DNA from: a virus
Taxonomy: Duplodnaviria > Caudoviricetes
Strand: one strand, 5' to 3'
IMG/VR virus record: IMGVR_UViG_3300048672_000970
Coordinates: 32,001 to 96,000 of that record
DNA: 64,000 nucleotides
Shown here: positions 1 through 64,000 of the stretch, piece by piece
Position numbering within the stretch: position 1 is the stretch's first letter
Layout: each line of letters opens with the position of its first letter
Notes under the pieces: generated by a model
The model's input: only the letters and a program-made list of their open reading frames with translations
Told to the model about the DNA's origin: nothing
The model's database searches: none
Program-made: the position numbers and the translations under genes

Positions 1-199
1 ATTGGAGAGTGGTGGACGTAGATTCTGAAAAAGAGTTACACCCTTTCAGAATCTTGTCCACATCTTCTTGGAAGAATGGGATGACATCGGCTTCCACATA
101 CATCGGCGTGAGAACTGTGCCAATTCTGGTAATTGGTCGAGTTGATGGCCCCGATGGCGTGGCCGGTGTGCCGATAGGCTTACCAATCATCGTGACCAT
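1..199 (-). CDS. hypothetical protein, runs off left edge (MVTMIGKPIGTPATPSG...)
   Basis: ATG at 199 with AAGGA SD just after the TerD stop; frame open to window edge. Confidence 0.5.
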   Translation of the reverse strand, partial: MVTMIGKPIGTPATPSGPSTRPITRIGTVLTPMYVEADVIPFFQEDVDKILKGCNSFSESTSTTLQ

Positions 200-207
200 C
201 TTTTTCC

Positions 208-858
208 TTAAGAGTAAACTTCCAGAACAGCGTTAAATTCGCCCTTGAACACAGATACTTGCGTGACGAACACCAGCGAGCCATTATTAGGGTCGATGGT
301 GAATGCACCAAGTTGTACACCATTGTATCCGGCAAATTCTTGTCCAGTGAGCGAAACGTCGAGAAGGACGTTGCCAGTAGAACTAACAACCTTGACAGCC
401 GCATCGGTAATGTCGGCAAACGTCTTGTTGTTCGGCGGTTGATTATGAATCATTGCCACCAGTGGAATTTCAATCGGCGCGGAACGGGCCGGAAAGAGTG
501 ACGGATTGATTTTAATCCATTCATCATCCGTGCCAGCATCACCATTCAGCGCATCCTTCGAGTGGAGCAGGGCACCGTTAAAGATTCCAAACGTGCCATC
601 CGGATTGAGTGGCAGCGTGCCAACTTCAACCATCTGTCCATTTTCCCGAACCTTCCGAATGACGTTATAGGTCGAAAGAATTTCATCGAAATCAGTGACC
701 TTCGCGCCGTTAGGCGTTTGACATGCGAACAGTGCATGTAGGTCAAGGTCAGCAGAACCAGACCAGTTCAGGAAGACAGTGACAGTTTCTGCCTTACTGG
801 TATTGAGGGACAGGGATTGGCGTTGGGTTGCCTTCGTAACATTCACCTTCAGAGCCAT
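208..858 (-). CDS. terD: TerD-family stress/tellurium resistance protein
   Basis: W..ADLDLHAL, HSKDALNGDAG.DDEWIKI motifs; clustered with TelA and TerC. Confidence 0.75.
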   Translation of the reverse strand: MALKVNVTKATQRQSLSLNTSKAETVTVFLNWSGSADLDLHALFACQTPNGAKVTDFDEILSTYNVIRKVRENGQMVEVGTLPLNPDGTFGIFNGALLHSKDALNGDAGTDDEWIKINPSLFPARSAPIEIPLVAMIHNQPPNNKTFADITDAAVKVVSSTGNVLLDVSLTGQEFAGYNGVQLGAFTIDPNNGSLVFVTQVSVFKGEFNAVLEVYS

Positions 859-869
859 GATTTCTCCTT

Positions 870-2075
870 TTACATAGACCGATTAACACCCGGTTGAATC
901 CGGGTTCCAAGCTGACCGAGAGTTTGAGTGACACTGGTCAGAGTATTCCACGCCACATCAAATTGTTGCTGTTGATTGGCACGGGCAGTTTCGATTTCCG
1001 ATTGCAGGGCTGCGATGTCATTCACCGTTTGTTGCAGGCGTTCAGCTTCTCGCACTCGGTTATCTCCCATCATTTTAGCAGACTTGAGAGCCACTTGTCC
1101 AGTCAGTTGCCCACGAACAGCGGCAAGATTTTCGTCCAAAGCTTGCCCTTGTAGCATGTTCCGCTGCAGAGTTGCAGTCACCAATGCTTGATGAATGTTA
1201 AGCATCGTCATCTTGATATTGGTGAATCGACTCAGTGCCGTTGACGTACTTTCCGTTAGGGTAATGATACCTGCTTCTTCCAGTTGAGTAATAACCAATT
1301 GGTCGGTCGGCAGCTTAAGCATGGCCGACGATAGGAAAATGGTGCGACTTTCAAGAGCGGCCAATTTCTGTTTCAGTTCAGACAGTTCATAGCCGTCAAG
1401 TTTCCCTTCCGCTTCAATCGCCTGAAAATCTTTTTTGCTCTTAGCAAGAATGAGCATCATGAATGCCACATCAGTTGTAAAGTCGGTAAACGCCTTTTGA
1501 TAAGCAGCCTTCAGTTTTTGCATTTCTTGAATAGACACAATCTGCTTTTGCTGGTCACGTTCAAGTTCAGCTTGCATCTTGTTAATGACATCATTCAGAT
1601 TTTTAGTCTTACCACGCAGAGTGATGCTAAGTCCGTTAATTACTTCATCAATGGCATTGTTGAGTTTCTTTTTAGAAAACATGCCAACAAACTTAGCCAT
1701 CGTCCCCGGTTGCGGATTGATAACTTGAGCAGCCAGTTCACCAACCTTTTCCTTTTCAATTTCTGCATTCAGTTCTTTAACCAGACGGTAAACAACCGGA
1801 GATTCACTGGAACACCGAGAAAGAAAATCACTGACGGTCTTCGCCAAACCCTTTTCAGCCGTATCGGCCAGCTTTGAAATATCGAGCAGATTAACGTCCT
1901 GCAGCGAAAATGAGTTAGCTTGTGCAACGGCTGCTTGCGTCATTTGCGGGGAAAGCTTGGTCGGGAAAGTTTCCAGCACCGACATATCTAGTGAAGGTTG
2001 TTGATAAATCGACGCGGAACTCGATTGTACGGGTTGACCAAAAGAAACGGGCTTGAACAGAGTTTGAGCGGACAT
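870..2075 (-). CDS. TelA-like toxic anion resistance protein
   Basis: 401 aa helical/coiled-coil protein of TelA-like size and composition, in Ter cluster. Confidence 0.6.
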   Translation of the reverse strand: MSAQTLFKPVSFGQPVQSSSASIYQQPSLDMSVLETFPTKLSPQMTQAAVAQANSFSLQDVNLLDISKLADTAEKGLAKTVSDFLSRCSSESPVVYRLVKELNAEIEKEKVGELAAQVINPQPGTMAKFVGMFSKKKLNNAIDEVINGLSITLRGKTKNLNDVINKMQAELERDQQKQIVSIQEMQKLKAAYQKAFTDFTTDVAFMMLILAKSKKDFQAIEAEGKLDGYELSELKQKLAALESRTIFLSSAMLKLPTDQLVITQLEEAGIITLTESTSTALSRFTNIKMTMLNIHQALVTATLQRNMLQGQALDENLAAVRGQLTGQVALKSAKMMGDNRVREAERLQQTVNDIAALQSEIETARANQQQQFDVAWNTLTSVTQTLGQLGTRIQPGVNRSM

Positions 2076-2130
2076 TAGATACTCCTAAATTGGTTACTTT
2101 CAATTGGGTAAAGGGGCCGAAGCCCCTTGT

Positions 2131-2808
2131 TCAATTCAGAGAGAATGCTCGGTCTTGGCGATGGTACAGATATGTTACCACACCTGCCAGGATACCGGCC
2201 ATCACCATGTTAGTGTGCGGAATCGACCAGATGAAAGTCACCGACAGCAGCATTTCCAGGGCGACATAGGCGAGCAGCGCGGCGCCAAAATCGACCAGAA
2301 CCGGGAACCGTTCCATGATGGCGATAACACCCTTAGAACCCCATACGATGATCGGAATGGACAGGATGATGCCAGCAATTGCGTAGGCAGTTGAATGTTC
2401 GCCGGCACTTTGAGCGGCACTAATGACGGCAAGAACGTTATCGAGGCTCATCGCAAAATCCGCAACAATGATAGTCCAAATGGCGCCACGCAGCGTATCA
2501 GATTGCGCAACTTCATGCTCACCTTCATCATGACCCATCGTTGCAGCCAGATAACCAAGATACCCGGCGCCGGCAACCTTCAGTGCATCGGATAGGTATG
2601 GGACAGAAAGCATCCAGCCGGCGAGAATGAGCATGACAGCTCGCAGTGCGACAGCTCCAGCAGTACCCCAAAAGATACCCTGCTTTTGTAGGGCGGGTGA
2701 TAGACCCATTACCGCCAGTGCAATGACGATAGCATTGTCTGCACCGAGAAGGATATCAATCATGACAATCTTGAAGATTGCCGCAAAGTCAATAGAAAAA
2801 TCAAACAT
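2131..2808 (-). CDS. terC: TerC-family integral membrane protein
   Basis: DILLGADNAIVIAL and ADFAMSLDNVLAV motifs, multiple TM helices. Confidence 0.9.
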   Translation of the reverse strand: MFDFSIDFAAIFKIVMIDILLGADNAIVIALAVMGLSPALQKQGIFWGTAGAVALRAVMLILAGWMLSVPYLSDALKVAGAGYLGYLAATMGHDEGEHEVAQSDTLRGAIWTIIVADFAMSLDNVLAVISAAQSAGEHSTAYAIAGIILSIPIIVWGSKGVIAIMERFPVLVDFGAALLAYVALEMLLSVTFIWSIPHTNMVMAGILAGVVTYLYHRQDRAFSLN

Positions 2809-2829
2809 GCAAAACTCCTTTAGAGTTGG

Positions 2830-3330
2830 TTAGGAAACGGATTTGGACGCGATGTGTGATTGCAGATTTTGTTCAGCGGTATGAAGTTCGGTTTCTAGCC
2901 GTTTCGTTTTATCCCAGCTATTTTGATATTGCCGGGTAGCCAGCCGCAGGCTGTCGGAAAGTTTCTGCAGAGTGTGAAAATAATACACATCCGACGCATA
3001 TTCATTCAGGTCATAGTACGGGATTCGTATTTCAAAGTAGTCAACCATTCCATTCAGAAAGTTGCCGTATTCATAAGAACAAATTAGAGCGAAATGCAGA
3101 ACCAGCATCCATGCAGAAAATTCACCTGCGCTATTATTAACACGCCGGATGTAAACCCACTTAGCAGAATCAACAATTTTTGTTACATCTGCTTCTCGGA
3201 TACTAGGTTTAGTGACACGAATTACGTCCGTGACAAATTTCTTTTGGTCAGGTTCGTTTTGGAAAGTGTTCAGTAATAGGTTATACTGATATTGAGCAAG
3301 AGCTTCAAAATCACATTGGTTAAGAATCAT
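2830..3330 (-). CDS. hypothetical protein
   Basis: 166 aa ORF with AAGGA SD. Confidence 0.65.
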   Translation of the reverse strand: MILNQCDFEALAQYQYNLLLNTFQNEPDQKKFVTDVIRVTKPSIREADVTKIVDSAKWVYIRRVNNSAGEFSAWMLVLHFALICSYEYGNFLNGMVDYFEIRIPYYDLNEYASDVYYFHTLQKLSDSLRLATRQYQNSWDKTKRLETELHTAEQNLQSHIASKSVS

Positions 3331-3448
3331 GGGGTTCCTTTGTTAAAATACACACTTGAATGACCGCCAGAATAACAAATGATATGATGCATCATGTCCT
3401 TTCAATTCAGTAAAAAACTGTGGTAAAATATGCCAAAACTTATTCAGT

Positions 3449-3769
3449 ATGTCAAATTTCAATTTCGATTGGTGTGTCTACGAAACTAGGCACCCATCAG
3501 GATTCTACTACATCGGAAAAGCGAAAATAGACAGAATTTACAAAGGATACAAAGGAAGTGGCACCCGGTTGAAGACTTCTTTCTTACAAGAAGGTTTTCA
3601 CAAGTCTACATGGAAAACCGACATTTTGCAAGTGTTCAGAACCGAAGAAGAAGCCTATCAATGGGAGGCTTGGTTACTCCCCATTGATAGGCTGGCAGAC
3701 CCGTTTTGTTTGAACAGCAAAGCTGGAGGTAGGCATGCTTCACGGAAAGGTCATTCTGCTTTGCTTTGA
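3449..3769 (+). CDS. short GIY-YIG (Seg-like) endonuclease
   Basis: VY..HPSGFYYIGK, YKGSG, EEEAYQWE, CLN motifs; opposite orientation to neighbours. Confidence 0.75.
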   Translation: MSNFNFDWCVYETRHPSGFYYIGKAKIDRIYKGYKGSGTRLKTSFLQEGFHKSTWKTDILQVFRTEEEAYQWEAWLLPIDRLADPFCLNSKAGGRHASRKGHSALL

Positions 3770-3784
3770 CGGTCGGAACGCTGC

Positions 3785-4033
3785 TTAAAGATATTTTCGC
3801 TCAATGGTATATCCACCAGTCAATCGGTCAACCATGTGGTAATCTACAAAATGCAGAATGTATTCAGACCCATGAATTCGCATACCAAATTCGTCAACCT
3901 GACACCGCACTTCTTGGCCCTGGTTAATCGGAATGGATTTAACCCTATTGAACAGCCTGTCCCAAAGATTCAACTACTCTGCTTCGTAGATAGATGCAGA
4001 AATGTCTGATTTGGTGGCACTATAATCAGTCAT
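3785..4033 (-). pseudogene. small ORF interrupted by an in-frame TAG (3974-3976)
   Basis: ATG at 4033 gives MTDYSATKSDISASIYEAE*LNLWDRLF..., in frame with the 62 aa ORF. Confidence 0.4.
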
Positions 4034-4034
4034 G

Positions 4035-4268
4035 TTACTTCCCTTCGCACGGAATGTAGGTGAAAGCCACCGATTGGCTATATCCACCACCAGTGGCAAT
4101 CTTTTCAGTGGACATCACTGCATAGCACCGGCCGGCCGAATCTTTCCCATAATACAGATGTGCCAACAGATTGTCAACGTCCCTCTGTGCCATCGGTGTG
4201 AAAGCCGGTTCAACGCACCCCGTCAATGCAAACGCTGCAACCACCATACCAAACAGCTTCTTCATCAC
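4035..4268 (-). CDS. small lipoprotein
   Basis: MKK + hydrophobic stretch + lipobox LTGC. Confidence 0.75.
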   Translation of the reverse strand: MMKKLFGMVVAAFALTGCVEPAFTPMAQRDVDNLLAHLYYGKDSAGRCYAVMSTEKIATGGGYSQSVAFTYIPCEGK

Positions 4269-4340
4269 TAACTCCGGTTAAATTTCGATGTAATGATTGT
4301 CGCAAAGTTCAGTCATGCCGGCAAGGGTTGTTACACTTTG

Positions 4341-4529
4341 TTACATCCTCGCCCAAATGAACAGACTCACCGCAAACATCACAACCAGCGGTATTGCACC
4401 CACCGACACTAGCCATAGCGCCGCAGAAAAAATTATCATGAAAGTGAAAATGGCGAGAAATATCATCGCCACCGGGATGAATACCCCTAGCATGATGACG
4501 CCAAAAATAAAGAAAGCTAACAGTTCCAT
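4341..4529 (-). CDS. small membrane protein
   Basis: 62 aa, almost entirely hydrophobic. Confidence 0.6.
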   Translation of the reverse strand: MELLAFFIFGVIMLGVFIPVAMIFLAIFTFMIIFSAALWLVSVGAIPLVVMFAVSLFIWARM

Positions 4530-4742
4530 TCAATCCCCCGTTTCAACTTGAGCTGGACATGTGCCAAAATTGTACTTGATTTCAAACCGTTTTTGAAAGT
4601 AGGTGCCCTGGTAATAATACTCACACCATAAAGCAACCGGCCAAGGGCCATTGCCTTCCACTTTCACATTTCCTGTCCAAAACGCAGTTCCGGCATAACT
4701 CATTTGGCAAACGAGTGCCAATCCCAAAATTGTTTTTCGCAT
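4530..4742 (-). CDS. small secreted protein
   Basis: MRKTILGLALVCQMSYA signal peptide; GGAGG SD upstream. Confidence 0.6.
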   Translation of the reverse strand: MRKTILGLALVCQMSYAGTAFWTGNVKVEGNGPWPVALWCEYYYQGTYFQKRFEIKYNFGTCPAQVETGD

Positions 4743-4771
4743 ATAGAAAAACCCTCCTAAGAGGGTTTTAG

Positions 4772-5053
4772 TTACCAAACAATCGGCTCGCCAGTCAGCT
4801 TGCGCAACAGCATGTTCACACCAGCCAGGGCAAGCAGTTGAACGTCGGGTGAAGCAACGTATCCATAACGCATTTGCAGGCCGATAGCGACCGCTGTAAT
4901 ACCGTTCACCCACAGTGTCTTACTGGTGTACCAAGGCTTACCGGGAACGCTTCCCATCGAGTCTGAAGCAAGGGCGGTGGCCGCCGTCATGATGGTCTGA
5001 TTAATCTTATCACTCGTTTGTTGATCCATATCTTCTTTCAGTTGTTCACTCAT
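4772..5053 (-). CDS. small two-TM membrane protein, holin-like
   Basis: KPWYTSKTLWVN..., VNMLLRKLT.EPI pattern typical of small phage membrane proteins. Confidence 0.5.
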   Translation of the reverse strand: MSEQLKEDMDQQTSDKINQTIMTAATALASDSMGSVPGKPWYTSKTLWVNGITAVAIGLQMRYGYVASPDVQLLALAGVNMLLRKLTGEPIVW

Positions 5054-5270
5054 TCAGCGACAGAGTGAGTTCGTCGTTTTTGAAAGTTAGGAAAAACACA
5101 TATCCAATCACTTCATCTAACACTCTGACAATCCTGTCTCGTTTTGCTGCATAGGCGGCTGATGTAATTTTGATAGTGAAGGTGTATTTCTCCGGGCCAA
5201 AGACGGCTTCTGGAAAAACAGACATCACCTTGCGTCTGAACTCATCTTGTGTAATTAAAGAAGTGCCCAT
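5046..5270 (-). CDS. hypothetical protein
   Basis: ORF with AAGGA SD before MGTSL. Confidence 0.55.
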   Translation of the reverse strand: MGTSLITQDEFRRKVMSVFPEAVFGPEKYTFTIKITSAAYAAKRDRIVRVLDEVIGYVFFLTFKNDELTLSLNE

Positions 5271-5782
5271 AACTTTCCTTTCTTCCAATCAGTATTTATT
5301 TCCTCATCATCAAAACATAAATTCGGTTTAGCAACGTTCGAGTGAAAGAACTGCCCATATTCCTCTTTCAGTTTCTGCTGACATAAGTATTCAAGGCGAC
5401 GCTTATCACCTTTAGTGATTTTATCACCATCACTAATCAACACGTCAAATATCAATTCGAGTGTTTCTATTTGGTCTGAACCGATAGCTGAGGCGAGTTG
5501 TTTTGCCAACATCGCTTCGCCGGTATTTGGAGTTGATGCCCCTGTGACCAATCTTGACTTATACTCTTTCGCCCTCTGCTTCAAATTTGATGTTTGCCCA
5601 ACTCCTATCGAAGAAAGGACTGTTCCATCAGTCAAATATGCATTGACGAAGATAGAGTAAATGCACCAGCAAGAATCGAAAGATGGTTTGATGACAACTA
5701 TCTTATCTTTCAATTTCTGGTGGTGCATTCTACGCTGTTCAAACAGGTCTTGAATGGACAGCGTTTTAATAAGTTCTTCCAT
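5255..5782 (-). CDS. GIY-YIG-like protein
   Basis: CIYSIF...VGQTSNLKQRAKEY resembles the GIY-YIG core. Confidence 0.5.
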   Translation of the reverse strand: MEELIKTLSIQDLFEQRRMHHQKLKDKIVVIKPSFDSCWCIYSIFVNAYLTDGTVLSSIGVGQTSNLKQRAKEYKSRLVTGASTPNTGEAMLAKQLASAIGSDQIETLELIFDVLISDGDKITKGDKRRLEYLCQQKLKEEYGQFFHSNVAKPNLCFDDEEINTDWKKGKLWALL

Positions 5783-5811
5783 GTTTCCCCATCTTTTCAG
5801 ATGGGATTATA

Positions 5812-6114
5812 TCACAGCGGCTTGACCCGGATGACAAACCAGAAGTTAGCGGGATTGTCTTGATTGAAAACCATTTCCCAATAGGGTTCGATACCAACAG
5901 ACTTGAATGCATTGACAAAACCTTCCCATTCAACATCATGCTTTGAAAAGCCTGCCTTGAATGGAATTTGCCCCTTGCTCAGTCCAAGTTCTGCCCATGC
6001 GAATCGATACGGGCCGGTGGCTGTCACGACCACCCCCACTTCTTTGATGGATGGATTGGTAATTTGCTTCGTCAGCACCTTGTACGCATCATCAAAAAAC
6101 TTTACTACACTCAT
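5812..6114 (-). CDS. hypothetical protein
   Basis: ORF with GGAG SD, tight packing. Confidence 0.65.
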   Translation of the reverse strand: MSVVKFFDDAYKVLTKQITNPSIKEVGVVVTATGPYRFAWAELGLSKGQIPFKAGFSKHDVEWEGFVNAFKSVGIEPYWEMVFNQDNPANFWFVIRVKPL

Positions 6115-6548
6115 TCTGTTTCTCCTTTCGGAAGTTCATTAAACATCGGATAAATTTGCTGAGGATTAAATTCTTCACTCAGGGTCATGTATTTATAATT
6201 CGGCTTTGCTACCTTATGACCAGTTCGATATAAATTCTCCATGAGAAGCATCGTGCTAAACAACGCCATTCGTTCATGCATTTCTTCCACACAGGATGAC
6301 AACTCAATTCCTTCACCAACCGCCAGAATTTCAAGCAGCATCATCAGTTGATGGCAGGAAGCTTCTGATAAAGCCGTTGGCTTGATTAAGAAATTGATGA
6401 AGAACGTTATTTCTTCATCAGTTCTGTTTTCCATCCAGTGCGAAATTGGATAATGCCCCTTAGCCATTAACTGCTTGGCAGCGTCAGAGACGAAAGGTAA
6501 AAATTCCGGATTGTCGATAACGCGATGTAAATCTAAGCCAAAGGACAT
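6111..6548 (-). CDS. hypothetical protein
   Basis: ORF with GAGG SD, ATGA overlap with next gene. Confidence 0.65.
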   Translation of the reverse strand: MSFGLDLHRVIDNPEFLPFVSDAAKQLMAKGHYPISHWMENRTDEEITFFINFLIKPTALSEASCHQLMMLLEILAVGEGIELSSCVEEMHERMALFSTMLLMENLYRTGHKVAKPNYKYMTLSEEFNPQQIYPMFNELPKGETE

Positions 6549-6559
6549 TTTGATTCCTC

Positions 6560-6775
6560 TTAAGAGATGATAACCACTTTTTCTTCCATTCCTGAAAGTT
6601 TCCAGTGGGCGAACAATTGCTTCTGCGCGGCAGGATTCAACTGTTCAAAAGTCACGTATGGTGGATTGCCAGCCATCACCGCGTCAAGAATTCGCACTGG
6701 CATATCGCCATGCTCATTGAGCAAATTAGTCAGTTGAGCGATCAGTTCCGTCAACGTTGCAGCCGGCTTTTCCAT
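6560..6775 (-). CDS. hypothetical protein
   Basis: tightly packed ORF. Confidence 0.6.
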   Translation of the reverse strand: MEKPAATLTELIAQLTNLLNEHGDMPVRILDAVMAGNPPYVTFEQLNPAAQKQLFAHWKLSGMEEKVVIIS

Positions 6776-7041
6776 CAGGCAGCGTTTCGAGAAATCCAGC
6801 GAAGACCGTGGTGAATGGTCACAAGATCGTTATCACTCGGCATCACTGAAAATTGATGCTTCTTGTTCTTACAAACCGAACCTTGGGCGGTAATCGAGTA
6901 AGTCAGGCCATCGTCCAGTTGAATATAGACTGAGCCGATTTGCTGTTGACGCGGAGTTTGAATAACGTCCGCGCGAGGAAACTTGGTCTTAATTGCTTGC
7001 CAAGTCTTAGAACCAGTGATTGATTGAACGTATGAAGTCAT
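6775..7041 (-). CDS. hypothetical protein
   Basis: AAGGA SD before MTSYVQ. Confidence 0.6.
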   Translation of the reverse strand: MTSYVQSITGSKTWQAIKTKFPRADVIQTPRQQQIGSVYIQLDDGLTYSITAQGSVCKNKKHQFSVMPSDNDLVTIHHGLRWISRNAA

Positions 7042-7125
7042 ATTTTCCTTTCGGTTAGGTTGTGCCAAAATGGCTTAGAGAAGGGTGGGCAATCCACCCT
7101 GTAAGAATTTCTATTGTAACAGATT

Positions 7126-7767
7126 TTACTGCAAGTACGTCTTCGACGTTTGATATTCAAGTGCCGCTGCAATTTGGTGAACACCGGACGCTGAATTGCC
7201 ATCAATGACCGTATCCCAATGAGCACGAGTAAACCAGTCAATTTCACTTGAACTCATTGACACAATCCGCTTGGTATGCTCATCAATTTCGGCATAAAGG
7301 ACTTGCGCGATATCTTGCAAAGTTTCGTTATTAACTAACTTACCGAGCAGCGTGCCAACCGTCCGATTGACAATCCGCTCAATCCTCGCCTGAATATCAC
7401 AATAGACGAATACGGAGAAAACCTTGAAGCCAATTTCCTTCGCCTTTTCTTGCCAAGTGAGAAGTCCGTTCGGTTCAACAATGATAACGGGAATCAGATC
7501 CGTTTCAATGACAGAGCTTTTCTGAGCACCGTACAGATGTCCGTTAATTTCAAGTTTCTCCCATTCGACAAACATGTCATTTTTCACCAGAGACATGAAT
7601 TCATCTTCTGAGACGAAATGATAGTCAATACCGTTAATTTCGCCTTCTCGAATTGGTCGGGTGGTCGTCGTGATAATCCGTTGATACTGGCCCGTATCAA
7701 CCAATTCATCAATCAGGGTTGATTTCCCTGATGCAGTTCCACCCACAATTACAATCATCGTCCGCAT
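7126..7767 (-). CDS. gmk: guanylate kinase-like protein
   Basis: GGTASGKST P-loop, TTTTRPIREGEINGIDYHFVS, YG motif. Confidence 0.85.
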   Translation of the reverse strand: MRTMIVIVGGTASGKSTLIDELVDTGQYQRIITTTTRPIREGEINGIDYHFVSEDEFMSLVKNDMFVEWEKLEINGHLYGAQKSSVIETDLIPVIIVEPNGLLTWQEKAKEIGFKVFSVFVYCDIQARIERIVNRTVGTLLGKLVNNETLQDIAQVLYAEIDEHTKRIVSMSSSEIDWFTRAHWDTVIDGNSASGVHQIAAALEYQTSKTYLQ

Positions 7768-7775
7768 ATTTCTCC

Positions 7776-8846
7776 TTATCGACCGAACCCAAATGCTGCC
7801 CGAGTTGGCTTCGCTTCCGCATGGTGTTCAGCATGGTTACCTACTGTAGACAGATTATATACCGAAAGTTCAGGAAGTTCCGGCAGGCCGAGAGCCGAAT
7901 TTACATTGACAGCTTCTGAACGAGTCAGATTACGGAAATTGATAACGTCGAAACACCGGCCTGGGCGAAGAAGTGCTGGGTCAACTTTGTTAATGGATGC
8001 GAGGTTGGTCGAGAAGATAATCTTCTTGTTAGACGACATAACACCATCTGCAATGTTCAGAAACTTGTGCAGAAGGTTATTCCCTCGTTCTCGGTCAACA
8101 CTTAGGAAAGTATCCGCGTCTTCCATGATGAGCATCCGTTGAGCAGTATTTTGCATGAAGTTAGCAAAGAATCCGTCACCGGACAGAATTCGATCATCGT
8201 AGGACAGCAGAGCATCCGCGCGAGAAATGCGGATAAGTTGCTTCAGAAAACTGGTCTTACCAGTACCGGGCGGGCCGATGAGGACTAGAACTGACGATTT
8301 GCTTTCCATGTACCGGCGCATGTATGCGTGCGGGTCTTCGGAAATGAACGGATAAGCTTCCGGGATAAATTCCCGATTGTCCAGTTCAATCGTAACTGAA
8401 TTTCCATTCTCAGCATAAACCCATTCAACAGCGGCGGGTGGATTGGTAAAAGCGTCTGATTCAAACCATTGCGCAACTGGTGCCAAAAATTGAGGATTGC
8501 CGGCATAAGAACAGAACAGACGACTATCAAGCCGGCCGGCGATAGTCAGAATAAACTGAGGGTGAATGACGTTAAAACGGAATCCGTTAGAACCCGCGTC
8601 ATTCGATACCACTTCTTCTTCAAAGATGCGGCAATCTTCCATTTTAACTGCACCATCATAACGTCCAATCAGCTCGGCGAAAAACACATCGACGTTAAAT
8701 TCACTTGGGCATGCGACTGACCGGGTGTATTGCCGCTTTGAAATGTAATGCTGAGTAAGATAATCATCAATACGGAACTTGATGATATCTAGCATGTTAT
8801 GAGTATGCGCGGAAATTTTCGATTCGATTGAAGGGTGAGTAATCAT
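7776..8846 (-). CDS. AAA-family ATPase
   Basis: GPPGTGKT Walker A, LIMEDAD Walker B, STN sensor, DPALLRPGR arginine finger. Confidence 0.9.
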   Translation of the reverse strand: MITHPSIESKISAHTHNMLDIIKFRIDDYLTQHYISKRQYTRSVACPSEFNVDVFFAELIGRYDGAVKMEDCRIFEEEVVSNDAGSNGFRFNVIHPQFILTIAGRLDSRLFCSYAGNPQFLAPVAQWFESDAFTNPPAAVEWVYAENGNSVTIELDNREFIPEAYPFISEDPHAYMRRYMESKSSVLVLIGPPGTGKTSFLKQLIRISRADALLSYDDRILSGDGFFANFMQNTAQRMLIMEDADTFLSVDRERGNNLLHKFLNIADGVMSSNKKIIFSTNLASINKVDPALLRPGRCFDVINFRNLTRSEAVNVNSALGLPELPELSVYNLSTVGNHAEHHAEAKPTRAAFGFGR

Positions 8847-8855
8847 GCAAGTCCT

Positions 8856-10592
8856 TTATTCAAGTTGAGAAGTGTAAATGGTTTGGAATTCATCCGCCCA
8901 ATCATTATTGGTTGACCACAGCTTTTTGATATTGCTATCAATGAAATAGGTGGTTGCCCAATCGTTAACGTGGCGTACCGACCGGCCGGCGCCTTGCACC
9001 AATTTTAGCAGCGTTTCAAGCTGATAGATGTGCGGGTACTGATCAAGAATTCGCTTCATGCGCGCGTCACCAAGGCTGCCATACGGCGCTTTAACGATGA
9101 TTTGATACCGTGACTGGTCATTAGGCAAATCGATGCCCTCAAAGCCGGCTGGCGTCAGCAGGATGGCAGACCCCTTGTATGCCTTGAAAGCTTTCAGCAC
9201 CTGATTCAGTTTTTTGCCCTGTTCATGTTGAAAGATTTGCGCATTGGTCTTCAATCCATTGGCAATCAAACTGTTCAGCTTGAAAGACGGCGTAAGAATA
9301 ATTCCCCGCTCTTTCTTCGCATGGTGGTGATTGACAATTTGATTGCTCAGGGAAACCAACTTTTTCCCTGTCTCCGGATTCTGTAATGATTGATAACTCA
9401 GTGGAATCGGATTGAGGAAAATAACTTTCTTGTTCTTCTTCGGAAAGACAGCCGGTGCTTTGATGAATTTCACCTTACCGGGAATCTTCATATAAGCCTT
9501 AACTAACGTTTCGTTAATCGTCGCGCTCATGATAAGCGTATAAGTCGAATTGACCATTTCACGATACATATCACCGATGAACAGCGGTTTGATAATGAGC
9601 TGATATGGCTGATTCGGGTCTTGGGCAGTTGGCTGCTTGAACTCATACGAGTGTTCATAAGTTTTTGAAACGAACTTGTCCGTTACGCCGACCAGATTGC
9701 CGAGCTTGCGCGAAAACTTGTTCAGCGTCTTGAACAGTTCTTTGTTCAGGACGAAATCCTTCATGTTGAGAATTCGCTCATTGACATCTGCGAGAAATGG
9801 CCGATAGACATCTTGAAGCATCAGGGAGAAAAACTCAACATAGTTTTCTTGCGTGATATCACCAGACGTAAAAATACCTTTCAGGTCTTTAACTAACTTA
9901 GCATACTTCGGATTCCCGAGTGCAAGCGTTGCTTCTTCAGCGAGTTTATCAAACAGTGTTTCTGACAGTTCTAACGTGACAAAATCAACGAACAGTGAAT
10001 TAGTCAGATGCCCTTCGTCAAATACTGCGAGGGTACGAGATTGCAGTGCGATTTCATCCGGCATGAAAAGTCGGTCAACGTAGTAATACGCATAATTTGT
10101 CACCAGATGGTGTGACTTTTCTTTTTTCTGACGAAGGAAATTGTATTGACAAAAGCGGCAATGCTCATTGAGCATTTCTTCATTGTTCGACCGAGTGAAA
10201 TCGGAGAAAACGCAATCTTCCGCAGTGGTTGGTTCACCCGTACTGGATAGTGCCGAGCAATTATAGTTCGATGCACCTTTCACCACCAGAAAGTTGAGGT
10301 CGCGTTCAGATTCAGCAAAATCGGTCGCATACTGATCGAGCAGGACGTTAGTTGCTGATAGCAGAAATGATGCTTGTTCGTGCTGGTCTGGGTGCAGAAT
10401 TGAATGGAGTGCTTCAGCAGTAACGACCGCTATCGTTGACTTACCTCGGCCAGTGGGTGCGGATAGGATGATGGTTTTGTTATCTTCATCCAGAAATGAG
10501 ACAAGAAGCTGATTGATAATTTCTTCTTGTCCGTCCCACGGCTCACGGCCGACCTTCTTGAACGCGGCTAAAATTTGTTCCTTGTATTTCAT
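8856..10592 (-). CDS. DinG/Rad3-like SF2 helicase with Fe-S cysteines
   Basis: SAPTGRGKS, DEGH, MSAT, EGIDLP, QGAGRSVR motifs; C..C..C..C cluster; SD before MKYKEQ. Confidence 0.85.
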   Translation of the reverse strand: MKYKEQILAAFKKVGREPWDGQEEIINQLLVSFLDEDNKTIILSAPTGRGKSTIAVVTAEALHSILHPDQHEQASFLLSATNVLLDQYATDFAESERDLNFLVVKGASNYNCSALSSTGEPTTAEDCVFSDFTRSNNEEMLNEHCRFCQYNFLRQKKEKSHHLVTNYAYYYVDRLFMPDEIALQSRTLAVFDEGHLTNSLFVDFVTLELSETLFDKLAEEATLALGNPKYAKLVKDLKGIFTSGDITQENYVEFFSLMLQDVYRPFLADVNERILNMKDFVLNKELFKTLNKFSRKLGNLVGVTDKFVSKTYEHSYEFKQPTAQDPNQPYQLIIKPLFIGDMYREMVNSTYTLIMSATINETLVKAYMKIPGKVKFIKAPAVFPKKNKKVIFLNPIPLSYQSLQNPETGKKLVSLSNQIVNHHHAKKERGIILTPSFKLNSLIANGLKTNAQIFQHEQGKKLNQVLKAFKAYKGSAILLTPAGFEGIDLPNDQSRYQIIVKAPYGSLGDARMKRILDQYPHIYQLETLLKLVQGAGRSVRHVNDWATTYFIDSNIKKLWSTNNDWADEFQTIYTSQLE

Positions 10593-10646
10593 GCAGTCCT
10601 TTGGTGCAAAGTTGGAGATGCTGAATGATAGCATCTTTTAACGAAC

Positions 10647-10669
10647 AATCCCCGCGTTTAGCGGGGATT
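10647..10669 (-). terminator. GC-rich hairpin, probable terminator
   Basis: AATCCCCGC-gttta-GCGGGGATT in intergenic space. Confidence 0.5.
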
Positions 10670-10675
10670 TGTGTT

Positions 10676-10942
10676 TCATCGGTCTTCTGGTTCAACCCAC
10701 ATCTGTTCGGCAGAATAGGTTGCTTGCAGAATCTTTTGCAAATCCATCGTACCAAGCGACCGTTCAAATTCAGAAGACGGATAAGCAATCACCCGTGCAA
10801 CATTCTTGAATCGTTGCAGCTCTTTGTACAGTTGAAGAATATCTGCTTTAGCGTCTTCAAACGCGTACTGAATGGCTGCAGGGCTTTGAGTTACCATTGC
10901 CCGAGGGTCGCAGTTAGTCCATTGGTCAATAGTGCGTTGCAT
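10676..10942 (-). CDS. hypothetical protein
   Basis: MQRTIDQW..., abuts the upstream stop. Confidence 0.6.
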   Translation of the reverse strand: MQRTIDQWTNCDPRAMVTQSPAAIQYAFEDAKADILQLYKELQRFKNVARVIAYPSSEFERSLGTMDLQKILQATYSAEQMWVEPEDR

Positions 10943-10943
10943 T

Positions 10944-11429
10944 TTAACGACCCCCGATAATGATTCGTGCCCGAGATTCCAGCCCGTAAAGCTGATGATG
11001 CTCTTGCTTTTGAGCATGCTTCGCCCGCGCCTTTGCCTCATCGGCAAATTCATACCGGCGAGCCGTTTGAAAAGTTTGAATGATCTTGCCAACGTCAGAC
11101 AGCACACTTGCACGCGTTGCCAGGATTTCTCCTTCCACGTCCACGTCAATCTTGCTGAAAGAGAAAATGGACGGCTGCGTGTGCTCCAGAGTTTCAACCA
11201 GCACATGATCCATGGCTTGTCGAATATTCTTCACCAGCACTTCATCCTTTTGGCCGGTGGCAAACTGTTCGCGCATCAGCTTTGCCAGCGCAGCATACGC
11301 CTTCGATGCTGCGGGCGTCAGCACGCCGGGGATCGGGAGATTCTTGCGATTCCACGCCTGTTGCTGGCGGGTCAGGAAAGGTTGTTGTGCGGCAATCTTC
11401 TGGCTCGGTTCAACGATGTGCTTTTGCAT
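10944..11429 (-). CDS. hypothetical protein immediately downstream of the CRISPR array
   Basis: AAGGA SD before MQKHIV; own early promoter (TTGTCT-16-TAAAAT); no Cas motif recognised. Confidence 0.65.
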   Translation of the reverse strand: MQKHIVEPSQKIAAQQPFLTRQQQAWNRKNLPIPGVLTPAASKAYAALAKLMREQFATGQKDEVLVKNIRQAMDHVLVETLEHTQPSIFSFSKIDVDVEGEILATRASVLSDVGKIIQTFQTARRYEFADEAKARAKHAQKQEHHQLYGLESRARIIIGGR

Positions 11430-11525
11430 GATGCTTCCTTTCAGGTGGTGTTGCGATGGAATGAATTTTAACGGATTTGACGAAAGAGACAATCAGAAAG
11501 TTGTATCAGGATGTAACCAGATTTT

Positions 11526-12164
11526 ATGTTAATCCGCACAAGTGGCGGCGAGGGACTCACGTAGCTTGAGCATCAAAGACGCGAGCCTTTTAAGCCGCAC
11601 GTATGGCGGCGAGGTCAGCAGAGTATCACCGCATTGCTGAAATCTGCTCTTTTAAGCCGCACGTATGGCGGCGAGGAACTCATCTAACCTGACGCTCATC
11701 GCAGGGCTTCTTTTAAGCCGCACGTATGGCGGCGAGGCTGCTCGGTTTGAGTGCTGATGCAAAAGCTGTTCTTTTAAGCCGCACGTATGGCGGCGAGGGG
11801 ATTTTCTCAGTCAGCGGCAGTCACATCAGTTCTTTTAAGCCGCACGTATGGCGGCGAGGTTTGCAATCCGGCCAGCGGAGTTGAGTGAGATACTTTTAAG
11901 CCGCACGTATGGCGGCGAGGCCAGTCGTTTTCAACGGCGGAAGATTCTTGATTCTTTTAAGCCGCACGTATGGCGGCGAGGATGCGGTCAACTGAAAATT
12001 CTTCTTTCTCAGTTCTTTTAAGCCGCACGTATGGCGGCGAGGGTTGTTTGACAGAATGACTGAATTAGTCGTCAACTTTTAAGCCGCACGTATGGCGGCG
12101 AGGCGCACTCGTGATAGTTCCTGCAGCGATTTCAGCCTTTTAAGCCGCACGTATGGCGGCGAGG
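11526..12164 (-). CRISPR. type I-F-like CRISPR array, 11 repeats (10 identical + 1 degenerate), 10 spacers of 33 nt (one 34)
   Basis: 28-nt repeat CCTCGCCGCCATACGTGCGGCTTAAAAG (minus strand); plus-strand starts 11587, 11649, 11710, 11771, 11832, 11893, 11954, 12015, 12076, 12137; degenerate copy at 11526; all spacers unique. Confidence 0.97.
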
Positions 12165-12320
12165 TAGAGCTTTTCAGAAAAACATTAATTAAATCAATAA
12201 CTTACATCATTAACTTAAAGTAACCCTTTCTCAAAAGTTACCGTTTCTCACTGTCAAAAAGATGATATAAATCAATGACTTACCTCACTTTCTTCAAGTG
12301 ACTGAAAAATAAAGGGGGTC
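12165..12320 (-). promoter_or_regulatory. CRISPR leader with two IHF sites and inverted repeat (I-F type)
   Basis: AT-rich; WATCAANNNNTTR exact matches at 12192-12204 and 12270-12282; ACCCTTT (12223) / AAAGGGGGT (12311) inverted repeat. Confidence 0.85.
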
Positions 12321-12339
12321 ATTTGGCTGGACTATCTCC

Positions 12340-12753
12340 TTATCGGATGACTTCCAGCGAGAACGGAAGCGAGCGGAACCGCAACACTTTGCCCGCATCG
12401 GCCTCCGTCACGCCCACCGGGAAACGCTTCGACCGGCGACCCTTGATGGTCGGGTCATGCACCCACAGGCCGCCCTTTTGGCGCAGGGTCGCTTCAAATT
12501 CATAACCCTGCTTGGCAGCATCGCGTTCATTCCGGCGACGGATTTCCTCATTTCGAGCCTGATTTGCCCGTTCTTCCGCAGCAGCCCTTGCGGTACGGTG
12601 CTCTGCAAGAGCCTTTTCAGAACGGGCGTTAGACGCCGCCCATTCAGCGTACAGAGCTTGCGCTTCAGCACTTTGCGGGTGGAGCAGCTTAACACCATTC
12701 GGCAGAGTGGTGCATCCGAACATTTCATGATCAGCTTGGCGTGCGTCAGACAT
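12340..12753 (-). CDS. hypothetical protein
   Basis: GGAG SD, lies between tRNA-Lys and the CRISPR leader. Confidence 0.65.
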   Translation of the reverse strand: MSDARQADHEMFGCTTLPNGVKLLHPQSAEAQALYAEWAASNARSEKALAEHRTARAAAEERANQARNEEIRRRNERDAAKQGYEFEATLRQKGGLWVHDPTIKGRRSKRFPVGVTEADAGKVLRFRSLPFSLEVIR

Positions 12754-12770
12754 TTTTTGCTCCGAGAAAT

Positions 12771-12846
12771 TGGTGGGTTGTGCCGGCTACGATCCGGCGA
12801 CCTACTGATTAAAAGTCAGTTGCTCTACCTACTGAGCTAACAACCC
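12771..12846 (-). tRNA. tRNA-Lys(UUU) with atypical T-loop AUCGUAG
   Basis: GGGTTGT acceptor, GCTC/GAGC D stem, ACTGA-CTTTTAA-TCAGT, GCCGG T stem, encoded CCA. Confidence 0.92.
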
Positions 12847-12863
12847 GTTGTGTTCAAGACTCT

Positions 12864-12891
12864 ATTATATACGATTTCAAAGCCGCGTCAA
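12864..12891 (-). promoter_or_regulatory. sigma70-type early promoter
   Basis: TTGACG-16-TATAAT upstream of tRNA-Lys, ORF and CRISPR leader. Confidence 0.7.
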
Positions 12892-13514
12892 ACAATTTCT
12901 GCTTCTTTCCGGCGAGCAAGTTCTTCCGCTGCGGCGCAGATGACGTTCAGCGGAGTCAGCTTGCCGAACAGATAGTAGAACGAACGCACGAACTGAGTGC
13001 CATGCGAATTGACAACCATGTGAGTGTTTGCGTACACACTCAGACCATTGAACAGTTCACCGAGATAAATGCCTCGGAGATACTGTTGCTGCCGCTGTTC
13101 GATGATTTCACTGAGCAGCTTTTCAACGCGCACCACCCGTTCAGGCTTTGCAGCCACTTCCGGCGCAACGATTTCAGTAGCCATCACTTCAGCCCGCAGG
13201 CCGACCAGTTCGTTGATCAGGTCGATTTCACGTTCAGCTTCCGGAAACATCTTCAGAACCGCTTCTGCATGACGGTCACGCCAGTGGTTCAGTTGATTCG
13301 GGATGTCGTAATAAACATCCGTTTGTTCTTGAGTACGAACATCATACGGAACGTTCAGAAAATGAGCATGAACCGCATCACGCACAGAATCATAGGCCCG
13401 TCCCAGCATGTCAGTAACACGCTTCTTGGCGGCCTTGCTGGAAAAACCATCAGCCATCATTTGCATGGCATTAGCGATGTTCTTTTCTGCGCGGGTGATG
13501 TATTGCGAGGTCAT
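12888..13514 (-). CDS. hypothetical phage protein
   Basis: 208 aa ORF behind an early promoter. Confidence 0.7.
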   Translation of the reverse strand: MTSQYITRAEKNIANAMQMMADGFSSKAAKKRVTDMLGRAYDSVRDAVHAHFLNVPYDVRTQEQTDVYYDIPNQLNHWRDRHAEAVLKMFPEAEREIDLINELVGLRAEVMATEIVAPEVAAKPERVVRVEKLLSEIIEQRQQQYLRGIYLGELFNGLSVYANTHMVVNSHGTQFVRSFYYLFGKLTPLNVICAAAEELARRKEAEIV

Positions 13515-13589
13515 GTCGTTGCTCAGTTCGGTTTCGATAGGTGTTATTGTAGCGAACTGAGCAACGGAGGCAAGCGGTGTTACACTTTG

Positions 13590-14042
13590 TTACGGAATCA
13601 CTTTGAAATATTGTAGGCGCCATTTTTGTGTGTTGGAATCAAAACAGATGGGACAAAATTGCTTAAGAGTGCCACACGAGCCTTTTATATTATCATCAGG
13701 TATAAACAATGTAATACCATCCCCATTAAACATTTTGCCTCCCTGGATTTCAACCTGAGTTAAAAGCGCATCAACTGCAGCTTCCACCGAAATAAACTTC
13801 AGCGCATCTTTTTGATTGTTGGTTAGTTCAGCCGAGAAACGGGCTGGATTAGAGGCATCGTCCCCTGTTTTAATGAATCCAGAATAAGTTAGGTAAGAAA
13901 ATTCGATAAGAGCCATAAAGTTTTCCTTCGCCAGAGTGACGCATCCCGGCATTAGCTTTTGTCCATTACCCGTGCACGATAAGGATAGAGATTTTACACC
14001 CCTACCTGAATATGTAACAAACGCGTTTTCGATTTTAGTCAC
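13590..14042 (-). CDS. hypothetical protein
   Basis: overlaps the MTase stop; AT-rich. Confidence 0.55.
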   Translation of the reverse strand: MTKIENAFVTYSGRGVKSLSLSCTGNGQKLMPGCVTLAKENFMALIEFSYLTYSGFIKTGDDASNPARFSAELTNNQKDALKFISVEAAVDALLTQVEIQGGKMFNGDGITLFIPDDNIKGSCGTLKQFCPICFDSNTQKWRLQYFKVIP

Positions 14043-14458
14043 CCAAACACTTCATCATAGTCCACCGTCAGCCCATTAGCGCATACGATGTTACGTTCAA
14101 CGATGTGCCGAAATTCTTCATGACCTGCTAGAAGTCTATCACGGCATAGCTGGACGTTATCGGGCATGATGTCAATCCCGTAAATGGTTGATAGTGCTTG
14201 TTCCAGCGTAGAGCCGTTTTCCAGCTTCCTGATGAGGATTTCTGAAAGGAACTGCCCATCCCCGCAGGCGTTGTCAATAAACGTCTTAGAAGGGTCTTTG
14301 AAGACTTCTGGGTTGATATGGTCAAGCACTTCTTGAACGAGTGGAGTGGGGGTGAAAACTTCAGCAGTAGCTTTTACCCGATTTGCATCACGTTCGATAC
14401 CTGACATATATTCCCGGTTTCGGGCATGATTGATGATATGAGTTAGTTCAGGATTCAT
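14039..14458 (-). CDS. N6-adenine methyltransferase, SAM-binding half only
   Basis: EVFTPTPLV (motif X), IDNACGDGQF (motif I), IYGIDIMPDN (motif II); no NPPY/F. Confidence 0.8.
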   Translation of the reverse strand: MNPELTHIINHARNREYMSGIERDANRVKATAEVFTPTPLVQEVLDHINPEVFKDPSKTFIDNACGDGQFLSEILIRKLENGSTLEQALSTIYGIDIMPDNVQLCRDRLLAGHEEFRHIVERNIVCANGLTVDYDEVFG

Positions 14459-15458
14459 TTGACTTTCCATTCTTGAGTTCTTTCTTAATAGCTTCCACGA
14501 GTTTTTGGCAAAAGGTATTCCCAATAAATTGAGTAAATGGGAATACTTCAACCGCCGGGCCATCATATAGCCGCTCATTTAGCAAATAGATATATCCGCT
14601 TGTCATCGATGCATCTGATGGGTCAGATGCCGCTTTCATTTTCCCAAATTCCTCTTTAACAAAAAGAGGCGTGCTACCGGGAATATCATGCATCATTACG
14701 TCATATTCGGCGGATTGCAAAGAGCATTTAACGTAATAGGTTGAGCGAATATTTCTATACTTCATCCTAAGTTCGTCAAACCCCACGTTGGTAGTCATAA
14801 TAGCATCAATTTTGTAGTGCGAATTATATTTCAGCGGGGCGGAAGGGGATAAAAAACTACTTACTGTATATTCAGTTCGGCTTACCCATTGTTCAAACAG
14901 ACCCGTATGGGTGACTTCGGAAACGAAAGTTACTTCTCCCGGCGTTTCAGTGCTAGCCGTACTGCCTTTAATTACACATTCATCTTTGGTTAGATTTTGC
15001 TTCGGACACACAAAATTCAACAGGCCCATTTTGTTGGCAAAGAAAAATACGGGAACTTCTGTAACGGATGCATCAATGTAACGTGCCACACGGCCTTCAC
15101 CATAAAGTCTATAAGCCGCACTTTTCTTATTTCGTGGATCACCCTTGCCACATACGGCATTCTTAAGAGAGTCCAAAGACGAAGTGGGATTAATGACGAT
15201 TCTACCAGTTGTTGTAATTACGGTGTTATCACTACACACGAGATTAAAAGGGGAGGTGAACACAACCACCCCGTTTTTGTTTTCACTTTTTGTCATTACA
15301 TCTACTGACCCATTTTTATTAATGGCTACTGAGTCAACGTCGAGGAAAAATTTCCTATAGTCACCCCCATAACCATTGGTAGCATAAGCCACCCAATCAG
15401 CAGCATTTGCCCCAACACCCATTACGGCCAATAACCCAGCAATCAAAGTCTTCTTCAT
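14448..15458 (-). CDS. secreted/periplasmic protein
   Basis: signal peptide MKKTLIAGLLAVMGVGANA; N-terminal W...FLDVDSV domain resembles surface-adhesin-E-like folds. Confidence 0.6.
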   Translation of the reverse strand: MKKTLIAGLLAVMGVGANAADWVAYATNGYGGDYRKFFLDVDSVAINKNGSVDVMTKSENKNGVVVFTSPFNLVCSDNTVITTTGRIVINPTSSLDSLKNAVCGKGDPRNKKSAAYRLYGEGRVARYIDASVTEVPVFFFANKMGLLNFVCPKQNLTKDECVIKGSTASTETPGEVTFVSEVTHTGLFEQWVSRTEYTVSSFLSPSAPLKYNSHYKIDAIMTTNVGFDELRMKYRNIRSTYYVKCSLQSAEYDVMMHDIPGSTPLFVKEEFGKMKAASDPSDASMTSGYIYLLNERLYDGPAVEVFPFTQFIGNTFCQKLVEAIKKELKNGKSNES

Positions 15459-16138
15459 TCTTCCACCCCTTCTCGCAGTTGATAAGCTTCAAAGTCAATT
15501 TCACAACTGGCAACCGAGATAGGTGCCAGACCATTTTTCTCACGGAGCATGTTAAGAAAGCCGAAGTTATCTTTCACCTTCTTCTTAATCATATCTCCGT
15601 TGACAACTTCCACGCAGCCAAAACACATTTCATTCAGATTGAAATGGATGCCCTTGGCGGTGGTGAACAAAATCTTTCTAGCCTTATAGGCTACTCGCTC
15701 AACCAGCGCACGCATACTCGCATGTGTGATAAAATTGGTAATACCGTATTCATCATTTGCTGTAAATTCATATGAAGACTTTTCAACGTACTTCATCTGA
15801 ATAAAAACGGGGGCGCCGGGATGGCCGGAAATCTTGCCATCATGATAAGGCTTCAGTGTAGTAGTCTTCCCCTCTGCATCAATGCCATAATCCTTAGCGG
15901 TATCACACAGCTCTTTTGAGAGGGCTACTCCATGCAGGTTGAAATCCTTACCAAAATAATTAAGGAACTCTTTTCCAAACCATTCGAGGAAATCACCCTT
16001 AAAGACTTCAGGATGGTTTTTATACGCATCCTGAATCGGCTTAGAACGAGCTTGTTTCTTCACACGGTCAATGATATCTGAAAAGTCAGGCTGCTGGAGC
16101 AGTTGAGCAAAATCAGCATACTTTTCAAATCTGGTCAT
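15455..16138 (-). CDS. Mrr-like PD-(D/E)xK nuclease (Type ISP nuclease-like)
   Basis: DYGIDAEG...VFIQMKY, a D-(n)-D...QxK signature. Confidence 0.65.
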   Translation of the reverse strand: MTRFEKYADFAQLLQQPDFSDIIDRVKKQARSKPIQDAYKNHPEVFKGDFLEWFGKEFLNYFGKDFNLHGVALSKELCDTAKDYGIDAEGKTTTLKPYHDGKISGHPGAPVFIQMKYVEKSSYEFTANDEYGITNFITHASMRALVERVAYKARKILFTTAKGIHFNLNEMCFGCVEVVNGDMIKKKVKDNFGFLNMLREKNGLAPISVASCEIDFEAYQLREGVEE

Positions 16139-16152
16139 GATACCCTCTGTTG

Positions 16153-17478
16153 TTACGGTGCCTTACGTTGCTTTTTCGCCTTACCGGGTGCGTTTGCTTC
16201 AATGTATGCAATTTCTTCCGGCGTCAGCTTGAGAGCATTGTAAATCAGGTTTGGCGAAAAGTCAACGGCTAAGTCAATCTTTGGGATGTGGGCCAGCAGA
16301 GTTCGGTTGGTGAATCCGGCCGTTTTCGTTTGGTCAAGAAGCCATGCCATGATGTCAGATGTGAGGTATTCCATAATATGCGTACCTTCTAATGGCGTAT
16401 CCACCAAAATGGCGGCGGCGTGCTCGGTATATCCCCACTCGCCATCCATATCAAAAACCATTTTGTCGGACACCGTTCCTCTGGCGGCGTAAAGGGGGAA
16501 CACAATTTTCCGTTTGAACTGATTAGGATGGGGCTTAGAGCCATATCGAATGCTCGCGCCGTGCACATTCGGATAATGAAATACATTATCATCAACTTTC
16601 GACATATGCGGCCTGCGGGCATCATTATTCGAGTCAAACAACACTTCCATGTTTTCACGAGTTCTATCATTGAATACTTTATTCATAATAGAAAGACTGA
16701 TAGTGTCAACCGTTTCAGGCATAACTGTAATATTATTTAAATTGATAAAAACCGTATCTTTACCATTCACCGCAGTGGTTAAATGTTCCCGCGAAGGAAG
16801 TTCTTTTTTAACAATGAACCAAGAAACAGTCGTACCAACGGTAGGGAAATATTCACGGGCATTTAAGCAAATGTACTCGGCGCTGTATTTGTTTATCACC
16901 TCTTTAAACACTTTTGTTTTGGAATCGGCCCAAGCATTTGGCGTAATCATTGCCAGATGGCCGGACGGCTTGACAAGTTTCATACCTGCCAGGACAAATT
17001 CCGTCCACGCCTTCTTACTGCTGGCTGCGTCTTTATCTTGAAACGGCGGGTTGCCGCACACCACATCAAATCTCATATATCTCCAATCAATGTTGCCAGT
17101 GGAAATGCAAGCATACTTGATGCCATGCATTTCACACAGTTGACGGATTTTATCATGATAGTCGTTGGTGGCGAGCGTAACGGATGCGTTATTTTGTAGT
17201 TTCAGCCACAGCGCCCATTCAAACGTCTCAAAGACCAACACGGATTGATTTCCACGGGGCAGATACGTCTGAATGTTTTCAATCAACTGATACGCAGTAA
17301 ACGGTTGGGTGAAGGCATCTTCACGGTCGGATGGTGCCGCATAAATGTCAGAAATTAAAAAATCGGCAATGGCACTCAGAATTTCAGAATTGGCAGTGTG
17401 TTCACAGTCAGTGAAATTTTCCGTGTTCAGCATGTCGTTCCAATCAAAGTTATTTGGTATGGGTGAATTATGGTACAC
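16153..17478 (-). CDS. adenine methyltransferase catalytic half plus target recognition domain (Eco57I-like)
   Basis: FDVVCGNPPFQ motif IV, GHLAMITPNAW; motif I degenerate; long C-terminal TRD-like region. Confidence 0.8.
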   Translation of the reverse strand: MYHNSPIPNNFDWNDMLNTENFTDCEHTANSEILSAIADFLISDIYAAPSDREDAFTQPFTAYQLIENIQTYLPRGNQSVLVFETFEWALWLKLQNNASVTLATNDYHDKIRQLCEMHGIKYACISTGNIDWRYMRFDVVCGNPPFQDKDAASSKKAWTEFVLAGMKLVKPSGHLAMITPNAWADSKTKVFKEVINKYSAEYICLNAREYFPTVGTTVSWFIVKKELPSREHLTTAVNGKDTVFINLNNITVMPETVDTISLSIMNKVFNDRTRENMEVLFDSNNDARRPHMSKVDDNVFHYPNVHGASIRYGSKPHPNQFKRKIVFPLYAARGTVSDKMVFDMDGEWGYTEHAAAILVDTPLEGTHIMEYLTSDIMAWLLDQTKTAGFTNRTLLAHIPKIDLAVDFSPNLIYNALKLTPEEIAYIEANAPGKAKKQRKAP

Positions 17479-17501
17479 CCATTTAACGCCGTCAAGCTCT
17501 G

Positions 17502-18941
17502 TTACACAATCTTTGCGCGCAACATTTGAAGATATCGGGCATGTGACTTCTTAACGGCGGTCAGTTCCTTTTCTTCACGTTCTTGTTCTTCCACTTCAAT
17601 TTGAAGACCAGGGTCAATGGCCTTACGAACCGTCATCAAGTCTTGATATCCAGTAGCGTCAACAAGAGCTTGCAGCACTTGTTTTGCATCCGGGCCGGTC
17701 AGTTCATGGTGGTCAATGACCGGGATGATCACCAAACATTCTCGCTTCTGCCTAATGTCAAAATTGGCGGCGCGACTGAACTTGCCAGGGTCGGGGAGAT
17801 AGTCGGGGCGAGTCAAATCACCAATGTAAGGGCGGGCGCATCGACCAACTGATTGAATCAGCTTTTCACGAGTCTTTTCACTCATGAACAGAACTGCAGA
17901 CAAAGTGGAAATGTCAATCCCTTCTGCCAAAGTGTCATAATGCGCAACAATACAGTTTCGCTGATTTTCCTGAATGTCCTTCAGCAGAGCTTCCCGCGAC
18001 TGGAAAAAGTTACCGTCTTTCATCTGATTCTTGGAAGATACGGTATTAATGTTAAAACATCCGGCCACTTCCGGCAGTTCAGCAACAATACGGTCATAGA
18101 TTTTCCGCACGTTAGTTTGAATGGTGGTAATGTCAACTTGCACGTCACGAGTACAAACCAGCATCTGTGTATGCGGCATACCATTGAGCCGATTTCGCTT
18201 ATACGATTCAACAAACCCGGCGACCAGAATATCAACAATAGTTGCCGAAAGTTCGACATTCTTTCGATTGGCATGCAGTTCAATAATGGCCGGAGGGACA
18301 ATGTAGCCATCCTTGTAAAGTTCATACGGAAGCACTTCAGCAAGCACGCGTCCATACATCGATTCATTCATCGCCGAATGCATGTCAACTTTTTCACCAT
18401 TCTCATATACCACCGGGGTTGCGGTATAAAGCAAACACTTCGTTTTGAAAGACAAATTCATGGTGTAGTCCCTGAATTGCTTTTGCGCCAGATAATGTCC
18501 CTCATCAGCAATGACCAAATCAAATTCAAAATCATTGATGTGGGTGAAACTGTCATACGACGCATACGTGATATGCACATTACCCACATCCATAGCGGAA
18601 TTGATACATTCCGTCAAAATGGAAGCATTGGTAGTATTGATTTCCATCCGCATGTAACCTTCAGGGTGAGCGCCAGAATTGAAAGAATTCTTCACGACTT
18701 CAATTCCGCAAATCCATTCAGCACCGTTACGCACTTGTTGCTGACTGAGCGCAATGCGCGGCGTGACAACACAGAAATTACGCATACCAAGTTCAACTGC
18801 ATGCTCGATTGCCTTGTTGAACAGGACAGTCTTCCCCGCGCCAGTAGGCGCATAAATTTGCCCAAGCATTTCATCATTTTCGATAAACGCCTTGGTGGCG
18901 TTGTGAATCTTTTCTTGGTACGGGCGCAGGGTCTTGGACAT
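17502..18941 (-). CDS. SF2 DEAD/DEAH helicase, restriction-enzyme R-subunit-like
   Basis: LRPYQ, PTGAGKT, DEGH, YTATP, MNESMYG, TLAEGIDI, QSVGRCAR. Confidence 0.88.
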   Translation of the reverse strand: MSKTLRPYQEKIHNATKAFIENDEMLGQIYAPTGAGKTVLFNKAIEHAVELGMRNFCVVTPRIALSQQQVRNGAEWICGIEVVKNSFNSGAHPEGYMRMEINTTNASILTECINSAMDVGNVHITYASYDSFTHINDFEFDLVIADEGHYLAQKQFRDYTMNLSFKTKCLLYTATPVVYENGEKVDMHSAMNESMYGRVLAEVLPYELYKDGYIVPPAIIELHANRKNVELSATIVDILVAGFVESYKRNRLNGMPHTQMLVCTRDVQVDITTIQTNVRKIYDRIVAELPEVAGCFNINTVSSKNQMKDGNFFQSREALLKDIQENQRNCIVAHYDTLAEGIDISTLSAVLFMSEKTREKLIQSVGRCARPYIGDLTRPDYLPDPGKFSRAANFDIRQKRECLVIIPVIDHHELTGPDAKQVLQALVDATGYQDLMTVRKAIDPGLQIEVEEQEREEKELTAVKKSHARYLQMLRAKIV

Positions 18942-18964
18942 TTGCTTAACTCACGTAGAAAGTT

Positions 18965-19017
18965 GTTCGATGAAATGGATTATGCACAAAAGAAAAACCG
19001 GCGTCAAGCGCCGGTTT
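18965..19017 (-). promoter_or_regulatory. terminator hairpin overlapping the early promoter of the helicase operon
   Basis: AAACCGGCG-cttga-CGCCGGTTT then U-run; the -35 of TTGACG-17-CATAAT lies in the loop. Confidence 0.6.
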
Positions 19018-19052
19018 AGGTTGTTACACTTTGTTACCGCATTCACATACTT

Positions 19053-19310
19053 TCAATGTCCGTAATTACATCCGATGAAAGCTTGGCGGCCTCCAACCAT
19101 GATTGGAACGTCAGCAAATCCGCAGCATCCCTTTAGTAGTTTGGCGTAATACCCGTCTTTGGCCGATTCTTCATCGGCATAAGCAAACCGATAATTATCA
19201 ATACACGGGTCGTTACATTTTTCTTCCAACCAGTCGAAAGCGGCTGTTTCCGAATCGAATTCTTTCTTAACGCCGGTTTTGAGAAGTTTAGTGAAAAATT
19301 GATGATTCAT
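19053..19310 (-). CDS. hypothetical protein
   Basis: MNHQFF...GCCG...GCNYGH. Confidence 0.65.
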   Translation of the reverse strand: MNHQFFTKLLKTGVKKEFDSETAAFDWLEEKCNDPCIDNYRFAYADEESAKDGYYAKLLKGCCGFADVPIMVGGRQAFIGCNYGH

Positions 19311-19323
19311 TATGTGCTTTCTA

Positions 19324-19779
19324 TCACGTTTTGTTAGGGTCAACAACTTGCCCATCAACTGACAGCATCTTCAAAATATCTTCACGGTTCGCCATGACGA
19401 CATTGTTGACAGTTTTACCACCAGCATTCGGGATAAATTGCTTCACACGTTTCCGGTCATTTTTAACTCGGGCTTTCGTCGCAGCAGCTTGCAACGCAAT
19501 GTTCAAAAACGTTGCTGCCACTTCCGCATTGCGAGCTGCATAACGCGGCTCGACAATTTCTGTGTATCCATTCTGAGTGCGAAATGCTTCAATCGCTTCT
19601 GAATAGACTACATCAATCTTGCGGTCATTTTCTACATCATCAGCGTCCTTTTCTTCAGGGGCAGCAGATGCATTTTCAACCGGCAGATTTTCTTCATACT
19701 CGGCCAGCTCAGAATCAGCATCAGATGAAAATACGGTTTGCTCGATGTTAAGAGTTTCAAACAGTGGATTCTTAATCAT
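19324..19779 (-). CDS. putative terminase small subunit-like protein
   Basis: acidic N-terminus, helical core AEVAATFLNIAL, C-terminal NNVVMANREDILKML; TAAATA late motif upstream. Confidence 0.4.
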   Translation of the reverse strand: MIKNPLFETLNIEQTVFSSDADSELAEYEENLPVENASAAPEEKDADDVENDRKIDVVYSEAIEAFRTQNGYTEIVEPRYAARNAEVAATFLNIALQAAATKARVKNDRKRVKQFIPNAGGKTVNNVVMANREDILKMLSVDGQVVDPNKT

Positions 19780-19879
19780 ACATTAACTTAGGGTGTAACC
19801 TGTATTTATCAACTGGCAGTTCCAGGAAAGCTGATGCCTCATTAGAACACATCTTGATGCGATTGTCAAGGGGTGTGCA

Positions 19880-20740
19880 GGAAATGATTAAACGGGCCGT
19901 AGAGCGTTTTTAGTAGATGGGTGGTGCATGGGTAGCCTGATGGATGAAAACGGCTGTAACGGCCGTTAAACGCGTCCTGGTGGTGTGTTCTTATTTGTCA
20001 CCTATAGGAGTTTTACTGAATTGGTTAGGAAAGCCGGTAGGTTGGTTGGTTGGTTGGTTGGTTCCGTTCAGAGAAAGGTTCGTTGATTGGTTGTTCGTTA
20101 GATGCTGATTGATTTAACGGCTGTTAGCGCGTTCATAGACCAGTTGGCTACCCATGTAGCCTGTCGGATGAAAACTGCTCTAAAGCCCGTTAAACGCGTT
20201 CTAGACCCATGTTCTTATTTGTCACCTATAGGTATTTTACAAATGAACTGAAGAACTGAGTGGAAAGAGCTTAGTGGTAGCTTAGTTGGTTGGTTCGCAG
20301 AAAAGCTTAGTTGAGTAGTGGCGTGAGTCAGCTTGCAGCCGCGAGGCTCAAGATGCGAAAGAACTACTCAACTACTGAAGCCCTACGGGCTGAGGTTAGG
20401 TATGAAACGGATTGAAACCGACAGTAGTTGAATTGGTTCATAAAGGTACTGTGAAATTGGTTAAACGGGCCATAGCGCCGTTGGATGATGAAGTAGCTAC
20501 CTGGGTAGCCTGTCGGATGAAAACCGCTCTAACGTCCATTTTAGCCCCTTACAAGTCAATTCCTTATTTGTCACCTATAGGTATTTCTCAAATGAACGGA
20601 GAAAAGCTGGGTAGGTGGCTTAGTTAAGTTGGTTCGGAGAGCTTTAGGTGAGTTAAGCTCATGAGGCAGCTTGCAAGCCGGTAGGCTTCAAGATGTGAAG
20701 GACTTACTCGCCTATCCCGGAGGGATATGGGTTAATTGAT
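19880..20740 (+). repeat. non-coding repeat block A (3 structured units)
   Basis: CTTATTTGTCACCTATAGG at 19990, 20214, 20563, each preceded by GGTAGC/GTAGCC...GATGAAAAC; (GGTT)n at ~20040. Confidence 0.9.
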
Positions 20741-20776
20741 AATCTAAATACTGACTAAAGAAGATTAGGTTAAGGA

Positions 20777-23700
20777 ATGGCATTCAGAAATACAAATAGC
20801 GCCGAGACTTGGGATAAGATTTATGATGCGTTCGACAAAGTAAACTTCGTCGCATATGATTTCAATACCATCAAAGCCTCACTTGTTGATTACATCAAGA
20901 TATACTATCCAGAGTATTTCAATGACTTGATCGACTCTAACGAACTGTTCATCATGATTGATGCATTCGCATTCATCGCTGAACAGTTAGCTTATCGAGT
21001 GGATATGGTCGGCCATGAGAACTTCATCACTACCGCCCAGCGCAAACAATCTATTCTTAAGCTAGCCAAACTTATTTCATATAAGCCAACTCGCAACATT
21101 CCTTTACGTGGCCTAGTCAAATTCACATCTATCACTTCCACTGAACGAGTTATTGATTCACGGGGAATTGATTTATCGGAAACGACTATCAAATGGAATG
21201 ATGCTAATAACACCAATTGGAAAGAGCAATTCATGTTGTTACTCAATCGAGTGATGACTTCCAATTTTGGACAACCGCAAAAGACGTTTGAGATTAATGA
21301 CGTGCAGATGGAAATTTACGGTTTGAATACTGATGGATTCAAAAATGGCGTGATTGGTTATCAAGCGAATGCCGGACTAGATACTTATCCGATGGAATTA
21401 GTTCCTGCCGACTTGGACGAAAATGGGCCGTATGAACGCGAACCTGATTTAACCACTCCTTTCTCGTTCGTCTATTCAAACGATGGCAATGGCGATGCGT
21501 CCGATTTGACGGGTTTCCTAGCCTATACTAAACAAGGGGCATTAACTCGTGTTGACATCTCAATCGATGCTCAATTGCCTAACAGAGAGCTGAAGTTCGC
21601 GCCGCAAAATGTTAACCATACTGACGTGTGGGTTCAGCAACTGGATGCCAATTCAAACGTATCTGTGAGATGGCAGCAAATTGACAACATTTCCGAACAG
21701 AACCTCATTTTTAACGACAGTTCATCAAGGAAGAAGTTTGAAGTTAACACTCTGGAAAATGACCAGATATCAGTGCTTTTCGGTGATGGTGATTTTGTCG
21801 ATGCACCTATTGGTAATTTCCGTGTATGGATGCGGCAATCTGCCAATAGAAACATTTCCATTCAGCGGTCGAAAGTAATTGATTCCCCATTCACTTTCAA
21901 GTATGTGTCAGCGGCCGGTAACTCAGAATCGTGCACTATCACGTTCAGTTTGACTAACACTCTCCAAAATGGGGCGGCATCTGAAACAACTGAACATATT
22001 CGGCAAGCAGCTCCTGCCACTTATTATTCTCAGAACCGAATGGTGAACGGGCAGGACTACAATACGTATATGCTGAAAGACCAGAGTATCCTTCGCATTC
22101 AATCCATTAACAGAACCTTCGCCGGCCAGCCAAAATATATTGACTGGAATGATGCGTCGGGTAGTTATGAGAATGTCAAGATTTTTGGTGATGATGCCCG
22201 AATGGAATATCAATTAGGAATTGAATCGTTGACGGTATCATCTTCCGGACAGGCGTTAGTTGATTCAGTCATTGAACCAATTCTGAAGAAGACGGGTGTC
22301 GTCTCGCTCATTTCTCATGTTGTCGCTTCTACTCCTGCGCTAAAAGGTGTTATCACCCCCGTTCGTCGGTCATTCATTGAAGACAATCGGGCTATGTACA
22401 AGAACGTCAATAACACCAGTGTCCAATTGATTTCAGGCGTCTCGGCCGATGGGTCACTGAAAGAGAAAACTGCCATTCAAGCTGTCATCGACCGACATTA
22501 TTACGGCGAGCCACTTTCATTTGTTGAAGGAACTGACGGCTCAGTTTGGGCGAAGATTCCTAATCCAGATACGTCACCAATGGATGATGGCAAGATTTAT
22601 GCGATGTCTGTTCCACGGACAGTGGACGGCGTGAACAAATATCCTCCGGGTGATGTTGGGTCAGGATTACAACCCATTGCCGAACAAGAATATTTCGGAC
22701 TAAGATATAATCCGATGATGAAGGGTATTGGTAACGGAACGTTAGTTATCAATACTTCCAATCCATCATGGAAAATTGTCGGGGAAGTGTGGACGATTGA
22801 AGTGTTAGCGGACAAAGTTTCGTTCAGTGTCCGGAGCAGTATTCGAGGGACGTTTGCTACTGGTTTGATTGGTCAGACGTATCAAATCAATCCAGCTAAC
22901 GCCAGTCTATCAACCGACTTTTTCACCTTAACTAACGGTTCAGTTGCCTTCGAGCCGGGTGACTCATTTGTCATTGATACTGCATCAGGCGGATTTAGTT
23001 ATCGGACGAATACCTATCCAAATGCGGGTGGTATCTTTCTGCCGAATGGCTGTATCAATTTGAATGGCTATTGGGAAATCATCTCGTATAACGAACTGAC
23101 GCATTATGCAGGTGGTATTGTCAATCCGGGCGATGAAAATCTGTTCACACCGTCCAATTCGTCTCTCATTCAAAAGCAGCATTCTTGGACAATCTTCGTC
23201 AAGAAAGTGAGAAATACACAGACGAATGTTGTCACTGGATATGAGATTCATCATCGGACATTAGACCTTATCGTGCAGTCAAATAACACTAAATTCTGGT
23301 TCAATGAATCGGACAAGATTCTCGACTATTCCACAAAGAAGACAGTGTTTGACAATATCAAAATTTTGCGCAGTAACAAAGATTCGGCGGGTTTGTTATT
23401 CGTCAATAGTCAAATTTATGATGTCGTTGCTGCTATCAAAGATTCTAACGGAAATGTGCAAGTGAATAAACTGTCCATTCTGCCGTCAGATATGTTACAA
23501 GAATCTTCGTCAGGTGATTTGATTCCAGACCGGGCGTTACAGTTTGAATTGGTTTCTGAAGGCAACTACAAATATTTCTATTTGTCAGACCCGACGACCA
23601 TTATTTCAAATCCGGGCGGAACGTGGGAAGATGGGTCGTTTGTTGACACTACTTTCACTTATGGTCGCAGTCAGTTTTTGGATAATGCCGGTGAAGGTCT

Positions 23701-24316
23701 TGATTTCATGTGGAGTCATTATGCCAGTCAGCATAACATTATCGATGGAAGTCCGACTAATATCATTGATGCGTATGTGTTAACTCGTGGCTATTATGAT
23801 AACGTCACCAACTACGTTCGTGGATTGACGGCCGTCAAACCGATTCCGCCAACGTCGTTAGAGTTGCGTAACGCGTATGGCTACATGATTAAGAACAAGA
23901 TGTTGTCCGATACTTTAGTGATGCATTCAGGTAAAATTAAACTGCTGTTCGGTTCATTAGCCGAACCCCAACTACGCGCATCTATCAAAGTAGTTAAAAG
24001 CATGTCAGCATCCATTAGTAACGAACGTATCAAAGAAGAAATTCTAAAAGTAGTTAACACCTATTTCGACATTCTGAATTGGGACTTTGGCGAATCATTT
24101 TACGCAACTGAACTGATTAGTTTAATTCATCAACGGCTTCCCGGTGATGTGGCGGGAGTGGTGTTAGTACCTACTTACAGTTCAAATTCGTTTGGTGATA
24201 TGTTAACTGTCACTTCTGGACTAGATGAAATTTTACAAAGCTGCCTGCAAATGTCGGATATTGAAATTGTTGACGCGTTTTCACCAACCGTAATTAGACA
24301 AGTCAAGACTGTCTGA
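20777..24316 (+). CDS. baseplate wedge subunit (T4 gp6-like, enlarged)
   Basis: YDFNTIKASL..YYPEYFND...ENFITTAQRKQSILKLAKLISY N-terminus; QNRMVNGQDY; WDFGESFY C-terminus. Confidence 0.85.
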   Translation: MAFRNTNSAETWDKIYDAFDKVNFVAYDFNTIKASLVDYIKIYYPEYFNDLIDSNELFIMIDAFAFIAEQLAYRVDMVGHENFITTAQRKQSILKLAKLISYKPTRNIPLRGLVKFTSITSTERVIDSRGIDLSETTIKWNDANNTNWKEQFMLLLNRVMTSNFGQPQKTFEINDVQMEIYGLNTDGFKNGVIGYQANAGLDTYPMELVPADLDENGPYEREPDLTTPFSFVYSNDGNGDASDLTGFLAYTKQGALTRVDISIDAQLPNRELKFAPQNVNHTDVWVQQLDANSNVSVRWQQIDNISEQNLIFNDSSSRKKFEVNTLENDQISVLFGDGDFVDAPIGNFRVWMRQSANRNISIQRSKVIDSPFTFKYVSAAGNSESCTITFSLTNTLQNGAASETTEHIRQAAPATYYSQNRMVNGQDYNTYMLKDQSILRIQSINRTFAGQPKYIDWNDASGSYENVKIFGDDARMEYQLGIESLTVSSSGQALVDSVIEPILKKTGVVSLISHVVASTPALKGVITPVRRSFIEDNRAMYKNVNNTSVQLISGVSADGSLKEKTAIQAVIDRHYYGEPLSFVEGTDGSVWAKIPNPDTSPMDDGKIYAMSVPRTVDGVNKYPPGDVGSGLQPIAEQEYFGLRYNPMMKGIGNGTLVINTSNPSWKIVGEVWTIEVLADKVSFSVRSSIRGTFATGLIGQTYQINPANASLSTDFFTLTNGSVAFEPGDSFVIDTASGGFSYRTNTYPNAGGIFLPNGCINLNGYWEIISYNELTHYAGGIVNPGDENLFTPSNSSLIQKQHSWTIFVKKVRNTQTNVVTGYEIHHRTLDLIVQSNNTKFWFNESDKILDYSTKKTVFDNIKILRSNKDSAGLLFVNSQIYDVVAAIKDSNGNVQVNKLSILPSDMLQESSSGDLIPDRALQFELVSEGNYKYFYLSDPTTIISNPGGTWEDGSFVDTTFTYGRSQFLDNAGEGLDFMWSHYASQHNIIDGSPTNIIDAYVLTRGYYDNVTNYVRGLTAVKPIPPTSLELRNAYGYMIKNKMLSDTLVMHSGKIKLLFGSLAEPQLRASIKVVKSMSASISNERIKEEILKVVNTYFDILNWDFGESFYATELISLIHQRLPGDVAGVVLVPTYSSNSFGDMLTVTSGLDEILQSCLQMSDIEIVDAFSPTVIRQVKTV

Positions 24317-24345
24317 GCTAAATAACGTAAAAGGAAACTTACACT

Positions 24346-24783
24346 ATGGCTAAGGATTTTGAAGATATGCCAGATGATACTGGTATTGATGATGACAAGC
24401 AAACAGTTGCCCCCGTGGTGGCGAAGGATGTAGAACAAGAACCGGACGTTGACTATGATGTCAAGTTTGACATGACTGCTTTTGCGCCGGAGCCGAAGGC
24501 TGAAGTGACGGATGAGGTAAAGAGCGTAACAGTTTGTTTTGAATACATTCGCGGTAATGGCTATGGCCCGGACGATGTTTTTGAAGTCGAGCTGCCTATT
24601 ACCGTTAGTGCGTTCACTACCGAAAATGGCAAGGACAAGTGTTCTACCTACACCATCATTCGGCGCCTGCGGTTTGACCGCAAGAAGCTGTATGCGGAAG
24701 CGCTGGCAAATGCGCAACATGTGACGGTGGTTGAATCAATTAACGAATCTACGCGGATGCGCAGACTAGCTGGACTGGAGTGA
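24346..24783 (+). CDS. hypothetical acidic late protein
   Basis: TAAATA at 24319, AAGGA SD. Confidence 0.7.
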   Translation: MAKDFEDMPDDTGIDDDKQTVAPVVAKDVEQEPDVDYDVKFDMTAFAPEPKAEVTDEVKSVTVCFEYIRGNGYGPDDVFEVELPITVSAFTTENGKDKCSTYTIIRRLRFDRKKLYAEALANAQHVTVVESINESTRMRRLAGLE

Positions 24784-24785
24784 AA

Positions 24786-25361
24786 ATGGCTGACGTAATT
24801 ATCATTGCTAAAGACCCGAGCCTGACTGTTGAAGCAGTCAAGGCATTGAAGGATGCTGAAGTATCGTACAAGCTTGTCTCGATGAAGGATAAGCTGTCCG
24901 CCCTTTTCATGGACGATGAGAAGGAAGAAAAAGAAGAAACCAAGGAAGTACCTAAGGAAGAAAAGCCGGTTGAAAAGCCTGCAGAAAAGGAAGACAGGGG
25001 TGCTAAACCGGAAGGTGAAGATAAAACTGACAAGACCCCGAAGGGTGACGAAGACGGCGTACTTGATGACCTTGATTCACTGGCTCCGAAGGAAGTTAAA
25101 GAAGCATTTGAAGTCAAGCTGTTCGGTGAACCAATTAAGGCTGTGTTTGGTAAACAATCTGTTCTGTTCGTCAATCAATATGCTATCAGTGAAGGTCTGA
25201 ATCCATTTGCGGTATTTGAACTGAATGACATGCAGTGCAAAGTTTTCCGAAATGCAGATGGAACCGTTAATCTGGACGTTATCAGCGAAAGCCGTTCATT
25301 CCGTTTATCGAATGTCGTCATTCGGCAAGGTCGAGAGAACGTATTAGTTATTAAACGCTAA
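24786..25361 (+). CDS. hypothetical protein with charged linker
   Basis: GGAG SD; E/K/P-rich middle. Confidence 0.7.
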   Translation: MADVIIIAKDPSLTVEAVKALKDAEVSYKLVSMKDKLSALFMDDEKEEKEETKEVPKEEKPVEKPAEKEDRGAKPEGEDKTDKTPKGDEDGVLDDLDSLAPKEVKEAFEVKLFGEPIKAVFGKQSVLFVNQYAISEGLNPFAVFELNDMQCKVFRNADGTVNLDVISESRSFRLSNVVIRQGRENVLVIKR

Positions 25362-25365
25362 TCAA

Positions 25366-25389
25366 AAATCCCCGGCTAGCCGGGGATTT
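25366..25389 (+). terminator. intrinsic terminator
   Basis: AAATCCCCGGC-ta-GCCGGGGATTT. Confidence 0.6.
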
Positions 25390-25395
25390 CACTTT

Positions 25396-25875
25396 ATGCA
25401 TCATCCCATTTATATCTCTGATTACTTATTAACTCAGGCTGAGTGCATTGCCGCGCAAGCTGATTTATCAATCATTCACCAACTGGTCATGGATGAAGTG
25501 CCGATGATTGAGGAAAGATATTGGAGTATAGTCACTAACGTCCATGTCTCTCTTTGTTCGCAATCTGAACTAACATCTTCTCACGAACTGATGGGTATCA
25601 TCTGGATTAAATCGAAACAGACTTCGATGCCATTTTCAGAATCATTACACGTCTTTGGTGGAGATTTCAATCTGCCCAGCTATCGAATCAAATTCGCCCA
25701 AGAAGCAGGTCATCTGATGTTAATGCCGGCCACCCGTCATTTCACCAATCAAATTCTACCTACTGAGTTAGGTGATTTGCTCTACTTCAAAATCGAGATA
25801 GACATGATGGATGGAAATGGGCACAGATGGATATATGAACGTGACAAGTTCACGCATGATAACTCAGCTATCTAG
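25396..25875 (+). CDS. hypothetical protein
   Basis: 159 aa ORF converging with the tail cluster. Confidence 0.6.
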   Translation: MHHPIYISDYLLTQAECIAAQADLSIIHQLVMDEVPMIEERYWSIVTNVHVSLCSQSELTSSHELMGIIWIKSKQTSMPFSESLHVFGGDFNLPSYRIKFAQEAGHLMLMPATRHFTNQILPTELGDLLYFKIEIDMMDGNGHRWIYERDKFTHDNSAI

Positions 25876-26665
25876 GTTGCCAAGACCCTTTGGTTGATGA
25901 TTCACCTTTCCATTCATACACTTTACTTATTTCCATTCTAGCTCCTTTATCACTTTCCGCGTAATTGATATGAATCAAACTCCTAGTCGGGCCAGTATCA
26001 ATTTCAGCTAATGGAGGAAAACCAATTCCTCCAGCCAGTTTGGCATTTTCGACAGGTGATAAACTGATGAATGGGAAGGTAGGAAGTGAAACTAATGTCG
26101 GAAAATTGACATCTTGCCCGTCTGTCAAGCATTCAACCCATTTTGAATTGGTATGGATGTTAGTTATCACCGGATTGACATTCCAATAAGTATGAGTGGC
26201 ATGAGTATCAGGGTCTATTTCTGATACTTCACTGATAGGATAAATTTCCAAGTCAGGTTCAAACTGTTGGTCGGATAAATCAGTTAACTTCACTATCAGC
26301 TTTTGTGAAATAGTCAATACTCCTTTTCTGGCAGGAGTTGAAAAAAGGAGTGTTAGTTCATTCGTGAAAAAGTTCTTCCGGTATAAATTTGCTGTTCCGT
26401 TCTCAATCTTGACCAGTTCGTTATACGCTAAGTTATTGAATAACATCTGTTGAGTAGGTAACTCATTTTTGAAGTGAAGAATAAAATAGCCGGCCTGTAA
26501 TTGAGAGATGAACGAGAACGAAAGGTTGTTATATTTGTCTCCATACTCTTTTGCGCGAAGCATGAATGAACCGACCAGTAATCTTGCTTTTACCAAACTG
26601 TACGTTTTCAAAAATGGCTTAACTGATTTAAGCGGTTGGTATGAATAGGTTGGTAAGTTGCTCAT
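25868..26665 (-). CDS. hypothetical, probably baseplate-associated
   Basis: coupled to the PAAR gene. Confidence 0.65.
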   Translation of the reverse strand: MSNLPTYSYQPLKSVKPFLKTYSLVKARLLVGSFMLRAKEYGDKYNNLSFSFISQLQAGYFILHFKNELPTQQMLFNNLAYNELVKIENGTANLYRKNFFTNELTLLFSTPARKGVLTISQKLIVKLTDLSDQQFEPDLEIYPISEVSEIDPDTHATHTYWNVNPVITNIHTNSKWVECLTDGQDVNFPTLVSLPTFPFISLSPVENAKLAGGIGFPPLAEIDTGPTRSLIHINYAESDKGARMEISKVYEWKGESSTKGSWQPR

Positions 26666-26952
26666 TCGACGTTCACATCCGGACTACCTGAAGAAACCAC
26701 CCCATTGTGCCATCTGTCATAATATGCATGGGCGACCATTTTAGTTTTATCTGCAAGTGCAACTGGAAATCCATTGACAAAAACAGTTGAGCTATACGGG
26801 CCAATCAATTGAGAAGGCGGCCACGGGCCATGACCAGTGGTGATGAATGTGTCACTGGTCGTCACTGGCATTCCGTTAGCAAACACGTTGTTACTTCCTT
26901 CGGCAACAACTGACCCGCATGAAATCTCATCTCCTAATCGAACCAGTTTCAT
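26662..26952 (-). CDS. PAAR-type spike tip protein (T4 gp5.4-like)
   Basis: RLGDEISCG, GSNNVFANG.P, STVFVNG.PVA, GSPDVNV. Confidence 0.88.
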   Translation of the reverse strand: MKLVRLGDEISCGSVVAEGSNNVFANGMPVTTSDTFITTGHGPWPPSQLIGPYSSTVFVNGFPVALADKTKMVAHAYYDRWHNGVVSSGSPDVNVE

Positions 26953-28556
26953 AACTCACTCCGCAAATCCCTAATTCTAGCCATCCATCCCGACAGAAAT
27001 CTAGCTCTATCCGGATTACTTTTGACAATATCTGCATAGGCAGTTACGCGGGCATCGTACAATCGGTTCAATGCGTTAAGCTCATCCGTCGATGATGAGT
27101 TAGCGGCAATTTCCGCATTTGCTTCCCTCAAAATCTTTAAGCCACGTTCCACGCCATGATTGACACATGCATCAAAATGGAATACAGCAATTTTAGGAGG
27201 TAACGTATCACATTTACCTTTCAACCAATACAGATTGAAATAACGTTTCTTCGCATCATCCAATACTAAGTTAGTAATGTCCATATCAGGATTGGCATGT
27301 TTAGCTACCCCAAATTTTACTTCTCCATCAGGGATAGCTGGTGATTTTTGATAGCCGACATTCTTCCTATCGAACAAAGTAGATATCGACCCTGAGATAA
27401 CGGACGGTAACGTCGGATTCCAAAACTGTCCAACTTCATATTTCATAATCTGATTGAACGCAGTATCGAAAGGTGAGTTGGCAGGTGGTGTTAAATTTTG
27501 ATTGGAAGTATCTGGTGGATAATTGGAAAACGCTTCGCAAGCATCCATTCTCGCTTTAATCTCAGCTTCAGATAAAGCTGCATTTGAATTCTGATTCTGT
27601 ATCGAGTTCAAATCTGCTGAATTATCTTCATTTGTTTTGTTAGCGACATTCAACGACCCACGGATATATGGTAACGGGTCGATTTTAACGCCGTTCGGAA
27701 GCATTAGTTCAAAATGCAAATGATTGCCAAATGACCCACCCGTATTCCCTTCCAAACCAATTTTTTGATTGGCAGGAACATACTGCCCAACTTGCACATA
27801 AATTTTAGCCAAGTGAGCATAACGGGTTGAGCAAAGGACGTTACCCGATGAGCCAACATGCTCAATATCGACATAGTACCCGTAGCCACCAGACGGATTC
27901 CCTCCAGCAAACGTCACTTTTCCATCACAAGCGCAAATGACATCTGTGGTTTTATTTCCATTCAGTGCCAAATCAATTCCATAGTGAAATCTAGGAACTT
28001 GCTGGTCTGCTGGTTTTGATTTATCAGACGGATGAAGTCGCATGCCAAACTTTGAAGTGACAACTGCGCCCGGTAACGGACAAATCAAATGAATACTTTT
28101 GTTATCTGCTCCGTCTGAACTGCAGAAATTGAACGTGCGCATGTCAATAACTTCATTTGAAGCAGAGTACGCTTTCACTTTCAGCTTATAGATTTTACCA
28201 TAGGTGGCAGGGTCTAATGTCCCGTCGAGCAATCCATCTGATAAAAAAGTTAGGCCGGCAAATGAAGTGACAATCTGATTGCTCAGTACCAATTCCCAAT
28301 GGTCGGCAGGATTTGACCCTTCAGTTAATTTGAATTGAACATGGACTAACCCTCCTTTTGAAATGGGGATAGTTGTGTTGTCAATCCGTCCATCTGGGTA
28401 GTCGGTGTACTGGTCATGAACACCTTCCAAATTACCAGCTCGTTTCACATAGCAATCCAAGTTTTCACCCATTCGGTAAGCATGATTGTTTCCGTTCGAA
28501 TCGGCATTACTAGCTGAACCAGCGAACACGGACGGAGTAGGTGGGCAACAACTCAT
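26949..28556 (-). CDS. tail-associated lysin: M23 peptidase + GH108-like lysozyme/PG-binding
   Basis: HYGIDL, YAHL, HLHFE (M23); KYEVG, GEVKFGV, FDACVNHG, RFLSGWMAR (GH108). Confidence 0.85.
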   Translation of the reverse strand: MSCCPPTPSVFAGSASNADSNGNNHAYRMGENLDCYVKRAGNLEGVHDQYTDYPDGRIDNTTIPISKGGLVHVQFKLTEGSNPADHWELVLSNQIVTSFAGLTFLSDGLLDGTLDPATYGKIYKLKVKAYSASNEVIDMRTFNFCSSDGADNKSIHLICPLPGAVVTSKFGMRLHPSDKSKPADQQVPRFHYGIDLALNGNKTTDVICACDGKVTFAGGNPSGGYGYYVDIEHVGSSGNVLCSTRYAHLAKIYVQVGQYVPANQKIGLEGNTGGSFGNHLHFELMLPNGVKIDPLPYIRGSLNVANKTNEDNSADLNSIQNQNSNAALSEAEIKARMDACEAFSNYPPDTSNQNLTPPANSPFDTAFNQIMKYEVGQFWNPTLPSVISGSISTLFDRKNVGYQKSPAIPDGEVKFGVAKHANPDMDITNLVLDDAKKRYFNLYWLKGKCDTLPPKIAVFHFDACVNHGVERGLKILREANAEIAANSSSTDELNALNRLYDARVTAYADIVKSNPDRARFLSGWMARIRDLRSEL

Positions 28557-28589
28557 TAGATAACTCAGTTCTTCAAACCAGTATTTATG

Positions 28590-29480
28590 AACCGCATACC
28601 CATTGACTAACTTAACCTCAGCCCTTACAGGGCTTCAGTAGTCAGGCAGTTCTTTCGCACCTTGAGCCTACCGGCCACAAGCTGACTCACGCCACAGCCC
28701 GACTAAGCTTTTCTGTGAGCCAATCAACTAAGCAACCCACCCAAGCTCTTTCTGCTCAGTTCTTCAGCTCATTTGTAAAATACCCTTAGGTGACAAATAA
28801 GGAATTGACTTGTAAGGGGCTTAAACGGGCGTTAGGGCCGATTTCATCTGTTGGGCTACCTAGGTAGCTACCATCCCTTCTAATCGCTCTACGGCCCGTT
28901 TAATCGATGACTAACATCTGTTTGTTAACCTATCTGTACTCATAACCTAAGCCCAAAAAGGGCTTAGGTGGTTGGTTCTTCCGTCTCGCGTTTGAGCCTT
29001 CCGGCATCAAGCCGACTCGCTACAGAACCAACCAAGCTTTTCTGTGAGCTAACCAATCAAGCCCACCTACCAAGCTCTCTCCACTCATTTGAGAAATACC
29101 TATAGGTGACAAATAAGCGAATGTGGCTAGAACGCGTTTAACGGCCGTTACAGCCGTTTTCATCAATCAGGCTACATGGGTAGCCAACTGGTCTACGAAC
29201 GGGCTAACAGCCGTTAAACGAATCAGTTGGAACCCAACACGCACAGCTAACTGAACTACGGAACCGGCTTTCTCTGATCGGAATCAACCAACTGACTGAC
29301 TGACTGACTGACTGACTGACTGACCTACCGGCTTTTTCTATCCAATTCCAGTGAAACTGCTTTAGGTGACAAATAAGGAAATACCTCTAGAACACGTTTA
29401 ACGGCCGTTACAGCCGATTTCACTCTTTAGGCTACCCATGCACCAACCCACTCATCAAATCGCCTACAGCTCGATTTAAG
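28590..29480 (-). repeat. non-coding repeat block B, inverted homolog of block A (3 units)
   Basis: TAGGTGACAAATAAG within 28783-28801, 29099-29117 and 29359-29377; (ACTG)8 at 29291; long reverse-complement matches to A. Confidence 0.9.
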
Positions 29481-29499
29481 CCCGAGTAAATACGGTTTT

Positions 29500-29943
29500 A
29501 TGACCCTTCCCATGAGACTGTTCTTCATCATCCTTTCATTTCTCTGTTCATCCACATATGCTGATACATTGGGCATCCATGCATGGTCACATCACACGCC
29601 ATCCAACTCCAATCAGAACAATGCCAATTTCGGGTTGTATTGGCAAACAGGGCAGTATGAGATTGGATATTACAAAAATACGTTAAGAAGGAATTCGTTC
29701 TATGCTGGGTACAGATATCAGTATCAAGGAATTGATTTCATCGTTGGGGGCATCACTGGCTACAAACGTGAACATTGCCAGTGTGAGATAGATGGGTTTT
29801 CGCCGTGGGTCATCTCACCAATCATCGTCCCCTCAAAGGTATTCACCTTTCAAAATTTTTCAATGCGGGTGTCCGTAGTGCCCAACTTTTCGCCGTTCTC
29901 GCCAATAGGAGTTATTCACTCGTCAATAGAAATTCCGTTTTGA
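29500..29943 (+). CDS. outer-membrane beta-barrel protein, PagP-like
   Basis: signal peptide, HAWSHH, NNANFGLY, GYYKNTLRRNSFYAGY, GGITGY, terminal Phe; start may be 29512. Confidence 0.55.
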   Translation: MTLPMRLFFIILSFLCSSTYADTLGIHAWSHHTPSNSNQNNANFGLYWQTGQYEIGYYKNTLRRNSFYAGYRYQYQGIDFIVGGITGYKREHCQCEIDGFSPWVISPIIVPSKVFTFQNFSMRVSVVPNFSPFSPIGVIHSSIEIPF

Positions 29944-29984
29944 TGTGTGGTATCATTACATCTTAAAGAGAAAAAGGATATCAA

Positions 29985-30419
29985 ATGAATGCTTATGTCA
30001 AAACCGTCCCGCACATTGCTGCCCGCATCAAAGCAGGCGCATCTGCTTATGAAGTCAGGGAAGAATTTTTACCTGAAGCACTGGACATGTATCGTGAGGA
30101 ATATACGCGCGTCATCCTGAAAGGTTATGATGGACTGTGTGCCGCCTATAAGCAACTGTGCATCAGTGAAGGCGATGTTTTTTCATCCGAAGATTTTGTC
30201 AAGTATCTACTGGTCACTTATAACGTCTGCCCGAAAGTGTTCAAGGATATGATTCACGAAGACGAGACTTTTGCCAAGCATAAGAAGCTGATTGACCGAG
30301 TGTTGAGCAAGTATTCAGTTCAATTACTGGACGATGGCATTTATGAAAATCGCATGGACATGTTCTGGCTGCAGCGTCAAGTGCAGATGATACGCGCCGT
30401 TTTTAACGTCCATACGTAA
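29985..30419 (+). CDS. hypothetical protein
   Basis: AAGGA SD. Confidence 0.7.
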   Translation: MNAYVKTVPHIAARIKAGASAYEVREEFLPEALDMYREEYTRVILKGYDGLCAAYKQLCISEGDVFSSEDFVKYLLVTYNVCPKVFKDMIHEDETFAKHKKLIDRVLSKYSVQLLDDGIYENRMDMFWLQRQVQMIRAVFNVHT

Positions 30420-30424
30420 CCGAA

Positions 30425-30475
30425 TGTAACAGTGGTTGACGAGGGTTGTTGATAGGTTCACAATTCATTCCATCG
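30425..30475 (+). promoter_or_regulatory. phage early promoter (TGTAAC / -35 / -10 / CATC)
   Basis: TGTAAC..TTGACG-17-CACAAT-TCATTCCATC; same design recurs more than 10 times. Confidence 0.7.
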
Positions 30476-30496
30476 ACACCCACCCGGTAATTTCAA

Positions 30497-30892
30497 ATGC
30501 AAATCGAACTTGCATCCCTCGTTAGCTTTTGCAATCCCGTTTTCCTTTACGTTGAGGCCGGCAATCTTGAAACCCTTCGGGAAAGAGTTGCTGAAGCAAA
30601 TTCATCCGAAGGCGCCATTCCTTATTCTGCAATGGTGCCTATTCAAAAACATGAACAATATAACCATTTCGCCCGCATCAAATGGCTGATGGAAAATGGG
30701 TGGCAAGAACCCATTTCAATTGAGGTTGGTATTCCTAGTCTGGGGTTCGTTCCGGAATGGATGATTGACGATGGGAATCATCGAACAGCCGCAGCCATGC
30801 TGATGGGCCGGGAAACGATTGAAGTTGAGTTCAGCGGGTCAGTAGCCTATTTTGAAGAATTGTTCAAGCCAGAAAAAAGTAACATCGGTTGA
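30497..30892 (+). CDS. ParB/Srx-like domain protein
   Basis: EPISIEV...WMIDDGNHRTAAAMLMG. Confidence 0.7.
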   Translation: MQIELASLVSFCNPVFLYVEAGNLETLRERVAEANSSEGAIPYSAMVPIQKHEQYNHFARIKWLMENGWQEPISIEVGIPSLGFVPEWMIDDGNHRTAAAMLMGRETIEVEFSGSVAYFEELFKPEKSNIG

Positions 30893-30930
30893 CAGAATTT
30901 GGGATGGACGTTAAAATCCATCCCATCAAC
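30889..30930 (+). promoter_or_regulatory. early promoter with palindrome around -10
   Basis: TTGACA-17-TAAAAT; TGGGATGGA/TCCATCCCA inverted repeat; near-identical copies at 31397 and 32076. Confidence 0.7.
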
Positions 30931-30947
30931 TTACAGGAGAAATTGAA

Positions 30948-31400
30948 ATGTTTATTCCGATTGGTGAATCACGCACACTGCCGACATGTGGTGGTGGCTC
31001 TATTACCATTCGTCCCATTGCTGAAGTCGGTGGGTGTGTCGGGTGCGTTTTTAACAAATGCAATCGTGAAGATGGTCTGGAATGTACAAAAGCAGTCGTT
31101 CTGATTGGAGACGTGCCGCTCTGCAGCTCTGCTCATCCTCTACCCCTGCACCGCCGCACCGATTCGCAGTCGGTAATTTTTATTGAAACTGATGGTAGCG
31201 ACCCTAACAGTGGAAAAAAGTTTCGGGTGCAAGAGCATGTCCCCGACACCTACTTTTTTGTGTGGTTGGATGGTGAAGCCAAAACCTTTACTGGTAGTCG
31301 AGAACAATGCTATGAACGATACCAACAAATCTCGGCAGAAGGGAAGCAAATTCTTCATGAACTGACCAACATCACTTGGTTGTTTAGTAACAAAGGTTGA
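30948..31400 (+). CDS. Cys-rich paralog family protein
   Basis: CVGCVF..C..C...R.D..VIF. Confidence 0.7.
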   Translation: MFIPIGESRTLPTCGGGSITIRPIAEVGGCVGCVFNKCNREDGLECTKAVVLIGDVPLCSSAHPLPLHRRTDSQSVIFIETDGSDPNSGKKFRVQEHVPDTYFFVWLDGEAKTFTGSREQCYERYQQISAEGKQILHELTNITWLFSNKG

Positions 31401-31457
31401 CAGAATTTGGGGGTGGACGATAAAATCCATTCCATCAACTTTTATTTGGAGTGAAAC

Positions 31458-32063
31458 ATGATTGATTTAGCTATTGGTGAAATTGCAACGATGGTGTTGG
31501 ATGGGGAACAAATTACATACACCGCTCAACTAGCGGGTGTTGGTTGTGATGGTTGTCTTTTCACGAAGACAACCGCTGATGGCGGGATCGGATACGCTAG
31601 TGCCGCCGCTGAAACCAAATGTAAAACCCATGCCTGCGACCATCTTGCGCGGCCTGATGAACGGCCAGTGATTTTTGTTCGCACCACTCCAAAACAGGAA
31701 CAACTCATTTCAACCCAATCACCGACTCTGCTGGAAATTGTCCGCCGTATGATTGTAGGTGAAACTTCTGACACCATTGGCTATCAGATTCAATATGACC
31801 TGGGAAGTGAACCTCTTGTATTCACTAGCTGGGATATGGTGACATACCAAAATCAAATCATGGTTCACGCCATCAGCGGCAAAATCGACTCTGATTGGAA
31901 AGTTGTTCCTGTTAAGAAAACAATTTTCTATTTCAGCTATCAGCAAACACAGGATTCTGAACCGATTTTCTTTCACGGTTCAGAAAATGACTGCGTAGCC
32001 AAACGAACTGAGGTGGTGATGACTAATGCTGTAATTATCAAAGGCATCACCAAGTTGAAGTAA
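31458..32063 (+). CDS. Cys-rich paralog family protein
   Basis: CDGCLF..C..C...RPD..VIF. Confidence 0.7.
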   Translation: MIDLAIGEIATMVLDGEQITYTAQLAGVGCDGCLFTKTTADGGIGYASAAAETKCKTHACDHLARPDERPVIFVRTTPKQEQLISTQSPTLLEIVRRMIVGETSDTIGYQIQYDLGSEPLVFTSWDMVTYQNQIMVHAISGKIDSDWKVVPVKKTIFYFSYQQTQDSEPIFFHGSENDCVAKRTEVVMTNAVIIKGITKLK

Positions 32064-32140
32064 ATGTAACACCGGTTGACAGAATTGGGGATGGACGTTA
32101 AAAAACCATCCTATCAAAGTTATCTTTCAATGGAACTAAA

Positions 32141-32542
32141 ATGTTCATCACCAATCTGCCGCAAATCGAGGTTGTAAACGGCAACCATCCTGATGCCGAT
32201 ATTTTGATTCAGATTGCCGATCCTGATGTCAAAGCATTCGTCAATCCCGCAAAGCATTTCCGCGAGATTCATCAGTTTCAATTTTGGGATGCGGAAAACG
32301 ATACCCCTGTTCCTGGGGATGAAAAGTTTTCTGTTCGCCAAGCAGAAATCATTGTGGGTGTTCTTCAGTCGGCACTTGAGCGTGAAAAGAATGTTGTGGT
32401 TCACTGTCACGCTGGGCGTTGCCGAAGCGGTGCAGTGGTTGAGGTTGCGGAAATGATGGGGTTCAAGCCGCTGCATAACAATCGTCAACCGAATGTGCGG
32501 GTCAAGACGATGCTGATGCGCGAACTTGGCTGGTACTATTAA
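32141..32542 (+). CDS. dual-specificity/tyrosine phosphatase-like protein
   Basis: HCHAGRCRS CX5R active site. Confidence 0.85.
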   Translation: MFITNLPQIEVVNGNHPDADILIQIADPDVKAFVNPAKHFREIHQFQFWDAENDTPVPGDEKFSVRQAEIIVGVLQSALEREKNVVVHCHAGRCRSGAVVEVAEMMGFKPLHNNRQPNVRVKTMLMRELGWYY

Positions 32543-32555
32543 CTAGGAGAAACAA

Positions 32556-32975
32556 ATGAATGGACTTGAAACTGTGAAGGCATACATTGATGCTCATCAT
32601 GTGCTCGAAAAAGCAGAAAACGCAATCCGCGCATACGCGCGGCAGCAAATTGACATTACCGTTTCCGTACTGAATGACGTTGGTATGCCGCAAGAAATGC
32701 CGCAAGACTATGCGTGGCTGGCATATAGATTTTTCGATTACTTTGAAGTGACTTTTTCAGATGGGATTATCAGTGTTGAACTATGGTCGCGCGGCCAACC
32801 TGATGAAAAGATGCGCGAGTTTGACCTTGATGCCGATATTCTGGATGATCACCCAGAAAAGTTTGAGCAACGACTCCGAAATGAGCTTCAGAGGGCAATT
32901 GAGCAAAAGGCTGTAAATGACCGTCAACGGATTCAGAACGAAATCGACCGCCTTCAAAATTTACTAAAGGATTAA
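32556..32975 (+). CDS. hypothetical, LD.DI..G.F paralog family
   Basis: DLDADILDDHPEKFEQRLR. Confidence 0.7.
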   Translation: MNGLETVKAYIDAHHVLEKAENAIRAYARQQIDITVSVLNDVGMPQEMPQDYAWLAYRFFDYFEVTFSDGIISVELWSRGQPDEKMREFDLDADILDDHPEKFEQRLRNELQRAIEQKAVNDRQRIQNEIDRLQNLLKD

Positions 32976-32979
32976 AAAA

Positions 32980-33414
32980 ATGACCTATCTGCACCTAAAT
33001 GTCAGCAAGTTCACCTGGGAAACCAGACAAGCTGACCCATATGTTCGATATGATCGCGCTGACACGGTTACGCAATGGGACGTGCACGGTATTTCTCTGT
33101 CCGATAAGGATGGAGAGTACGCGCTTCCCGTAGATTTTCCTGTTCAGGTGGGTGATAAAGTTTATGTCGTCTATGCCATTTATAGCAGTGGCGACACATT
33201 TCATCGAGATGTGTCTTCTAACTTTGAAGTGATTTCATTCCATAAAAATTATGACATCGCCATGAAAAATCAGGAAGCTCTACAAGAACTGCACAAAAAT
33301 GCGCAAATGCAAATCGAGTATGACTCTGGTGCAGTCGTTAAGCGATATTGCCCGTGGGATGGCTATTTTGAAAGCCTTGACAATGTGATTGTCGAAGTGT
33401 ACACGGTTGACTAA
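32980..33414 (+). CDS. hypothetical protein
   Basis: AAGGA SD. Confidence 0.7.
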   Translation: MTYLHLNVSKFTWETRQADPYVRYDRADTVTQWDVHGISLSDKDGEYALPVDFPVQVGDKVYVVYAIYSSGDTFHRDVSSNFEVISFHKNYDIAMKNQEALQELHKNAQMQIEYDSGAVVKRYCPWDGYFESLDNVIVEVYTVD

Positions 33415-33483
33415 AGTGTAACAGTGCTGTACTTCCATGATAGATGGATGTACAATTGATCTATCAACTAATGGAGAATTTTC

Positions 33484-33788
33484 ATGAATATCCCGAATCA
33501 CCTACACCAAGAAATCATGGCAGCGTATGCTGAAATGTTGGATGAATGCCGCGGCGCGGCTCAAGAACTGTGCAACGATGCCTTTTCACAAAAAGTGAAA
33601 AAGTGGGAACAAGTTTTTGAACAGGCTTTATTGACCCCGAGTGATACTGAATTGGCCTAAATTTGTATAAAGTTTTACCGTTCTCTCGATCAGCTAATGA
33701 AGAATGACTTTTGGAAGGTTGAACCTTTCATTCTGCAAATGTAACGGTTGTTGACGCTGATGGAAGAACAACTTACGATTCTTCCATA
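33484..33788 (+). pseudogene. degraded early gene (frameshift near 33657, internal TAA near 33742)
   Basis: MNIPNHL...ELA* continues in a shifted frame NLYKFYRSL...QM*RLLTLMEEQLTILP*. Confidence 0.5.
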
Positions 33789-33803
33789 AAACTGGAGTAA
33801 AAA

Positions 33804-34274
33804 ATGAGCAAGTTTAAGCTGAAGATGTCACCTCACACAGTCGGTCAAAAGCCGACTGATGAGAATTTCCTGGATTTCGGTGTGTATCGCACCAAGGAAT
33901 CGATTGTGAATACATTGTGTTCACGCCTTTGGGGCGAGTTTATTGGGTTTAGTAGTGACCGCCACTACAGCAATGTTATTTCATTTAGCGTGGATGGCGA
34001 GCGAGTTGTTCGTGTCTACTCGCTCGAAAAGCATCGTCGGAAGATGAAGGAAATTACCCCACGCGTTCTGACAAAAGATGAAAAGCGTAAATTCAATACG
34101 ACTGACCGTTCTGCACGAATGACCCGTGAAGCGGTTGTTTCCAGAACTTACTGGACAGCGGTGTACTACGATATTCCTGAAAGAGTGTTGAAGTTTTTCA
34201 ACATTCGAGTTGAACAAGGTAATCGCACTTTTACCATTAAGAAACCTGTAAGGATACATCATGCAATCTTTTGA
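33804..34274 (+). CDS. hypothetical basic protein
   Basis: GGAG SD. Confidence 0.7.
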   Translation: MSKFKLKMSPHTVGQKPTDENFLDFGVYRTKESIVNTLCSRLWGEFIGFSSDRHYSNVISFSVDGERVVRVYSLEKHRRKMKEITPRVLTKDEKRKFNTTDRSARMTREAVVSRTYWTAVYYDIPERVLKFFNIRVEQGNRTFTIKKPVRIHHAIF

Positions 34275-34836
34275 AAATGGAAAAAGCCCGTATGTGGTGG
34301 GTGAGGTTGGCACTGTCGGGGATGTTATGCTGCGGGTTGAAAAATCTTCGGAATATTCTTGTAACGGGTGCTATTTTGACCAAGCAGACGACGGTAGATG
34401 TCTTCGCCCACTCTCAGTCAGATCATGTTCAGGGCAATACAATAAAGGAACTTACGTTAAGTTCATTCAAATTTTTGAGGAACCGAAAAGTGAGCAGGTT
34501 TCTGCTGAAGCAGTTCTCAAGCGGATTGCCGCTGAAATTATTTCCCCGAATGGCGGTGATAGCATCCTAAATCACTATCACCTAGAGTTCCATGATTCGG
34601 GTAGTAATTCATACTGCCTCATTAACGACCTTAGTAAAATGGACGTGAGTCTACTTGCCAATGTGGTAGCATACGGTTTCAAACCTTCACAATGGACGGT
34701 GATTCCTGTCGATGACCATTACATCGTGTTCATGCAAGGTAACAATGTTCAAACTATTCGTGGCACTTTTGCGCAGTGTGAGAGTGCAGCGAAAGATAAG
34801 CTCATTCTGCATGGCCCAATCCAAATTCCGAAGTGA
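34261..34836 (+). CDS. Cys-rich paralog family protein
   Basis: CNGCYF..C..C...VKF. Confidence 0.7.
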   Translation: MQSFENGKSPYVVGEVGTVGDVMLRVEKSSEYSCNGCYFDQADDGRCLRPLSVRSCSGQYNKGTYVKFIQIFEEPKSEQVSAEAVLKRIAAEIISPNGGDSILNHYHLEFHDSGSNSYCLINDLSKMDVSLLANVVAYGFKPSQWTVIPVDDHYIVFMQGNNVQTIRGTFAQCESAAKDKLILHGPIQIPK

Positions 34837-34909
34837 TTAAGTGTAACAGTGATGTACTTTCTTGATAGGTGGATGTACAATTCATCTATCAACTTTCAAA
34901 GGATGCCGC

Positions 34910-35161
34910 ATGAAGTTCTTCGCAATCCAGCATAGTCAACAGCCTGAACTGTTCCTGTGTTTCAATAGTGAATTTGGATACGGCTCTTGGCAGCCTATGT
35001 TCGATTTCACTTCTTGTCGTATTGGTGAAACGTTTGAAAATGTTGAAGATGCCAAAAGGCATTTGGAGATGGTTCGTGGGTTGAAGTTGAGAGACAGTCA
35101 ATTTGCAAAAATTGTCAGCATTGATGTTGCCATCAATGTGCAAGTTTCTGAACTGGAATGA
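34910..35161 (+). CDS. small paralog family protein (MKFFAI)
   Basis: early promoter TGTACT-17-TACAAT and AAGGA SD. Confidence 0.65.
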   Translation: MKFFAIQHSQQPELFLCFNSEFGYGSWQPMFDFTSCRIGETFENVEDAKRHLEMVRGLKLRDSQFAKIVSIDVAINVQVSELE

Positions 35162-35201
35162 TTGGTTATACGTGTATTGACCTGAACAAAGGACTTTCAA
35201 A

Positions 35202-35558
35202 ATGATGCAAACTGTTAACACGCGGCTTGACACTTCTAACTGCAAGGGATGGAGCGACGAGAGTCGTTATGAGGAACTGTATAAAATCCTTGGACTCGAC
35301 CTACTTCGAGTCAAAAGCGTGCCACAAATCGGCACCGTTATGGTACTTGACCAAAGCACCATCCGCCCGACCCGATGGGAACAGGTGATGAAACGTGTCA
35401 AAAAAGACTACCCAAATGCAGACACCCACCGTGTCAAACTTGAGTTGACACTGCTGTCTATTGAACAACGGATTTTTTCTCCGTTTGATAATTCGATTTG
35501 TGATCTGGAGCTTGATGAAGCGATGACGCTGGTGTTCAAGATGGACATCAAATTTTAG
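35202..35558 (+). CDS. hypothetical protein
   Basis: AAGGA SD. Confidence 0.65.
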   Translation: MMQTVNTRLDTSNCKGWSDESRYEELYKILGLDLLRVKSVPQIGTVMVLDQSTIRPTRWEQVMKRVKKDYPNADTHRVKLELTLLSIEQRIFSPFDNSICDLELDEAMTLVFKMDIKF

Positions 35559-35577
35559 GATTGACAAAGGAACTAAC

Positions 35578-35763
35578 ATGAAATTCCTTCAAATGCTTGC
35601 TTCGCCGTGGCTTGCCCTTTACATCCGAATTCGCTACGGCTCAACCCCTGGTCTTGCATATGGCTTTGCAACCGTGATGAACTGGTTCATCGCCATCATG
35701 GAAATCGTTGCCGTCTGTGGCATTTATGCCGCCTACTCTTTCATTTCGTACATCGTTCGTTAA
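35578..35763 (+). CDS. small membrane protein
   Basis: AAGGA SD, hydrophobic. Confidence 0.6.
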   Translation: MKFLQMLASPWLALYIRIRYGSTPGLAYGFATVMNWFIAIMEIVAVCGIYAAYSFISYIVR

Positions 35764-35774
35764 GGAGAACTCTC

Positions 35775-35900
35775 ATGCAAACTGGAAAGACCATCATCAA
35801 GACTGAAAAGACGAAGGTTCGTAAGGAACCTAATAAGAAGGTTCAGAAGTGGGTTCGCAACAGCAACAAGCGTAACTTTGACATCAAAAAGCTGAGTTAA
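35775..35900 (+). CDS. small basic peptide
   Basis: AAGGAG SD; MQTGKTIIKTEK... Confidence 0.55.
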   Translation: MQTGKTIIKTEKTKVRKEPNKKVQKWVRNSNKRNFDIKKLS

Positions 35901-35945
35901 ACCACGGGGCATTAAATGACGCCCTCAATCATTTAAGGACTTAAC

Positions 35946-36671
35946 ATGTCTTTCGGACAGACTTTCAAGGATTTCGTTGCTAATGGCATCCTCACGCCTG
36001 CCATTAAAACTAATAATCTTCCGCCCGCATTCATTAGCATCCTGGACGCTTTGGCGGAAAAGGCGGAAGCGATGCGACCAATTAATGTCCCAGCCATCAC
36101 GGTTTATGAAAAAGATGGCGTCTACTTTGTCAAATGGGTTACCTACTGGTTCACTAACGACCCACGGTTTCCCGGTATGGAACTTCCAGTGCATATTCTG
36201 GATTATCCCGATGAGCAGATTGTTGCGGCCTATGAAAAGTGGCTAATTGAACAGCGCCAAAAGCAATTGCTTGCTGGAATCCGTGAACTACAAACAGAGT
36301 TCACAGCTCTCAAAGCGTGGCGAGAGGAACTGCAAAACCTTCTCACTACTGCACTGTCTGATGAGCAGAAACGCCAGCTCATGATTGCCGCCAATTCCAC
36401 CGCCATGAATGGCGCGTCAAATCGTGTTCTGCCGAATAGCCAAGAAATCATGCAAATCATTCGTGACCGTTTTTCAGAAGAAGAATGCAAAAACAATCTT
36501 CGTCTATTTCGTGGTTCAGAAGTTATGGGCGTCTACTGGCCGGGCAAGGTTACGGACTATAGTGGAAATTATCATCGTCCAGACTGCATCACGGTTGAAT
36601 ACACTTCTCTTGATGATTCAGAAGAAGATATGTGGCGTCACATTTATAAGCAACTGGAAATTGAGGTTTAA
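35946..36671 (+). CDS. hypothetical protein with central coiled coil
   Basis: AAGGA SD. Confidence 0.7.
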   Translation: MSFGQTFKDFVANGILTPAIKTNNLPPAFISILDALAEKAEAMRPINVPAITVYEKDGVYFVKWVTYWFTNDPRFPGMELPVHILDYPDEQIVAAYEKWLIEQRQKQLLAGIRELQTEFTALKAWREELQNLLTTALSDEQKRQLMIAANSTAMNGASNRVLPNSQEIMQIIRDRFSEEECKNNLRLFRGSEVMGVYWPGKVTDYSGNYHRPDCITVEYTSLDDSEEDMWRHIYKQLEIEV

Positions 36672-36810
36672 CATGAGCAAAATAGTAGAGTTGAAAATCA
36701 GTATTGAGAAGTTTGCTAAGAAGCTTCAGCGCAAGCACAATGTAACAACAGTTGACACGGTGTTGACCTTCAGTTAAACTAGCGACTTCAAACTTAAAGG
36801 AGTATGTGAA

Positions 36811-37017
36811 ATGAGTTACACCACCCTTGATGCGGTTATCGCACGTCTGCAAGAGCTGCGCGCAGAAATTGGAAACGCTACATGTCTGACTGATGAGGGC
36901 TACCAGCTTGGCATCGTGCATGCAACTGATTGTCGATTCCTTAATGATGTGGCTGGCGACTGGCAGCTTGATGTAAATGACCTGAAGAACGGTATCATTT
37001 TGATCTGCGCGGATTAA
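36811..37017 (+). CDS. hypothetical protein
   Basis: AAGGAG SD after a promoter. Confidence 0.6.
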   Translation: MSYTTLDAVIARLQELRAEIGNATCLTDEGYQLGIVHATDCRFLNDVAGDWQLDVNDLKNGIILICAD

Positions 37018-37076
37018 CGCTCGGCGTCACGTGTTCATCTGATAAAATTTGCCAACGTCCACTAAAGGATAATCCA

Positions 37077-37769
37077 ATGTCTCTCCATCCCAATGCTGAT
37101 AAGCTGGTTATTGCAGCCCGCTATTTCCTCGCTGGCGGCAACTACACGAATGCCCAGCGCGCTCTTGAACTTGTGGTATCAACGCTAGATGGACAAGTGC
37201 GCAATGATGGCCGCCCGGCCATCATCCATCAGATTTCGATGTTTCACCATCTGCGAAGCTTCCGGGATACGATTGGAAGTTTCGTCTTGAATGGAAGTTT
37301 CGTCAGTGCCAACCAAAATAGCATAGACGTTGATGCATGGGATTTCGATTGTCTGGCCGCAGCGATCCTGCTACACGATATGCAAGAAGACTTCCCTGAC
37401 ATTTGGGCCGCCAACTCGTTCAAATTTGACGAACCTGTTAGCATGCTGGTGCATCTGCTTTCCAAGCCGGCTGCGAAGGTTGAGTTTCCTGTTTACATCG
37501 AAAGCATCCTTCAACACTCTGCTGCGGCTCCAGCCTATATGCTCAAGCTCATCGACCGGATTAACAACATGAGCACCGCCCCTGGCACGTTCAAAGCCGA
37601 CAGGCTGCAACGTTATCTTGACGAGTCTGAGTACATGATCAAGCAAGTGAAGCGCGTTCGGCGCACGGTGCCGGCTCTGGAAGGCGTCTTCGATGCGTTG
37701 AAAATCAACCTGATTCATTTGGTTGACATCGGCCACACTGTCCTCAAGCTTCGCCAAAATGAAAATTGA
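37077..37769 (+). CDS. HD-domain RelA/SpoT-like (p)ppGpp hydrolase
   Basis: GQVRNDGRPAIIH, AAILLHDMQED, KLIDRINNM. Confidence 0.8.
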   Translation: MSLHPNADKLVIAARYFLAGGNYTNAQRALELVVSTLDGQVRNDGRPAIIHQISMFHHLRSFRDTIGSFVLNGSFVSANQNSIDVDAWDFDCLAAAILLHDMQEDFPDIWAANSFKFDEPVSMLVHLLSKPAAKVEFPVYIESILQHSAAAPAYMLKLIDRINNMSTAPGTFKADRLQRYLDESEYMIKQVKRVRRTVPALEGVFDALKINLIHLVDIGHTVLKLRQNEN

Positions 37770-37959
37770 GTTCGTAATCTTTCCGGCCATTTTTGCTCTG
37801 TTGGCGCTACTGGCGTTATGCTTGGTTAGTGCTAACATCCTCATACATGATGAAATGGGCACCCTGTCTCCGTACACTAAAGACGATGTGAAATTGCTCA
37901 TCTGGGCGTTTCTCGGATTCTTTGTGGTAACGGGTGTTATGACTGTATTCACTTTTTGA
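37759..37959 (+). CDS. small membrane protein
   Basis: two hydrophobic segments. Confidence 0.55.
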   Translation: MKIEFVIFPAIFALLALLALCLVSANILIHDEMGTLSPYTKDDVKLLIWAFLGFFVVTGVMTVFTF

Positions 37960-38036
37960 AAGATATGTAACACCTGTTGACGAACTTAGGAACGAGGTGT
38001 TAGAATTCATTCATCAACTTTTTGAAAGCAGAGAAC

Positions 38037-38315
38037 ATGCAACGCACCTTTTACGTCATCCGAATTGCTGGAACTGATAAGTACATTCAGCCACTCCATG
38101 AAGGAAACCGCTTGGCAGTTCGTGATGATTTTACCTATATGGCCGTCTGCGATACTGGCTATACTGCATGCTGGTATAACGCCCTGAAATTTTCATCAGA
38201 CGAGTTGGCTAATTATTGGTTGCCCGCGCTAGAAGACATTAATGGCGGTTTTCTGAACCTGCAACGTAATGAAGTGGAGATTGTAAAAATCACTGTCAAC
38301 ATGGAGGTGGTCTAA
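38037..38315 (+). CDS. small paralog family protein (MQRTFY)
   Basis: early promoter upstream. Confidence 0.65.
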   Translation: MQRTFYVIRIAGTDKYIQPLHEGNRLAVRDDFTYMAVCDTGYTACWYNALKFSSDELANYWLPALEDINGGFLNLQRNEVEIVKITVNMEVV

Positions 38316-38498
38316 ATGACAAAACTTCTTTTCCTAGCGGCCTTGTTTTCATCAGCCGCCTGCTGGGCAATCATTATCGATTTGGTCAACTGTGTTAAAA
38401 TTGACTGGAAACGAGTGGGGTACACCGCTCTGGCGGGAATGCTGTTCGGAGTGTGTGGCCTGATTGTCTATCAAATGTTCACTGAAAAGGTGATGTAA
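38316..38498 (+). CDS. small membrane protein
   Basis: GGAGG SD, two TM segments. Confidence 0.6.
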   Translation: MTKLLFLAALFSSAACWAIIIDLVNCVKIDWKRVGYTALAGMLFGVCGLIVYQMFTEKVM

Positions 38499-38499
38499 G

Positions 38500-38826
38500 A
38501 TGCTTAAAATTGTTTTCAACGCAGCTATGCAAAAGCCCCGAGACTATGAGGCTCATAACTGCATCATCGCCCATAATGACAGTGTTCTGCTGAAAAATGC
38601 AGAATATGTATTTCGCCGATATGAAGAAAGCGAAGGCGCTTTTACGACGTTCTTCATTTCGCAAGCAACTCAACTTGATGCTCTGCGATTGATTGCGAAA
38701 CGCCGGCAAAAGGATTTTGAACTGGTGATGGATGGCAAGTCGGTGATTATCAGCAAAGGGTATTACACTGAGCCGCATCACTCTTGCTACAATATCTTTG
38801 ATGCCATTCTCAGCGAGCTGCTGTAA
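38500..38826 (+). CDS. hypothetical protein
   Basis: tight packing. Confidence 0.65.
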   Translation: MLKIVFNAAMQKPRDYEAHNCIIAHNDSVLLKNAEYVFRRYEESEGAFTTFFISQATQLDALRLIAKRRQKDFELVMDGKSVIISKGYYTEPHHSCYNIFDAILSELL

Positions 38827-38835
38827 GGATTAATC

Positions 38836-39144
38836 ATGCATTCTGAAAAAGTTAAAAACTATCTGCAGGCGCTAGAAGTGCTGGGCGACACGGAACCATT
38901 GCTGGAACAACTTGCTCGCCAGCAAATGAATATCTATGACCAGTGCAAGCATGGTCGAAACTATTGGTTAGGGCAATATTTTGAGTTCCGTCAGCATTAT
39001 GATGGTTCACTGCTGTGTATCAGCTATGAGGAACCTGGAGCCTTTGGTGACCATCCGAGAGAGGTTAATAGATGTATTCTGCACGAGTACATCATTGCTG
39101 GCGAACCGGAAAAATTTGAACAACTGCTAAGGAACGGAAAATGA
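38836..39144 (+). CDS. hypothetical, paralog family
   Basis: LHEYIIAGEPEKFEQLLR. Confidence 0.7.
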   Translation: MHSEKVKNYLQALEVLGDTEPLLEQLARQQMNIYDQCKHGRNYWLGQYFEFRQHYDGSLLCISYEEPGAFGDHPREVNRCILHEYIIAGEPEKFEQLLRNGK

Positions 39145-39617
39145 TTGATAAGAAGATTGACTATAAACAGGCCGTTACCGAGTTTGTTGAAGCGCAAAAG
39201 GTCGTCAATGCGAAACATGTGTATATGCAAGACCTTGCTATTAAGCAGTTTCAAATCATGCACGACCTTGAAACCTTAATGAATTTTGATTCTACTTCAA
39301 GCGACTGCATCGATATCTATTGGGAATCAAGAATTGACTGGAAATTTGAGGTTCGTGATTATACCAAATTTCCAGACAGGCTTTTCTGCATTGGATTCAA
39401 CGAACATCGAGATGTGGTATGCAATTTTTGGTTGGACGAGGATATCATCAGTGGGGATGCTGATACATTCCGCGTTAATTATTCTGAATCGCTGGAAGCA
39501 CTGACAAAGAAACGAGAGACTTCACAAAAGAAAGCCGTTAAGCGGGCGAATGCTAAACGCTTGAAAGAACTCCAGACTGAGATTAAACGTCTGCAGCAGC
39601 AAATGGAAGGAAATTGA
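39141..39617 (+). CDS. hypothetical, paralog family
   Basis: LDEDIISGDADTFR. Confidence 0.7.
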   Translation: MIDKKIDYKQAVTEFVEAQKVVNAKHVYMQDLAIKQFQIMHDLETLMNFDSTSSDCIDIYWESRIDWKFEVRDYTKFPDRLFCIGFNEHRDVVCNFWLDEDIISGDADTFRVNYSESLEALTKKRETSQKKAVKRANAKRLKELQTEIKRLQQQMEGN

Positions 39618-39618
39618 A

Positions 39619-40029
39619 ATGAATACCACCCAACAAACTATGGCAATGATCGGCTCGCAACTTTTTGCGGCCCAAACAACTCACGTGATGCTTATCAAAT
39701 GGGCTAAGGCCCAAGCGGAAATTATTCTGGATGTTCAGAAGGAAACTGGTGTGAATTTATGTTGTCGAGATGGTATTAATGTTTTACCAGAACGATGGAT
39801 TTTCACAAGTGTAGTGGATACTCAGAAACGGTTTTACGATGACGATAATCCATATCACATTTATTGTGATGGATATAAAAACATCGATAGCACTAGTGTT
39901 GCGTTCCCTGATATGACCTTTGCGATGGGGTTTGTGCTGCATCCATTGATTGTGGCCGGAAATACCGTTGGCTATGAAAAGTTTTTTCGGGCAGAACTTA
40001 TTGAGTATGCTGGCCGAAACCTTCGATAA
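39619..40029 (+). CDS. hypothetical, paralog family
   Basis: LHPLIVAGNTVGYEKFFR. Confidence 0.7.
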   Translation: MNTTQQTMAMIGSQLFAAQTTHVMLIKWAKAQAEIILDVQKETGVNLCCRDGINVLPERWIFTSVVDTQKRFYDDDNPYHIYCDGYKNIDSTSVAFPDMTFAMGFVLHPLIVAGNTVGYEKFFRAELIEYAGRNLR

Positions 40030-40045
40030 CATGAAAGGGCTGAAA

Positions 40046-40453
40046 ATGAACATCAAAGGGCTTTATGAAAATGCGCTTGACGCACTACAGCATGCAGAAC
40101 ATGAGGTTGCTAAAATTGCTGTCCGGCAGCATGCAATTATGCTTGAAGAATGGGAACATACTTCCCCAAATACTAAACCTGAATTTGATGTACAGTTGTT
40201 GTGGCATCTAGGGAATGATTTTCCAAAGGTATTAATCAGACTTGACGCGGATTGTGAATATGCCATAACCCGCCATCCATCTCCATATCGAGGTAAGGGG
40301 CGATTTATGTTTCGTGAAATTATTGACGAAGACTCAGATGGCAGTGTATATGGGGCAACTATCATTATCGATGATAAGATGCTTAACGGTGATGAAGAAG
40401 GTTTTCGCCAAGAGCTTCGCGCTATTATTGAATCCACGCGGGAACGGCAATGA
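40046..40453 (+). CDS. hypothetical, paralog family
   Basis: REIIDEDS...IDDKMLNGDEEGFRQELR. Confidence 0.7.
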   Translation: MNIKGLYENALDALQHAEHEVAKIAVRQHAIMLEEWEHTSPNTKPEFDVQLLWHLGNDFPKVLIRLDADCEYAITRHPSPYRGKGRFMFREIIDEDSDGSVYGATIIIDDKMLNGDEEGFRQELRAIIESTRERQ

Positions 40454-40809
40454 ACCTATACGACCAGTACACACCGGCCAAAATTGCTCTTTCAAATATT
40501 GAAAACGAGCTGGCACAAATTGCCATTCACCAAAATGACATTATGTGGGATGCTTTAGAAAATATGTCTTGGAATGTGTATTGGGTGGGGTGTGAGTTCG
40601 GTGCCGATTTGTACAAACTGGCAAATGGAGAAACCACTTGGGGGTATGAGGTTGAGTTAGAAGATACTCGAATTGTATGCCGTCAAGTGATTGACGAAGA
40701 CTCCCATTGTGGCACTACATACGGTTTCCACATTGTCATCCACCCACTCATGCTAGAAGGTAATGAAGAAGCTTTCCGAGCGCATTTCATTGACTCACTT
40801 AAAGTGTAA
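40450..40809 (+). CDS. hypothetical, paralog family
   Basis: RQVIDEDS...IHPLMLEGNEEAFR. Confidence 0.7.
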   Translation: MNLYDQYTPAKIALSNIENELAQIAIHQNDIMWDALENMSWNVYWVGCEFGADLYKLANGETTWGYEVELEDTRIVCRQVIDEDSHCGTTYGFHIVIHPLMLEGNEEAFRAHFIDSLKV

Positions 40810-40870
40810 CAGTGCTGGACTTCCCGAAGAACCCGAGCTATAATTCATTCATCAACTTAAGGAGCTTGCG

Positions 40871-41296
40871 ATGATTTACACGATTATTGGTTTCAAGAAC
40901 GGTTATGACGCCTGGCGCAACCGCGAACGAGATTATGAAAACGACAAACCCATGGAATGTCGCATCAAATCATTCCGAGAAAATGAGCGTGAGGCATTCA
41001 TGCAAGAATGGGCGCATGAAGATGTTTTCTGTGAATATGACCATTTTGAAATCCTTTTGAATGGCATCAACGAGCATGATATGACTGACCAAGAGTGGGA
41101 AGAATTTAGCGTGCTTGAAAAGGCAATACGTGAACAGTATATCCCCGCTGTGCGGGCCGCCAAGGTGGCTGCTGAGGCTGAAGAACGCGAACGGCGTGCA
41201 AATGCTGCTGTTGAACAGGCTAGGCGGCTCGCGGCGCAAAACCGTGAAAATGACCTTCGAGCCTTCAACGAACTGAAGCGTAAATTGAACATGTAA
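40871..41296 (+). CDS. hypothetical protein with C-terminal coiled coil
   Basis: promoter TGGACT-17-TATAAT, AAGGAG SD. Confidence 0.7.
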   Translation: MIYTIIGFKNGYDAWRNRERDYENDKPMECRIKSFRENEREAFMQEWAHEDVFCEYDHFEILLNGINEHDMTDQEWEEFSVLEKAIREQYIPAVRAAKVAAEAEERERRANAAVEQARRLAAQNRENDLRAFNELKRKLNM

Positions 41297-41340
41297 CAGT
41301 GCTTGATTTGCTGCAACGGTAAAACCGTGTTACAATACGT

Positions 41341-41395
41341 TTGAAACAGTTATGAGATGGATGCAAACCGGCGTTAGCTTGTAACTGTTTTGAAC
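41341..41395 (+). ncRNA. possible small hairpin RNA
   Basis: AAACAGTTATGAG / CTTGTAACTGTTT stem directly after a TACAAT -10 box. Confidence 0.3.
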
Positions 41396-41444
41396 GTGTA
41401 AATAATTGATGAACACTGTGTTATAATTGAAATGTGTGCATAGT

Positions 41445-41529
41445 CCGCCATTGTCGAAACTAGAAAACGAAGTGGACTTAAAATCCACCGCCCTTGACGG
41501 GCTTGCAGGTGCAAATCCTGTATGGCGGA
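41445..41529 (+). tRNA. tRNA-Leu(UAA), atypical, no encoded CCA
   Basis: GTGGA-CTTAAAA-TCCAC, long variable arm, GCAGG-TGCAAAT-CCTGT, CCGCCAT/ATGGCGG acceptor. Confidence 0.75.
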
Positions 41530-41543
41530 CTATGCGCATATTT

Positions 41544-41618
41544 GCGGGTATAGTTTAGTTGGAAAAACTACTGCCTTCCAAGCAGAAGTCGCCGGTTCGA
41601 TTCCGGCTACCCGCTCCA
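41544..41618 (+). tRNA. tRNA-Gly(UCC)
   Basis: canonical cloverleaf, CTTCCAA loop, TCCA end. Confidence 0.93.
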
Positions 41619-41621
41619 AAT

Positions 41622-41709
41622 GGGAACGTATACCTCTAAGGAGAAGGCCCGGACTGTAAATCCGGTGTCCGAAAGGACTCGCTGTGATCGTTACACAGAG
41701 TTCCCACCA
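41622..41709 (+). tRNA. tRNA-Tyr(GUA) with atypical T-loop AUCGUUA
   Basis: CCGGA-CTGTAAA-TCCGG, variable arm GTCC-GAAA-GGAC, ACCA end. Confidence 0.85.
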
Positions 41710-41716
41710 GAACAAC

Positions 41717-41791
41717 GCGTCTATCATACAATGGATAGTATAACGGTCTTCTAATCCGTAAATTTAGGTTCAATTCCTAATAGACGCCCCA
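41717..41791 (+). tRNA. tRNA-Arg(UCU)
   Basis: GCGTCTA/TAGACGC acceptor, CTTCTAA loop, A20, CCA. Confidence 0.88.
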
Positions 41792-41798
41792 GAACAAA

Positions 41799-41874
41799 TG
41801 GGGTATAATTCAATTGGTTAGAATAGAAAACTTCTAATTTTCCTATCAGGGTTCGATTCCCTGTGCCCCAACCA
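41799..41874 (+). tRNA. second tRNA with UCU anticodon, Gln-like U1-A72 acceptor
   Basis: TGGGGTA/TGCCCCA, GAAAA-CTTCTAA-TTTTC, TTCGATT loop, ACCA. Confidence 0.85.
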
Positions 41875-41876
41875 AA

Positions 41877-41905
41877 TAAAAAGAGACTCCAACGAGTCTC
41901 TTTTT
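41877..41905 (+). terminator. intrinsic terminator after the tRNA cluster
   Basis: AAAAAGAGACTC-caac-GAGTCTCTTTTT. Confidence 0.75.
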
Positions 41906-42042
41906 CATTCCAACATCATGCGTTTCATAACGGCCGTAAAAACTGTGCTCACGATGGTGCTTAAACTTTGTTTTTGCCAGAACTGGTAATGTCGGTCAAA
42001 ACCAGTTTAACCATCCGTTAAATACCTAAAACCAATACTCCT

Positions 42043-42663
42043 ATGCTTCTCAAACAACTTCTTTCTGAAATGCCAGTAGCTATTAACACCGAATTGGTCG
42101 ATTCTGGTGATGAACCTTTTACGGTCTTTTTCATGTCTGATGACACTATGAAACGCCGTGGATATAGAGAGATAGGTAAAAAGGGTAAAGTTCATATCAT
42201 GCTCAGTAAAAACAATCAAATCTGCGTGGCTGGATTTGAAGATATTCGGCATGATGGAACTTCTGGTTTCAAGGTTTTAGGGATGTTAGAGTTCAAAATG
42301 CAGCTCAATCTGGGCATCGACCTGCATACACAAGGGCAAATGGTGCAGGTGGAACTGGTTGAGGTATCTGACCAATTCAAAGAGCTTGGATTGGGCAGTT
42401 TCATGTATCATCGGGTGGTGCAGTCTGGCTTGACGTTGGTTTCAGACAATCAACAATATCTTGGCGGACAATCACTCTGGCGAAAGATTGCGAAAGCGCA
42501 TATGGCTGATGAAGTGGTCTATGTCATGCAGAAAGGGAAGTTACTCTCTGATAGTGATGGACAACCTATCGAGTATGATGGCAAGAACATTCCGGATTCG
42601 AGTATTTGGAGTGAAGATGCTACTCACAAGCACACCTTGCTGATTTACACAAAACGGGGGTGA
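42043..42663 (+). CDS. GNAT-like acetyltransferase, probably late/virion
   Basis: VELVEV.DQFKELGLGSFMY...LVSDNQQYLGGQSLW; TAAATA at 42019. Confidence 0.55.
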   Translation: MLLKQLLSEMPVAINTELVDSGDEPFTVFFMSDDTMKRRGYREIGKKGKVHIMLSKNNQICVAGFEDIRHDGTSGFKVLGMLEFKMQLNLGIDLHTQGQMVQVELVEVSDQFKELGLGSFMYHRVVQSGLTLVSDNQQYLGGQSLWRKIAKAHMADEVVYVMQKGKLLSDSDGQPIEYDGKNIPDSSIWSEDATHKHTLLIYTKRG

Positions 42664-42796
42664 TGGATGTTGGGTATGCTAAAGAAGGGGTGTTTGAACT
42701 TACTGCGCCGGAGCTGAAAAAGATGCAACAAATGCTTGAAGCGCGTTTCAGAATCCATTACAATCGATGAATCGAAACCAACTGGAGAAAAATTTC

Positions 42797-43489
42797 ATGG
42801 CTGACCAGCAACCGCCGAAACCGGCACGAAATGAAATTGATGAAGAAGAACGTTCGGCACTTAAGCAATGGTCTGAAAATACTCTACTTCTTTCACGCGC
42901 TGAAGCTGATGTCTTCATGAAGGAGAACGCTGAACACATTTATTATAAGTACGGCCTCGGAATGGAAATCATTCAGCGATGTGATACACGCGAACAGTTT
43001 ATTAGTTTCATGCTACGCTCTGCCGTACATTATGACCCGCACAGTTGGATGAACGGTACGCCATATTTTGTGAACGCTGGGGAAAAGCGGAATCTGTGGC
43101 TGTCGACGGAAGCTATTGAACGTATCGTCAAGGAGCATCCAGAGCAATGCTTGGTGGATTCGTGTACGTTTGACTCTGAAGAATTGGATAACGTTTTTGG
43201 GTTTGAAGAATACCGAGTGATGCCTTACAAGGTAGCATCTGAACCGCAATACCTGTTTGATTTCAATAGATTCTATTGGGATGAGCGTGGCGACCGGCGT
43301 TTTCATTTTCAAAAAGTTGAAATGCCTGTTTATGACATCGCCGATTTTGAAGTGGCGGCGGATTTGGAATTTCCGTTAATGGTCAGTTTGATTTCGCATG
43401 ACACGTTTGACCGCTGTGGGTCGATTACGGGGTGCCAAGTGACCATTTACCCGGTAGACCTTGAACCTGGGATTATTCGGGTGGTGTAA
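42797..43489 (+). CDS. hypothetical protein
   Basis: GGAG SD before MADQQ. Confidence 0.7.
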   Translation: MADQQPPKPARNEIDEEERSALKQWSENTLLLSRAEADVFMKENAEHIYYKYGLGMEIIQRCDTREQFISFMLRSAVHYDPHSWMNGTPYFVNAGEKRNLWLSTEAIERIVKEHPEQCLVDSCTFDSEELDNVFGFEEYRVMPYKVASEPQYLFDFNRFYWDERGDRRFHFQKVEMPVYDIADFEVAADLEFPLMVSLISHDTFDRCGSITGCQVTIYPVDLEPGIIRVV

Positions 43490-43564
43490 TAAAGTGTAAC
43501 GAGGCTTGACCGTTGTGAAAACCATTGGTATCATTAACCATCTAATCCCAAACAGGAGCAACCT

Positions 43565-43837
43565 ATCAACTATTTCGCCATCCGCCACAAACCTAGCAGT
43601 TTGTTCCTCACGCCCCGCTCATCTAAAACCGTTGCAACCGATGTTAAAAACATCCTTGACGGTGCAACGTTCACGCTTGGGCAAGGGAGTGAGTTAGCGG
43701 TCAAATTTTCCACAAAGCCGCTGGCCGAAGCGGCGCTAAAGTTCAACTACCCTAGCGAAATTTATTACGTCTGGGTGGGTACAGTGTGTCACATCGTTTC
43801 TGCTGAAACGCTTGAAATCATTGAATTGGAGTGGTAA
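43565..43837 (+). CDS. small paralog family protein with ATC in place of the start codon
   Basis: promoter TTGACC-17-TATCAT, AGGAG SD, then ATC-AAC-TAT-TTC-GCC-ATC, like MKFFAI paralogs. Confidence 0.5.
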   Translation: MNYFAIRHKPSSLFLTPRSSKTVATDVKNILDGATFTLGQGSELAVKFSTKPLAEAALKFNYPSEIYYVWVGTVCHIVSAETLEIIELEW

Positions 43838-43839
43838 CC

Positions 43840-44136
43840 ATGAAATACTATGTTCTGCAACTTCTTGGAGACAATGTGTTCCTGTCGCCGTGGAACACCG
43901 GCGTTGATCAAGCCTATAACACATCAAGAGATTTGTCCGCAGTATGTAGCGATACGCTCGTTAGCGCCCTTTCCGAAGCACTTCAATTTGCCTCGTTGTC
44001 AGACATCATTTTGGCATTCTATCGATGCGAGAGCATCAACATCTTTTGCCCATTCACCAAAAGGTTCAGATATGTCACCCTGGAAGACTTTGAAGTGATT
44101 GAAGTCTCTGTTAAAATGAAGACTGTTGAAATCTAA
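43840..44136 (+). CDS. small paralog family protein (MKYYVL)
   Basis: GGAG SD; C-terminus EVIEVSVKMK. Confidence 0.65.
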   Translation: MKYYVLQLLGDNVFLSPWNTGVDQAYNTSRDLSAVCSDTLVSALSEALQFASLSDIILAFYRCESINIFCPFTKRFRYVTLEDFEVIEVSVKMKTVEI

Positions 44137-44180
44137 CATCGGTTGCAAAACATTGCAGCCGGTGTTAGAATAAAGTTTTA

Positions 44181-44255
44181 GGGCCGGTAGCTCAATGGCA
44201 GAGCAGCGAACTCATAATTCGACGGTCAATGGTTCAATTCCATTCCGGCCTACCA
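44181..44255 (+). tRNA. tRNA-CAU, probably Ile2 (lysidine type)
   Basis: CTCATAA loop; C4-G69 and C5-G68 acceptor pairs, the TilS determinants; ACCA. Confidence 0.8.
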
Positions 44256-44277
44256 CTCATCTTGAAAAGGAAATATC

Positions 44278-44850
44278 ATGAACATGGAAGCTATCAAGGA
44301 AGTTCTGGCGCGCGCCAGTCAATACATGAATGAACATTGGCAGCAACCCAATGGTCAGTTGACTGTTTGCGCAGAAGCATGGTTCCAAGGCGAACTTGTC
44401 CGAGAAGATTCAGCTACCAACGCTTTTCGGGTTACGTATCTCTATCGTGACTCAGAAGGCGATCTTGAAAGTGAACCAGTTTGTTCATTTTTCGTGTCTG
44501 AGACTGAGACTGGAAAGGTCGCTGGATTTTATGAGTTTTTTGGTATTGATAGCCTGGATAATTTCACGATGTTTCATACTGGCGGTTTCACTGATGAACT
44601 TCTGGCAGCAGCTAAAATGGATGCAACCTCAGCTCCCAAGTGGGCTGCCAATTTTGATGGTGACGAATTTGAAATCTATCAATTGAGTCAAGCGGACATC
44701 ATGTTTGATGTTACTGGATACGATACGCCAGAAGAAGCAAAAGCGGCACTGCTGCGCGAGTATGCCGATGGTGCCCAAAAGTGGCGTGCTCACGCAGACC
44801 TGCAAGAACAGCGCCTGCAACGCTTGCAGCAAGCGATTAACGAAGGCTGA
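44278..44850 (+). CDS. hypothetical protein
   Basis: AAGGA SD; C-terminal TPEEAKAALL coiled coil. Confidence 0.7.
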   Translation: MNMEAIKEVLARASQYMNEHWQQPNGQLTVCAEAWFQGELVREDSATNAFRVTYLYRDSEGDLESEPVCSFFVSETETGKVAGFYEFFGIDSLDNFTMFHTGGFTDELLAAAKMDATSAPKWAANFDGDEFEIYQLSQADIMFDVTGYDTPEEAKAALLREYADGAQKWRAHADLQEQRLQRLQQAINEG

Positions 44851-44896
44851 TATGGTTTTGTGAACCGAAAAACGAACTGGCTTGAAAGGAATGAAA

Positions 44897-45550
44897 ATGG
44901 GAATTAAGACTGTTGCTGCAAATCTGAAAAAGGCACTTGAGGCGAATGGTTTCAGTGTAACGTCCGTTGACGTTGATTATTCAAATGGACATGACCTGTG
45001 GGTTTGTGTTAGTGGGGAACGGATCGGCCGATATGAAAAAACGGATGGTGAATGGTGGTATGAGCACCACTCGATTAATTACATTGCTATTCGTCCGGTT
45101 TTCCGTGTTTTTGCGGAAAAGCATATTACTGAATGGTTCATGGCCGCTGATGAAAGGCAGCCTAATGCCTATACATGGTACTGGTGCCCTGAACCGGAAC
45201 GTGCCTATATCAGCAATAATGGAGAGCTTACAAGTGGCTATATCAGCAATGATGGAGAGCTTACTAGCGAACTTCGCATTTTCAGTATTTCAGCACCATA
45301 CTCTTGTGAAGCTGACGACTGTACCAACACAGCGGGTTTTACGAAAAATCAACACTTCGTTTTGTTTAACATTTGGCTGGAGAACTCGATTATTGCGGAT
45401 TCCCTTGATGAGTTGCGTGATAAACTACAGCAGCGCATCGCCAACGAATTCAATGTTATACGGGCACAGTTGGCACAGATTGACAAGCGTGAACTCAGTA
45501 TCATTAATTCGCTGTCATCTATCCCCGTGGAGAACATGAATGAAAATTGA
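44897..45550 (+). CDS. hypothetical protein
   Basis: internal duplication YISNNGELTS-GYISNDGELTS. Confidence 0.7.
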   Translation: MGIKTVAANLKKALEANGFSVTSVDVDYSNGHDLWVCVSGERIGRYEKTDGEWWYEHHSINYIAIRPVFRVFAEKHITEWFMAADERQPNAYTWYWCPEPERAYISNNGELTSGYISNDGELTSELRIFSISAPYSCEADDCTNTAGFTKNQHFVLFNIWLENSIIADSLDELRDKLQQRIANEFNVIRAQLAQIDKRELSIINSLSSIPVENMNEN

Positions 45551-45854
45551 AGACCTTGCAGACTACATTCAGTATTTCAATGAACGGGAATACTCTCGTA
45601 TGTGGCCTAAAATAGAGCAATTGCTAGAACGCTACCCGACTGCAAATTTTGGTCACGCATGGAACGAAACTGACAATACCATTTTGATTTACTCTCGGAC
45701 TGCGGGTAATTATTTCAGTGTGGAGTTTTACCCGGATGGTGAACATGTTTTCGCGGTGATGGCTAATGGTGGTGTTGTTGTTAAAACAGGACTTTGGTAT
45801 CTCGCTGATGACCTCCCTGAAGAATTTTGTGAAAGGATTCAAAATGACAATTAA
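45540..45854 (+). CDS. hypothetical protein
   Basis: GGAG SD. Confidence 0.65.
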   Translation: MKIEDLADYIQYFNEREYSRMWPKIEQLLERYPTANFGHAWNETDNTILIYSRTAGNYFSVEFYPDGEHVFAVMANGGVVVKTGLWYLADDLPEEFCERIQNDN

Positions 45855-46314
45855 ACATTTAGAAACCGCGCTGCAATCTTGTCAAACTGAAAATTATTGG
45901 ATTGATTTTGACCCGTCTAGGCTAGGCTCATTTCAAATCCTGATTGATGATATTATGGATATTTTTGTAATGGAATTGCAAAATGATGGCTCTGTTGTTC
46001 GGGCTACCAATAACATTGAGGTGTTAACTAACTTTCTCAAATGTTTCCCTCTTGCAAAAATTCAAGAGCTACTTGCTTTTGATGATGCTGTTCAAATTCG
46101 TTATAACGCGTATATTGATGAGCATGATAATCTAGTTGTCAAATCTGTTCCACATGACCACATGACTTATCCTGATGCGAAACTGGCAGTGCTTGAAGCG
46201 CTTGAAGATTTGGAACGCGTTTACAATCGGGCTATTGTTGACAATCACCATCGACTTATTCAACTTCAGCATGGAATGGAAATCATCAAAAAGGAAATTT
46301 TGAACCGTAGGTAA
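45844..46314 (+). CDS. hypothetical (MTIKHLE paralog)
   Basis: AAGGA SD; N-terminus shared with 46910. Confidence 0.7.
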   Translation: MTIKHLETALQSCQTENYWIDFDPSRLGSFQILIDDIMDIFVMELQNDGSVVRATNNIEVLTNFLKCFPLAKIQELLAFDDAVQIRYNAYIDEHDNLVVKSVPHDHMTYPDAKLAVLEALEDLERVYNRAIVDNHHRLIQLQHGMEIIKKEILNRR

Positions 46315-46343
46315 ATAAATTTCTTTAAGAAAGGTACTGAACA

Positions 46344-46907
46344 ATGTATATCGCTAAGATACAAGAACTTTTGGATACTGTAAGTAACCGGATTAATGCT
46401 GGATACGCCACCCCTATTGGTAAACTGGCTATTACCGTTGATGCTCATGAGTGCGCTCCCGACCTACAGGTTGCAGAGATTTATTTCAATTATTTTCAAG
46501 GTCGTCTTTCACGAGCATGTATCTGCAACATCATAGTGACCGAAATTGATGGTGGTTGGTATTCTGGGATCACCTCTGTCAATCCCTCTCCGGTAATGGG
46601 TTTTGGTATTTTCACGTCTACTGAAATCAATTTACTGCTTGATTATGCACGTGAAAACCCTAATCTCCAGGTTATGTTTGTTGCTGATATTGTTGATGGG
46701 GTAATTGAAGTTAAAGAGATTTCGGCAATTCATCCACTGTATGATCACTCAAGTTACGCGGCATCAAATCCAGAAAAAGCAGTTGAACTTCTGTTAAAGA
46801 ATTCTCAATATGAATTGCAAAACCTAAGGAAACGTGTTGAAGCGCAAATGGATGAAGTTGCAATGATTGAATCTCATCTCTTAGGAATTCAAAAAGGGGG
46901 CTTTTGA
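46344..46907 (+). CDS. hypothetical protein
   Basis: AAGG SD. Confidence 0.65.
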   Translation: MYIAKIQELLDTVSNRINAGYATPIGKLAITVDAHECAPDLQVAEIYFNYFQGRLSRACICNIIVTEIDGGWYSGITSVNPSPVMGFGIFTSTEINLLLDYARENPNLQVMFVADIVDGVIEVKEISAIHPLYDHSSYAASNPEKAVELLLKNSQYELQNLRKRVEAQMDEVAMIESHLLGIQKGGF

Positions 46908-46909
46908 AA

Positions 46910-47395
46910 ATGACAATTAAACATTTAGAAGCGGCACTTCTCAAGACATTTGGTGATCTGTTTCTTGTAGATAAGCACGACACTTTTTTCTTCATTAAAT
47001 GTGAGGGAGAAATGGTAATTGAAATGCTATATGATGGTCAAGTGCTTGATATCTCAGAAGCCTCTGGTCAGCTTGAGCATTTGTTAAAGTTTATGCCACT
47101 TAAGAGCATTCGACAATTTCTTGAAATGCCTGAGTCCACAGTTATTGAGCCACGTTACCGCATCACCCATAATCCTCTTATAAAGAACGGTTTGTTTGGA
47201 TTGGAGGCAGTTCCAGTTTATTTTGATGAACCCGGATTTATTGAGGCCATGTCATCGGAGTATGGCGCATGGGTTGTTTATCAGCAGCAGGTTGCGAAAC
47301 AGCTAGATGAGCTTGAAGCTCATAAAAAGCTAGTGGAACTCATTCTGAACTATGCCACAAAAGGCCGAGAACTTGCTGAACCAACTAAAGTGTAA
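46910..47395 (+). CDS. hypothetical (MTIKHLE paralog)
   Basis: N-terminus shared with 45844. Confidence 0.7.
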   Translation: MTIKHLEAALLKTFGDLFLVDKHDTFFFIKCEGEMVIEMLYDGQVLDISEASGQLEHLLKFMPLKSIRQFLEMPESTVIEPRYRITHNPLIKNGLFGLEAVPVYFDEPGFIEAMSSEYGAWVVYQQQVAKQLDELEAHKKLVELILNYATKGRELAEPTKV

Positions 47396-47479
47396 CAGTG
47401 CTGGACTTGCCTGATGAATGAATGTAAAATTCATTCATCAACTTACAGGAGAATGTGATGGATGAGTTTAAGGAATGTA

Positions 47480-47707
47480 ATGCAGAGTAAAATCCAATCA
47501 ATCATGGAATCTGCTGTAAATGTAGGTTCCGGCTTCATTATCAGCTTCATTGTACAGACGCTCATCATGAGCGCATACGGCGTGAATTTCACTTTGGCAC
47601 AAAATTTCTCCATCACGGTAATTTTCACCGTGACATCGTTTATCCGGTCGTATATAATCCGTCGAGTGTTTAACAAATGGAGCGTCCATCATGCAACGCA
47701 GAACTAA
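47480..47707 (+). CDS. small two-TM phage membrane protein
   Basis: MQSK..S..ES..NV..G...S...RSY.IRR.F pattern. Confidence 0.7.
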   Translation: MQSKIQSIMESAVNVGSGFIISFIVQTLIMSAYGVNFTLAQNFSITVIFTVTSFIRSYIIRRVFNKWSVHHATQN

Positions 47708-48224
47708 CGCCATGACCGGGATGGTTAATTTCCCGGTGGACTCGGTTAAGAGTTCAGGGGAAGGCGGAATGATTGTCCGCCTATGGGCTGAAATGGGGTT
47801 TGAAGATGAAATGTGCTGTGGGCACACTTTTCGAGAAACCATTTCGGTGTGCGTTGTTGGTGAGCATACGCTAATTACACCCACTCTCGACTGCTATACC
47901 AACGAACCCGGTTGGCTGTACGAATTAGAAGAACGGGAACCGCTCCCCTGGGAAAACCCAAATCAAACCGCGTTTAAGACTAGCCAATGGTGTGAATTTT
48001 CACCATCGTTAGTTGCGTCTGTCACTCTGGGTGCTACCGGCTGGAGTGGAAGTTATTATTCAAGTGATGGTTCGGAAATGGAAATTCCTGGACGAGCCAA
48101 AGATTTCGTTTATTGGGTTTGTCATTTTGATGACTTGACACAAGAAGGAAAAGATGTGGTACACTTGATGCAACGGTTGTACCCAATGGCTGTCATCCGA
48201 ATTGTTACTTTTCTTGATACCTGA
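47691..48224 (+). CDS. hypothetical protein
   Basis: 177 aa ORF in operon. Confidence 0.65.
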   Translation: MQRRTNAMTGMVNFPVDSVKSSGEGGMIVRLWAEMGFEDEMCCGHTFRETISVCVVGEHTLITPTLDCYTNEPGWLYELEEREPLPWENPNQTAFKTSQWCEFSPSLVASVTLGATGWSGSYYSSDGSEMEIPGRAKDFVYWVCHFDDLTQEGKDVVHLMQRLYPMAVIRIVTFLDT

Positions 48225-48233
48225 AAGTTAACC

Positions 48234-48458
48234 ATGCAACAAATCCTGAAGCAACTTGAGTTATACGAACGACATGCTCTGATTGAACTTTTTCGTGAAG
48301 GGCCATTTGGTGACGAAAACCGTCCTCTTTTCAGTAAAGAACGGGCCATTCTGATTAACCTCGGATTGGCGAGCAAAATCGTTTGTAAGGGTGTTACTGG
48401 TTTCGCCGCCTGTACCGAACTCGGTGCCCAAATTTATCATGAACTGATGGAGTGCTAA
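48234..48458 (+). CDS. hypothetical protein
   Basis: ORF in operon. Confidence 0.6.
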   Translation: MQQILKQLELYERHALIELFREGPFGDENRPLFSKERAILINLGLASKIVCKGVTGFAACTELGAQIYHELMEC

Positions 48459-48970
48459 TGAAAGTATCAATTGAAACCATCCTGTACAACGTTGAACTGT
48501 GGGTTCAGGATTCAGAGCAACCAATGCCAGCCAATCTCGCACATATCGTTGGTAGCACCATTGCTCATATACTTACTCCTTTTCAAGAAACCGACCTCAG
48601 TCATTTGGAATGCTGGTCTTACTCATTCCAGCCGGAACTGATTGAAATTCCTGAATGCATGGAATGTTCCGACCTAGCTAACACATACGAATACCAAATC
48701 GAATTTGAAAATTATGATTTCGATTTGGAACAAACTGCAGAAGAACGGGCGGTAAATTTCCGTCCATCCTTTGATTTGAATTTCAAGTCCATTCCGATTG
48801 AAGGTGGAACTATGGGCATCATCTCCACTTTTTGCCACCGAACGCTAGCTGAAGAACCGAGGATTTCCGAAGTTATTTTTCCGCTAGATGCCGATGTTGC
48901 TATTCAACTAACTCCCTCAATCTGCCAGTCGGCAATTGAGGCTTTCAATTATTTCATCAAAGGAGAATAA
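48458..48970 (+). CDS. hypothetical acidic protein
   Basis: GGAG SD. Confidence 0.65.
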   Translation: MKVSIETILYNVELWVQDSEQPMPANLAHIVGSTIAHILTPFQETDLSHLECWSYSFQPELIEIPECMECSDLANTYEYQIEFENYDFDLEQTAEERAVNFRPSFDLNFKSIPIEGGTMGIISTFCHRTLAEEPRISEVIFPLDADVAIQLTPSICQSAIEAFNYFIKGE

Positions 48971-48971
48971 A

Positions 48972-49418
48972 ATGGCTACTCGCTGCACGATTTCAGTTGT
49001 TATGGACGATGGCTCCATTGTTGGCACTTACTGTCATTTCGATGGTTATCTGTCCCATGTTGGCAGGCTTTTGAACCAGTGTTATGCTTCATACGAAATG
49101 GCCGGCGCCCTGGTTGCTGTCGGCGACATTGCAAGTCTGACGGAATCCATTGAATCCTCAGAGATTAACGGCGATTCGCGCCGACCATATTACAATTTCC
49201 CTCCGCTGGCTAATGGTCAACCGGATTTGCAGCGTTATCGTTACACGGGTGGGCAGGAATATAACTACCTGTTCATTGATGGCCGCTGGCACGTTTGCGC
49301 AGATGACGTTGACGATAATGGAGACGAAACTGAAATTTGTTCTCCTGACACGCTGATGTCATTCGGGTTTTTGCGCCCTCTATCTGCATTCCCGATTTGT
49401 AATGTCTCCCGAAGCTGA
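48972..49418 (+). CDS. conserved-type phage hypothetical protein
   Basis: MATRC.I...YCHFDGY...G..L...QEYNYLF. Confidence 0.7.
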   Translation: MATRCTISVVMDDGSIVGTYCHFDGYLSHVGRLLNQCYASYEMAGALVAVGDIASLTESIESSEINGDSRRPYYNFPPLANGQPDLQRYRYTGGQEYNYLFIDGRWHVCADDVDDNGDETEICSPDTLMSFGFLRPLSAFPICNVSRS

Positions 49419-49881
49419 AGACAAACTCTATTTCGATTTTGCTTCGAGGGTTGCAGAAGAATCATCAGCTATCCGGTTGAAAGTGGGTGCAGTCATTGTT
49501 AAAGACCATAACATCCTTTCATATGGGTGGAATGGCACTGCGCCGGGTGAAGATAATGCATGTGAATACGTTGACGCAACTGGCAACTTGATTACTAAAT
49601 GGGAAGTTAGGCACGCGGAGTGGAATGCTATTGCAAAGCTTCTCAGACATGGTACACTTGGCATCACTGGCGCAACGATGTACATCACGCACAGTCCTTG
49701 TAAAGAATGTTCCAAGCTGATTGAAGGAACAGGTATCAATCGGGTTGTCTACGGGCAAGTTTATCGAGATGCTGATGGTCTAGCATATCTGGACAGGCGA
49801 GGAATCTTTACTCAGTTGTTTAACTATGAAGGGGACTCAAATGCCAATTCCGAAACCAATCGAACAGTTCAACCCTGCTAA
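49402..49881 (+). CDS. dCMP deaminase
   Basis: KVGAVIV, GWNG, HAEWNAI, PCKEC. Confidence 0.92.
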   Translation: MSPEAEDKLYFDFASRVAEESSAIRLKVGAVIVKDHNILSYGWNGTAPGEDNACEYVDATGNLITKWEVRHAEWNAIAKLLRHGTLGITGATMYITHSPCKECSKLIEGTGINRVVYGQVYRDADGLAYLDRRGIFTQLFNYEGDSNANSETNRTVQPC

Positions 49882-50026
49882 TAAAAAGCATGTCGAAGCC
49901 TTGAAAATCTGGCTGCAAACTGGCATATGGAAAATCCAGTTTGCAGTCGAAGCGCCCTATCTGGATGTGCCAACTCTGGCTAAAGACCGTTACGTCAAGT
50001 TTATTCTAAATGTTCAATCTGCCTGA
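49841..50026 (+). CDS. hypothetical protein
   Basis: GGGGA SD before MPIPKP. Confidence 0.6.
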   Translation: MPIPKPIEQFNPANKKHVEALKIWLQTGIWKIQFAVEAPYLDVPTLAKDRYVKFILNVQSA

Positions 50027-50531
50027 CCGAGTTTTACACCCAAACGGGCAATCAATTGTCTCGGCTGAACAGTGTGTTAATTTCCTTCTAAGGGGATTGA
50101 CACCTGTTCATTTTGCGGTTGAAGAACTTACTCCAGATATTATTGAGCATAACCGGCGTAGCGTAGACAAGATACTGTCGGTATCTGAGCTTAAAGAGCC
50201 TGATTTTGATTTATCTTACGCTATCCCCGTTGAATATCAACAACTTGACGTGTGTAAATACTTTTTAGACAAACTTGAAGCTCGGGAAGAATGGCGGTTG
50301 AATGATGCTATAATTGACCGGGTAGAAAATGAATTGGTCTTCATTCAGCGAACCAGTGCAGAAAACTATTTTCGGACAATCATTTACATTGTGGATAGAT
50401 TGAATGCGGAAAAGGTTGTGTACGGTATTGGGCGGGGATCTTCTTGTGCGTCATTTCTCTTGTACATGATTGGGCTACACACTGTTAATCCGATTGAGTA
50501 TGAGATTCCGATGGAAGAATTTTTCCATTGA
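50010..50531 (+). CDS. DNA polymerase III alpha-like N-terminal fragment
   Basis: RVENEL..I...YF..IIYIVD...GIGRGSSCASFLLYMIG...VNPIEY. Confidence 0.75.
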   Translation: MFNLPDRVLHPNGQSIVSAEQCVNFLLRGLTPVHFAVEELTPDIIEHNRRSVDKILSVSELKEPDFDLSYAIPVEYQQLDVCKYFLDKLEAREEWRLNDAIIDRVENELVFIQRTSAENYFRTIIYIVDRLNAEKVVYGIGRGSSCASFLLYMIGLHTVNPIEYEIPMEEFFH

Positions 50532-50556
50532 CGCTAATTTATAAAGGAGCATAGCG

Positions 50557-50742
50557 ATGGCTACCACATCACGCCGAGGTGCTAAACTGGTTGATTTTGA
50601 TTTGATGGCGATTAAAGCTGCGCTTGCGCAGCAGGAATCGAACAAAGCGCCAGTGGAGCAACCCGTAGAAACACCAGTGGAACAAAATCCACTACCACCA
50701 GAACCAAAGAAAGGAAAAAATGCTAAAGCCACTCAAGAATAA
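50557..50742 (+). CDS. hypothetical protein
   Basis: AAGGAG SD. Confidence 0.55.
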   Translation: MATTSRRGAKLVDFDLMAIKAALAQQESNKAPVEQPVETPVEQNPLPPEPKKGKNAKATQE

Positions 50743-51049
50743 CGTACTAATCCAGTTCCTTGACGAAACTCAGGGGCCGAAGGGAAAGTTTGTGGAACGC
50801 GGTTCCAAGTTTCTCATTATCCCTGCACTAGACTCTAACCAACATGGCGTGCCACGATGGGCGAAGGTTGTTGCTGTCGGCCCTGAAGCTGACGGTGTTG
50901 CTGTCGGTGATTTCGCCCTGGTTGAACCGATGCAATGGTCATTCCGAACTGAGCCGATGGAAGAATTTGGCAACGCGCCCATCTGGCGGACGTTTGACCA
51001 TAACATCCTCATGGTTACTGACGATGAAAGCTTGACGTATCAGTTCTAA
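50720..51049 (+). CDS. groES: GroES-like co-chaperonin
   Basis: LKPLKNNVLI, AKVVAVGP, VAVGDFALV. Confidence 0.8.
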   Translation: MLKPLKNNVLIQFLDETQGPKGKFVERGSKFLIIPALDSNQHGVPRWAKVVAVGPEADGVAVGDFALVEPMQWSFRTEPMEEFGNAPIWRTFDHNILMVTDDESLTYQF

Positions 51050-51095
51050 GCTGTCAGAATTCATTCCATCGCAACACGAACCGCCGAGTTAACAA

Positions 51096-52037
51096 ATGAT
51101 CGCTTACTTCTGCTTCATCGCCGCTGCTCTCATCGAAGCCCTGGCGATGATTATTTCTGTCAACGGTATGGCAGCATATTTCGGCATGAACCTGATCATC
51201 ATGGCCCTGGCGGCGACGATTGACATTGGCGCCATTGCTTGCTGGATTGGCACCTATCAATACTGGAACAAACTCAATGCCAAAATGAAAACCATTGGCG
51301 TCGCGCTCTGCGCTGGCACGATGATTTTCTCTGCATCGGGTGTTGCTAGTTTCCTGATGGCTGACTTCCAAAAGGCAGCGGTCGGTGTTAAGGAATCTGC
51401 ACTGCGTATCGACCAACTGCAAGTTGAACGTCAGCGCCTGATTGCTCGCAAGACCAGCATGGAACAGCAAGTTGCTGCTCTGCGCGAAGACATGGTGACG
51501 GCGAAGATTCGTATGCAAAATACGTTCGCTGCTGAAAAGCAAACCGTAGACAACCGTCTTAACGCCGTTGAAACCGAGCTGAACACGCTTGAACAGCAGC
51601 ACGTCACTACGGCTGCTAAGGGTGGCACCATCATGTTTGTTGCTGAAATGTTCGGTCTGACTGAAATGCAAGCTACCAAGTGGGTTGTCGGCTTCGTGGT
51701 GTCCATCTTCACGCCGCTGGCTTTCTTCCTGATGCTGCTGGGCAATTTCATCAAGAACCAATCGGACGAAAAGCCGGCTGAAGAAAAGGTTGTTGCTGAA
51801 GAAAAGGTTGCACCGGAAGTTGAACCGGAAGTTACTGAAGAACCGGCGCCGGAAGTTCACATCGAAGAACTGTACCCGGAACTGACGTTCACGTCGAAGT
51901 TCTCTGCCCCGGCCAAGCCTGCCGCCAAGCGTGGCCGGCCGACCAATGCTGAACGTGCTGCCCGCCTGGCTGCTCAACAAGCCGCTGAAGCTGCAGCGCA
52001 AGAATCTGGCTCGACTCGTCACCTGTACGCTGACTGA
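51096..52037 (+). CDS. membrane protein, TM-coiled coil-TM with C-terminal AT-hook-like motif
   Basis: hydrophobic N- and C-terminal blocks, heptad middle, KRGRP. Confidence 0.75.
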   Translation: MIAYFCFIAAALIEALAMIISVNGMAAYFGMNLIIMALAATIDIGAIACWIGTYQYWNKLNAKMKTIGVALCAGTMIFSASGVASFLMADFQKAAVGVKESALRIDQLQVERQRLIARKTSMEQQVAALREDMVTAKIRMQNTFAAEKQTVDNRLNAVETELNTLEQQHVTTAAKGGTIMFVAEMFGLTEMQATKWVVGFVVSIFTPLAFFLMLLGNFIKNQSDEKPAEEKVVAEEKVAPEVEPEVTEEPAPEVHIEELYPELTFTSKFSAPAKPAAKRGRPTNAERAARLAAQQAAEAAAQESGSTRHLYAD

Positions 52038-52056
52038 ACCGAAACTGTGCTAAACT

Positions 52057-52080
52057 AAAAGCCCGCATCTGCGGGCTTTT
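52057..52080 (+). terminator. intrinsic terminator
   Basis: AAAAGCCCGC-atct-GCGGGCTTTT. Confidence 0.75.
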
Positions 52081-52100
52081 ACACTTTTGAAAGGATAGCT

Positions 52101-53006
52101 TTGCTCAACAAAAATTCTCTTTGGGTCGAAAAGTATCGACCGGCCCACGTGGCAGATGTCGTGTTTTCGTCAGCGGACGTTAAGGCAAAGTTTGCCGCGT
52201 ATGTTGAAAAGAAAACCATCCCTAACCTATTGTTTTACGGTTCACCCGGAACAGGCAAATCATCCATCAGTTCCGCATTGCTCACAGACCTTCTAATCGA
52301 CCCTGATGACATCCTACGTGTCAATTGCTCGAAGGATAAGATTGATGCCCTACGTGACCGTGTAGACCTGTTCTCGCGGTCTATGCCGCGCGGCGAGCTG
52401 AAAATTGTACAGCTTGAAGAACTGGACGGGATGAGTTTGGATGGGCAACGTCTGCTTAAAACCCTGGTTGAAGACGTGTCGGAATATTGTCGGTTCATTG
52501 CGACCTGTAACGAACCCCATAAAATCATTCCTCCCATCAAATCTAGATTCACTTCATTCCATTTCGCCAAACCAGATTTCGACCAAGTATTTTTTAGACT
52601 GGCTGACATTCTCATTGCTGAACAGGTATCATTCACTCCTGAAGATTTTGACAAAATCATTCAGATGCATTACCCGGATATTAGACAGACCATTCAAGCT
52701 TTGCAGGATTCGTCTATTTCTGGCGCATTAACAATTAACACCGATACACTGGAAGCTGACTGGAAACCTGCACTCCTTAATGCACTTTCTAATTCAGATT
52801 GGCAGGCCGCTCGGCAAGTTGTTTGTTCTTCACTCAGTAAAGAAGATTTGCCAATGATTTACCCATTCCTGTTCACGGCTCTGCGCAATCATCAAAAATT
52901 TAACGTGATGTGCAAAATCATCGCTGAATACCAGTATCGAAGTGCGTTTGTGGCAGACCCTGAAATTCAACTGGCTGCAATGTTTTTCTCGCTGGCGGAT
53001 TGCTGA
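52101..53006 (+). CDS. sliding clamp loader large subunit (T4 gp44/RFC-like)
   Basis: LWVEKYRP, GSPGTGKS, LEELD, CNE..KII.PIKSRF, YPDIR. Confidence 0.92.
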   Translation: MLNKNSLWVEKYRPAHVADVVFSSADVKAKFAAYVEKKTIPNLLFYGSPGTGKSSISSALLTDLLIDPDDILRVNCSKDKIDALRDRVDLFSRSMPRGELKIVQLEELDGMSLDGQRLLKTLVEDVSEYCRFIATCNEPHKIIPPIKSRFTSFHFAKPDFDQVFFRLADILIAEQVSFTPEDFDKIIQMHYPDIRQTIQALQDSSISGALTINTDTLEADWKPALLNALSNSDWQAARQVVCSSLSKEDLPMIYPFLFTALRNHQKFNVMCKIIAEYQYRSAFVADPEIQLAAMFFSLADC

Positions 53007-53008
53007 AA

Positions 53009-53521
53009 ATGGCTTATAACGTCGATTTGTTCGGTTTTCTTAATAGCTTGTCAAAGGGTGTTAATCCGTATAGAGAGATGACGGAAATAGAACAGAAAGA
53101 ACTGCAACCAGTCATCATTTATCGATGGCTTTCCGGATGCAGTTCAGGGCATCAAGTTCAAAAACTGGCCGAGCTGAACCATTTCATTTTCACCATCTCT
53201 GATAAAGCGACTCTGTTCGATTTGATGGCCGCTGCATGCGATGGGAAAAGCTATCGGTACAAATGGATTAAACCGGCTGGCTCACAATCTGCGCCCATCT
53301 GCTTGAAAGTGATAATGACGGCTTATAATTGCAGTGAGAGGGAAGCAATCGGTTATCTTCCTAAGTTAGATGCAAATGATATCTATGAATCTGCTGAAAT
53401 GCAGGGAATGGATGATGCGACGTTAACCAAGCTTATTCAGGAGTTGAAAAATGGACATGCAAAAACTACGTTCACAGGCAGCGAGCCGACGAAACGAGCA
53501 AAGCGAACAAAAAGAGCCTGA
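53009..53521 (+). CDS. clamp loader small subunit (T4 gp62-like)
   Basis: follows gp44-like gene; DLF.FL, IIYRWLS, YNCSEREA..Y. Confidence 0.6.
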   Translation: MAYNVDLFGFLNSLSKGVNPYREMTEIEQKELQPVIIYRWLSGCSSGHQVQKLAELNHFIFTISDKATLFDLMAAACDGKSYRYKWIKPAGSQSAPICLKVIMTAYNCSEREAIGYLPKLDANDIYESAEMQGMDDATLTKLIQELKNGHAKTTFTGSEPTKRAKRTKRA

Positions 53522-54197
53522 AATTTCTGGATGGAAGTGTGAGTATTGCCAGAAATCATTTGCCCGAGAATCTACATTCATGCGGCATTCATGTCGGGAG
53601 CGTGAGCGAGCCATTGAACTGAAATCGTTTGTTGGGCAAAAAGCGTATGGGTATTATGGTGAATGGATGAAACAACGTCATCGCAGTGTTCCAAAAATAG
53701 AAACGTTTGCCACGTCGCAATACTACACGTCGTTCGTTAAATTTGCCAAATGGGCCGAGCAAGTAAATCTACCTTCAATCACTAATTACATCAAGGTGAT
53801 GATTGACCAAGGATTTGATAACCCCCACTATTGGGTTGATGCTGAACGGCATGCCATGTATCTAGAATGGTACGATAACGCAAAATCGCCCCAAGATGCA
53901 TTTGTTGATTCAATCGAGTATATTGAAAGCTACCTAGAATCCAATCATGTTACTGGCAATGTCTTTGAGCATTTAGGAATCAGAGAACTCGGCCAGCTAA
54001 TCAAGAAACGGAAAATATCTATGTGGTTTGTGTTAGCATCACCCGCCTGCAAAGATTTTATCATCCGTGCCAAATCAGACCCGGACTTTAATCAATTCAT
54101 TTCGGCATACGATGTTAACGCATGGGGAATCAGAATCAAAAATAACACAGCGATGATTAAGGAGTTTGCCGAAGTATGCAAAGCGATGAATCTGTAA
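53451..54197 (+). CDS. hypothetical with C2H2-type zinc finger
   Basis: CEYCQKSF...FMRHSC. Confidence 0.65.
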   Translation: MDMQKLRSQAASRRNEQSEQKEPEISGWKCEYCQKSFARESTFMRHSCRERERAIELKSFVGQKAYGYYGEWMKQRHRSVPKIETFATSQYYTSFVKFAKWAEQVNLPSITNYIKVMIDQGFDNPHYWVDAERHAMYLEWYDNAKSPQDAFVDSIEYIESYLESNHVTGNVFEHLGIRELGQLIKKRKISMWFVLASPACKDFIIRAKSDPDFNQFISAYDVNAWGIRIKNNTAMIKEFAEVCKAMNL

Positions 54198-54775
54198 TTT
54201 TTTCAGCCGACGTTGATATTGATACTTGTTCCTCGTTCAACGCCTCATCTTTTTTCGGATGGACGAGAGCATCAGTCATTGATGAAAATATCTCTCCGCA
54301 TCCATGCGGAGTTTATCCACAACCCATTCCGGTTGACCACTTAACGGGACTGGCGGCGATGCCATACGATTTTGCCGAGCTGGCCGGCTACAATAAAATA
54401 GATTTCCTTCATTTGGCCGTCTATGATAATTTCACATCTAGACAAGAGATTTTAGAACTGGACGCGAAAGAACCGAAATGGGAGTTACTTACGAAAGCTT
54501 CCGTCTGCCCCAAATTGTTCCAGTTGGCTAAACATCATGCGTTGCTGGCAAAAATTAAACCGACTTCGGTGTTAGAATTGGCCGATGTCCTTGCACTCAT
54601 CAGACCTGCAAAACGGCAGTACGAAGATTTGTATCTGGCGCAACGAGGGAAAATTCGACCTTTGCTCTTTTTGAAAGAATTGTCGGAAGCGTATGCATTC
54701 AAGAAATCGCACGCGATTAGCTATGCGAAAGTAATCTGTTTGCAACTGCACCTAATTGAGCTTAACAGGCTCTGA
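54176..54775 (+). CDS. DNA polymerase III alpha-like palm fragment
   Basis: ADVDID, HPCGVY, GYNKIDFL, LADVLALIRP, YAFKKSHAISYA. Confidence 0.8.
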   Translation: MQSDESVIFSADVDIDTCSSFNASSFFGWTRASVIDENISPHPCGVYPQPIPVDHLTGLAAMPYDFAELAGYNKIDFLHLAVYDNFTSRQEILELDAKEPKWELLTKASVCPKLFQLAKHHALLAKIKPTSVLELADVLALIRPAKRQYEDLYLAQRGKIRPLLFLKELSEAYAFKKSHAISYAKVICLQLHLIELNRL

Positions 54776-55148
54776 AAATTGCTTTACGTCTGCGAATTTT
54801 AACTTCGGTGTCAAACTCAAACTTGAACATTTTACCGTGAAAGCGATTGATGGTATGGATATCAAATGATTTGTAAATGCGGGAGGTGGCGGATGTTAAT
54901 CCTCGGCGGGAGAATTCGATTGACAGAGGATGTTTTGCTGAGTTTGTTTGTTCCCATTCTTTCGCCACTGCAATAATTTTGTGCGGGTCTAACCCTTCAG
55001 AATCGGCATAGTCGAGAATGTATGCGAACAAAACTTCATCTTTGATGTTGTCCACGATTGCCAAATACGAGTTGTTATCATGGTCGATAAAACTGAGAAT
55101 GAATTGGTTAGACTCGTCGCTCACATATACAAATTTTGAATCAATCAT
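54762..55148 (-). CDS. hypothetical protein
   Basis: 128 aa ORF on the opposite strand. Confidence 0.65.
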   Translation of the reverse strand: MIDSKFVYVSDESNQFILSFIDHDNNSYLAIVDNIKDEVLFAYILDYADSEGLDPHKIIAVAKEWEQTNSAKHPLSIEFSRRGLTSATSRIYKSFDIHTINRFHGKMFKFEFDTEVKIRRRKAIFRAC

Positions 55149-55197
55149 CGTTTTTCACATTTTCATTATTTACTTCACCAAAACAGGAGAATCCTCA

Positions 55198-56517
55198 ATG
55201 AGTAAAACCAACTTTTTTGAAATCATGCACGCTTGCGAATCCACTTCCGGGAAGGGAGCAAAGGAACGCATTCAGCAACAACTAACCCTGCTGGATGAAA
55301 CGGGCCAAAAGCTCGTAGAAGCCGCGCTAAACCCGTTTAGGACGTTTGGAGTGAAGAAGGTGAAGGTGAAAGGTTCTAACGGCTCTGGCAGCGTTCTAGA
55401 CCCCTTCCTGAGCCTTTTGGACAAGCTGGAAAAGCGAGAATTGACGGGGAATGCCGCGAAGGACAGTATCGAATCTGTACTCAGTCAATACAGTAAAGAA
55501 GAACAGAATTGGCTTATTCGAGTCATTATGAAGAATCTTCGAGCCGGTTTTACGGAGAACACTTATAACAAAGTGTTCCCGGATGCTGTCCCCGTTTTTG
55601 ATATCATGCTGGCTGATAAATATGATACGGATGAACAACTGAAACAAAACATTAAGTTCCCGGTATATGCTGAACACAAACTTGATGGGCAGCGGACAAT
55701 CGCGTTCCATTGTAATAATAACTCAACCGTGTATTATGCCCGAGGCGGCAGGCTGTCTGAACATCTGAATGGGTTGTTTGATTCGGAATTGCAACTACTG
55801 CGTGATATGTATGGATATGATATTGTCATTGACGGTGAAGTGATGGGTGAGTATTTCACCCAAACCATTAATGCCAAGAAGGGTGGTAATGACGATGCAA
55901 AACAAGCACTGGTGTTCCATGTTTTCAATATCATCCCAATGGATGAATGGAAAACTCGAAAGGTTTCTAGTAAGCTTTATGCGATGGCAACTGAACGCAA
56001 TGCCATGCTGGCCGCGCTGCATCAAGTTATGGCTCCCGCAAAATCTAAAATCGTGCCAGTAGAAGGAAAGATTGTTAACTCATTTGAAGAAGCTCAGGAA
56101 TTCTTTTCAGAAGTCATTGAATTTGCAGAAGGTCTTATCCTGAAAAATCCAATGGCTCACTATGAATTCGACCGTTCTCGTGAGTCTCGTGCGTGGATTA
56201 AATGGAAACCGTTTTTTGATGTAGACCTTGAAATCTATGATTGGTATTATGGCAATCCCGGTACTCGTCTAGAACATACTGTCGGTGGAATTAAATGCCG
56301 GGGTGCTGATGAGCATGGTAATAAAATCGATACCAATGTTGGCTCAGGTTTTTCTGATGAATTGCGTGCTGATATCCTCACCAACTTTGCTTCAAAGTAT
56401 TGCAACAAGATGGTTGAACTTCGTTACCAAGAATTGACCCTTGCTGAAAATGCATCAACCTACTCGCTCCGATTCCCGACTTTTAGAAAGATGCGTCCTG
56501 ATAAATTCGCCATGTGA
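55198..56517 (+). CDS. lig: ATP-dependent DNA ligase
   Basis: EHKLDGQR (KxDG), IDGEV, EGLILK, WIKWK, VGSGF, SLRFPTF. Confidence 0.93.
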   Translation: MSKTNFFEIMHACESTSGKGAKERIQQQLTLLDETGQKLVEAALNPFRTFGVKKVKVKGSNGSGSVLDPFLSLLDKLEKRELTGNAAKDSIESVLSQYSKEEQNWLIRVIMKNLRAGFTENTYNKVFPDAVPVFDIMLADKYDTDEQLKQNIKFPVYAEHKLDGQRTIAFHCNNNSTVYYARGGRLSEHLNGLFDSELQLLRDMYGYDIVIDGEVMGEYFTQTINAKKGGNDDAKQALVFHVFNIIPMDEWKTRKVSSKLYAMATERNAMLAALHQVMAPAKSKIVPVEGKIVNSFEEAQEFFSEVIEFAEGLILKNPMAHYEFDRSRESRAWIKWKPFFDVDLEIYDWYYGNPGTRLEHTVGGIKCRGADEHGNKIDTNVGSGFSDELRADILTNFASKYCNKMVELRYQELTLAENASTYSLRFPTFRKMRPDKFAM

Positions 56518-56547
56518 TGTAAATAGAGAAAACCAAATGGGAGTTAT

Positions 56548-56892
56548 ATGGAATTTGAACGTCTAGTTGAATTGGCTGGCATCAGTAACGAAGGGACATC
56601 AATCTCTGAACAAATGCTTGAAGAAGGTATCATCAGTAAGGTTGCACGGGTTGGTATCCTGATGGGTGAATCTGACGACCTTAAGACGACCGGCAAGGTG
56701 TTTTTCATCAAGAATGATAATCCGGCCGTTGAACTACTGGTACAGACACTCGGTATTCCGGGTGATGGCACCGCATTTCGTACAGGTATGCAAGGTTTCG
56801 CGTGCTATCACGAAGACCGGCAATTACTGTTTTTTGCGAAGTACAAGCGTGACCTGCCTGTGTACATTGACACGATGAATAAAAAGAAGTAA
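56548..56892 (+). CDS. hypothetical late protein
   Basis: TAAATA at 56520; ERLVELAGI N-terminus. Confidence 0.65.
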   Translation: MEFERLVELAGISNEGTSISEQMLEEGIISKVARVGILMGESDDLKTTGKVFFIKNDNPAVELLVQTLGIPGDGTAFRTGMQGFACYHEDRQLLFFAKYKRDLPVYIDTMNKKK

Positions 56893-56909
56893 GATGGTGT
56901 GATAAGTTT

Positions 56910-56938
56910 AGCCCCGGCAAAGCCGGGGCTTTTTCTTT
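56910..56938 (+). terminator. intrinsic terminator
   Basis: AGCCCCGGC-aaa-GCCGGGGCT + T-run. Confidence 0.75.
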
Positions 56939-57032
56939 AGGTGGGACAAAAGTGTAACAGTCCTTGACTTGCAGCCTCGTTCTTGGCACAATTCAATCAC
57001 TGTCTATCAAGTTCTCTTTTTTCGGAGCTACC

Positions 57033-57287
57033 ATGCAAGAAGTTATCGTTTATCGCAATCCGCTCGAAGCTGCGATGTGGCATGCCATCGCTAATACAGA
57101 GGCAAGCATTTGGCAGTACATTCTGTTCGGCGCACTGGTTGCTTTCATCATTCCGGTGCTGACCAATTACATTGCTGGTTGGCTCAAAATCCCGATGTAC
57201 AAGAAACAACAAATTCTGGCGAAGGGTGTTTACGTTGGCATCATTGTCGGTCTGGTAACGATGTTCATCGCCCCTTGGTTCATGTGA
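57033..57287 (+). CDS. small membrane protein
   Basis: GGAG SD; IVYRNPLEAAMW + 2 TM. Confidence 0.7.
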   Translation: MQEVIVYRNPLEAAMWHAIANTEASIWQYILFGALVAFIIPVLTNYIAGWLKIPMYKKQQILAKGVYVGIIVGLVTMFIAPWFM

Positions 57288-57296
57288 AAGGAAAAT

Positions 57297-57488
57297 ATGA
57301 ACGAAAATCAGCAAACGCTTTGTAAAGTGATTGCATACCAAATGTATGCAGCCCTGAAGAAAATTCCACCTGACAATCCGCAGCTTGCCAGTCAAATGCA
57401 GGAACTGGTGATGCGTCATTTGAATCGATTTCTGCATGGTGAGCAGGGTGGAATAGAATCAACCTGTAGTGAAGTGAAGGATTCATAA
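57297..57488 (+). CDS. hypothetical protein
   Basis: AAGGA SD. Confidence 0.55.
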   Translation: MNENQQTLCKVIAYQMYAALKKIPPDNPQLASQMQELVMRHLNRFLHGEQGGIESTCSEVKDS

Positions 57489-58609
57489 TGGACATGTTCC
57501 TGTGCGGAATCATTTTGCTGGTTGTAACGGGCGTTGTCGCTTTTCGAGTCAACAAGACCAGTTATGCACTGGTCGTTCCGATTTGTTTTTTCGTTGGTGG
57601 GCTGGCCCTATTGGTAATGATTTGGGGAATGAACGTATATGCTCAAGCGGCCGATGTTGAAATTTGGAATGGGATGGTGAACACTAAACACCGGGTGCAC
57701 GATAGTTATACCCGGCGTTATGACTGTAATTGCCACCAAGTTTGCTCCGGGTCTGGAAAGGATAGGTCGTGCTCAAATCGGTGTGATACCTGTACGGAAG
57801 AACATTACACGGTCAAGTGGTGGCTCAACACAACTATCGGAAAAATGTCGGTCAAAGAACTGGACAGCACTTCCCAATCCGTTTATAATGCCCCTGACCC
57901 GCAGTTGTTCATTGCCACTCAGCCCGGACAGCCAGTTGCAAAAACGCATACTTACATGAATTGGGTGAAAGCAAATGAACATTCCATTTTGAATCAACAG
58001 GCAATGGATATGTTCAAGCAGCATATCCCGCCTTACCCGAGTGGTGTGTATAACTTGTATCAAGTTGATCGTGTCCTGTGGGTGAACATGCCTGTAGTAA
58101 ATGCGCAACGGTGGAATAACGCCTTAGCAGAAATGCTGAAATTACGTGGCAATTCCGAGCAAGTGAACGTGGTACTTGTGTTTGCAAATCTGGACGATTC
58201 GATGTATAGTGAGGCACTGGAAGCCGCATGGAATCGTGCGAAAAAGAATGATGTCGTCATTGTCGTTGGTGTCACTGCAGAATTCAACGAACCGAAATGG
58301 GTGCGTGTGTTTTCGTGGACTGATGCGGCCGAATTCAAAATTATGCTCGCTGATGAATTGCTAACCACTCCGCTGAATCATGTTGACTTCATGCGTGTTA
58401 TCGGTGATAATATCGATAAGCGATTCGTTCGTAAGCAGATGAAAGATTTTGCTTACATGCAAGGGATGATTGAACTGCCCTGGTGGGCGGTCATGATTTA
58501 TCTGGCAATGCTGTGCGGTGCTGCGGTCTGGACGGTTGCATCGTATGGATACAGCGGATACAATAACCGCAAAAAGTTTTCTCCCAAGTCGTTCCGTAAC
58601 TTCCGTTGA
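57488..58609 (+). CDS. membrane protein with periplasmic Cys-rich/TPM-like domain
   Basis: N- and C-terminal TMs, CNC...C..C, AKKNDVVIVVG; paired with LemA-like gene. Confidence 0.7.
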   Translation: MDMFLCGIILLVVTGVVAFRVNKTSYALVVPICFFVGGLALLVMIWGMNVYAQAADVEIWNGMVNTKHRVHDSYTRRYDCNCHQVCSGSGKDRSCSNRCDTCTEEHYTVKWWLNTTIGKMSVKELDSTSQSVYNAPDPQLFIATQPGQPVAKTHTYMNWVKANEHSILNQQAMDMFKQHIPPYPSGVYNLYQVDRVLWVNMPVVNAQRWNNALAEMLKLRGNSEQVNVVLVFANLDDSMYSEALEAAWNRAKKNDVVIVVGVTAEFNEPKWVRVFSWTDAAEFKIMLADELLTTPLNHVDFMRVIGDNIDKRFVRKQMKDFAYMQGMIELPWWAVMIYLAMLCGAAVWTVASYGYSGYNNRKKFSPKSFRNFR

Positions 58610-58615
58610 AAGGAA

Positions 58616-59170
58616 ATGAAAATGTCGAAGATGATTATGATTGGTGCTGGTATTGCACTGGCAGTTGTCGCGGTCGCCGGTTATGTTGGTGCGGCCAATT
58701 CTGGCAACACCTTTGAACAGCAAATCAAGTACAAGTTCAAGGACAATGAAAACGTCCTTGCGCAGTATGGGCAAAAGATTACTGAGGCGGCGGGCGTGAC
58801 GGGGCTTGCTGCTGAAGACCTGCAAAAGACCATCAAGTCGGCCATTTCCGGCCGATACGGTGAAAACGGGTCTACTGCCGTCATGCAGATGATTACCGAA
58901 CAAAATCCGACTATCGCCCCCACGCTGTATCGCAATCTGCAAACCATGATTGCTGCCGGTCGTGACCGGTTTGAAAGTGCGCAAACGCAGCGAATGGCTA
59001 TTTGTCAAGCCTATGAAACGAAGCTTGGCACGGTTTTTGGTGGCACTATGATGCGCATTGCCGGCTATCCCCGTATTGACCTTGACAAATACTGTAAGGT
59101 CATCACTACTGTCCGAGCTGATGAAGCTTTCCGAACCGGCATTGAATCCGGCCCGTTGCTCAAGCGTTAA
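58616..59170 (+). CDS. LemA-like membrane-anchored protein
   Basis: N-terminal TM, helical body, RIAGYP. Confidence 0.55.
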   Translation: MKMSKMIMIGAGIALAVVAVAGYVGAANSGNTFEQQIKYKFKDNENVLAQYGQKITEAAGVTGLAAEDLQKTIKSAISGRYGENGSTAVMQMITEQNPTIAPTLYRNLQTMIAAGRDRFESAQTQRMAICQAYETKLGTVFGGTMMRIAGYPRIDLDKYCKVITTVRADEAFRTGIESGPLLKR

Positions 59171-59184
59171 CCCAGGAGACTAAC

Positions 59185-59379
59185 ATGTTCACGCCCGATA
59201 AGTCCCCTGAACAACGCGATAATCAGCTCGTTTCATTAAAGGCACAGCTTCATCAGGCTGAAGCCAATCTGAAGGCAGCTACCCATCCTTTCGCTATTCA
59301 AGCCTTTTCGGAACTGCGTGACATGTTGGTCAAGCGTATCACCACCATCGAAAAGACGTTTTCTAGTATTCCCAGCTAA
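59185..59379 (+). CDS. hypothetical protein
   Basis: AGGAG SD. Confidence 0.55.
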   Translation: MFTPDKSPEQRDNQLVSLKAQLHQAEANLKAATHPFAIQAFSELRDMLVKRITTIEKTFSSIPS

Positions 59380-59436
59380 CATTTGCATTCCGTTAGCGGG
59401 TATGGTAGAATGAATTAAATTGAACGAAAGGACACT

Positions 59437-59625
59437 ATGGCACAACTCGAAATCTTTGACATCAATAACCCGGACATGTATGACGAAACCGGCGTGTTGA
59501 AGAAAGAGTATTTTGAGCATATTTTCCGATTGACCACTTTGCAACCGAGTGATGTAATTGGTAAGGTTGCTAACAGCATCTTCCAGCTTGGTGAGATTCT
59601 AAATCCTGAGCTACATACAGAATAA
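59437..59625 (+). CDS. hypothetical protein
   Basis: AAGGA SD after a promoter. Confidence 0.55.
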   Translation: MAQLEIFDINNPDMYDETGVLKKEYFEHIFRLTTLQPSDVIGKVANSIFQLGEILNPELHTE

Positions 59626-59699
59626 CATCTAATAAATGTTATACTAGGCATCGGGAGGGGTTCTCGATGCTTCATTAACCCTCATTCAAGGAGTCAAGA

Positions 59700-60749
59700 A
59701 TGAAAATGAAAAAAGTAAAAGTAGTTATTGGCCGTTTTAGTGGCCTACACAATGGGCACATCAATCTACTGAATGTTGCTGCATCCGATGCTGACCTTGT
59801 GATCGTTGTTATTGGGAGTAGTTTCATCGCCCCGAATCCAAAAAATCCGTTTTCTTTTAGTGACCGGCGATACATGCTCCAAGAAGCAGTTGAAGCGATG
59901 CCATCAATGAATAACGTCGGTCTGCGAGTGGTTGGCGTTCGTGATTATGCTAACAACTCAAAGTGGATTGCCGAAACGGAACGAGTCGTCCATGAAGCCA
60001 TCACCGAATTTATGCCCGGTGAAAATCATGAAATCACACTGGTTGGATATGAGAAGGATGAAACTTCTTCTTATGTACACATGTTCAAGTGGAAGAAATA
60101 TCTGCTGTCCGACGCTGTCAATTTCAATAACCGGGTACTGTCTGCTACCGATATTCGTGAAGCACTGTTTAACGGGCAGCTAGAAAGTATCAAAGAGGGT
60201 GTGCCGGAAAGTACCTATCGGTTTCTATCCCGATATGCACAATCTGATGCGTTCAATTTGATGCGAGCTGAAAAGCAGTATTATACGGATTACCAAGCAG
60301 CGGCATCGGTGGCACCTTATCCTATCATTTACCAAACGTCTGATGCGGTGGTTGTCCAATCTGGACACATTCTACTAATCGAACGTAAGCACATTCCGGG
60401 CCAAGGACTTCTCGCGCTCCCTGGTGGATTCCTGCACACGAATGAACTGCGGATTGACGGGATGGTTCGTGAACTGCGGGAAGAAACTAGGATGAAAGTT
60501 CCCGAACCCGTTATTCGGCGGTCGGTGGTTAAATCTGAAGAATTTGAAGATCCGAATCGAAGCCTTCGGGGCCGTGTCATCACGAAAGCTTTTCTGGTAC
60601 AATTGGACGATACAAAAGACCTGCCGGCCGTCAAGGCGGCAGATGATGCAAAGAAGGCGTTTTGGTTCCCTTTGAGCCGCATTGATGAAATTCAGGACAG
60701 GTTCTTTGAAGACCATTACGACATTATCAAAACGTTGACTGGAGTCTAA
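59700..60749 (+). CDS. nadM: bifunctional NMN adenylyltransferase / Nudix ADP-ribose pyrophosphatase
   Basis: GRFSGLHNGH (HxGH), LSATDIR, Nudix box GG.....E...GMVRELREET. Confidence 0.92.
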   Translation: MKMKKVKVVIGRFSGLHNGHINLLNVAASDADLVIVVIGSSFIAPNPKNPFSFSDRRYMLQEAVEAMPSMNNVGLRVVGVRDYANNSKWIAETERVVHEAITEFMPGENHEITLVGYEKDETSSYVHMFKWKKYLLSDAVNFNNRVLSATDIREALFNGQLESIKEGVPESTYRFLSRYAQSDAFNLMRAEKQYYTDYQAAASVAPYPIIYQTSDAVVVQSGHILLIERKHIPGQGLLALPGGFLHTNELRIDGMVRELREETRMKVPEPVIRRSVVKSEEFEDPNRSLRGRVITKAFLVQLDDTKDLPAVKAADDAKKAFWFPLSRIDEIQDRFFEDHYDIIKTLTGV

Positions 60750-60947
60750 ATGTTTTACACCTTGGTGCAAATGGCGTGCGTTTCTATCTGCTGGGCCGCC
60801 CTTTATGATAGAATGACTGAACATGAATTGCCGTTCCTTCGCAAAAGCTTTCTGGCAACGGTATTCAGTTCATTTGCACTTATCCCAATTTTCGGATGGC
60901 TGCTTGTGTGGCTGGCGATTATCGACTTGTTCGTTAAGCGCAAGTGA
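60750..60947 (+). CDS. small membrane protein
   Basis: hydrophobic, GGAG SD. Confidence 0.55.
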   Translation: MFYTLVQMACVSICWAALYDRMTEHELPFLRKSFLATVFSSFALIPIFGWLLVWLAIIDLFVKRK

Positions 60948-61045
60948 TGGTAGTCGATTCTGAAATGAACTGAGAAATCAGTTCACACCAGTTATCAAGG
61001 GGGTCTTGATAACTGTTCTCTCAACTAAAGTAAAGGAGTTTTACT

Positions 61046-62455
61046 ATGAATGCAAATAATCCCGCCCTCCGTTTCATGAACACGAATCTCATCCTGGCCG
61101 CTGACTCGTATAAGACGAGCCAGTATCCGATTTTCCCGGATAGCCAAGAAGGGCTGTATGTGTACATTGAGGCGCGGAGTAAGGGTGATATCATTGTTCC
61201 AGCCGGCATTAAGGCCATGCTTGAACGGTATCTCAGTACGCCAATCACTCAGGAAATGATTGATGAAGCCGAACAGTTCATCACCGGGCATGGCGAGCCG
61301 TTTAACCGTGAAGGATGGGAATACATCCTGAATCAATATGGCGGTTGGCTTCCGTTCACGATTCGAGCTATTCCGGAAGGCATGCCGGTTCCGTCGAGCA
61401 TTCCGCTGTTCACGGTTGAATGCTCTGACAAGAAGGCTAAATTCGCTGCGACGTATATTGAAACATGGTGTCAGCGAGGTGTGTGGTATCCTACTACCAT
61501 TGCTTCGCAAGGCTATGAAGCGAAAAAGGAAATCAAGCGGTATTACGAAATTTCTGGCGCAGAAATGAGTGATCTGGCGTTTGGTCTTCTAGATTTTGCT
61601 GGCCGCGGTTTTACTTGTGGCGAACAGGCGCAACTTGGCACGATGGCGCACATGTACAATTGGCTCGGCACTGATACGATGGAAGGTGTTCTGTTCACTA
61701 ACAACCTGTACGGCTGTGAAATGGCAGGATTTTCTGTCCCAGCGTCCGAACACAATAATCAAATTTCGTTTGGGGAAGAAAACGAATATGAATATGTGAA
61801 AAAGATGCTGGACACGTATGCCAAGCCTGGAAAGGTCGTTAGCATTGTCATTGATGGATATAATGCACACCAGTGTGTTGACATGCTGTGTGAACAGTTT
61901 GGCGATTTCATCAAAACGAGTGGTGCTTTGGTTTGTGCACGTCATGATTCCGGCCTCGCCGAAGAACAGATTAGCTGGCTGCTGAATCGACTGGCTAAGA
62001 CGTTCGGTTATACCATTAACGCGAAGGGGTACAAAAAGCTCAATTGCGTGAAGGTGCTGTGGGGTGATGGCATCAATCAAATGACCATTCGGAGCCTGTA
62101 CGGTTTCGTTGTGGCTAACGGATGGGCTGCAAATAACATCACTCTCGGTTCTGGTGGTGGTCTGATGCAATCGTGCACCCGTGACACTTACAAGTTTGCC
62201 ATGAAGGGTTCTGCCCAACTGGTGAATGGTGTTTGGAAGGGTATGTCGAAGCGGCCGATTACTGACCCTGGCAAGCGCAGCAAGGAAGGTCGTGTTGCGG
62301 CTTGCCAGATGGCGGATGGAAGTTATGGTTGGTATGACCTTGATATTGGTCTGCCGGAAGGTGCTTCTGATATCATGGAAACCATCTATGATTGCGGAAA
62401 GCGGTTTGAAATGGCAAATCTGGATACCATCCGTGCTCGCACGGGACTGTGGTGA
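61046..62455 (+). CDS. nadV: nicotinamide phosphoribosyltransferase
   Basis: ADSYKTSQ, WYPTTIAS, GTDT, SVPASEH, SIVIDGY, GSGGGL, KRSKEG. Confidence 0.93.
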   Translation: MNANNPALRFMNTNLILAADSYKTSQYPIFPDSQEGLYVYIEARSKGDIIVPAGIKAMLERYLSTPITQEMIDEAEQFITGHGEPFNREGWEYILNQYGGWLPFTIRAIPEGMPVPSSIPLFTVECSDKKAKFAATYIETWCQRGVWYPTTIASQGYEAKKEIKRYYEISGAEMSDLAFGLLDFAGRGFTCGEQAQLGTMAHMYNWLGTDTMEGVLFTNNLYGCEMAGFSVPASEHNNQISFGEENEYEYVKKMLDTYAKPGKVVSIVIDGYNAHQCVDMLCEQFGDFIKTSGALVCARHDSGLAEEQISWLLNRLAKTFGYTINAKGYKKLNCVKVLWGDGINQMTIRSLYGFVVANGWAANNITLGSGGGLMQSCTRDTYKFAMKGSAQLVNGVWKGMSKRPITDPGKRSKEGRVAACQMADGSYGWYDLDIGLPEGASDIMETIYDCGKRFEMANLDTIRARTGLW

Positions 62456-62461
62456 TTCAGC

Positions 62462-62492
62462 AGAAAAGGGGCTTCGGCCCCTTTTCTTTTTC
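62462..62492 (+). terminator. intrinsic terminator with UUCG loop
   Basis: AGAAAAGGGGC-TTCG-GCCCCTTTTCT + T-run. Confidence 0.85.
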
Positions 62493-62526
62493 TAACCCCA
62501 TGTAAATAATAAAAACTATCATTGGC

Positions 62527-64000
62527 ATGGCAGCATTCAAACAATTTTTAGCTGAGATGAAATTTACCGAAGTGATGCCGAAAGGCTTCAAAGAGTTTCA
62601 CGACAAGTACAAGACGAAACAATTCAAAGACGAGCATCTATTTGTCAACTTTTCAAACCATATTGGTAACGTTGATGACAAAACTTCTTATGCAAATCCA
62701 GACCATCATGACCCGCAAGGCACATATGGCTATCCACTGAAATATGTGATTGACCATCCGAGTGACCTGATGTATGGGGTGTCGGCGAAGTTTTTACGGG
62801 TGTTACAACCTTCTTCTAATGCAAACATTCTCTGGCTTCAACATATGATGCCAAACCAACAGCGGAAAATGTTCAACCAGTTTTTTCATAAGATTGAAAT
62901 GGAAACGGCGATTAAAGCCATGCGCACTCATCGGAATCTAGAAAATGATAACTCAGCTTGGTTTTCGTGTATGCAGCTACCCGAGACTGAAATGGATACA
63001 CTGATTAGCTGGTATAAAACTAAAAAACAAAACAGGGAACGAATTGACCTGAAAATTTTATCTGCTGGCGAGCAAACAAAAAGATTCCGAATGTTTGACA
63101 TTGACGCCATTCTAGATACGGCGTCTAATCTCAAAAAAGCCATTATCAACGACCGTGAGCCGGAACAAATTGTGTTCCTACACCGAGGCGCTTTCAAAAC
63201 TGTGGAAGTGTTTAATCTAAGGGACGTTAAAGAAACTCGTGGTGAAAGTATCACTAACATTTCTTCTGCGCACGAGCAAGAAACTTGTAGAAAGATTGCT
63301 GCTGAAGTTGCATTGCGTATCGGTGAAAAGTTACTTTCAACTGCACCAATGACTAATAACATGGGCGGCTATAACGTATTTTTCACGAAGTCTGGACAAC
63401 TCATTTGGGTTGACATGCAGAATTCTGCCGAACGAGAGGGTTTGAAAATGGGGCAGAAGAAACATAAAGAATTTAAGAAGAATGACAGGCATGAAGTGGC
63501 TATTCGAGTTACTGGAAAGAAACAAAAGGTTGAGGGAAAGTTTGGTATTGATTACTCGATTGAGGAAATGGCTAATATTATCAAGCGGTATTATGAAATG
63601 GCTGATGACGTTGAAACCTTTACCCCGTTCCATTCTGCCAAAGAATATACAGACCATCAGGCCAAATTGAGTAGTCTGGCCGCCAAAAAACGTGCGCGCG
63701 CCGAATACATGGCTGCAGGTACGGAGAAGATTAAAGAAGGTGTAGAAAAGTTCTATCATGCTTTCGGAGTGACCCCTGATAACTTAGCTACAGAAGCTGA
63801 TGTGTTATGGGTATTCAAAAACATTCAAATGGCGTTACCGTTCTATTTTGATTCTAAAGAGTCAGTGCAAGATGAGGCATTACAGCAAGAATCATACCTC
63901 AGAAATATTGGCACCAAAATTGCTCGTAATTTTGTAATGTCGTTGGCTGATGAGTTACCCGCCCGGATGGATTTGCCACAGCTTGAAAAGGTGTTAGATA
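62527..64000 (+). CDS. large late protein, runs off right edge (MAAFKQFLAE...), possible ART-like domain
   Basis: frame open 62527 to window end (missing from the ORF track, no stop); TAAATA at 62503. Confidence 0.75.
   Translation, partial: MAAFKQFLAEMKFTEVMPKGFKEFHDKYKTKQFKDEHLFVNFSNHIGNVDDKTSYANPDHHDPQGTYGYPLKYVIDHPSDLMYGVSAKFLRVLQPSSNANILWLQHMMPNQQRKMFNQFFHKIEMETAIKAMRTHRNLENDNSAWFSCMQLPETEMDTLISWYKTKKQNRERIDLKILSAGEQTKRFRMFDIDAILDTASNLKKAIINDREPEQIVFLHRGAFKTVEVFNLRDVKETRGESITNISSAHEQETCRKIAAEVALRIGEKLLSTAPMTNNMGGYNVFFTKSGQLIWVDMQNSAEREGLKMGQKKHKEFKKNDRHEVAIRVTGKKQKVEGKFGIDYSIEEMANIIKRYYEMADDVETFTPFHSAKEYTDHQAKLSSLAAKKRARAEYMAAGTEKIKEGVEKFYHAFGVTPDNLATEADVLWVFKNIQMALPFYFDSKESVQDEALQQESYLRNIGTKIARNFVMSLADELPARMDLPQLEKVLD

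Follow-up and report, generated by a model that had tools for sequence, protein, structure and literature searches.

Some phages carry a CRISPR array and show no cas gene, which raises the question of what machinery could serve such an array and against whom its guides are aimed. We investigated one such locus in an uncultured, T4-related freshwater jumbo phage, known from a 200-kb record that CheckV rates as about 56% complete; the markers of its clade are a T4-like terminase and UvsW. The window referred to below is the whole 64-kb stretch of that record in which the array was noticed.

Anatomy of the array

The CRISPR array occupies positions 11526-12164 and is made of ten exact 28-nt repeats, one degenerate terminal copy and ten spacers. 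The repeat reads CTTTTAAGCCGCACGTATGGCGGCGAGG on the plus strand and CCTCGCCGCCATACGTGCGGCTTAAAAG in the crRNA sense (minus strand). Its exact copies start at 11587, 11649, 11710, 11771, 11832, 11893, 11954, 12015, 12076 and 12137, the period being 61 nt. All ten spacers differ from each other; nine are 33 nt long and one is 34 nt. The limits, counts and repeat sequence given in the original prediction were thus correct, and its spacer length of 33 nt applies to every spacer but one. By its repeat/spacer layout, the array body of ten identical repeats and ten unique spacers spans 11554-12164 on the minus strand. In the degenerate repeat (11526-11553, minus strand), which would be the oldest, the loop reads ACTT and the 3' end is mutated; the same ACTT-loop form stands at the trailer end of the sibling array L016 and is the working repeat in the sibling L017. 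Because this degenerate copy lies at the low-coordinate end and a leader of 72% A+T lies at 12165-12330, we take the minus strand to be the transcribed one. The locus therefore has the general features of a CRISPR array, namely regular exact repeats, unique spacers, an AT-rich leader, a degenerate repeat at the opposite end and spacers that vary between strains. Neither a second array nor solitary repeat copies or anti-repeats were found elsewhere in the 200-kb record.

The leader, read on the minus strand like the array, holds a 47-nt duplication (12178-12224 and 12256-12302) and is 97-98% conserved in the sibling L015. It contains two IHF-consensus sites, both on the plus strand and antisense to the array: the proximal one, WATCAANNNNTTR, at 12192-12204 (-40 to -28 from the first repeat) and the distal one at 12270-12282 (-118 to -106). 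The 64 kb contain only 12 such sites, both strands summed. IHF-assisted spacer integration is established for types I-E and I-F (bioRxiv 10.1101/2023.05.26.542337). Reference motif positions came from leaders that we sampled ourselves, 22 of type I-F and about 20 of type I-E. In these, the IHF site is in sense orientation and lies at -96 to -84 in I-F and at -21 to -9 in I-E, so that the sites of the phage differ from both in position and orientation. No inverted repeats were found in the phage leader. A weak sigma-70-like promoter is predicted within it (12206-12234, minus strand; a consensus match only, at 9/12 positions), and read-through into the array from a strong promoter-like site at 12864-12891, upstream of tRNA-Lys, is possible.

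The repeat is of a divergent I-F type

The repeat had been proposed to align position for position with type I-F, and this alignment holds against 22 real I-F arrays adjoining cas6f, which represent 18 distinct repeats. In register, the phage repeat is identical to the 22 I-F repeats at 13-20 of 28 positions, the maximum for shuffled repeats being 17/28 (n=5,000). It keeps seven of the eight invariant I-F positions (C6, C9, G17, G20, T22, A24 and A27), and both the Cas6f hairpin and a CTTAGAAA-type handle are present in register. Type I-E repeats share at most 16/28 positions with it, even with offsets allowed; when the I-E pattern (GTTCCCCGCG...GGGGATAAACCG, 29-nt repeat) was considered, the period of 61 agreed whereas repeat identity and handle did not. 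The repeat matched nothing in Rfam, CRISPR-DR families included, at E values up to 10. These comparisons support its assignment as a divergent I-F-type repeat.

Within this type, the phage repeat is an outlier, as I-F repeats share a mean of 21.9/28 positions among themselves. The differences named in the original prediction (CC start, C10/U16 mismatch, G5-C21 pair and 33-nt spacers) were all confirmed. The repeat begins with CC and lacks the 5'-GT that P. aeruginosa Cas1-2/3 requires (10.1101/2023.05.26.542337), T2 being present in 18/18 of the distinct I-F repeats sampled. Its hairpin comprises the pairs G5-C21 to C9-G17, position 16 being U, and a C10-G15 pair with a bulged U16 is possible. 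A mismatch between positions 10 and 16 also occurs in three natural I-F repeats (L090, L094 and L106), one of which, L094, additionally has the G5-C21 pair. The period is 60 in 22/22 of the sampled I-F arrays and 61 in the phage, as in I-E; since a sibling spacer described below matches its protospacer at 33/33 positions, the 33-nt spacer length is genuine. Taken against bacterial type I-F systems, the array has the same 28-nt in-register repeat, hairpin arms, CTTA-AA handle positions, AT-rich leader and two IHF-consensus sites, but it has CC instead of GT, U16, a period of 61 instead of 60, another orientation and distance of the IHF sites, a CAG instead of a CC flank at the only exact protospacer, and no adjacent cas genes.

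No cas gene in the 200-kb record

The absence of a recognisable cas gene, first noted for the 64 kb, extends to the whole record. A six-frame search of the 200 kb for Cas1, Cas6f and Cas7f found none, no Cas family was present among its approximately 150 ORFs of at least 160 aa, and Cas2/3 gave no match. To the two sides of the array, the sequence in which no Cas family was found measures 43 kb and 156 kb. Weak 'Cas3' matches in the record belong to a UvsW-type helicase.

Relatives of the phage have genomes of 330-368 kb. Neither Cas1 and Cas6f nor a related array was found in 13 of them, seven of which are at least 94% complete, and we therefore regard the array as a small lineage-specific insertion. 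A Cas6f-like match in one relative, G413 (E 0.03, internal stops), was rejected as noise. The original prediction also allowed for an effector encoded outside the window; none was found in the 200-kb record, which is about 56% complete, and the 13 cas-less relatives make one in the unassembled part less likely. An exact-protein look-up from the contig ends for extending the record returned no record.

Sibling phages keep the locus and replace the spacers

The array recurs at the corresponding position in L015, whose flanks are 96.4% identical, and in L016 (91%) and L017 (about 79%). None of the phage's spacers is shared with these three arrays, L015 having 0/4 in common with it, and one contig of the freshwater run X1, which contains 84% of the sampled words, has a different leader-proximal spacer. 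The three repeat variants of the lineage differ only at loop positions 11-14 (ATAC, GCTT or ACTT); no variation is seen in the two stem arms, at G15 and U16 or in the 3' handle. In runs X2-X4, the flanks are partly covered and the spacer region is uncovered; these runs carry no weight as evidence.

A search of the ten spacers for protospacers, from which a PAM was to be derived, gave nothing for the phage's own spacers and an exact protospacer for a sibling spacer. The 200 kb of the phage itself contain no match to its spacers; the array had no protospacer in isolate phages and plasmids and no match in the 13 large relatives, and 24-nt seeds of S1, S2 and S4 had none in IMG/VR. The L015 spacers did not match isolate phages. 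A 51-nt stretch at 82% identity in Pseudomonas phages Milchi/Astolliot crosses a spacer/repeat boundary at a CDS start and was judged coincidental.

The exact case is the sibling spacer L015_b, which matches at 33/33 positions in L141/L142. L141 comes from the same metagenome as L015 and is 91% identical to the phage, in which the site matches at 32/33 positions (G000 5210-5242); the one differing base, at PAM-proximal position 1, is synonymous. It may be that L141 belongs to the genome of L015 itself, in which case this would be a self-match. Two further spacers match genes of the phage less closely: L017_a matches the helicase gene at 25/33 positions (10507-10539) and L015_c matches ORF137 at 24/33 (12384-12416), scores that 0/300 shuffled controls reached. 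In the two cases in which the siblings' own alleles are known, they too are mismatched to these spacers. By these alignments, the source of L017_a is a diverged homologue of the helicase 5' end, and that of L015_c a diverged ORF137 homologue. The flank is CAG (AACAG) and not the I-F CC at the only exact protospacer, too few to define a PAM, and the homologous sites of the two diverged matches have flanks CC and CA. Matches of sibling spacers to genes of the lineage directly support, at the level of sequence, a role of the array in inter-phage warfare.

No occurrence of the repeat outside the phage lineage

We searched for a host carrying the same repeat. A search of 185,579 species genomes for its core, with any tetraloop allowed, gave isolated matches only, 50 against about 70 expected by chance, and no genome that carries the repeat. 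The exact core with the ATAC loop was found in no bacterial contig of the JGI metagenomes, and the only JGI metagenome contig containing it was the sibling phage contig L015. Looser repeat patterns gave single chance matches only in IMG/VR. The original prediction had suggested that the phage may borrow host I-F Cas proteins for warfare between phages. Its second half gains from the protospacers in the sibling lineage; its first half, a host I-F partner, stays a supposition: the repeat occurs in no bacterial genome or metagenome contig searched, lacks the 5'-GT and recurs every 61 nt, and the only exact protospacer is flanked by CAG.

Proposed action of the array

Our best reading, to which we give an even chance, is that the array is functional though orphaned, that I-F-like machinery acting in trans, probably that of the host, serves it, and that its guides are turned against sibling phages. 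Transcription of the minus strand would start in the leader or reach the array from the tRNA-Lys promoter by read-through. Each repeat in the RNA would fold into a G+C-rich hairpin, and a Cas6f-type endoribonuclease would cut at its 3' base, yielding crRNAs of about 61 nt with a 7- or 8-nt 5' handle, (C)UUAAAAG, a 33-nt guide and a 3' hairpin. A type I-F-like surveillance complex, provided in trans, would then take up these crRNAs. Because the phage shows no cas genes, the infected host is the most likely supplier. The guides would target DNA from siblings of the same lineage that infect the cell at the same time, resulting in competition and superinfection exclusion. New spacers would enter at the leader-proximal repeat by means of a Cas1-Cas2-type integrase and bending of the leader by IHF.

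Several observations run against use in trans: the repeat is in none of the bacterial genomes searched, and the CC start, the period of 61, the layout of the IHF sites and the CAG flank are as described above. The record is also about 56% complete, and the L015_b match may be to self.

More tentatively, the locus may belong to an undescribed I-F-derived CRISPR-Cas lineage, which would combine an I-F-type crRNA architecture with I-E-like spacer geometry and act mainly as a weapon against sibling phages. We raise this possibility because of the repeat, the 33-nt spacers, the non-GT end, the non-CC flank and the unusual leader with its two IHF sites. The Cas proteins of such a lineage may be encoded by a freshwater host not yet sampled, or else by the portion of the phage genome missing from the assembly.

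Alternative explanations

The phage could also encode divergent I-F-like Cas proteins of its own (Cas6, Cascade, Cas1-Cas2/3) in the unassembled 44% of its genome, which would make the array part of a split but otherwise ordinary phage CRISPR-Cas system like those of Vibrio phage ICP1 or of huge phages. We consider this unlikely, although it accounts for a repeat that is confined to the phage lineage and found in no bacterial genome, and the CC start, 61-nt period, non-CC flank and odd leader would suit a dedicated, co-evolving integrase or effector. A CheckV completeness of 56%, with relatives of 330-368 kb, favours it as well, and Cas systems have been described in huge phages (PMC7162821). 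However, known phage systems place cas beside the arrays (PMC7162821), whereas no Cas family was found in the 43 kb and 156 kb around this one. The record has no second array, and the 13 relatives, seven of them nearly complete, are without Cas1, Cas6f or a related array.

It is less probable still that the phage does not use the array for immunity, the array being a by-product or sink that is loaded by host integrases and tolerated, or a decaying relic. No Cas partner of the array was found, a host integrase active during infection would sample the gene pool of the lineage itself, and the perfect match of L015_b might lie in L015's own genome, all of which this explanation would accommodate. 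It fits poorly with an array, leader and flanks that are kept across phages 79-96% identical, and with perfectly homogeneous repeats, of which the loop has drifted in the lineage but not the stem and handle. The ten spacers of the phage avoid its own genome, and in each of the two cases in which a sibling's spacer and its own allele are both available, they are mismatched.

The original prediction had also allowed for a Racr-like decoy, in which the repeat RNAs would act as an RNA anti-CRISPR that titrates host Cas6f/Cas7f, or would silence host genes. Racrs, which imitate the repeats of the host, are found in phages and include I-F types (PMC10651486), phage crRNA-like regulators have been reported (10.1101/2024.10.29.618823), and the phage repeat is I-F-like yet atypical. 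Like Racrs, it is a phage-borne I-F-type repeat-like sequence that could bind host Cas6f/Cas7f (PMC10651486). But a Racr consists of a single repeat unit or a very short array with no real guides, whereas the phage has a full array in which ten unique spacers follow a leader bearing IHF sites; spacers are completely exchanged between near-identical strains, and genuine protospacers exist in siblings. Solitary repeats and anti-repeats are absent from the rest of the record, and a decoy function is thus very improbable.

Relation to known phage and virus arrays

Vibrio phage ICP1 carries a full type I-F cas operon beside its arrays and targets a host island. The array described here resembles that of this lytic phage in being of I-F type and in acquiring spacers, but no cas genes were found with it and its probable targets are sibling phages rather than a host island. 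ICP1 remains the well-described phage CRISPR system (PMC7162821).

Closer parallels are the cas-less arrays of huge phages, which are compact, with a median of six repeats, and for which use of host Cas proteins against competing phages has been proposed (Al-Shayeb et al. 2020, PMC7162821). Here too, a metagenomic jumbo phage has a compact array without adaptation or interference genes. The published repeats resemble host arrays, whereas the present one is confined to its own phage lineage, and neither the T4-like clade nor the repeat type is among those described, as far as we have checked.

The Saccharolobus portogloboviruses SPV1 and SPV2 have virus-borne mini-arrays of one or two spacers, with repeats identical to those of the host (PMC11656645). 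Common to these and the phage are a cas-less viral array, spacers that match the carrier's relatives and the implied use of host Cas proteins in inter-viral competition. The phage array differs in its ten spacers, full leader and complete turnover between strains, in being carried by a T4-related jumbo phage of bacteria, and in having no known host with the same repeat.

A cas-less viral array aimed at relatives is a known strategy, here found with an unusual repeat. Evidence that such arrays turn over and are directed at siblings has so far come mostly from archaeal viruses, whose mini-arrays have one or two spacers, and from a few gut huge phages. The phage adds a leadered array of ten spacers, with complete spacer replacement between strains 96% identical and sibling spacers derived from genes of the lineage, which offers a concrete opportunity to test CRISPR-mediated competition among phages that are nearly identical. 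Because the repeat matches no sequenced bacterium and breaks the I-F rules (GT, 60 nt and CC PAM), its partner Cas proteins could reveal a new I-F-related subtype, or else the tolerance of host machinery for foreign repeats.

Genes next to the array

A DinG/XPD-type FeS helicase is encoded 0.9 kb downstream of the array (8856-10634, minus strand); a single-protein search of IMG/VR returned no close relatives. That the array and this helicase constitute a minimal type IV-A-like module has been largely refuted already and retains hardly any probability: the helicase matches PADLOC typeIV_DinG at 1e-47 and shares its strand with the array, and the 61-nt period and possible 7-nt 5' handle would be compatible, but it scores higher against the general phage helicase family phrog_2488 (1.7e-82), keeps the four invariant FeS-cluster cysteines that CasDinG is without (PMC10450177), and has homologues (38-46% identity) in a thyA-AAA-helicase-AAA...gmk module of 310-377 kb jumbo phages with no array nearby, while Csf1, Csf2, Csf3 and Csf5 were not found in the record, an extra gene separates ORF161 from the helicase in L017, and the flank AACAG does not fit the GNAWN motif. 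To judge by these comparisons, the DinG-like helicase is a core phage replication gene and not a type IV CasDinG.

Two orphan genes border the array itself. ORF137 (12340-12753, minus strand) lies directly upstream of the leader and ORF161 (10944-11429, minus strand), a helical protein that is not RAMP-like, directly downstream of the array. Neither belongs to a family in Pfam, NCBIfam, PHROGs or PADLOC, and their homologues are within the lineage only; their look-alikes in the Atlas are weak and not RAMP-like. Alignments of these two proteins are shallow. ORF161 has its own promoter-like site and ribosome-binding site, and it stays beside the array in L016 and L017.

Array anatomy and genomic setting

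The window contains a textbook CRISPR array (11526-12164) made up of ten exact copies of a 28-nt repeat (starting at 11587, at 11649 and then every 61 nt to 12137), an eleventh, degenerate copy marking the old end (11526-11553) and ten different spacers, nine of 33 nt and one of 34 nt. With the degenerate copy at one end and a gene-free leader of 72% A+T (12165-12330) at the other, the array is read on the minus strand, which gives the repeat as CCTCGCCGCCATACGTGCGGCTTAAAAG, exactly as in the original prediction. It is the only array in the source record (G000; IMG/VR, 200,363 bp), of which bases 32001-96000 form the window. The T4-type large terminase and UvsW-type helicase place this phage among the T4-related phages, and the runs holding it are freshwater metagenomes.

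On the minus strand, a strong sigma-70-like promoter is followed by tRNA-Lys(UUU), ORF137, the leader and the array. Past the array come ORF161, which has a promoter-like site of its own, ORF88, a hairpin, the DinG-like helicase, an AAA ATPase and, farther on, a guanylate kinase. The tRNA gene, directly upstream of ORF137, leader and array, and its near-consensus promoter (TTGACG-16-TATAAT, 11/12 matches) occupy 12771-12891 on the minus strand. Since no terminator was detected between this promoter and the array, read-through from it could drive array transcription.

Search for Cas proteins in the phage and in hosts

Searching the entire 200 kb in all six frames with models of Cas6f, Cas1 and Cas7f gave no match, even at E = 10. 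About 150 ORFs of at least 160 aa, among them the 14 closest to the array and four of the five proteins longer than 1,000 aa, were scanned against the PADLOC Cas models of all types, with zero matches to the Cas5, 6, 7, 8, 9, 12, 13, Cas1, Cas2 and Csf families; the only "Cas3" matches were weak and corresponded to the UvsW-type helicase. The lack of a recognisable cas gene, first noted for 64 kb, thus extends to the whole assembled record, which is 56% complete (CheckV). Homologues of the flanking ORF161 and ORF137 are confined to this phage lineage, and their predicted folds do not appear RAMP-like. Phage-encoded cas genes elsewhere in the genome are unlikely in our estimation: 44% of the genome is missing from the record, but the 200 kb contain none, and Cas1, Cas6f and any related repeat are absent from 13 relatives at greater distance, seven of which are 94% complete or more.

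The proposal that the phage borrows host type I-F Cas proteins fared unevenly, being favoured by the absence of cas genes from 200 kb but not by the distribution of the repeat, the core of which was found in 0 of 185,579 species genomes. Allowing any tetraloop gave 50 single matches in these genomes, against about 70 expected by chance. The core occurs in no other IMG/VR contig, and among JGI metagenome contigs its exact ATAC-loop form was present in L015 only, a related phage contig. Published viral mini-arrays copy the host repeat exactly (PMC11656645), so the absence of this repeat from the genomes searched is the main weakness of the borrowing hypothesis. The missing partner may be an unsampled host, a host Cas6f or Cascade tolerating a divergent repeat, or phage Cas proteins in the missing 44%.

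The repeat is I-F-like and the period I-E-like

Rather than relying on remembered consensus sequences, we built an I-F reference set by sampling 400 Gammaproteobacteria, 32 of which had Cas6f, and extracting 22 arrays adjoining it; in all 22 the repeat is 28 nt long and the period exactly 60. Aligned in register with these, the phage repeat agreed at 13-20 of the 28 positions (16.9 on average), which bears out the predicted position-for-position likeness. None of 5,000 shuffled repeats scored above 17 against the sample, and I-F repeats shared 15-27 positions with one another (mean 21.9). Of the eight positions that never vary in the sample, the phage repeat retains seven (C6, C9, G17, G20, T22, A24 and A27) and has lost T2. 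A stem mismatched at positions 10/16 is usually missing from the textbook I-F consensus. Three natural I-F repeats (L090, L094 and L106) nevertheless carry this mismatch (C10/C16; 4-bp stem, 7-nt loop) and L094 also has the extra, compensating G5-C21 pair, so the geometry originally described lies within natural I-F variation.

The spacer length of 33 nt, also correctly predicted for all but one spacer, sets the array apart from the period of 60 common to the I-F sample. Control arrays adjoining I-E cas2 all had a period of 61 and 29-nt repeats, and the phage repeat reached at most 16/28 against them with offsets allowed, below its likeness to I-F. The phage repeat is therefore I-F-like in sequence and hairpin, at the fringe of the family, whereas its 61-nt period is I-E-like.

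A 51-nt stretch (12049-12099) that takes in some of spacer S2 and 24 repeat nucleotides is 82% similar (E 4e-4) to a hypothetical CDS start in Pseudomonas phages Milchi and Astolliot (L080:301-351), 14 nt of the repeat core matching exactly; we judged this match coincidental.

In I-F leaders, two IHF sites together with inverted repeats fold some 150 bp; I-E leaders have one IHF site, and the I-F Cas1-2/3 integrase requires a repeat 5'-GT (10.1101/2023.05.26.542337). Two perfect IHF-consensus sites (12192-12204 and 12270-12282) lie inside a 47-nt duplication of the phage leader; the 64 kb hold 12 on both strands together. Both sites run antisense, one at -40 to -28 and the other at -118 to -106, unlike the strict-consensus sites of the sampled leaders, which are sense, at -96 to -84 in I-F and -21 to -9 in I-E, and the repeat lacks the 5'-GT. 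As read from sequence, these adaptation signals point to an IHF-using integrase other than the canonical I-F enzyme, which would imply a proteobacterial-type host.

Spacer turnover and probable targeting of sibling phages

L015 was the single contig returned by a metagenome scan for the repeat core, and L016 and L017 were found through their ORF161 homologue. L015 is 96.4% identical to this phage over leader, ORF137, tRNA-Lys and the next gene, and carries four ATAC-loop repeats, an ACTT-loop repeat at the contig end and four spacers, none shared with the window array. In L016 (91% identity) and L017 (~79%), the trailer end of the array lies directly upstream of ORF161. The relatives' repeats differ from the window repeat only at loop positions 11-14 (GCTT or ACTT vs ATAC). 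The two arms of the stem stay the same, as do G15, U16 and the handle, the pattern expected if hairpin and handle were under selection. In the run holding this strain, one contig departs at 12138 to a different spacer beside the leader-proximal repeat. Spacer content thus turns over quickly. Absence from the 13 relatives indicates that the array is a small insertion specific to a narrow lineage. We consider it improbable that the array is a passive sink or relic.

The window's ten spacers had no match beyond chance in the phage's own 200 kb and none in isolate phages, plasmids, IMG/VR (three seeds only) or the 13 relatives. Sibling spacers were more informative. L015_b, a spacer of L015, matches lineage contigs L141 and L142 at 33/33 and this phage at 32/33 nt (G000 5211-5242, 26.8 kb before the window), in an ORF of 140-160 aa with no assigned function adjoining a PhoH-like gene; the protospacer's 5' flank is CAG (one exact case). 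L141 and L142 have the same sequence and share 91% identity with this phage, L141 coming from the metagenome that yielded L015 and L142 occurring together with L016. Conceivably, L141 belongs to the genome of L015 itself and not to a co-occurring 91% sibling such as L016, but the flank identities differ (96.4% vs 91%) and L142 was found with L016. This phage's allele differs solely by a synonymous third-codon change (TCG/TCA) at guide position 1, on the PAM side (G000:C1:5210); in this single case, the silent change has the form expected of a CRISPR escape mutation.

Two further spacers, L017_a and L015_c, match the 5' end of this phage's helicase (25/33) and ORF137 (24/33), values reached by 0 of 300 shuffles. 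The siblings' own alleles are equally mismatched (24/33 and 22/33), so these spacers come from other, diverged lineage members, not self. Both coding senses are represented among the three matches, which fits DNA rather than RNA targeting. Inter-phage warfare, as first proposed, is thereby supported by sibling spacers that match lineage genes. The account we lean towards, with middling confidence, is that the array is a functional orphan, that Cas proteins are supplied to it in trans, most likely from the host, and that it is directed at sibling phages. Orphan arrays of this kind are already on record from huge phages and archaeal viruses (PMC7162821, PMC11656645); new here are the phage clade, the clear spacer turnover with sibling targeting, and an I-F-like repeat that breaks three I-F rules and has no match in any known host. 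Outside the array, the record contains neither a solitary repeat nor an anti-repeat, and a role as decoy or regulatory RNA seems to us very doubtful.

The DinG-like helicase and other neighbouring genes

The DinG-like helicase matches the PADLOC typeIV_DinG model at 1e-47, but a type IV-like module of array and helicase is so improbable that we rejected it: the protein better fits the general phage helicase family phrog_2488 (1.7e-82), its homologues spread over many phage groups, no Csf match was found among the ORFs scanned, and its family retains, between motifs I and II, the four invariant cysteines of an FeS signature that is no longer present in CasDinG (PMC10450177). Jumbo phages of 310-377 kb carry homologues (38-46% identity) within a compact thymidylate synthase-AAA-helicase-AAA...guanylate kinase module that has no array. 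The helicase is a core replication gene.

The hairpin between ORF88 and the helicase start (10647-10669; 9 bp, G+C-rich) scores as a terminator for the plus strand only and is 100% conserved in L016, against 91% flank identity. In L017, a 260-aa ORF (L017:711-1493), for which this phage has no homologue and which gave just a faint beta-solenoid match, replaces ORF88 between ORF161 and the helicase, so the stretch downstream of the array is a variable spot. A minus-strand gene run 2 kb from the array (14039-18941) resembles DNA methyltransferases and SF2 helicases at weak to moderate scores (PADLOC MTase_II, 1e-12; PbeA, 4.5e-10). Within 80-134 kb and 134-200 kb of the record, single ORFs match PADLOC PtuB (1.8e-7) and a model for type IV methyl-directed restriction enzymes (1.1e-9) and are possible phage-borne nucleases or defence-like genes.

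What the first reader, a model, noticed from the sequence alone, without database searches (positions are those of the whole stretch)
12165..12320. Complete bacterial-style I-F leader retained in a phage
Two exact IHF consensus sites lie 28-40 and 106-118 bp from the first repeat, interleaved with an ACCCTTT/AAAGGG inverted repeat. This IHF-IR-IHF-IR layout is described for I-F leaders used by Cas1-Cas2/3. The degenerate repeat is at the far end, fixing polarity. The array therefore appears able to acquire spacers using host IHF and host adaptation proteins.
Basis: partly seen in the sequence, partly recalled or inferred. Interest (0 to 1): 0.6.

Follow-up and report, generated by a model that had tools for sequence, protein, structure and literature searches.

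The report
Active I-F-like CRISPR leader in phage
A giant phage carries a CRISPR array without cas genes whose upstream "leader" keeps the protein-bending sites that bacteria use to insert new spacers. Sibling phages share no spacers, and one sibling spacer matches this phage, so the array looks like a working, borrowed immune memory used in phage-versus-phage conflict.

Summary
Two exact IHF consensus sites lie 28-40 and 106-118 bp from the first repeat. A CCCTTT/AAAGGG inverted repeat interleaves with them, and the degenerate repeat sits at the far end of an 11-repeat array in a T4-like jumbo phage contig.

New evidence makes the leader look functional:
- The proximal IHF site is within 1 bp, and in the same orientation, as in 45 bacterial I-F leaders.
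- In a relative whose flanks are about 80% identical, three leader blocks (distal arm, distal IHF site, proximal arm) are 83/83 identical, while the linkers are about half changed.
- Three sibling haplotypes share no spacer.
- One sibling spacer matches this phage 32/32.

"Complete bacterial-style I-F leader served by host proteins" is only partly supported:
- The repeat starts CC, not the GT that P. aeruginosa Cas1-2/3 needs.
- Spacers are 33 nt, not 32.
- The distal IHF site is flipped and 21 bp further out.
- The inverted repeat alone is at chance level.
- No bacterial array with this repeat and no cas gene in 200 kb were found.

Verdict: an active leader of a divergent I-F-like, Cas-less phage array; the integrase is unknown. 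First-reader notes of this scan already flagged the same array.

The parts
12165..12339 (-). CRISPR leader: the non-coding stretch between the stop of the 137-aa gene and the first repeat. The part conserved in relatives reaches 12327.
   Evidence: The two top nhmmer hits of a bacterial I-F leader profile in the whole 200-kb contig fall here.
12192..12204 (+). Proximal IHF consensus site (exact WATCAANNNNTTR). It points away from the array and lies at offset -40..-28.
   Evidence: In 11 bacterial I-F leaders a site with at most 1 mismatch has the same orientation at -41..-29 or -42..-30. It is kept in the L009/L139 sibling despite a change in the N positions.
12212..12242 (-). Conserved block C (31 nt), holding the proximal inverted-repeat arm (12223-12229) and a weak -35-like hexamer.
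   Evidence: 100% identical in L142, whose flanking genes are 78-84% identical. The arm centre at -62.5 matches the proximal arms of bacterial leaders at -60 to -66.
12266..12294 (-). Conserved block B (29 nt), holding the distal IHF consensus site (12270-12282, offset -118..-106).
   Evidence: The orientation is reversed and the site lies 21 bp further out than the bacterial distal site at -97..-85.
12305..12327 (-). Conserved block A (23 nt), holding the distal inverted-repeat arm (AAAGGG on the + strand, 12311-12316).
   Evidence: 100% identical in L142. One G-to-T change inside the arm occurs in the L009/L139 haplotype.
12178..12302 (+). Two copies of a 47-nt module (12178-12224 and 12256-12302; A-rich tract plus IHF site), 78 bp apart.
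   Evidence: family D2, 77% identity. Each copy aligns to the 'box - A-tract - distal IHF' module of bacterial I-F leaders (E = 0.018 and 0.18).
12137..12164 (-). First (leader-proximal) repeat. It is 28 nt, starts CC, has a hairpin at nt 5-21 with a bulged U16, and has a tail CTTAAAAG if cut as in P. aeruginosa.
11526..12164 (-). CRISPR array: ten identical repeats, a degenerate terminal repeat (11526-11553) and ten spacers of 33-34 nt. It is read on the minus strand, like the flanking genes.
12206..12234 (-). Weak sigma-70-like promoter match (9 of 12) between the two IHF sites.
   Evidence: The -10 part varies among the three haplotypes, so support is poor.

Best explanation
Window 12165-12339 is the working leader of a Cas-less CRISPR array of a divergent I-F-like kind, carried by an uncultivated T4-like jumbo phage.

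Proposed mechanism:
1. A heterodimer of the host's IHF binds each of the two consensus sites. This is inferred. No IHF/HU gene is in the 200 kb held.
2. The proximal bend brings the leader-repeat junction to an integrase. The distal U-turn brings together the two conserved blocks that carry the CCCTTT/AAAGGG arms, as in the solved P. aeruginosa I-F integration complex. This is inferred by analogy.
3. A Cas1-Cas2/3-type integrase supplied in trans inserts 33-bp spacers at the junction and copies the first repeat. The integrase most likely comes from the host and less likely from the unsequenced 44% of the phage. Spacer turnover is shown; the enzyme is unknown.
4. The array is transcribed on the minus strand with its neighbours. 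The repeat hairpin is cut by a Cas6f-type enzyme. The crRNAs arm a host Cascade against competing sibling phages. One sibling-to-this-phage match is shown; the rest is inferred.
For: 1. It lies in a phage. There is a baseplate wedge protein (E = 1.8e-251), endolysin, ligase, helicase and six tRNAs. The record is a 200-kb virus contig.
2. The repeat is of the I-F family. It is 28 nt with a hairpin at nt 5-21 plus a 7-8-nt tail, and 21/28 identical to bacterial I-F repeats.
3. The proximal IHF site is exact, at -40..-28 and reversed. In bacterial I-F leaders it is at -41..-29, reversed.
4. A profile of 45 bacterial I-F leaders finds the two leader modules as its best two hits in the 200 kb.
5. 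Footprint: against L142, blocks of 23, 29 and 31 nt are 83/83 identical, while the linkers are about 50% identical and the flanking genes 78-84%. With 83.5% background identity, the probability of 83/83 is about 3e-7.
6. Turnover: three haplotypes (window; L009/L139/L141/L144; L142/L145) have 10, at least 6 and at least 1 spacers. None is shared. They have the same leader, the same leader-end repeat and a related trailer.
7. All ten window repeats and the four leader-side L009 repeats are identical. Trailer-end repeats carry loop variants. This fits repeat copying at the leader end.
8. L009 spacer 3 matches this phage at G000:C1:5211-5242, 32 of 32 (E = 2.5e-13). No window spacer hits its own 200 kb.
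9. Precedent for use in trans: an isolated I-F array 1.3 Mb from cas adapts in P. aeruginosa (PMC13142298).
Against: - The repeat begins CC. In P. aeruginosa, GT-to-AA at repeat positions 1-2 abolishes integration. However, a bona fide I-F array next to cas6f in an Orbaceae genome also starts CC.
- 13 of 14 complete window and L009 spacers are 33 nt, while 94.7% of 2404 bacterial I-F spacers are 32 nt. The integrase ruler therefore differs from canonical I-F.
- The distal IHF site is inverted and shifted.
- The 6-bp inverted repeat is at chance level on its own, and one arm is mutated in one haplotype.
- No array with this repeat was found in 185,579 species genomes or 241 million metagenome records, apart from sibling phage contigs. 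None was found within 3 mismatches in 802 sampled Proteobacteria.
- Three samples of the L009 haplotype show the same leader-end spacers, so no polymorphism was seen within a haplotype.
- IHF binding, transcription and processing are untested.
Confidence: 0.6

Rival explanations
1. The integrase and effector are the phage's own. The missing 44% or so of the genome would encode a divergent I-F-like cas operon, as in Vibrio phage ICP1. The leader would then serve that system and borrow only IHF from the host.
For: The repeat (CC start, CTTAAAAG tail, bulged stem) and the 33-nt spacers match no bacterial array found. The only other carriers of the repeat core in the collections searched are sibling phage contigs. 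CheckV completeness is 56%.
Against: No Cas1, Cas2, Cas6f or Cas7f profile hit occurs in the 200 kb. BLASTP with 2213 ORFs flanking about 80 bacterial I-F arrays gave no Cas hit. Any cas genes would lie more than 43 kb from the array on one side or more than 156 kb on the other. In known phage systems cas genes adjoin the arrays. [quoted passage not shown]
Confidence: 0.17
2. The conserved leader blocks and IHF sites serve transcription only, as an IHF-dependent promoter or UP-like element. Spacer content would change by recombination or cassette exchange between arrays, not by leader-directed integration.
For: A weak -35/-10 match lies in block C. IHF commonly modulates promoters (general knowledge). 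The haplotypes differ in all spacers, with no nested, shared trailer-end spacers. Medvedeva 2019 suggests recombination for leaderless phage mini-arrays.
Against: The proximal IHF site sits within 1 bp of the position used for integration in bacterial I-F leaders. The -10 region varies among haplotypes, while the blocks 50-160 bp upstream of the repeat are invariant. All leader-side repeats are identical and trailer-side ones are degenerate. No donor array with this repeat is known. A consensus promoter upstream of tRNA-Lys could already drive the locus.
Confidence: 0.13
3. The array is mainly a decoy. Its repeat RNAs would soak up host Cas6f or Cascade (an RNA anti-CRISPR), and the spacers would be irrelevant.
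For: Phage-borne repeat units acting as RNA anti-CRISPRs have been described (own knowledge, not checked here). The repeat folds into an I-F-like hairpin. Most spacers have no known target.
Against: There are ten spacers of fixed length with complete turnover among siblings, a conserved integration-type leader, and one perfect 32-nt match to a sibling phage. A decoy needs none of these.
Confidence: 0.05

Closest known systems
Type I-F CRISPR leader of Pseudomonas aeruginosa PA14 and relatives (two IHF sites plus two inverted repeats, folded by IHF for Cas1-Cas2/3; Santiago-Frangos et al., bioRxiv 10.1101/2023.05.26.542337; PMC12661925)
   Same: The order of motifs outward from the repeat is the same: IHF, arm, IHF, arm, within about 150-165 bp. 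The proximal IHF site matches bacterial I-F leaders in place and orientation to 1 bp. The proximal arm is at about -62. The repeat is 28 nt with an I-F-type hairpin.
   Different: The distal IHF site is inverted and at -118..-106 instead of -97..-85. The distal arm is about 16 bp further out. The arm sequence is CCCTTT/AAAGGG rather than the TTTTNACC/GGTNAAAA seen in most bacterial leaders here. The repeat starts CC, not GT. Spacers are 33 nt. No cas genes are nearby, and the leader sits in a phage.
Mini-CRISPR arrays of the archaeal viruses SPV1 and SPV2 (Medvedeva et al. 2019, PMC6858448)
   Same: A virus-borne array without cas genes, preceded by a leader. The locus is the same in sibling viruses but the spacers differ. 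A sibling's spacer targets the other virus.
   Different: Those arrays are archaeal, with 1-2 spacers and leaders and repeats clearly like the host's. Here there are 10 spacers, a bacterial IHF-type leader, and no matching host array known.
CRISPR arrays of huge phages that lack acquisition or interference genes (Al-Shayeb et al. 2020, PMC7162821)
   Same: A jumbo phage with a compact array, no Cas1, Cas2 or Cas4, and spacers that can hit other phages. Use of host Cas proteins is proposed.
   Different: That work relied on repeat similarity to host arrays and did not analyse leaders. Here the leader motifs and their conservation are the evidence, and similarity to a host repeat is missing.
Isolated CRISPR3 array of P. 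aeruginosa ATCC 10145 (PMC13142298)
   Same: An I-F array far from cas genes with an intact leader, shown to acquire spacers in trans.
   Different: It is chromosomal, with a canonical repeat and a leader nearly identical to that of the cas-adjacent array.
I-F array next to cas6f in Orbaceae bacterium ac157xtp (CP133583.1, locus L104)
   Same: It is the only bacterial array found whose repeat also starts CCTCGCCGCC, after a leader ending CTCTA. It has a CCCTTT/AAAGGG-core inverted repeat flanking the distal IHF site.
   Different: It has a canonical CTTAGAAA tail and 32-nt spacers. Its distal IHF site is forward at -97..-85, and it has no exact proximal IHF site. Its source (an Orbaceae genome) differs from that of the phage contigs.
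Vibrio phage ICP1 type I-F system (Seed et al. 2013, cited in PMC7162821; PMC9040626)
   Same: A lytic phage with I-F-type arrays that acquire spacers.
   Different: ICP1 carries its own full cas operon beside the arrays. None is present in the 200 kb held here.

Membership tests
Type I-F CRISPR leader (IHF/IR architecture) | Two IHF binding sites in the leader | tested here: met
   Exact consensus sites at 12192-12204 and 12270-12282. No consensus position is changed in the siblings. Binding itself was not tested.
Type I-F CRISPR leader (IHF/IR architecture) | Proximal IHF site at the bacterial position and orientation (about -41..-29, reversed) | tested here: met
   The phage site is at -40..-28, reversed. 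Eleven of 45 bacterial leaders have a site with at most 1 mismatch, each at -41..-29 or -42..-30.
Type I-F CRISPR leader (IHF/IR architecture) | Distal IHF site at the bacterial position and orientation (about -97..-85, forward) | tested here: not met
   The phage site is at -118..-106, reversed. A forward 1-mismatch site at -103..-91 is not conserved in L142.
Type I-F CRISPR leader (IHF/IR architecture) | Two inverted-repeat motifs flanking the distal IHF bend | tested here: inconclusive
   The CCCTTT/AAAGGG arms are centred at -149.5 and -62.5. The chance rate is 12-17%, and one arm is mutated in L009. Both arms nevertheless lie in blocks that are 100% conserved in L142.
Type I-F CRISPR leader (IHF/IR architecture) | [quoted passage not shown] | tested here: not met
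   The repeat starts CC. The requirement comes from bioRxiv 10.1101/2023.05.26.542337. An Orbaceae I-F array beside cas6f is also CC.
Type I-F CRISPR leader (IHF/IR architecture) | 28-nt repeat with I-F hairpin and 8-nt handle; 32-nt spacers | tested here: not met
   The repeat length and hairpin are met. But the tail is CTTAAAAG, not CTTAGAAA, and spacers are 33 nt in 13 of 14 complete window and L009 spacers, against a 32-nt mode in 79 of 80 bacterial array loci.
Type I-F CRISPR leader (IHF/IR architecture) | A Cas1-Cas2/3 integrase available in the same cell | not testable with these tools
   None is in the 200 kb. The host is unknown, and no bacterial array with this repeat was found.
Virus-borne Cas-less CRISPR arrays used in conflicts between viruses | The array lies in a virus genome without cas genes | tested here: met
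   Phage genes surround it. There are no Cas1, Cas2, Cas6f or Cas7f profile hits and no BLASTP hits to ORFs that flank I-F arrays. Only about 56% of the genome is held.
Virus-borne Cas-less CRISPR arrays used in conflicts between viruses | Same locus in sibling viruses but different spacers | tested here: met
   Three haplotypes share no spacer.
Virus-borne Cas-less CRISPR arrays used in conflicts between viruses | Spacers match sibling viruses, not the carrier | tested here: met
   L009 spacer 3 matches G000:C1:5211-5242, 32 of 32. The window spacers have no hit in their own 200 kb. This is only one informative spacer of about 17.
Virus-borne Cas-less CRISPR arrays used in conflicts between viruses | Repeat and leader resemble those of the host | tested here: inconclusive
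   The best bacterial repeat identity is 21/28. Leader modules resemble bacterial I-F leaders only weakly. The host is not identified.
RNA anti-CRISPR / solitary repeat units | Repeat units that act without functional, changing spacers | tested here: not met
   There are ten fixed-length spacers with complete turnover and a sibling-targeting spacer.

The most novel reading that the evidence does not exclude
The array and leader may define an undescribed I-F-derived lineage. Its marks are a CC-start repeat, a bulged hairpin, a 33-bp ruler, a flipped distal IHF site and a U-turn about 7 bp longer per arm. So far it is seen only in phages. In this reading a lytic jumbo phage runs its own adaptive memory against sibling phages. 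It would recruit host IHF plus an integrase that is either phage-encoded or a host enzyme able to accept non-GT repeats.
Probability: 0.3. Interest if true: 0.75.

Novelty: new variant of a known kind. Interest (0 to 1): 0.55.

Why it matters
Cas-less arrays in phages are usually assumed to borrow host Cas proteins. Whether they can be loaded with new spacers, and how, is rarely addressed. A published comparison even stated that phage mini-arrays lack leaders (Medvedeva 2019).

Here a bacteriophage array has a leader whose IHF and arm blocks are under strong purifying selection. Its spacers have been wholly replaced among siblings, and one sibling spacer matches this phage. That gives a concrete, testable case of spacer acquisition onto a phage genome and of CRISPR-based exclusion between sibling phages.

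The departures from the I-F rules (CC instead of GT, 33-bp spacers, inverted distal IHF site) also offer a natural experiment. It can show which leader and repeat features an I-F-type integrase really needs.

Tried and rejected
I could therefore make no read-level test of leader-end polymorphism, and read laying was not used.
- No close DNA relative of the locus is in the INPHARED phage collection.
- The 21-nt repeat core gave 0 hits in IMG/VR and 0 in GTDB genomes. It gave 1 hit in JGI metagenomes, the sibling L009.
- A degenerate two-repeat scan of GTDB returned only canonical I-F arrays.
- The phage repeat with up to 3 mismatches gave 0 matches in 802 sampled Proteobacteria.
- Spacer targets: there is no convincing hit in INPHARED. 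One 51-nt, 82% match to two Pseudomonas phages spans a spacer plus a repeat, so I take it as chance. The newest window and L009 spacers have no exact hit in IMG/VR. The protospacer itself is not in other IMG/VR contigs.
- 2404 spacers from the fetched bacterial I-F arrays do not hit the phage, so they give no host clue.
- Single-protein searches for syntenic relatives in IMG/VR failed. Six loci found through the methyltransferase partner share no synteny and have no array.
- Rfam has no family matching the repeat or the leader.
- The promoter-like box of this phage's non-coding cassettes is absent from the leader.
- I first placed the bacterial proximal IHF site wrongly, by eye, at about -28..-16. 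The count corrected it to -41..-29.
- I considered merging two spacers into one IUPAC pattern for collection scans.

Full report
**What is there**

The window is part of a 200,363-bp virus record that CheckV rates about 56% complete. It encodes a T4-type baseplate wedge protein (E = 1.8e-251), an endolysin-like peptidase, DNA ligase, helicases, methyltransferases and six tRNAs. It is therefore a jumbo phage. Earlier notes of this scan call it a freshwater phage; I did not verify the habitat.

At 11526-12164 lies a CRISPR array with ten identical 28-nt repeats, one degenerate terminal repeat (11526-11553) and ten spacers of 33 nt (one of 34). It is the only such array in the contig.

Read on the minus strand, the repeat has the I-F build. 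A hairpin spans nt 5-21 with a bulged U16 (-9.3 kcal/mol), followed by a 7-8-nt tail. The repeat starts CC and ends CTTAAAAG. The nearest of about 80 bacterial I-F repeats fetched is only 21/28 identical. The flanking genes are all on the minus strand.

**The observation**

Both IHF consensus sites are exact and lie at the stated offsets: 12192-12204 and 12270-12282, or 28-40 and 106-118 bp from the repeat. The window has 12 such sites against 5.3 expected. Two in 156 bp is unlikely by chance, about 1e-4 to 4e-4. However, the two belong to a duplicated 47-nt module 78 bp apart, so they are not independent.

The inverted-repeat arms are at 12223-12229 and 12311-12316. Taken alone they mean little. 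A symmetric 6-mer inverted repeat appears in 12-17% of random or shuffled windows.

**Comparison with real I-F leaders**

From the genome scan I extracted 45 bacterial I-F leaders, anchored on their first repeat. They show a sharp layout:
- a proximal IHF-like site in reverse orientation at -41..-29 (11 leaders with at most 1 mismatch, each at -41..-29 or -42..-30);
- a distal site in forward orientation at about -97..-85 (about 30 leaders).

Inverted-repeat arms are centred near -60 to -66 and -127 to -144.

The phage's proximal site (-40..-28, reverse) fits this to 1 bp, and its proximal arm (centre -62.5) also fits. The distal site does not fit. It is reversed and lies at -118..-106, and the distal arm is at -149.5. 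Using the bend centre of the IHF-DNA crystal structure (about 1 bp 5' of the W; my own knowledge), the distal bend would sit near -105 instead of -98. The two arms would stay roughly symmetric about it, at 44.5 and 42.5 bp. This geometry is inference only.

An nhmmer profile of the 45 leaders, run over the whole 200-kb contig, gives its two best hits on the two leader modules (E = 0.018 and 0.18). Both align to the 'box - A-tract - distal IHF' module.

The one bacterial array with a CC-start repeat sits directly after cas6f in an Orbaceae genome (L104; Pfam Csy4, E = 1.4e-12). It shares the CTCTA|CCTCGCCGCC junction and a CCCTTT/AAAGGG-core inverted repeat around its distal IHF site.

**Relatives of the phage locus**

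The repeat core occurs in one JGI contig, L009. Exact-protein look-ups added five more contigs:
- L139 and L141, which are the same haplotype as L009;
- L142, a more distant lineage from sample SRR32481707;
- L144 and L145, which hold the trailer ends.

Window versus L009:
- The coding flanks are about 96% identical and the leader is 151/156 identical.
- No substitution falls on an IHF consensus position.
- One substitution falls inside the distal arm.
- All spacers are different.

Window versus L142:
- The neighbouring genes are 78-84% identical at the DNA level.
- The 137-aa gene is absent, so tRNA-Lys abuts the leader.
- Three blocks of 23, 29 and 31 nt are identical at 83 of 83 positions, while the linkers between them are about half changed.
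- The blocks are exactly the distal arm region (12305-12327), the distal IHF site with its flank (12266-12294) and the proximal arm region (12212-12242).
- At 83.5% background identity, the chance of 83/83 is about 3e-7.
- The contig ends before the proximal site.

**Spacer dynamics**

The three haplotypes hold 10, at least 6 and at least 1 spacers, with none in common. This includes the trailer-most spacers. The leader-side repeats are identical, and the trailer is 96% (L144) or 74% (L145) identical to the window.

Repeats at the trailer end carry loop variants, and the last one is degenerate. This fits repeat copying at the leader end and confirms polarity.

Three samples of the L009 haplotype show the same leader-end spacers. 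I therefore saw turnover between lineages but no polymorphism within a lineage.

L009 spacer 3 matches this phage at G000:C1:5211-5242 with 32 of 32 bases (E = 2.5e-13). The match lies in a small gene of unknown function next to phoH. The only mismatch is at crRNA-sense position 1, where the target has C. C is the one base absent from that position in all 14 spacers. The flank is not the canonical I-F CC PAM, so this phage may be an escape variant; that is speculation. No window spacer matches its own 200 kb.

**Who supplies the proteins**

The 200 kb gave no match to any of the following:
- Cas1, Cas2, Cas6f or Cas7f profiles;
- IHF/HU;
- any Cas protein by BLASTP with 2213 ORFs flanking bacterial I-F arrays; the only matches were topoisomerase, ribonucleotide reductase and weak unexamined matches to other ORFs.

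Three facts argue against a canonical host I-F integrase:
- The repeat lacks the 5'-GT whose mutation abolishes integration by P. aeruginosa Cas1-2/3.
- Spacers are 33 nt, whereas 94.7% of 2404 bacterial I-F spacers are 32 nt and 79 of 80 array loci have a mode of 32.
- No bacterial array with this repeat turned up.

The Orbaceae case shows that I-F systems with CC-start repeats exist. The cognate integrase is therefore probably a divergent I-F-type enzyme of an unsampled host, or less likely of the phage itself.

**Comparison with what is known**

The I-F leader with two IHF sites and two inverted repeats, folded over about 150 bp, is described in bioRxiv 10.1101/2023.05.26.542337 and PMC12661925. 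The phage leader has the same order of elements but fails three family features that I tested: the GT start, the placement of the distal site, and 32-nt spacers. I therefore call it I-F-like, not a member.

Several precedents bear on the reading:
- Archaeal viruses SPV1 and SPV2 carry Cas-less arrays with leaders, different spacers in siblings and mutual targeting. The same paper notes that phage mini-arrays lack leaders (PMC6858448).
- Huge phages often carry compact arrays without acquisition genes and may use host Cas proteins (PMC7162821).
- An I-F array far from cas can adapt in trans (PMC13142298).

The present case is thus a new variant of a known kind.

**Verdict**

The stretch is a selected and evidently used CRISPR leader of I-F design, but it is not a complete canonical one, and the source of the adaptation proteins is open.

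First-reader notes of this scan on the same array (e1-5382404, e1-5382410) agree on the Cas-less, divergent I-F-like reading.

Noticed in passing
G000:C1:5210-5242 (outside the window; locus L138:2211-2243): This is the protospacer for spacer 3 of the sibling phage L009: 32 of 32 identical, with a mismatch only at crRNA-sense position 1 and a flank that is not CC. It lies in a 160-aa gene of unknown function beside a PhoH-like gene. The crRNA would be antisense to that mRNA.
   Followed up: partly
window 12340-12753 (minus strand): A 137-aa Ala/Arg-rich orphan gene lies between tRNA-Lys and the leader. It has no Pfam or PHROG family and no relatives beyond its own cluster. It is absent in the L142 lineage, where the tRNA abuts the leader, so it is a recent insertion or deletion next to the leader.
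   Followed up: partly
window 12771-12846 and 12864-12891 (minus strand): tRNA-Lys(UUU) is preceded by a near-consensus sigma-70 promoter (11 of 12; a perfect TTGACA-17-TATAAT in L142). It could drive read-through into the leader and array.
   Followed up: no
L104:354-741 (Orbaceae bacterium ac157xtp, CP133583.1): A bona fide I-F array directly after cas6f has repeats that start CC instead of GT. This is an exception to the reported 5'-GT rule. Two facing IHF consensus sites lie about 150 bp beyond its last repeat (L104:900-950).
   Followed up: partly
window 12049-12099: A 51-nt, 82% match (E = 4e-4) to Pseudomonas phages Milchi and Astolliot spans part of spacer 9 and part of the next repeat. 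It is probably chance.
   Followed up: no
window 10676-11492 (minus strand): Two overlapping reading frames lie downstream of the array: 10944-11429, with an AGGAAG ribosome-binding site, and 10676-11206, whose first 50 or so codons look non-coding. The start of the second gene is probably mis-set by the mechanical ORF call.
   Followed up: no
L145:1-100 (Logan SRR32481707): In the third haplotype the trailer lacks a recognisable terminal degenerate repeat. A GC-rich 15-nt stretch stands in its place.
   Followed up: no
window, whole: The IHF consensus WATCAANNNNTTR is about twice as frequent as expected: 12 matches against 5.3, with 1 of 100 shuffles reaching 12.
   Followed up: no

Follow-up and report, generated by a model that had tools for sequence, protein, structure and literature searches.

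Dispersed three-module arrays with an invariant 15-base box and a covarying, strand-specific fold in a T4-like jumbo phage

Genomic context and distribution of the arrays

The window, i.e. the whole 64-kb stretch of DNA analysed here, corresponds to bases 32,001-96,000 of a 200,363-bp IMG/VR virus record with an estimated completeness of 56%, which belongs to a T4-like jumbo myovirus. A non-coding tandem array (array A) lies in this window between a 151-aa gene (19324-19779, minus strand), which diverges from it, and the gene encoding a baseplate wedge protein of 1179 aa (20777-24316). The wedge protein shares 44% identity with its counterpart in Ralstonia phage RsoM2USA and has remoter matches in XacN1, PA5oct, GAP32 and Atu_ph07. 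The array contains a 15-mer, CTTATTTGTCACCTA (hereafter the box), with six exact occurrences in the 64-kb window (plus-strand starts at 19990, 20214 and 20563; minus-strand starts at 28787, 29103 and 29363), while chance alone would give about 1e-4 copies of an exact 15-mer over the two strands of 64 kb. The original prediction had placed six copies of the element at 19880-20740. Six boxes do exist, but only three of them fall within this range, the others forming an inverted array (array B, 28610-29482, minus strand). The features of both arrays and the adjoining late-type promoter cores are listed below.

19804..19809, minus: TAAATA late-type core of the 151-aa terS-like gene, diverging from array A
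19888..19972, plus: array A module 1, imperfect palindrome/hairpin (TTAAACGGGCC...GGCCGTTAAAC)
19990..20004, plus: array A module 1, box CTTATTTGTCACCTA
20005..20103, plus: array A module 1, short body with conserved GCCGGTAGGT core and (GGTT)n microsatellite; covariation not detected
20113..20196, plus: array A module 2, palindrome/hairpin, tip GGCTAC-CCAT-GTAGCC
20214..20228, plus: array A module 2, box
20229..20401, plus: array A module 2 (A2), long folded body
~20245-20296, plus: A2 body, 5' hairpin domain
20308-20319 with 20363-20374, plus: A2 body, long covarying stem
20327-20356, plus: A2 body, inner hairpin with GCGA loop at 20341-20344
20375-20395, plus: A2 body, terminal hairpin with tandem G.A pairs, then GAGGTTAGG
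20461..20544, plus: array A module 3, palindrome/hairpin, tip GCTAC-CTGG-GTAGC
20563..20577, plus: array A module 3, box
20578..20736, plus: array A module 3, long folded body with GGTA loop and divergent terminal hairpin
20745..20750, plus: TAAATA late-type core between the end of array A and the baseplate wedge gene (ATG 20777)
28582..28587, minus: TAAATA late-type core between the end of array B and the M23/GH108 gene (start 28556, minus)
28610..28786, minus: array B module 3 (B3), long folded body, with stem AGTCGGGCTGT/ACTGCCTGACT, the compensated A2 stem
28787..28801, minus: array B module 3, box
28820..28903, minus: array B module 3, palindrome/hairpin
28940..29102, minus: array B module 2 (B2), long folded body with GGAA loop; terminal hairpin fully Watson-Crick (G.A pairs in others)
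29103..29117, minus: array B module 2, box
29135..29219, minus: array B module 2, palindrome/hairpin
29228..29362, minus: array B module 1, short body with (GTCA)9 microsatellite
29363..29377, minus: array B module 1, box
29397..29480, minus: array B module 1, palindrome/hairpin

From the whole 200-kb record, we identified 16 exact boxes and one box with a single mismatch, none of them outside the arrays. Across the whole record, sub-words of the box occur outside the arrays at chance-level frequency only. The 17 boxes are grouped in five dispersed arrays (A to E) of three or four modules each, found in both orientations, with one array every 10-60 kb along the genome. The arrays measure about 0.9 kb (0.9-1.1 kb), with units of 176-349 bp and a GC content of 44-48%. 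As these counts cover the available 56% of the genome, 17 boxes and five arrays are lower bounds. According to a crude ORF call, 92% of the genome is coding, and the arrays fill five of the six largest non-coding gaps. The remaining gap, elsewhere in the window, holds a true CRISPR array. A CRISPR nature was rejected for arrays A to E themselves, in which the stretches between boxes are homologous to each other and not unrelated spacers. Coding potential was rejected too: 13-nt indels and 4-nt microsatellites break the reading frames, and early stops vary between units.

Architecture and copying history of the modules

In each module, an imperfect palindrome of about 85 bp is followed by a spacer of about 20 bp, the invariant box and a body. 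The palindrome starts with TTAAACGGGCC and ends with GGCCCGTTTAA. It matches the hairpin of about 90 nt that had been predicted in each unit (here about 85 nt, some 20 nt upstream of the box), with the nested GCTAC-N4-GTAGC tip found in modules 2 and 3. Two classes of body were distinguished, namely short (module 1, about 100-130 nt) and long (modules 2 and 3, 160-190 nt), so that the order in an array is short-long-long. The short body has a conserved GAAAAGCCGGTAGGTCAGTCGGTTGGTTCC core, expanded in some copies to (GGTT)n or (GTCA)n microsatellites. The long body comprises a 5' hairpin domain, a closing stem of 11-12 bp, an inner hairpin (CTTG..GCC-GNNA-GGC..CAAG, or a second variant, CTGCT-TGTTAG-AGCAG) and a terminal hairpin (AGCCC-N3-5-GGGCT) followed by GAGGTTA. 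In the four long units of the window (A2, A3, B2 and B3), we recovered the CTTG..GCC-GNNA-GGC..CAAG hairpin as predicted, with loops GCGA, GGTA and GGAA, together with the terminal hairpin. The CCTATAGG palindrome, said to follow the box often, is present in some units only and is replaced elsewhere by TAAAGC, TAAGGG or TATGGG. The bodies are G-rich and C-poor (18% C). In the alignment of the 17 units, the 15 positions of the box are invariant except for one T-to-C change in D1, and a G located three bases after the box is also invariant; when this G is counted as +1, the box spans -17 to -3.

We then compared the modules through an identity matrix of the palindrome region. The nearest neighbour of each module always belongs to another array, at the same position for most modules. 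First modules are 57-80% alike and second modules 78-87% alike, while the last modules (A3, B3, C3 and D4) are 69-85% alike, with the variants E4 and D2 resembling them at 60-72%. Between modules of one array, the identity is only about 55-65%. Since the nearest relatives lie in other arrays and the short-long-long order is kept, the copied entity is the whole three-module array of about 0.9 kb, present in at least five places of the genome, and not the single 220-350-bp unit that had been taken as the repeat. The comparison indicates that, after copying, the arrays have diverged under selection that preserves the invariant box and the paired stems.

Search for relatives and partner proteins

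The element had been predicted to be undescribed, and it matched no Rfam family at gathering or permissive thresholds: in the window, only tRNAs passed the gathering threshold of Rfam 15 (4227 models), and the best permissive match of an array was a plant miRNA model (E = 0.036, 20.5 bits vs. a 60-bit threshold). A blastn search of the array against 50,697 phage records (GenBank phages) gave no match. The box with its downstream context was found neither in metagenome contigs nor in 185,579 prokaryote genomes, and the latter result does not support a host or prophage origin.

An exact-pattern scan of IMG/VR with the box returned 28 single matches at chance level and one true relative, contig 3300048672_001166 (32.6 kb, hereafter L031), which was also the only match for two further conserved array motifs. 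This contig carries a two-module array (short, then long) that is 72-91% identical to the arrays described here, which gives 19 modules across two contigs as natural variants in hand. L031 has the same GC content as our fragment and a gp46/SbcC-like gene, and no protein similarity between the two was detectable. Horizontal transfer between unrelated phages was considered. The lack of shared proteins is not conclusive here, because both sequences are pieces of jumbo genomes of equal GC content, and L031 probably represents another, non-overlapping part of one lineage and not a case of transfer.

A covariance model of the long module recovered all 17 units and the two modules of L031, and nothing in the contigs of three relatives, in RsoM2USA, in the PA5oct ncRNA loci or in other wedge-gene loci. 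The contigs encoding wedge proteins with 59-64% identity have neither arrays nor large non-coding gaps, and no comparable gaps or box-like repeats were found in the relatives G003 and G004 (191 kb together). The wedge and hub genes are neighbours in the block flanked by arrays A and B, as against a distance of 24 kb between them in G004. The arrays represent a family that is new in both sequence and structure, unusual for its multiple copies and its three-module architecture, and so far restricted to one jumbo-phage lineage.

Proteins that could act on the arrays were also searched for. A search of the 200-kb fragment and of the second contig did not reveal the single-subunit RNA polymerase family PF00940; its control matched nowhere, and 44% of the genome is missing. 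PHROG/Pfam scans of 29 of the 34 ORFs of at least 420 aa revealed no RNA polymerase, and look-ups of the unexplained 1231-, 1300- and 722-aa proteins in PDB or Atlas provided no candidate partner. The 200-kb fragment likewise gave no match to the MotCF or AsiA family.

Covariation and strand specificity of the long bodies

Covariation statistics were computed on the nine long units, using an RNAalifold consensus, sliding of the pairing partners by 1-3 columns and 500 column shuffles. The consensus has 40 pairs, 16 of which show compensatory double changes. The percentage of paired cells reaches 91.1%, compared with at most 46% after sliding, and none of the 500 shuffles matched the observed paired percentage, the compensatory counts or the covariation score. 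This larger alignment therefore gives a strong signal, and the proposed selection on structure is borne out for the bodies of the long modules. Compensatory changes affect 10 of the 11 pairs of the closing stem. The A2 stem AGTTGAGTAGT/ACTACTCAACT (20309-20319 and 20363-20373) has AGTCGGGCTGT/ACTGCCTGACT as its B3 counterpart, with exactly the three compensatory changes that had been claimed, plus one G-C to G.U change and one U.U mismatch. The terminal hairpin has a tandem G.A/A.G step in most copies, replaced by U-A/A-U in B2. The short bodies are conserved in sequence, and no covariation was detected in them.

This covariation bears on the idea of a selfish or recombinogenic mobile cassette, which would spread among intergenic sites and drive rearrangements without any function for the phage. 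Such a cassette would fit the restriction of the arrays to one lineage (absent from relatives and searched collections, L031 excepted), their location at synteny breakpoints in both orientations and the microsatellite expansions of module 1. However, the copies are old (57-87% identical), and yet their helices are kept by compensatory changes and the box is invariant, which requires purifying selection. In addition, no transposase or homing nuclease adjoins the arrays, and neither terminal inverted repeats nor target-site duplications were visible at the five array borders (by inspection), for which reason an insertion sequence or MITE was rejected. We consider the selfish cassette improbable.

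The orientation of the fold was then examined. The helices of the bodies contain 48 G.U pairs for 6 A.C pairs (28 vs. 5 in the best-supported helices), whereas a G.U:A.C ratio of 1.7 is expected from composition (binomial p ~3e-5 for the body helices). The mean folding energy of the bodies is -47 kcal/mol on the given strand and -34 kcal/mol on its complement (Wilcoxon p = 3e-5). It is also on the given strand that the loops GCGA, GGAA and GGUA, closed by C-G, are of the kind typical of RNA. The z-scores of single sequences, modest for either strand (-1.9 to -3.0), do not decide between the two. From the G.U bias, the energy asymmetry and the loops, it follows that the functional form is a single strand of the box-to-body sense. 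These data fit an RNA of this sense and, equally, the corresponding DNA strand when displaced or exposed, the sequence being compatible with both. RNA is the simplest reading, because the body is selected as a folded single strand, non-coding, G-rich and C-poor, with RNA-typical loops and non-canonical pairs. Its low C content (18%) would help such an untranslated RNA to avoid Rho.

The upstream palindrome and the box

The palindrome behaves differently from the bodies. Although 74% of its cells are paired, compared with at most 50% when the partners are slid, its covariation is not above that of shuffles, and only 0-3 compensatory pairs were found within one module class. Its G.U:A.C ratio (32:20) is as composition predicts, and its folding energy does not differ between strands. 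The original prediction had included this upstream hairpin in the selected fold, a part of the claim that we do not retain. Given the absence of strand bias and energy asymmetry and the scarcity of covariation, the palindrome may be a DNA-level element rather than part of a folded RNA.

The box lies at the boundary between the strand-neutral palindrome and the strand-specific body. It has pairing options downstream, CACCUA with UAGGUG and CUUAUUUG with CAAAUGAG, both predicted by RNAfold/RNAalifold in many modules. The segments able to pair with it vary, while the box does not. As every possible intramolecular partner varies, the invariance of the box needs an external reader, be it a protein or a nucleic acid, and the 15 bases provide a simple bait for this partner.

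Promoters, terminators and neighbouring genes

Two classes of promoters were recognised in the phage, a T4-like late motif, TAAATA(C/A), found in 32 out of 105 upstream regions, and an early sigma-70 type, AAAGTGTAAC-TTGAC-N17-TAnAAT. TAAATA is absent inside the arrays and found outside only. Likewise, none of the 17 units has a consistent early-type promoter (TTGAC-N16-18-TAnAAT, with GTGTAAC upstream). Sigma-70-like sequences with 8 out of 12 matches occur at three isolated, non-homologous positions, in D1, E2 and E4, and in none of the other 14 units. No canonical terminators were found at the module ends.

Every array adjoins at least one gene start, and the seven gene starts directly flanking arrays all have a TAAATA late promoter. 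Array A is followed by the wedge gene, array B by the gene of an M23/GH108 hub-type lysin and array D by that of a 2738-aa virion protein, and each of these genes has its own TAAATA between the end of the array and its start codon, so that the wedge gene does not need array A as a promoter. Array D starts 8 nt past a canonical terminator, and arrays C and E and the L031 array face the 3' ends of convergent genes. A role of the arrays as promoters of the downstream late genes was rejected on account of these separate TAAATA promoters and of the convergent 3' ends faced by arrays C, E and that of L031. The terminator before array D, the downstream TAAATA promoters and the convergent neighbours indicate that the arrays are self-contained and not leaders of their neighbours. 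A type III toxin-antitoxin system (ToxI-like) was also rejected: the units measure 176-349 bp and not about 36 nt, and the neighbours are structural, terminase-like and recombination genes.

The absence of terminators between modules would suit a single long modular ncRNA of 0.9-1.1 kb per array, or its processed precursor, whose domains would be the module types. So would the position-specific relatedness of most modules and the conserved short-long-long order, as if the whole array were the functional gene. The box would then recur three or four times along the molecule, as a binding motif for several copies of a single protein or RNA or as a mark of processing sites, and the RNAfold/RNAalifold predictions do suggest that in many modules it may pair with conserved downstream segments. 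However, these partner segments vary whereas the box is invariant, which intramolecular pairing cannot explain, and the palindromes do not share the strand bias of the bodies. Moreover, the first palindrome of array D lies 8 nt past a strong terminator, which leaves no space for an upstream promoter; the number of modules varies between arrays, and the last module of array E is truncated. A long RNA is rather unlikely in our opinion.

A terS-like gene had been reported directly beside the element. The 151-aa gene indeed adjoins array A and is gp16-like by language-model features (score 0.94-0.95), in a search where PF11053 was present in 13-56% of the members of the matched clusters. As the protein had no match in Pfam, PHROGs or NCBIfam and is assigned through language-model features only, its terminase identity is a lead. 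A pac signal read by this adjacent small-terminase-like protein, one of the roles originally proposed, would fit the divergence of array A from the gp16-like gene and the location of array E, 3 kb from the large terminase gene. Nevertheless, the arrays occupy five dispersed loci in both orientations instead of a single locus; three of them are not near terminase genes and one alone lies beside the small-terminase-like gene. RNA-type covariation is also unexpected at a pac site. A packaging signal is therefore highly improbable, and the pac site was rejected.

Replication origins, or origin-plus-enhancer elements comparable to the baculovirus hrs or to the R-loop origins of T4 and ColE1, would account for dispersed copies every 10-60 kb in the largest non-coding gaps and for tandem units with an imperfect palindrome each. 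An initiator or primase would bind the box and the palindrome, the G/T-rich strand would be displaced or would provide a primer RNA whose fold stabilises the open complex, and clamp loading at the arrays would benefit nearby late promoters. The frequency of TAAATA at array-flanking gene starts (7/7 vs. 32/105 genome-wide) is consistent with this mechanism, as are the location of the arrays at synteny breakpoints (wedge and hub blocks adjacent here and 24 kb apart in G004) and that of array E, which adjoins genes encoding a gp32-like SSB and UvsX. The T4 primase sites GTT and GCT abound on the given strand. In addition, the global minimum of the cumulative GC skew was found at genome position 51,722 (19,722 in the window), about 160 bases left of array A, at the point where gene orientation flips. 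This coincidence is suggestive only. The minimum may simply mirror the switch in gene orientation, and no skew inflection coincides with array C, D or E. The abundance of G.U pairs and the GNRA-type loops of the strand-specific fold are more indicative of RNA than of duplex DNA, and the GC content of 44-48% throughout leaves no AT-rich unwinding element. Furthermore, relatives with 59-64% identical wedge proteins must replicate without such arrays, and no MotA/AsiA homologue that T4-type origin promoters would require was found in the fragment. An origin thus seems fairly unlikely; a T4 oriF/oriG-type origin in particular was rejected (MotCF/AsiA not found in the fragment, no AT-rich block, GC 44-48%).

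Possible function of the arrays

The reading that we tentatively prefer is that structured small RNAs are encoded in tandem in the arrays, the box serving as promoter core, as 5' seed or as both. Each array would group three or four such non-coding genes. The 85-bp palindrome would probably be an operator or another regulatory site acting at the DNA level, or a stop for the preceding module. About 20 bp downstream of it, the box would be read by a factor outside the molecule, most likely as a promoter core or, alternatively, would form the 5' seed of the RNAs. A role as promoter or 5' boundary is suggested by the position of the box at the junction between palindrome and body, by the start of array D just after a terminator and by the span from -17 to -3 relative to the invariant G. 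With this G, three bases after the box, taken as +1, the transcribed body would fold into a 5' hairpin, a long closing stem round the GNNA-capped hairpin and a terminal hairpin with tandem G.A pairs. At least 17 copies in 56% of the genome would yield RNAs in large amounts, with a trans-acting role in the infected cell, for instance that of a scaffold or decoy to which a protein or another RNA binds. What we infer under this reading is thus that the bodies are transcribed, where transcription starts, what the box does and that the RNAs act in trans.

Several observations go against small-RNA genes. Neither class of phage promoter is found inside the modules, and canonical terminators are absent from the module ends. 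A general phage promoter would be expected before operons too, which is not the case of the box. No single-subunit polymerase was found (weak evidence), a displaced DNA strand would give the same covariation and the same bias, and the short modules are without covariation.

Multi-copy families of bacterial sRNAs with an invariant seed are known, such as Qrr1-5, LhrC1-5 and OmrA/B. The arrays resemble them as paralogous, partly tandem genes in which a short stretch is invariant while the remainder drifts with its stems kept. They differ in being viral, in having at least 17 copies and in the 85-bp palindrome upstream of each copy. Moreover, the RNA is here putative, and no sigma-70 promoter, intrinsic terminator or known target was found for the arrays.

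The layout of the box is also reminiscent of the promoters of T7, T3 and SP6, built on CAC-TATA-G. As in a T7-type promoter, the 17-unit alignment has a conserved box ending just upstream of a putative +1 G: the box, at -17 to -3 before the invariant G, has an AT-rich 5' part followed by CAC(C)-TA(T/A)(A/G)-G, a resemblance to the T7, T3 and SP6 consensus that we treat as a lead only. The number of copies per genome is similar as well (17 boxes vs. the 17 promoters of T7). However, the spacing between CAC and TATA has one extra base here, and the box occurs only inside the arrays and in front of none of the operons (0/17). No polymerase gene was found in the fragment, and the phage is T4-like with its own early and TAAATA late promoters.

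Large phages make abundant RNAs without a known function, and almost none of these, to our knowledge, is defined by its structure. The arrays bring their own comparative evidence in this respect, with 19 natural variants, a testable secondary structure and a well-defined modular layout. Should the modules prove to be small-RNA genes, few non-coding genes of any phage would be repeated as often, and a class of promoter beyond the host-type and T4-type motifs would be implied. In PA5oct, from a related group of jumbo phages dependent on the host polymerase, highly transcribed RNAs of 236-619 nt occur in ORF-free gaps without known promoters, two of these ncRNAs each representing 1.2-5% of the phage reads depending on the time point, as reported from RNA-seq (Lood et al. 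2020, PMC7318152). The PA5oct ncRNAs have no sequence or structure similarity to our long-module model, and the two loci examined (ncRNA001 and ncRNA002) are single, without modular arrays or a shared box. Orphan RNA motifs known in Rfam from phages and metagenomes (such as GOLLD, ROOL and IMES) are comparable in that they were recognised by covariation alone and have no known protein partner, but the multi-copy three-module layout and the invariant box are absent from these families.

Finally, the arrays might represent a new class of viral cis-elements, i.e. dispersed three-module 'homologous regions' that couple origin and late-enhancer functions, which we regard as distinctly unlikely. A dedicated polymerase or initiator would recognise the box and make G-rich structured RNAs retained at the locus as R-loops. 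Such RNAs would serve as replication primers and would also load the clamp needed to activate the adjacent T4-type late promoters. If the arrays are origins or enhancers, they would be the first sequence-defined replication or late-activation elements in this poorly studied group of jumbo phages. The homologous regions (hrs) of baculoviruses are dispersed origins and enhancers. Compared with these hrs, the units here are 3-5 times longer, with three ordered types, and most of each unit is a strand-specific fold with RNA-like covariation. The arrays nonetheless have the hr-type layout, with dispersed, non-coding tandem units in a large dsDNA virus and an imperfect palindrome in each unit, and they too lie at rearrangement sites, beside late genes.

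Arrays, strand switch and synteny

The cumulative GC skew of the genome reaches its global minimum at window position 19722 (genome 51,722). The switch in gene strand, from - (0-52 kb) to + (61-200 kb), coincides with this minimum, and the switch point is bracketed by arrays A and B, two of the non-coding arrays of palindrome, 15-nt box and body modules.

Features in and around arrays A and B (window coordinates)
19324-19779, - strand: gene for a 151-aa protein, gp16-like by language-model features
20040-20064: (GGTT)6 tetranucleotide microsatellite, module 1 of array A
20777-28556: baseplate wedge block and hub/lysin block, adjacent and convergent
26949-28556, - strand: hub/lysin block (M23 plus GH108)
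29290-29325: (GTCA)9 tetranucleotide microsatellite, module 1 of array B
20745-20750, 28582-28587 and 29487-29492: examples of phage promoter motifs

The wedge and hub/lysin blocks are adjacent here, while 24 kb separate their homologues in the relative phage IMGVR_UViG_3300045971_000674 (G004; GC 55%); the arrays therefore lie at synteny breakpoints. The (GGTT)6 and (GTCA)9 expansions occupy the same site of module 1, the first, short-bodied module, in arrays A and B, and the unexpanded GTCAGTCGGTTGGTT is retained at this site in the other arrays.

The 151-aa protein has no match in Pfam, PHROG or NCBIfam; its language-model features are similar to those of small terminase clusters of the T4 gp16 type. 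A distance of 126 kb separates its gene from that of the large terminase (genome 177451-179439).

Promoter classes and shared motifs

Two promoter classes were found across the whole genome, a T4-like late class and an early sigma-70 class. Of 105 upstream regions, 32 have the late motif, TAAATA(C/A), which frequently lies directly 3' of a terminator. In early promoters, (C/G)TTGAC-N17-TAnAAT is preceded by the conserved upstream motif AAAGTGTAAC. In G004, four dispersed sites (9400, 56260, 88888 and 130240) carry the motif GCGCGCTATCTTGAAGCTAATGCTATA, which is about 28 nt long; it is probably that phage's own promoter class and is unrelated to the array box.

An identical stretch of 27-29 nt is common to this genome, in two copies, and to L031, a contig with a related two-module array.

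Copies of the identical stretch
Genome 153514-153540: copy overlapping AAAAAGCCGGGCATTGCCCGGCTTTTT, a terminator hairpin that lies upstream of array D
Genome 117160-117188
L031 2655-2683

This match hints that both contigs come from one lineage.

CRISPR array

Window 11526-12330: CRISPR array, repeat read on the + strand, ten repeat-core copies

No cas genes were seen near this array. Its 61-62 bp period corresponds to repeats about 29 nt long (CTTTTAAGCCGCACGTATGGCGGCGAGG on the + strand) and spacers of about 32 nt.
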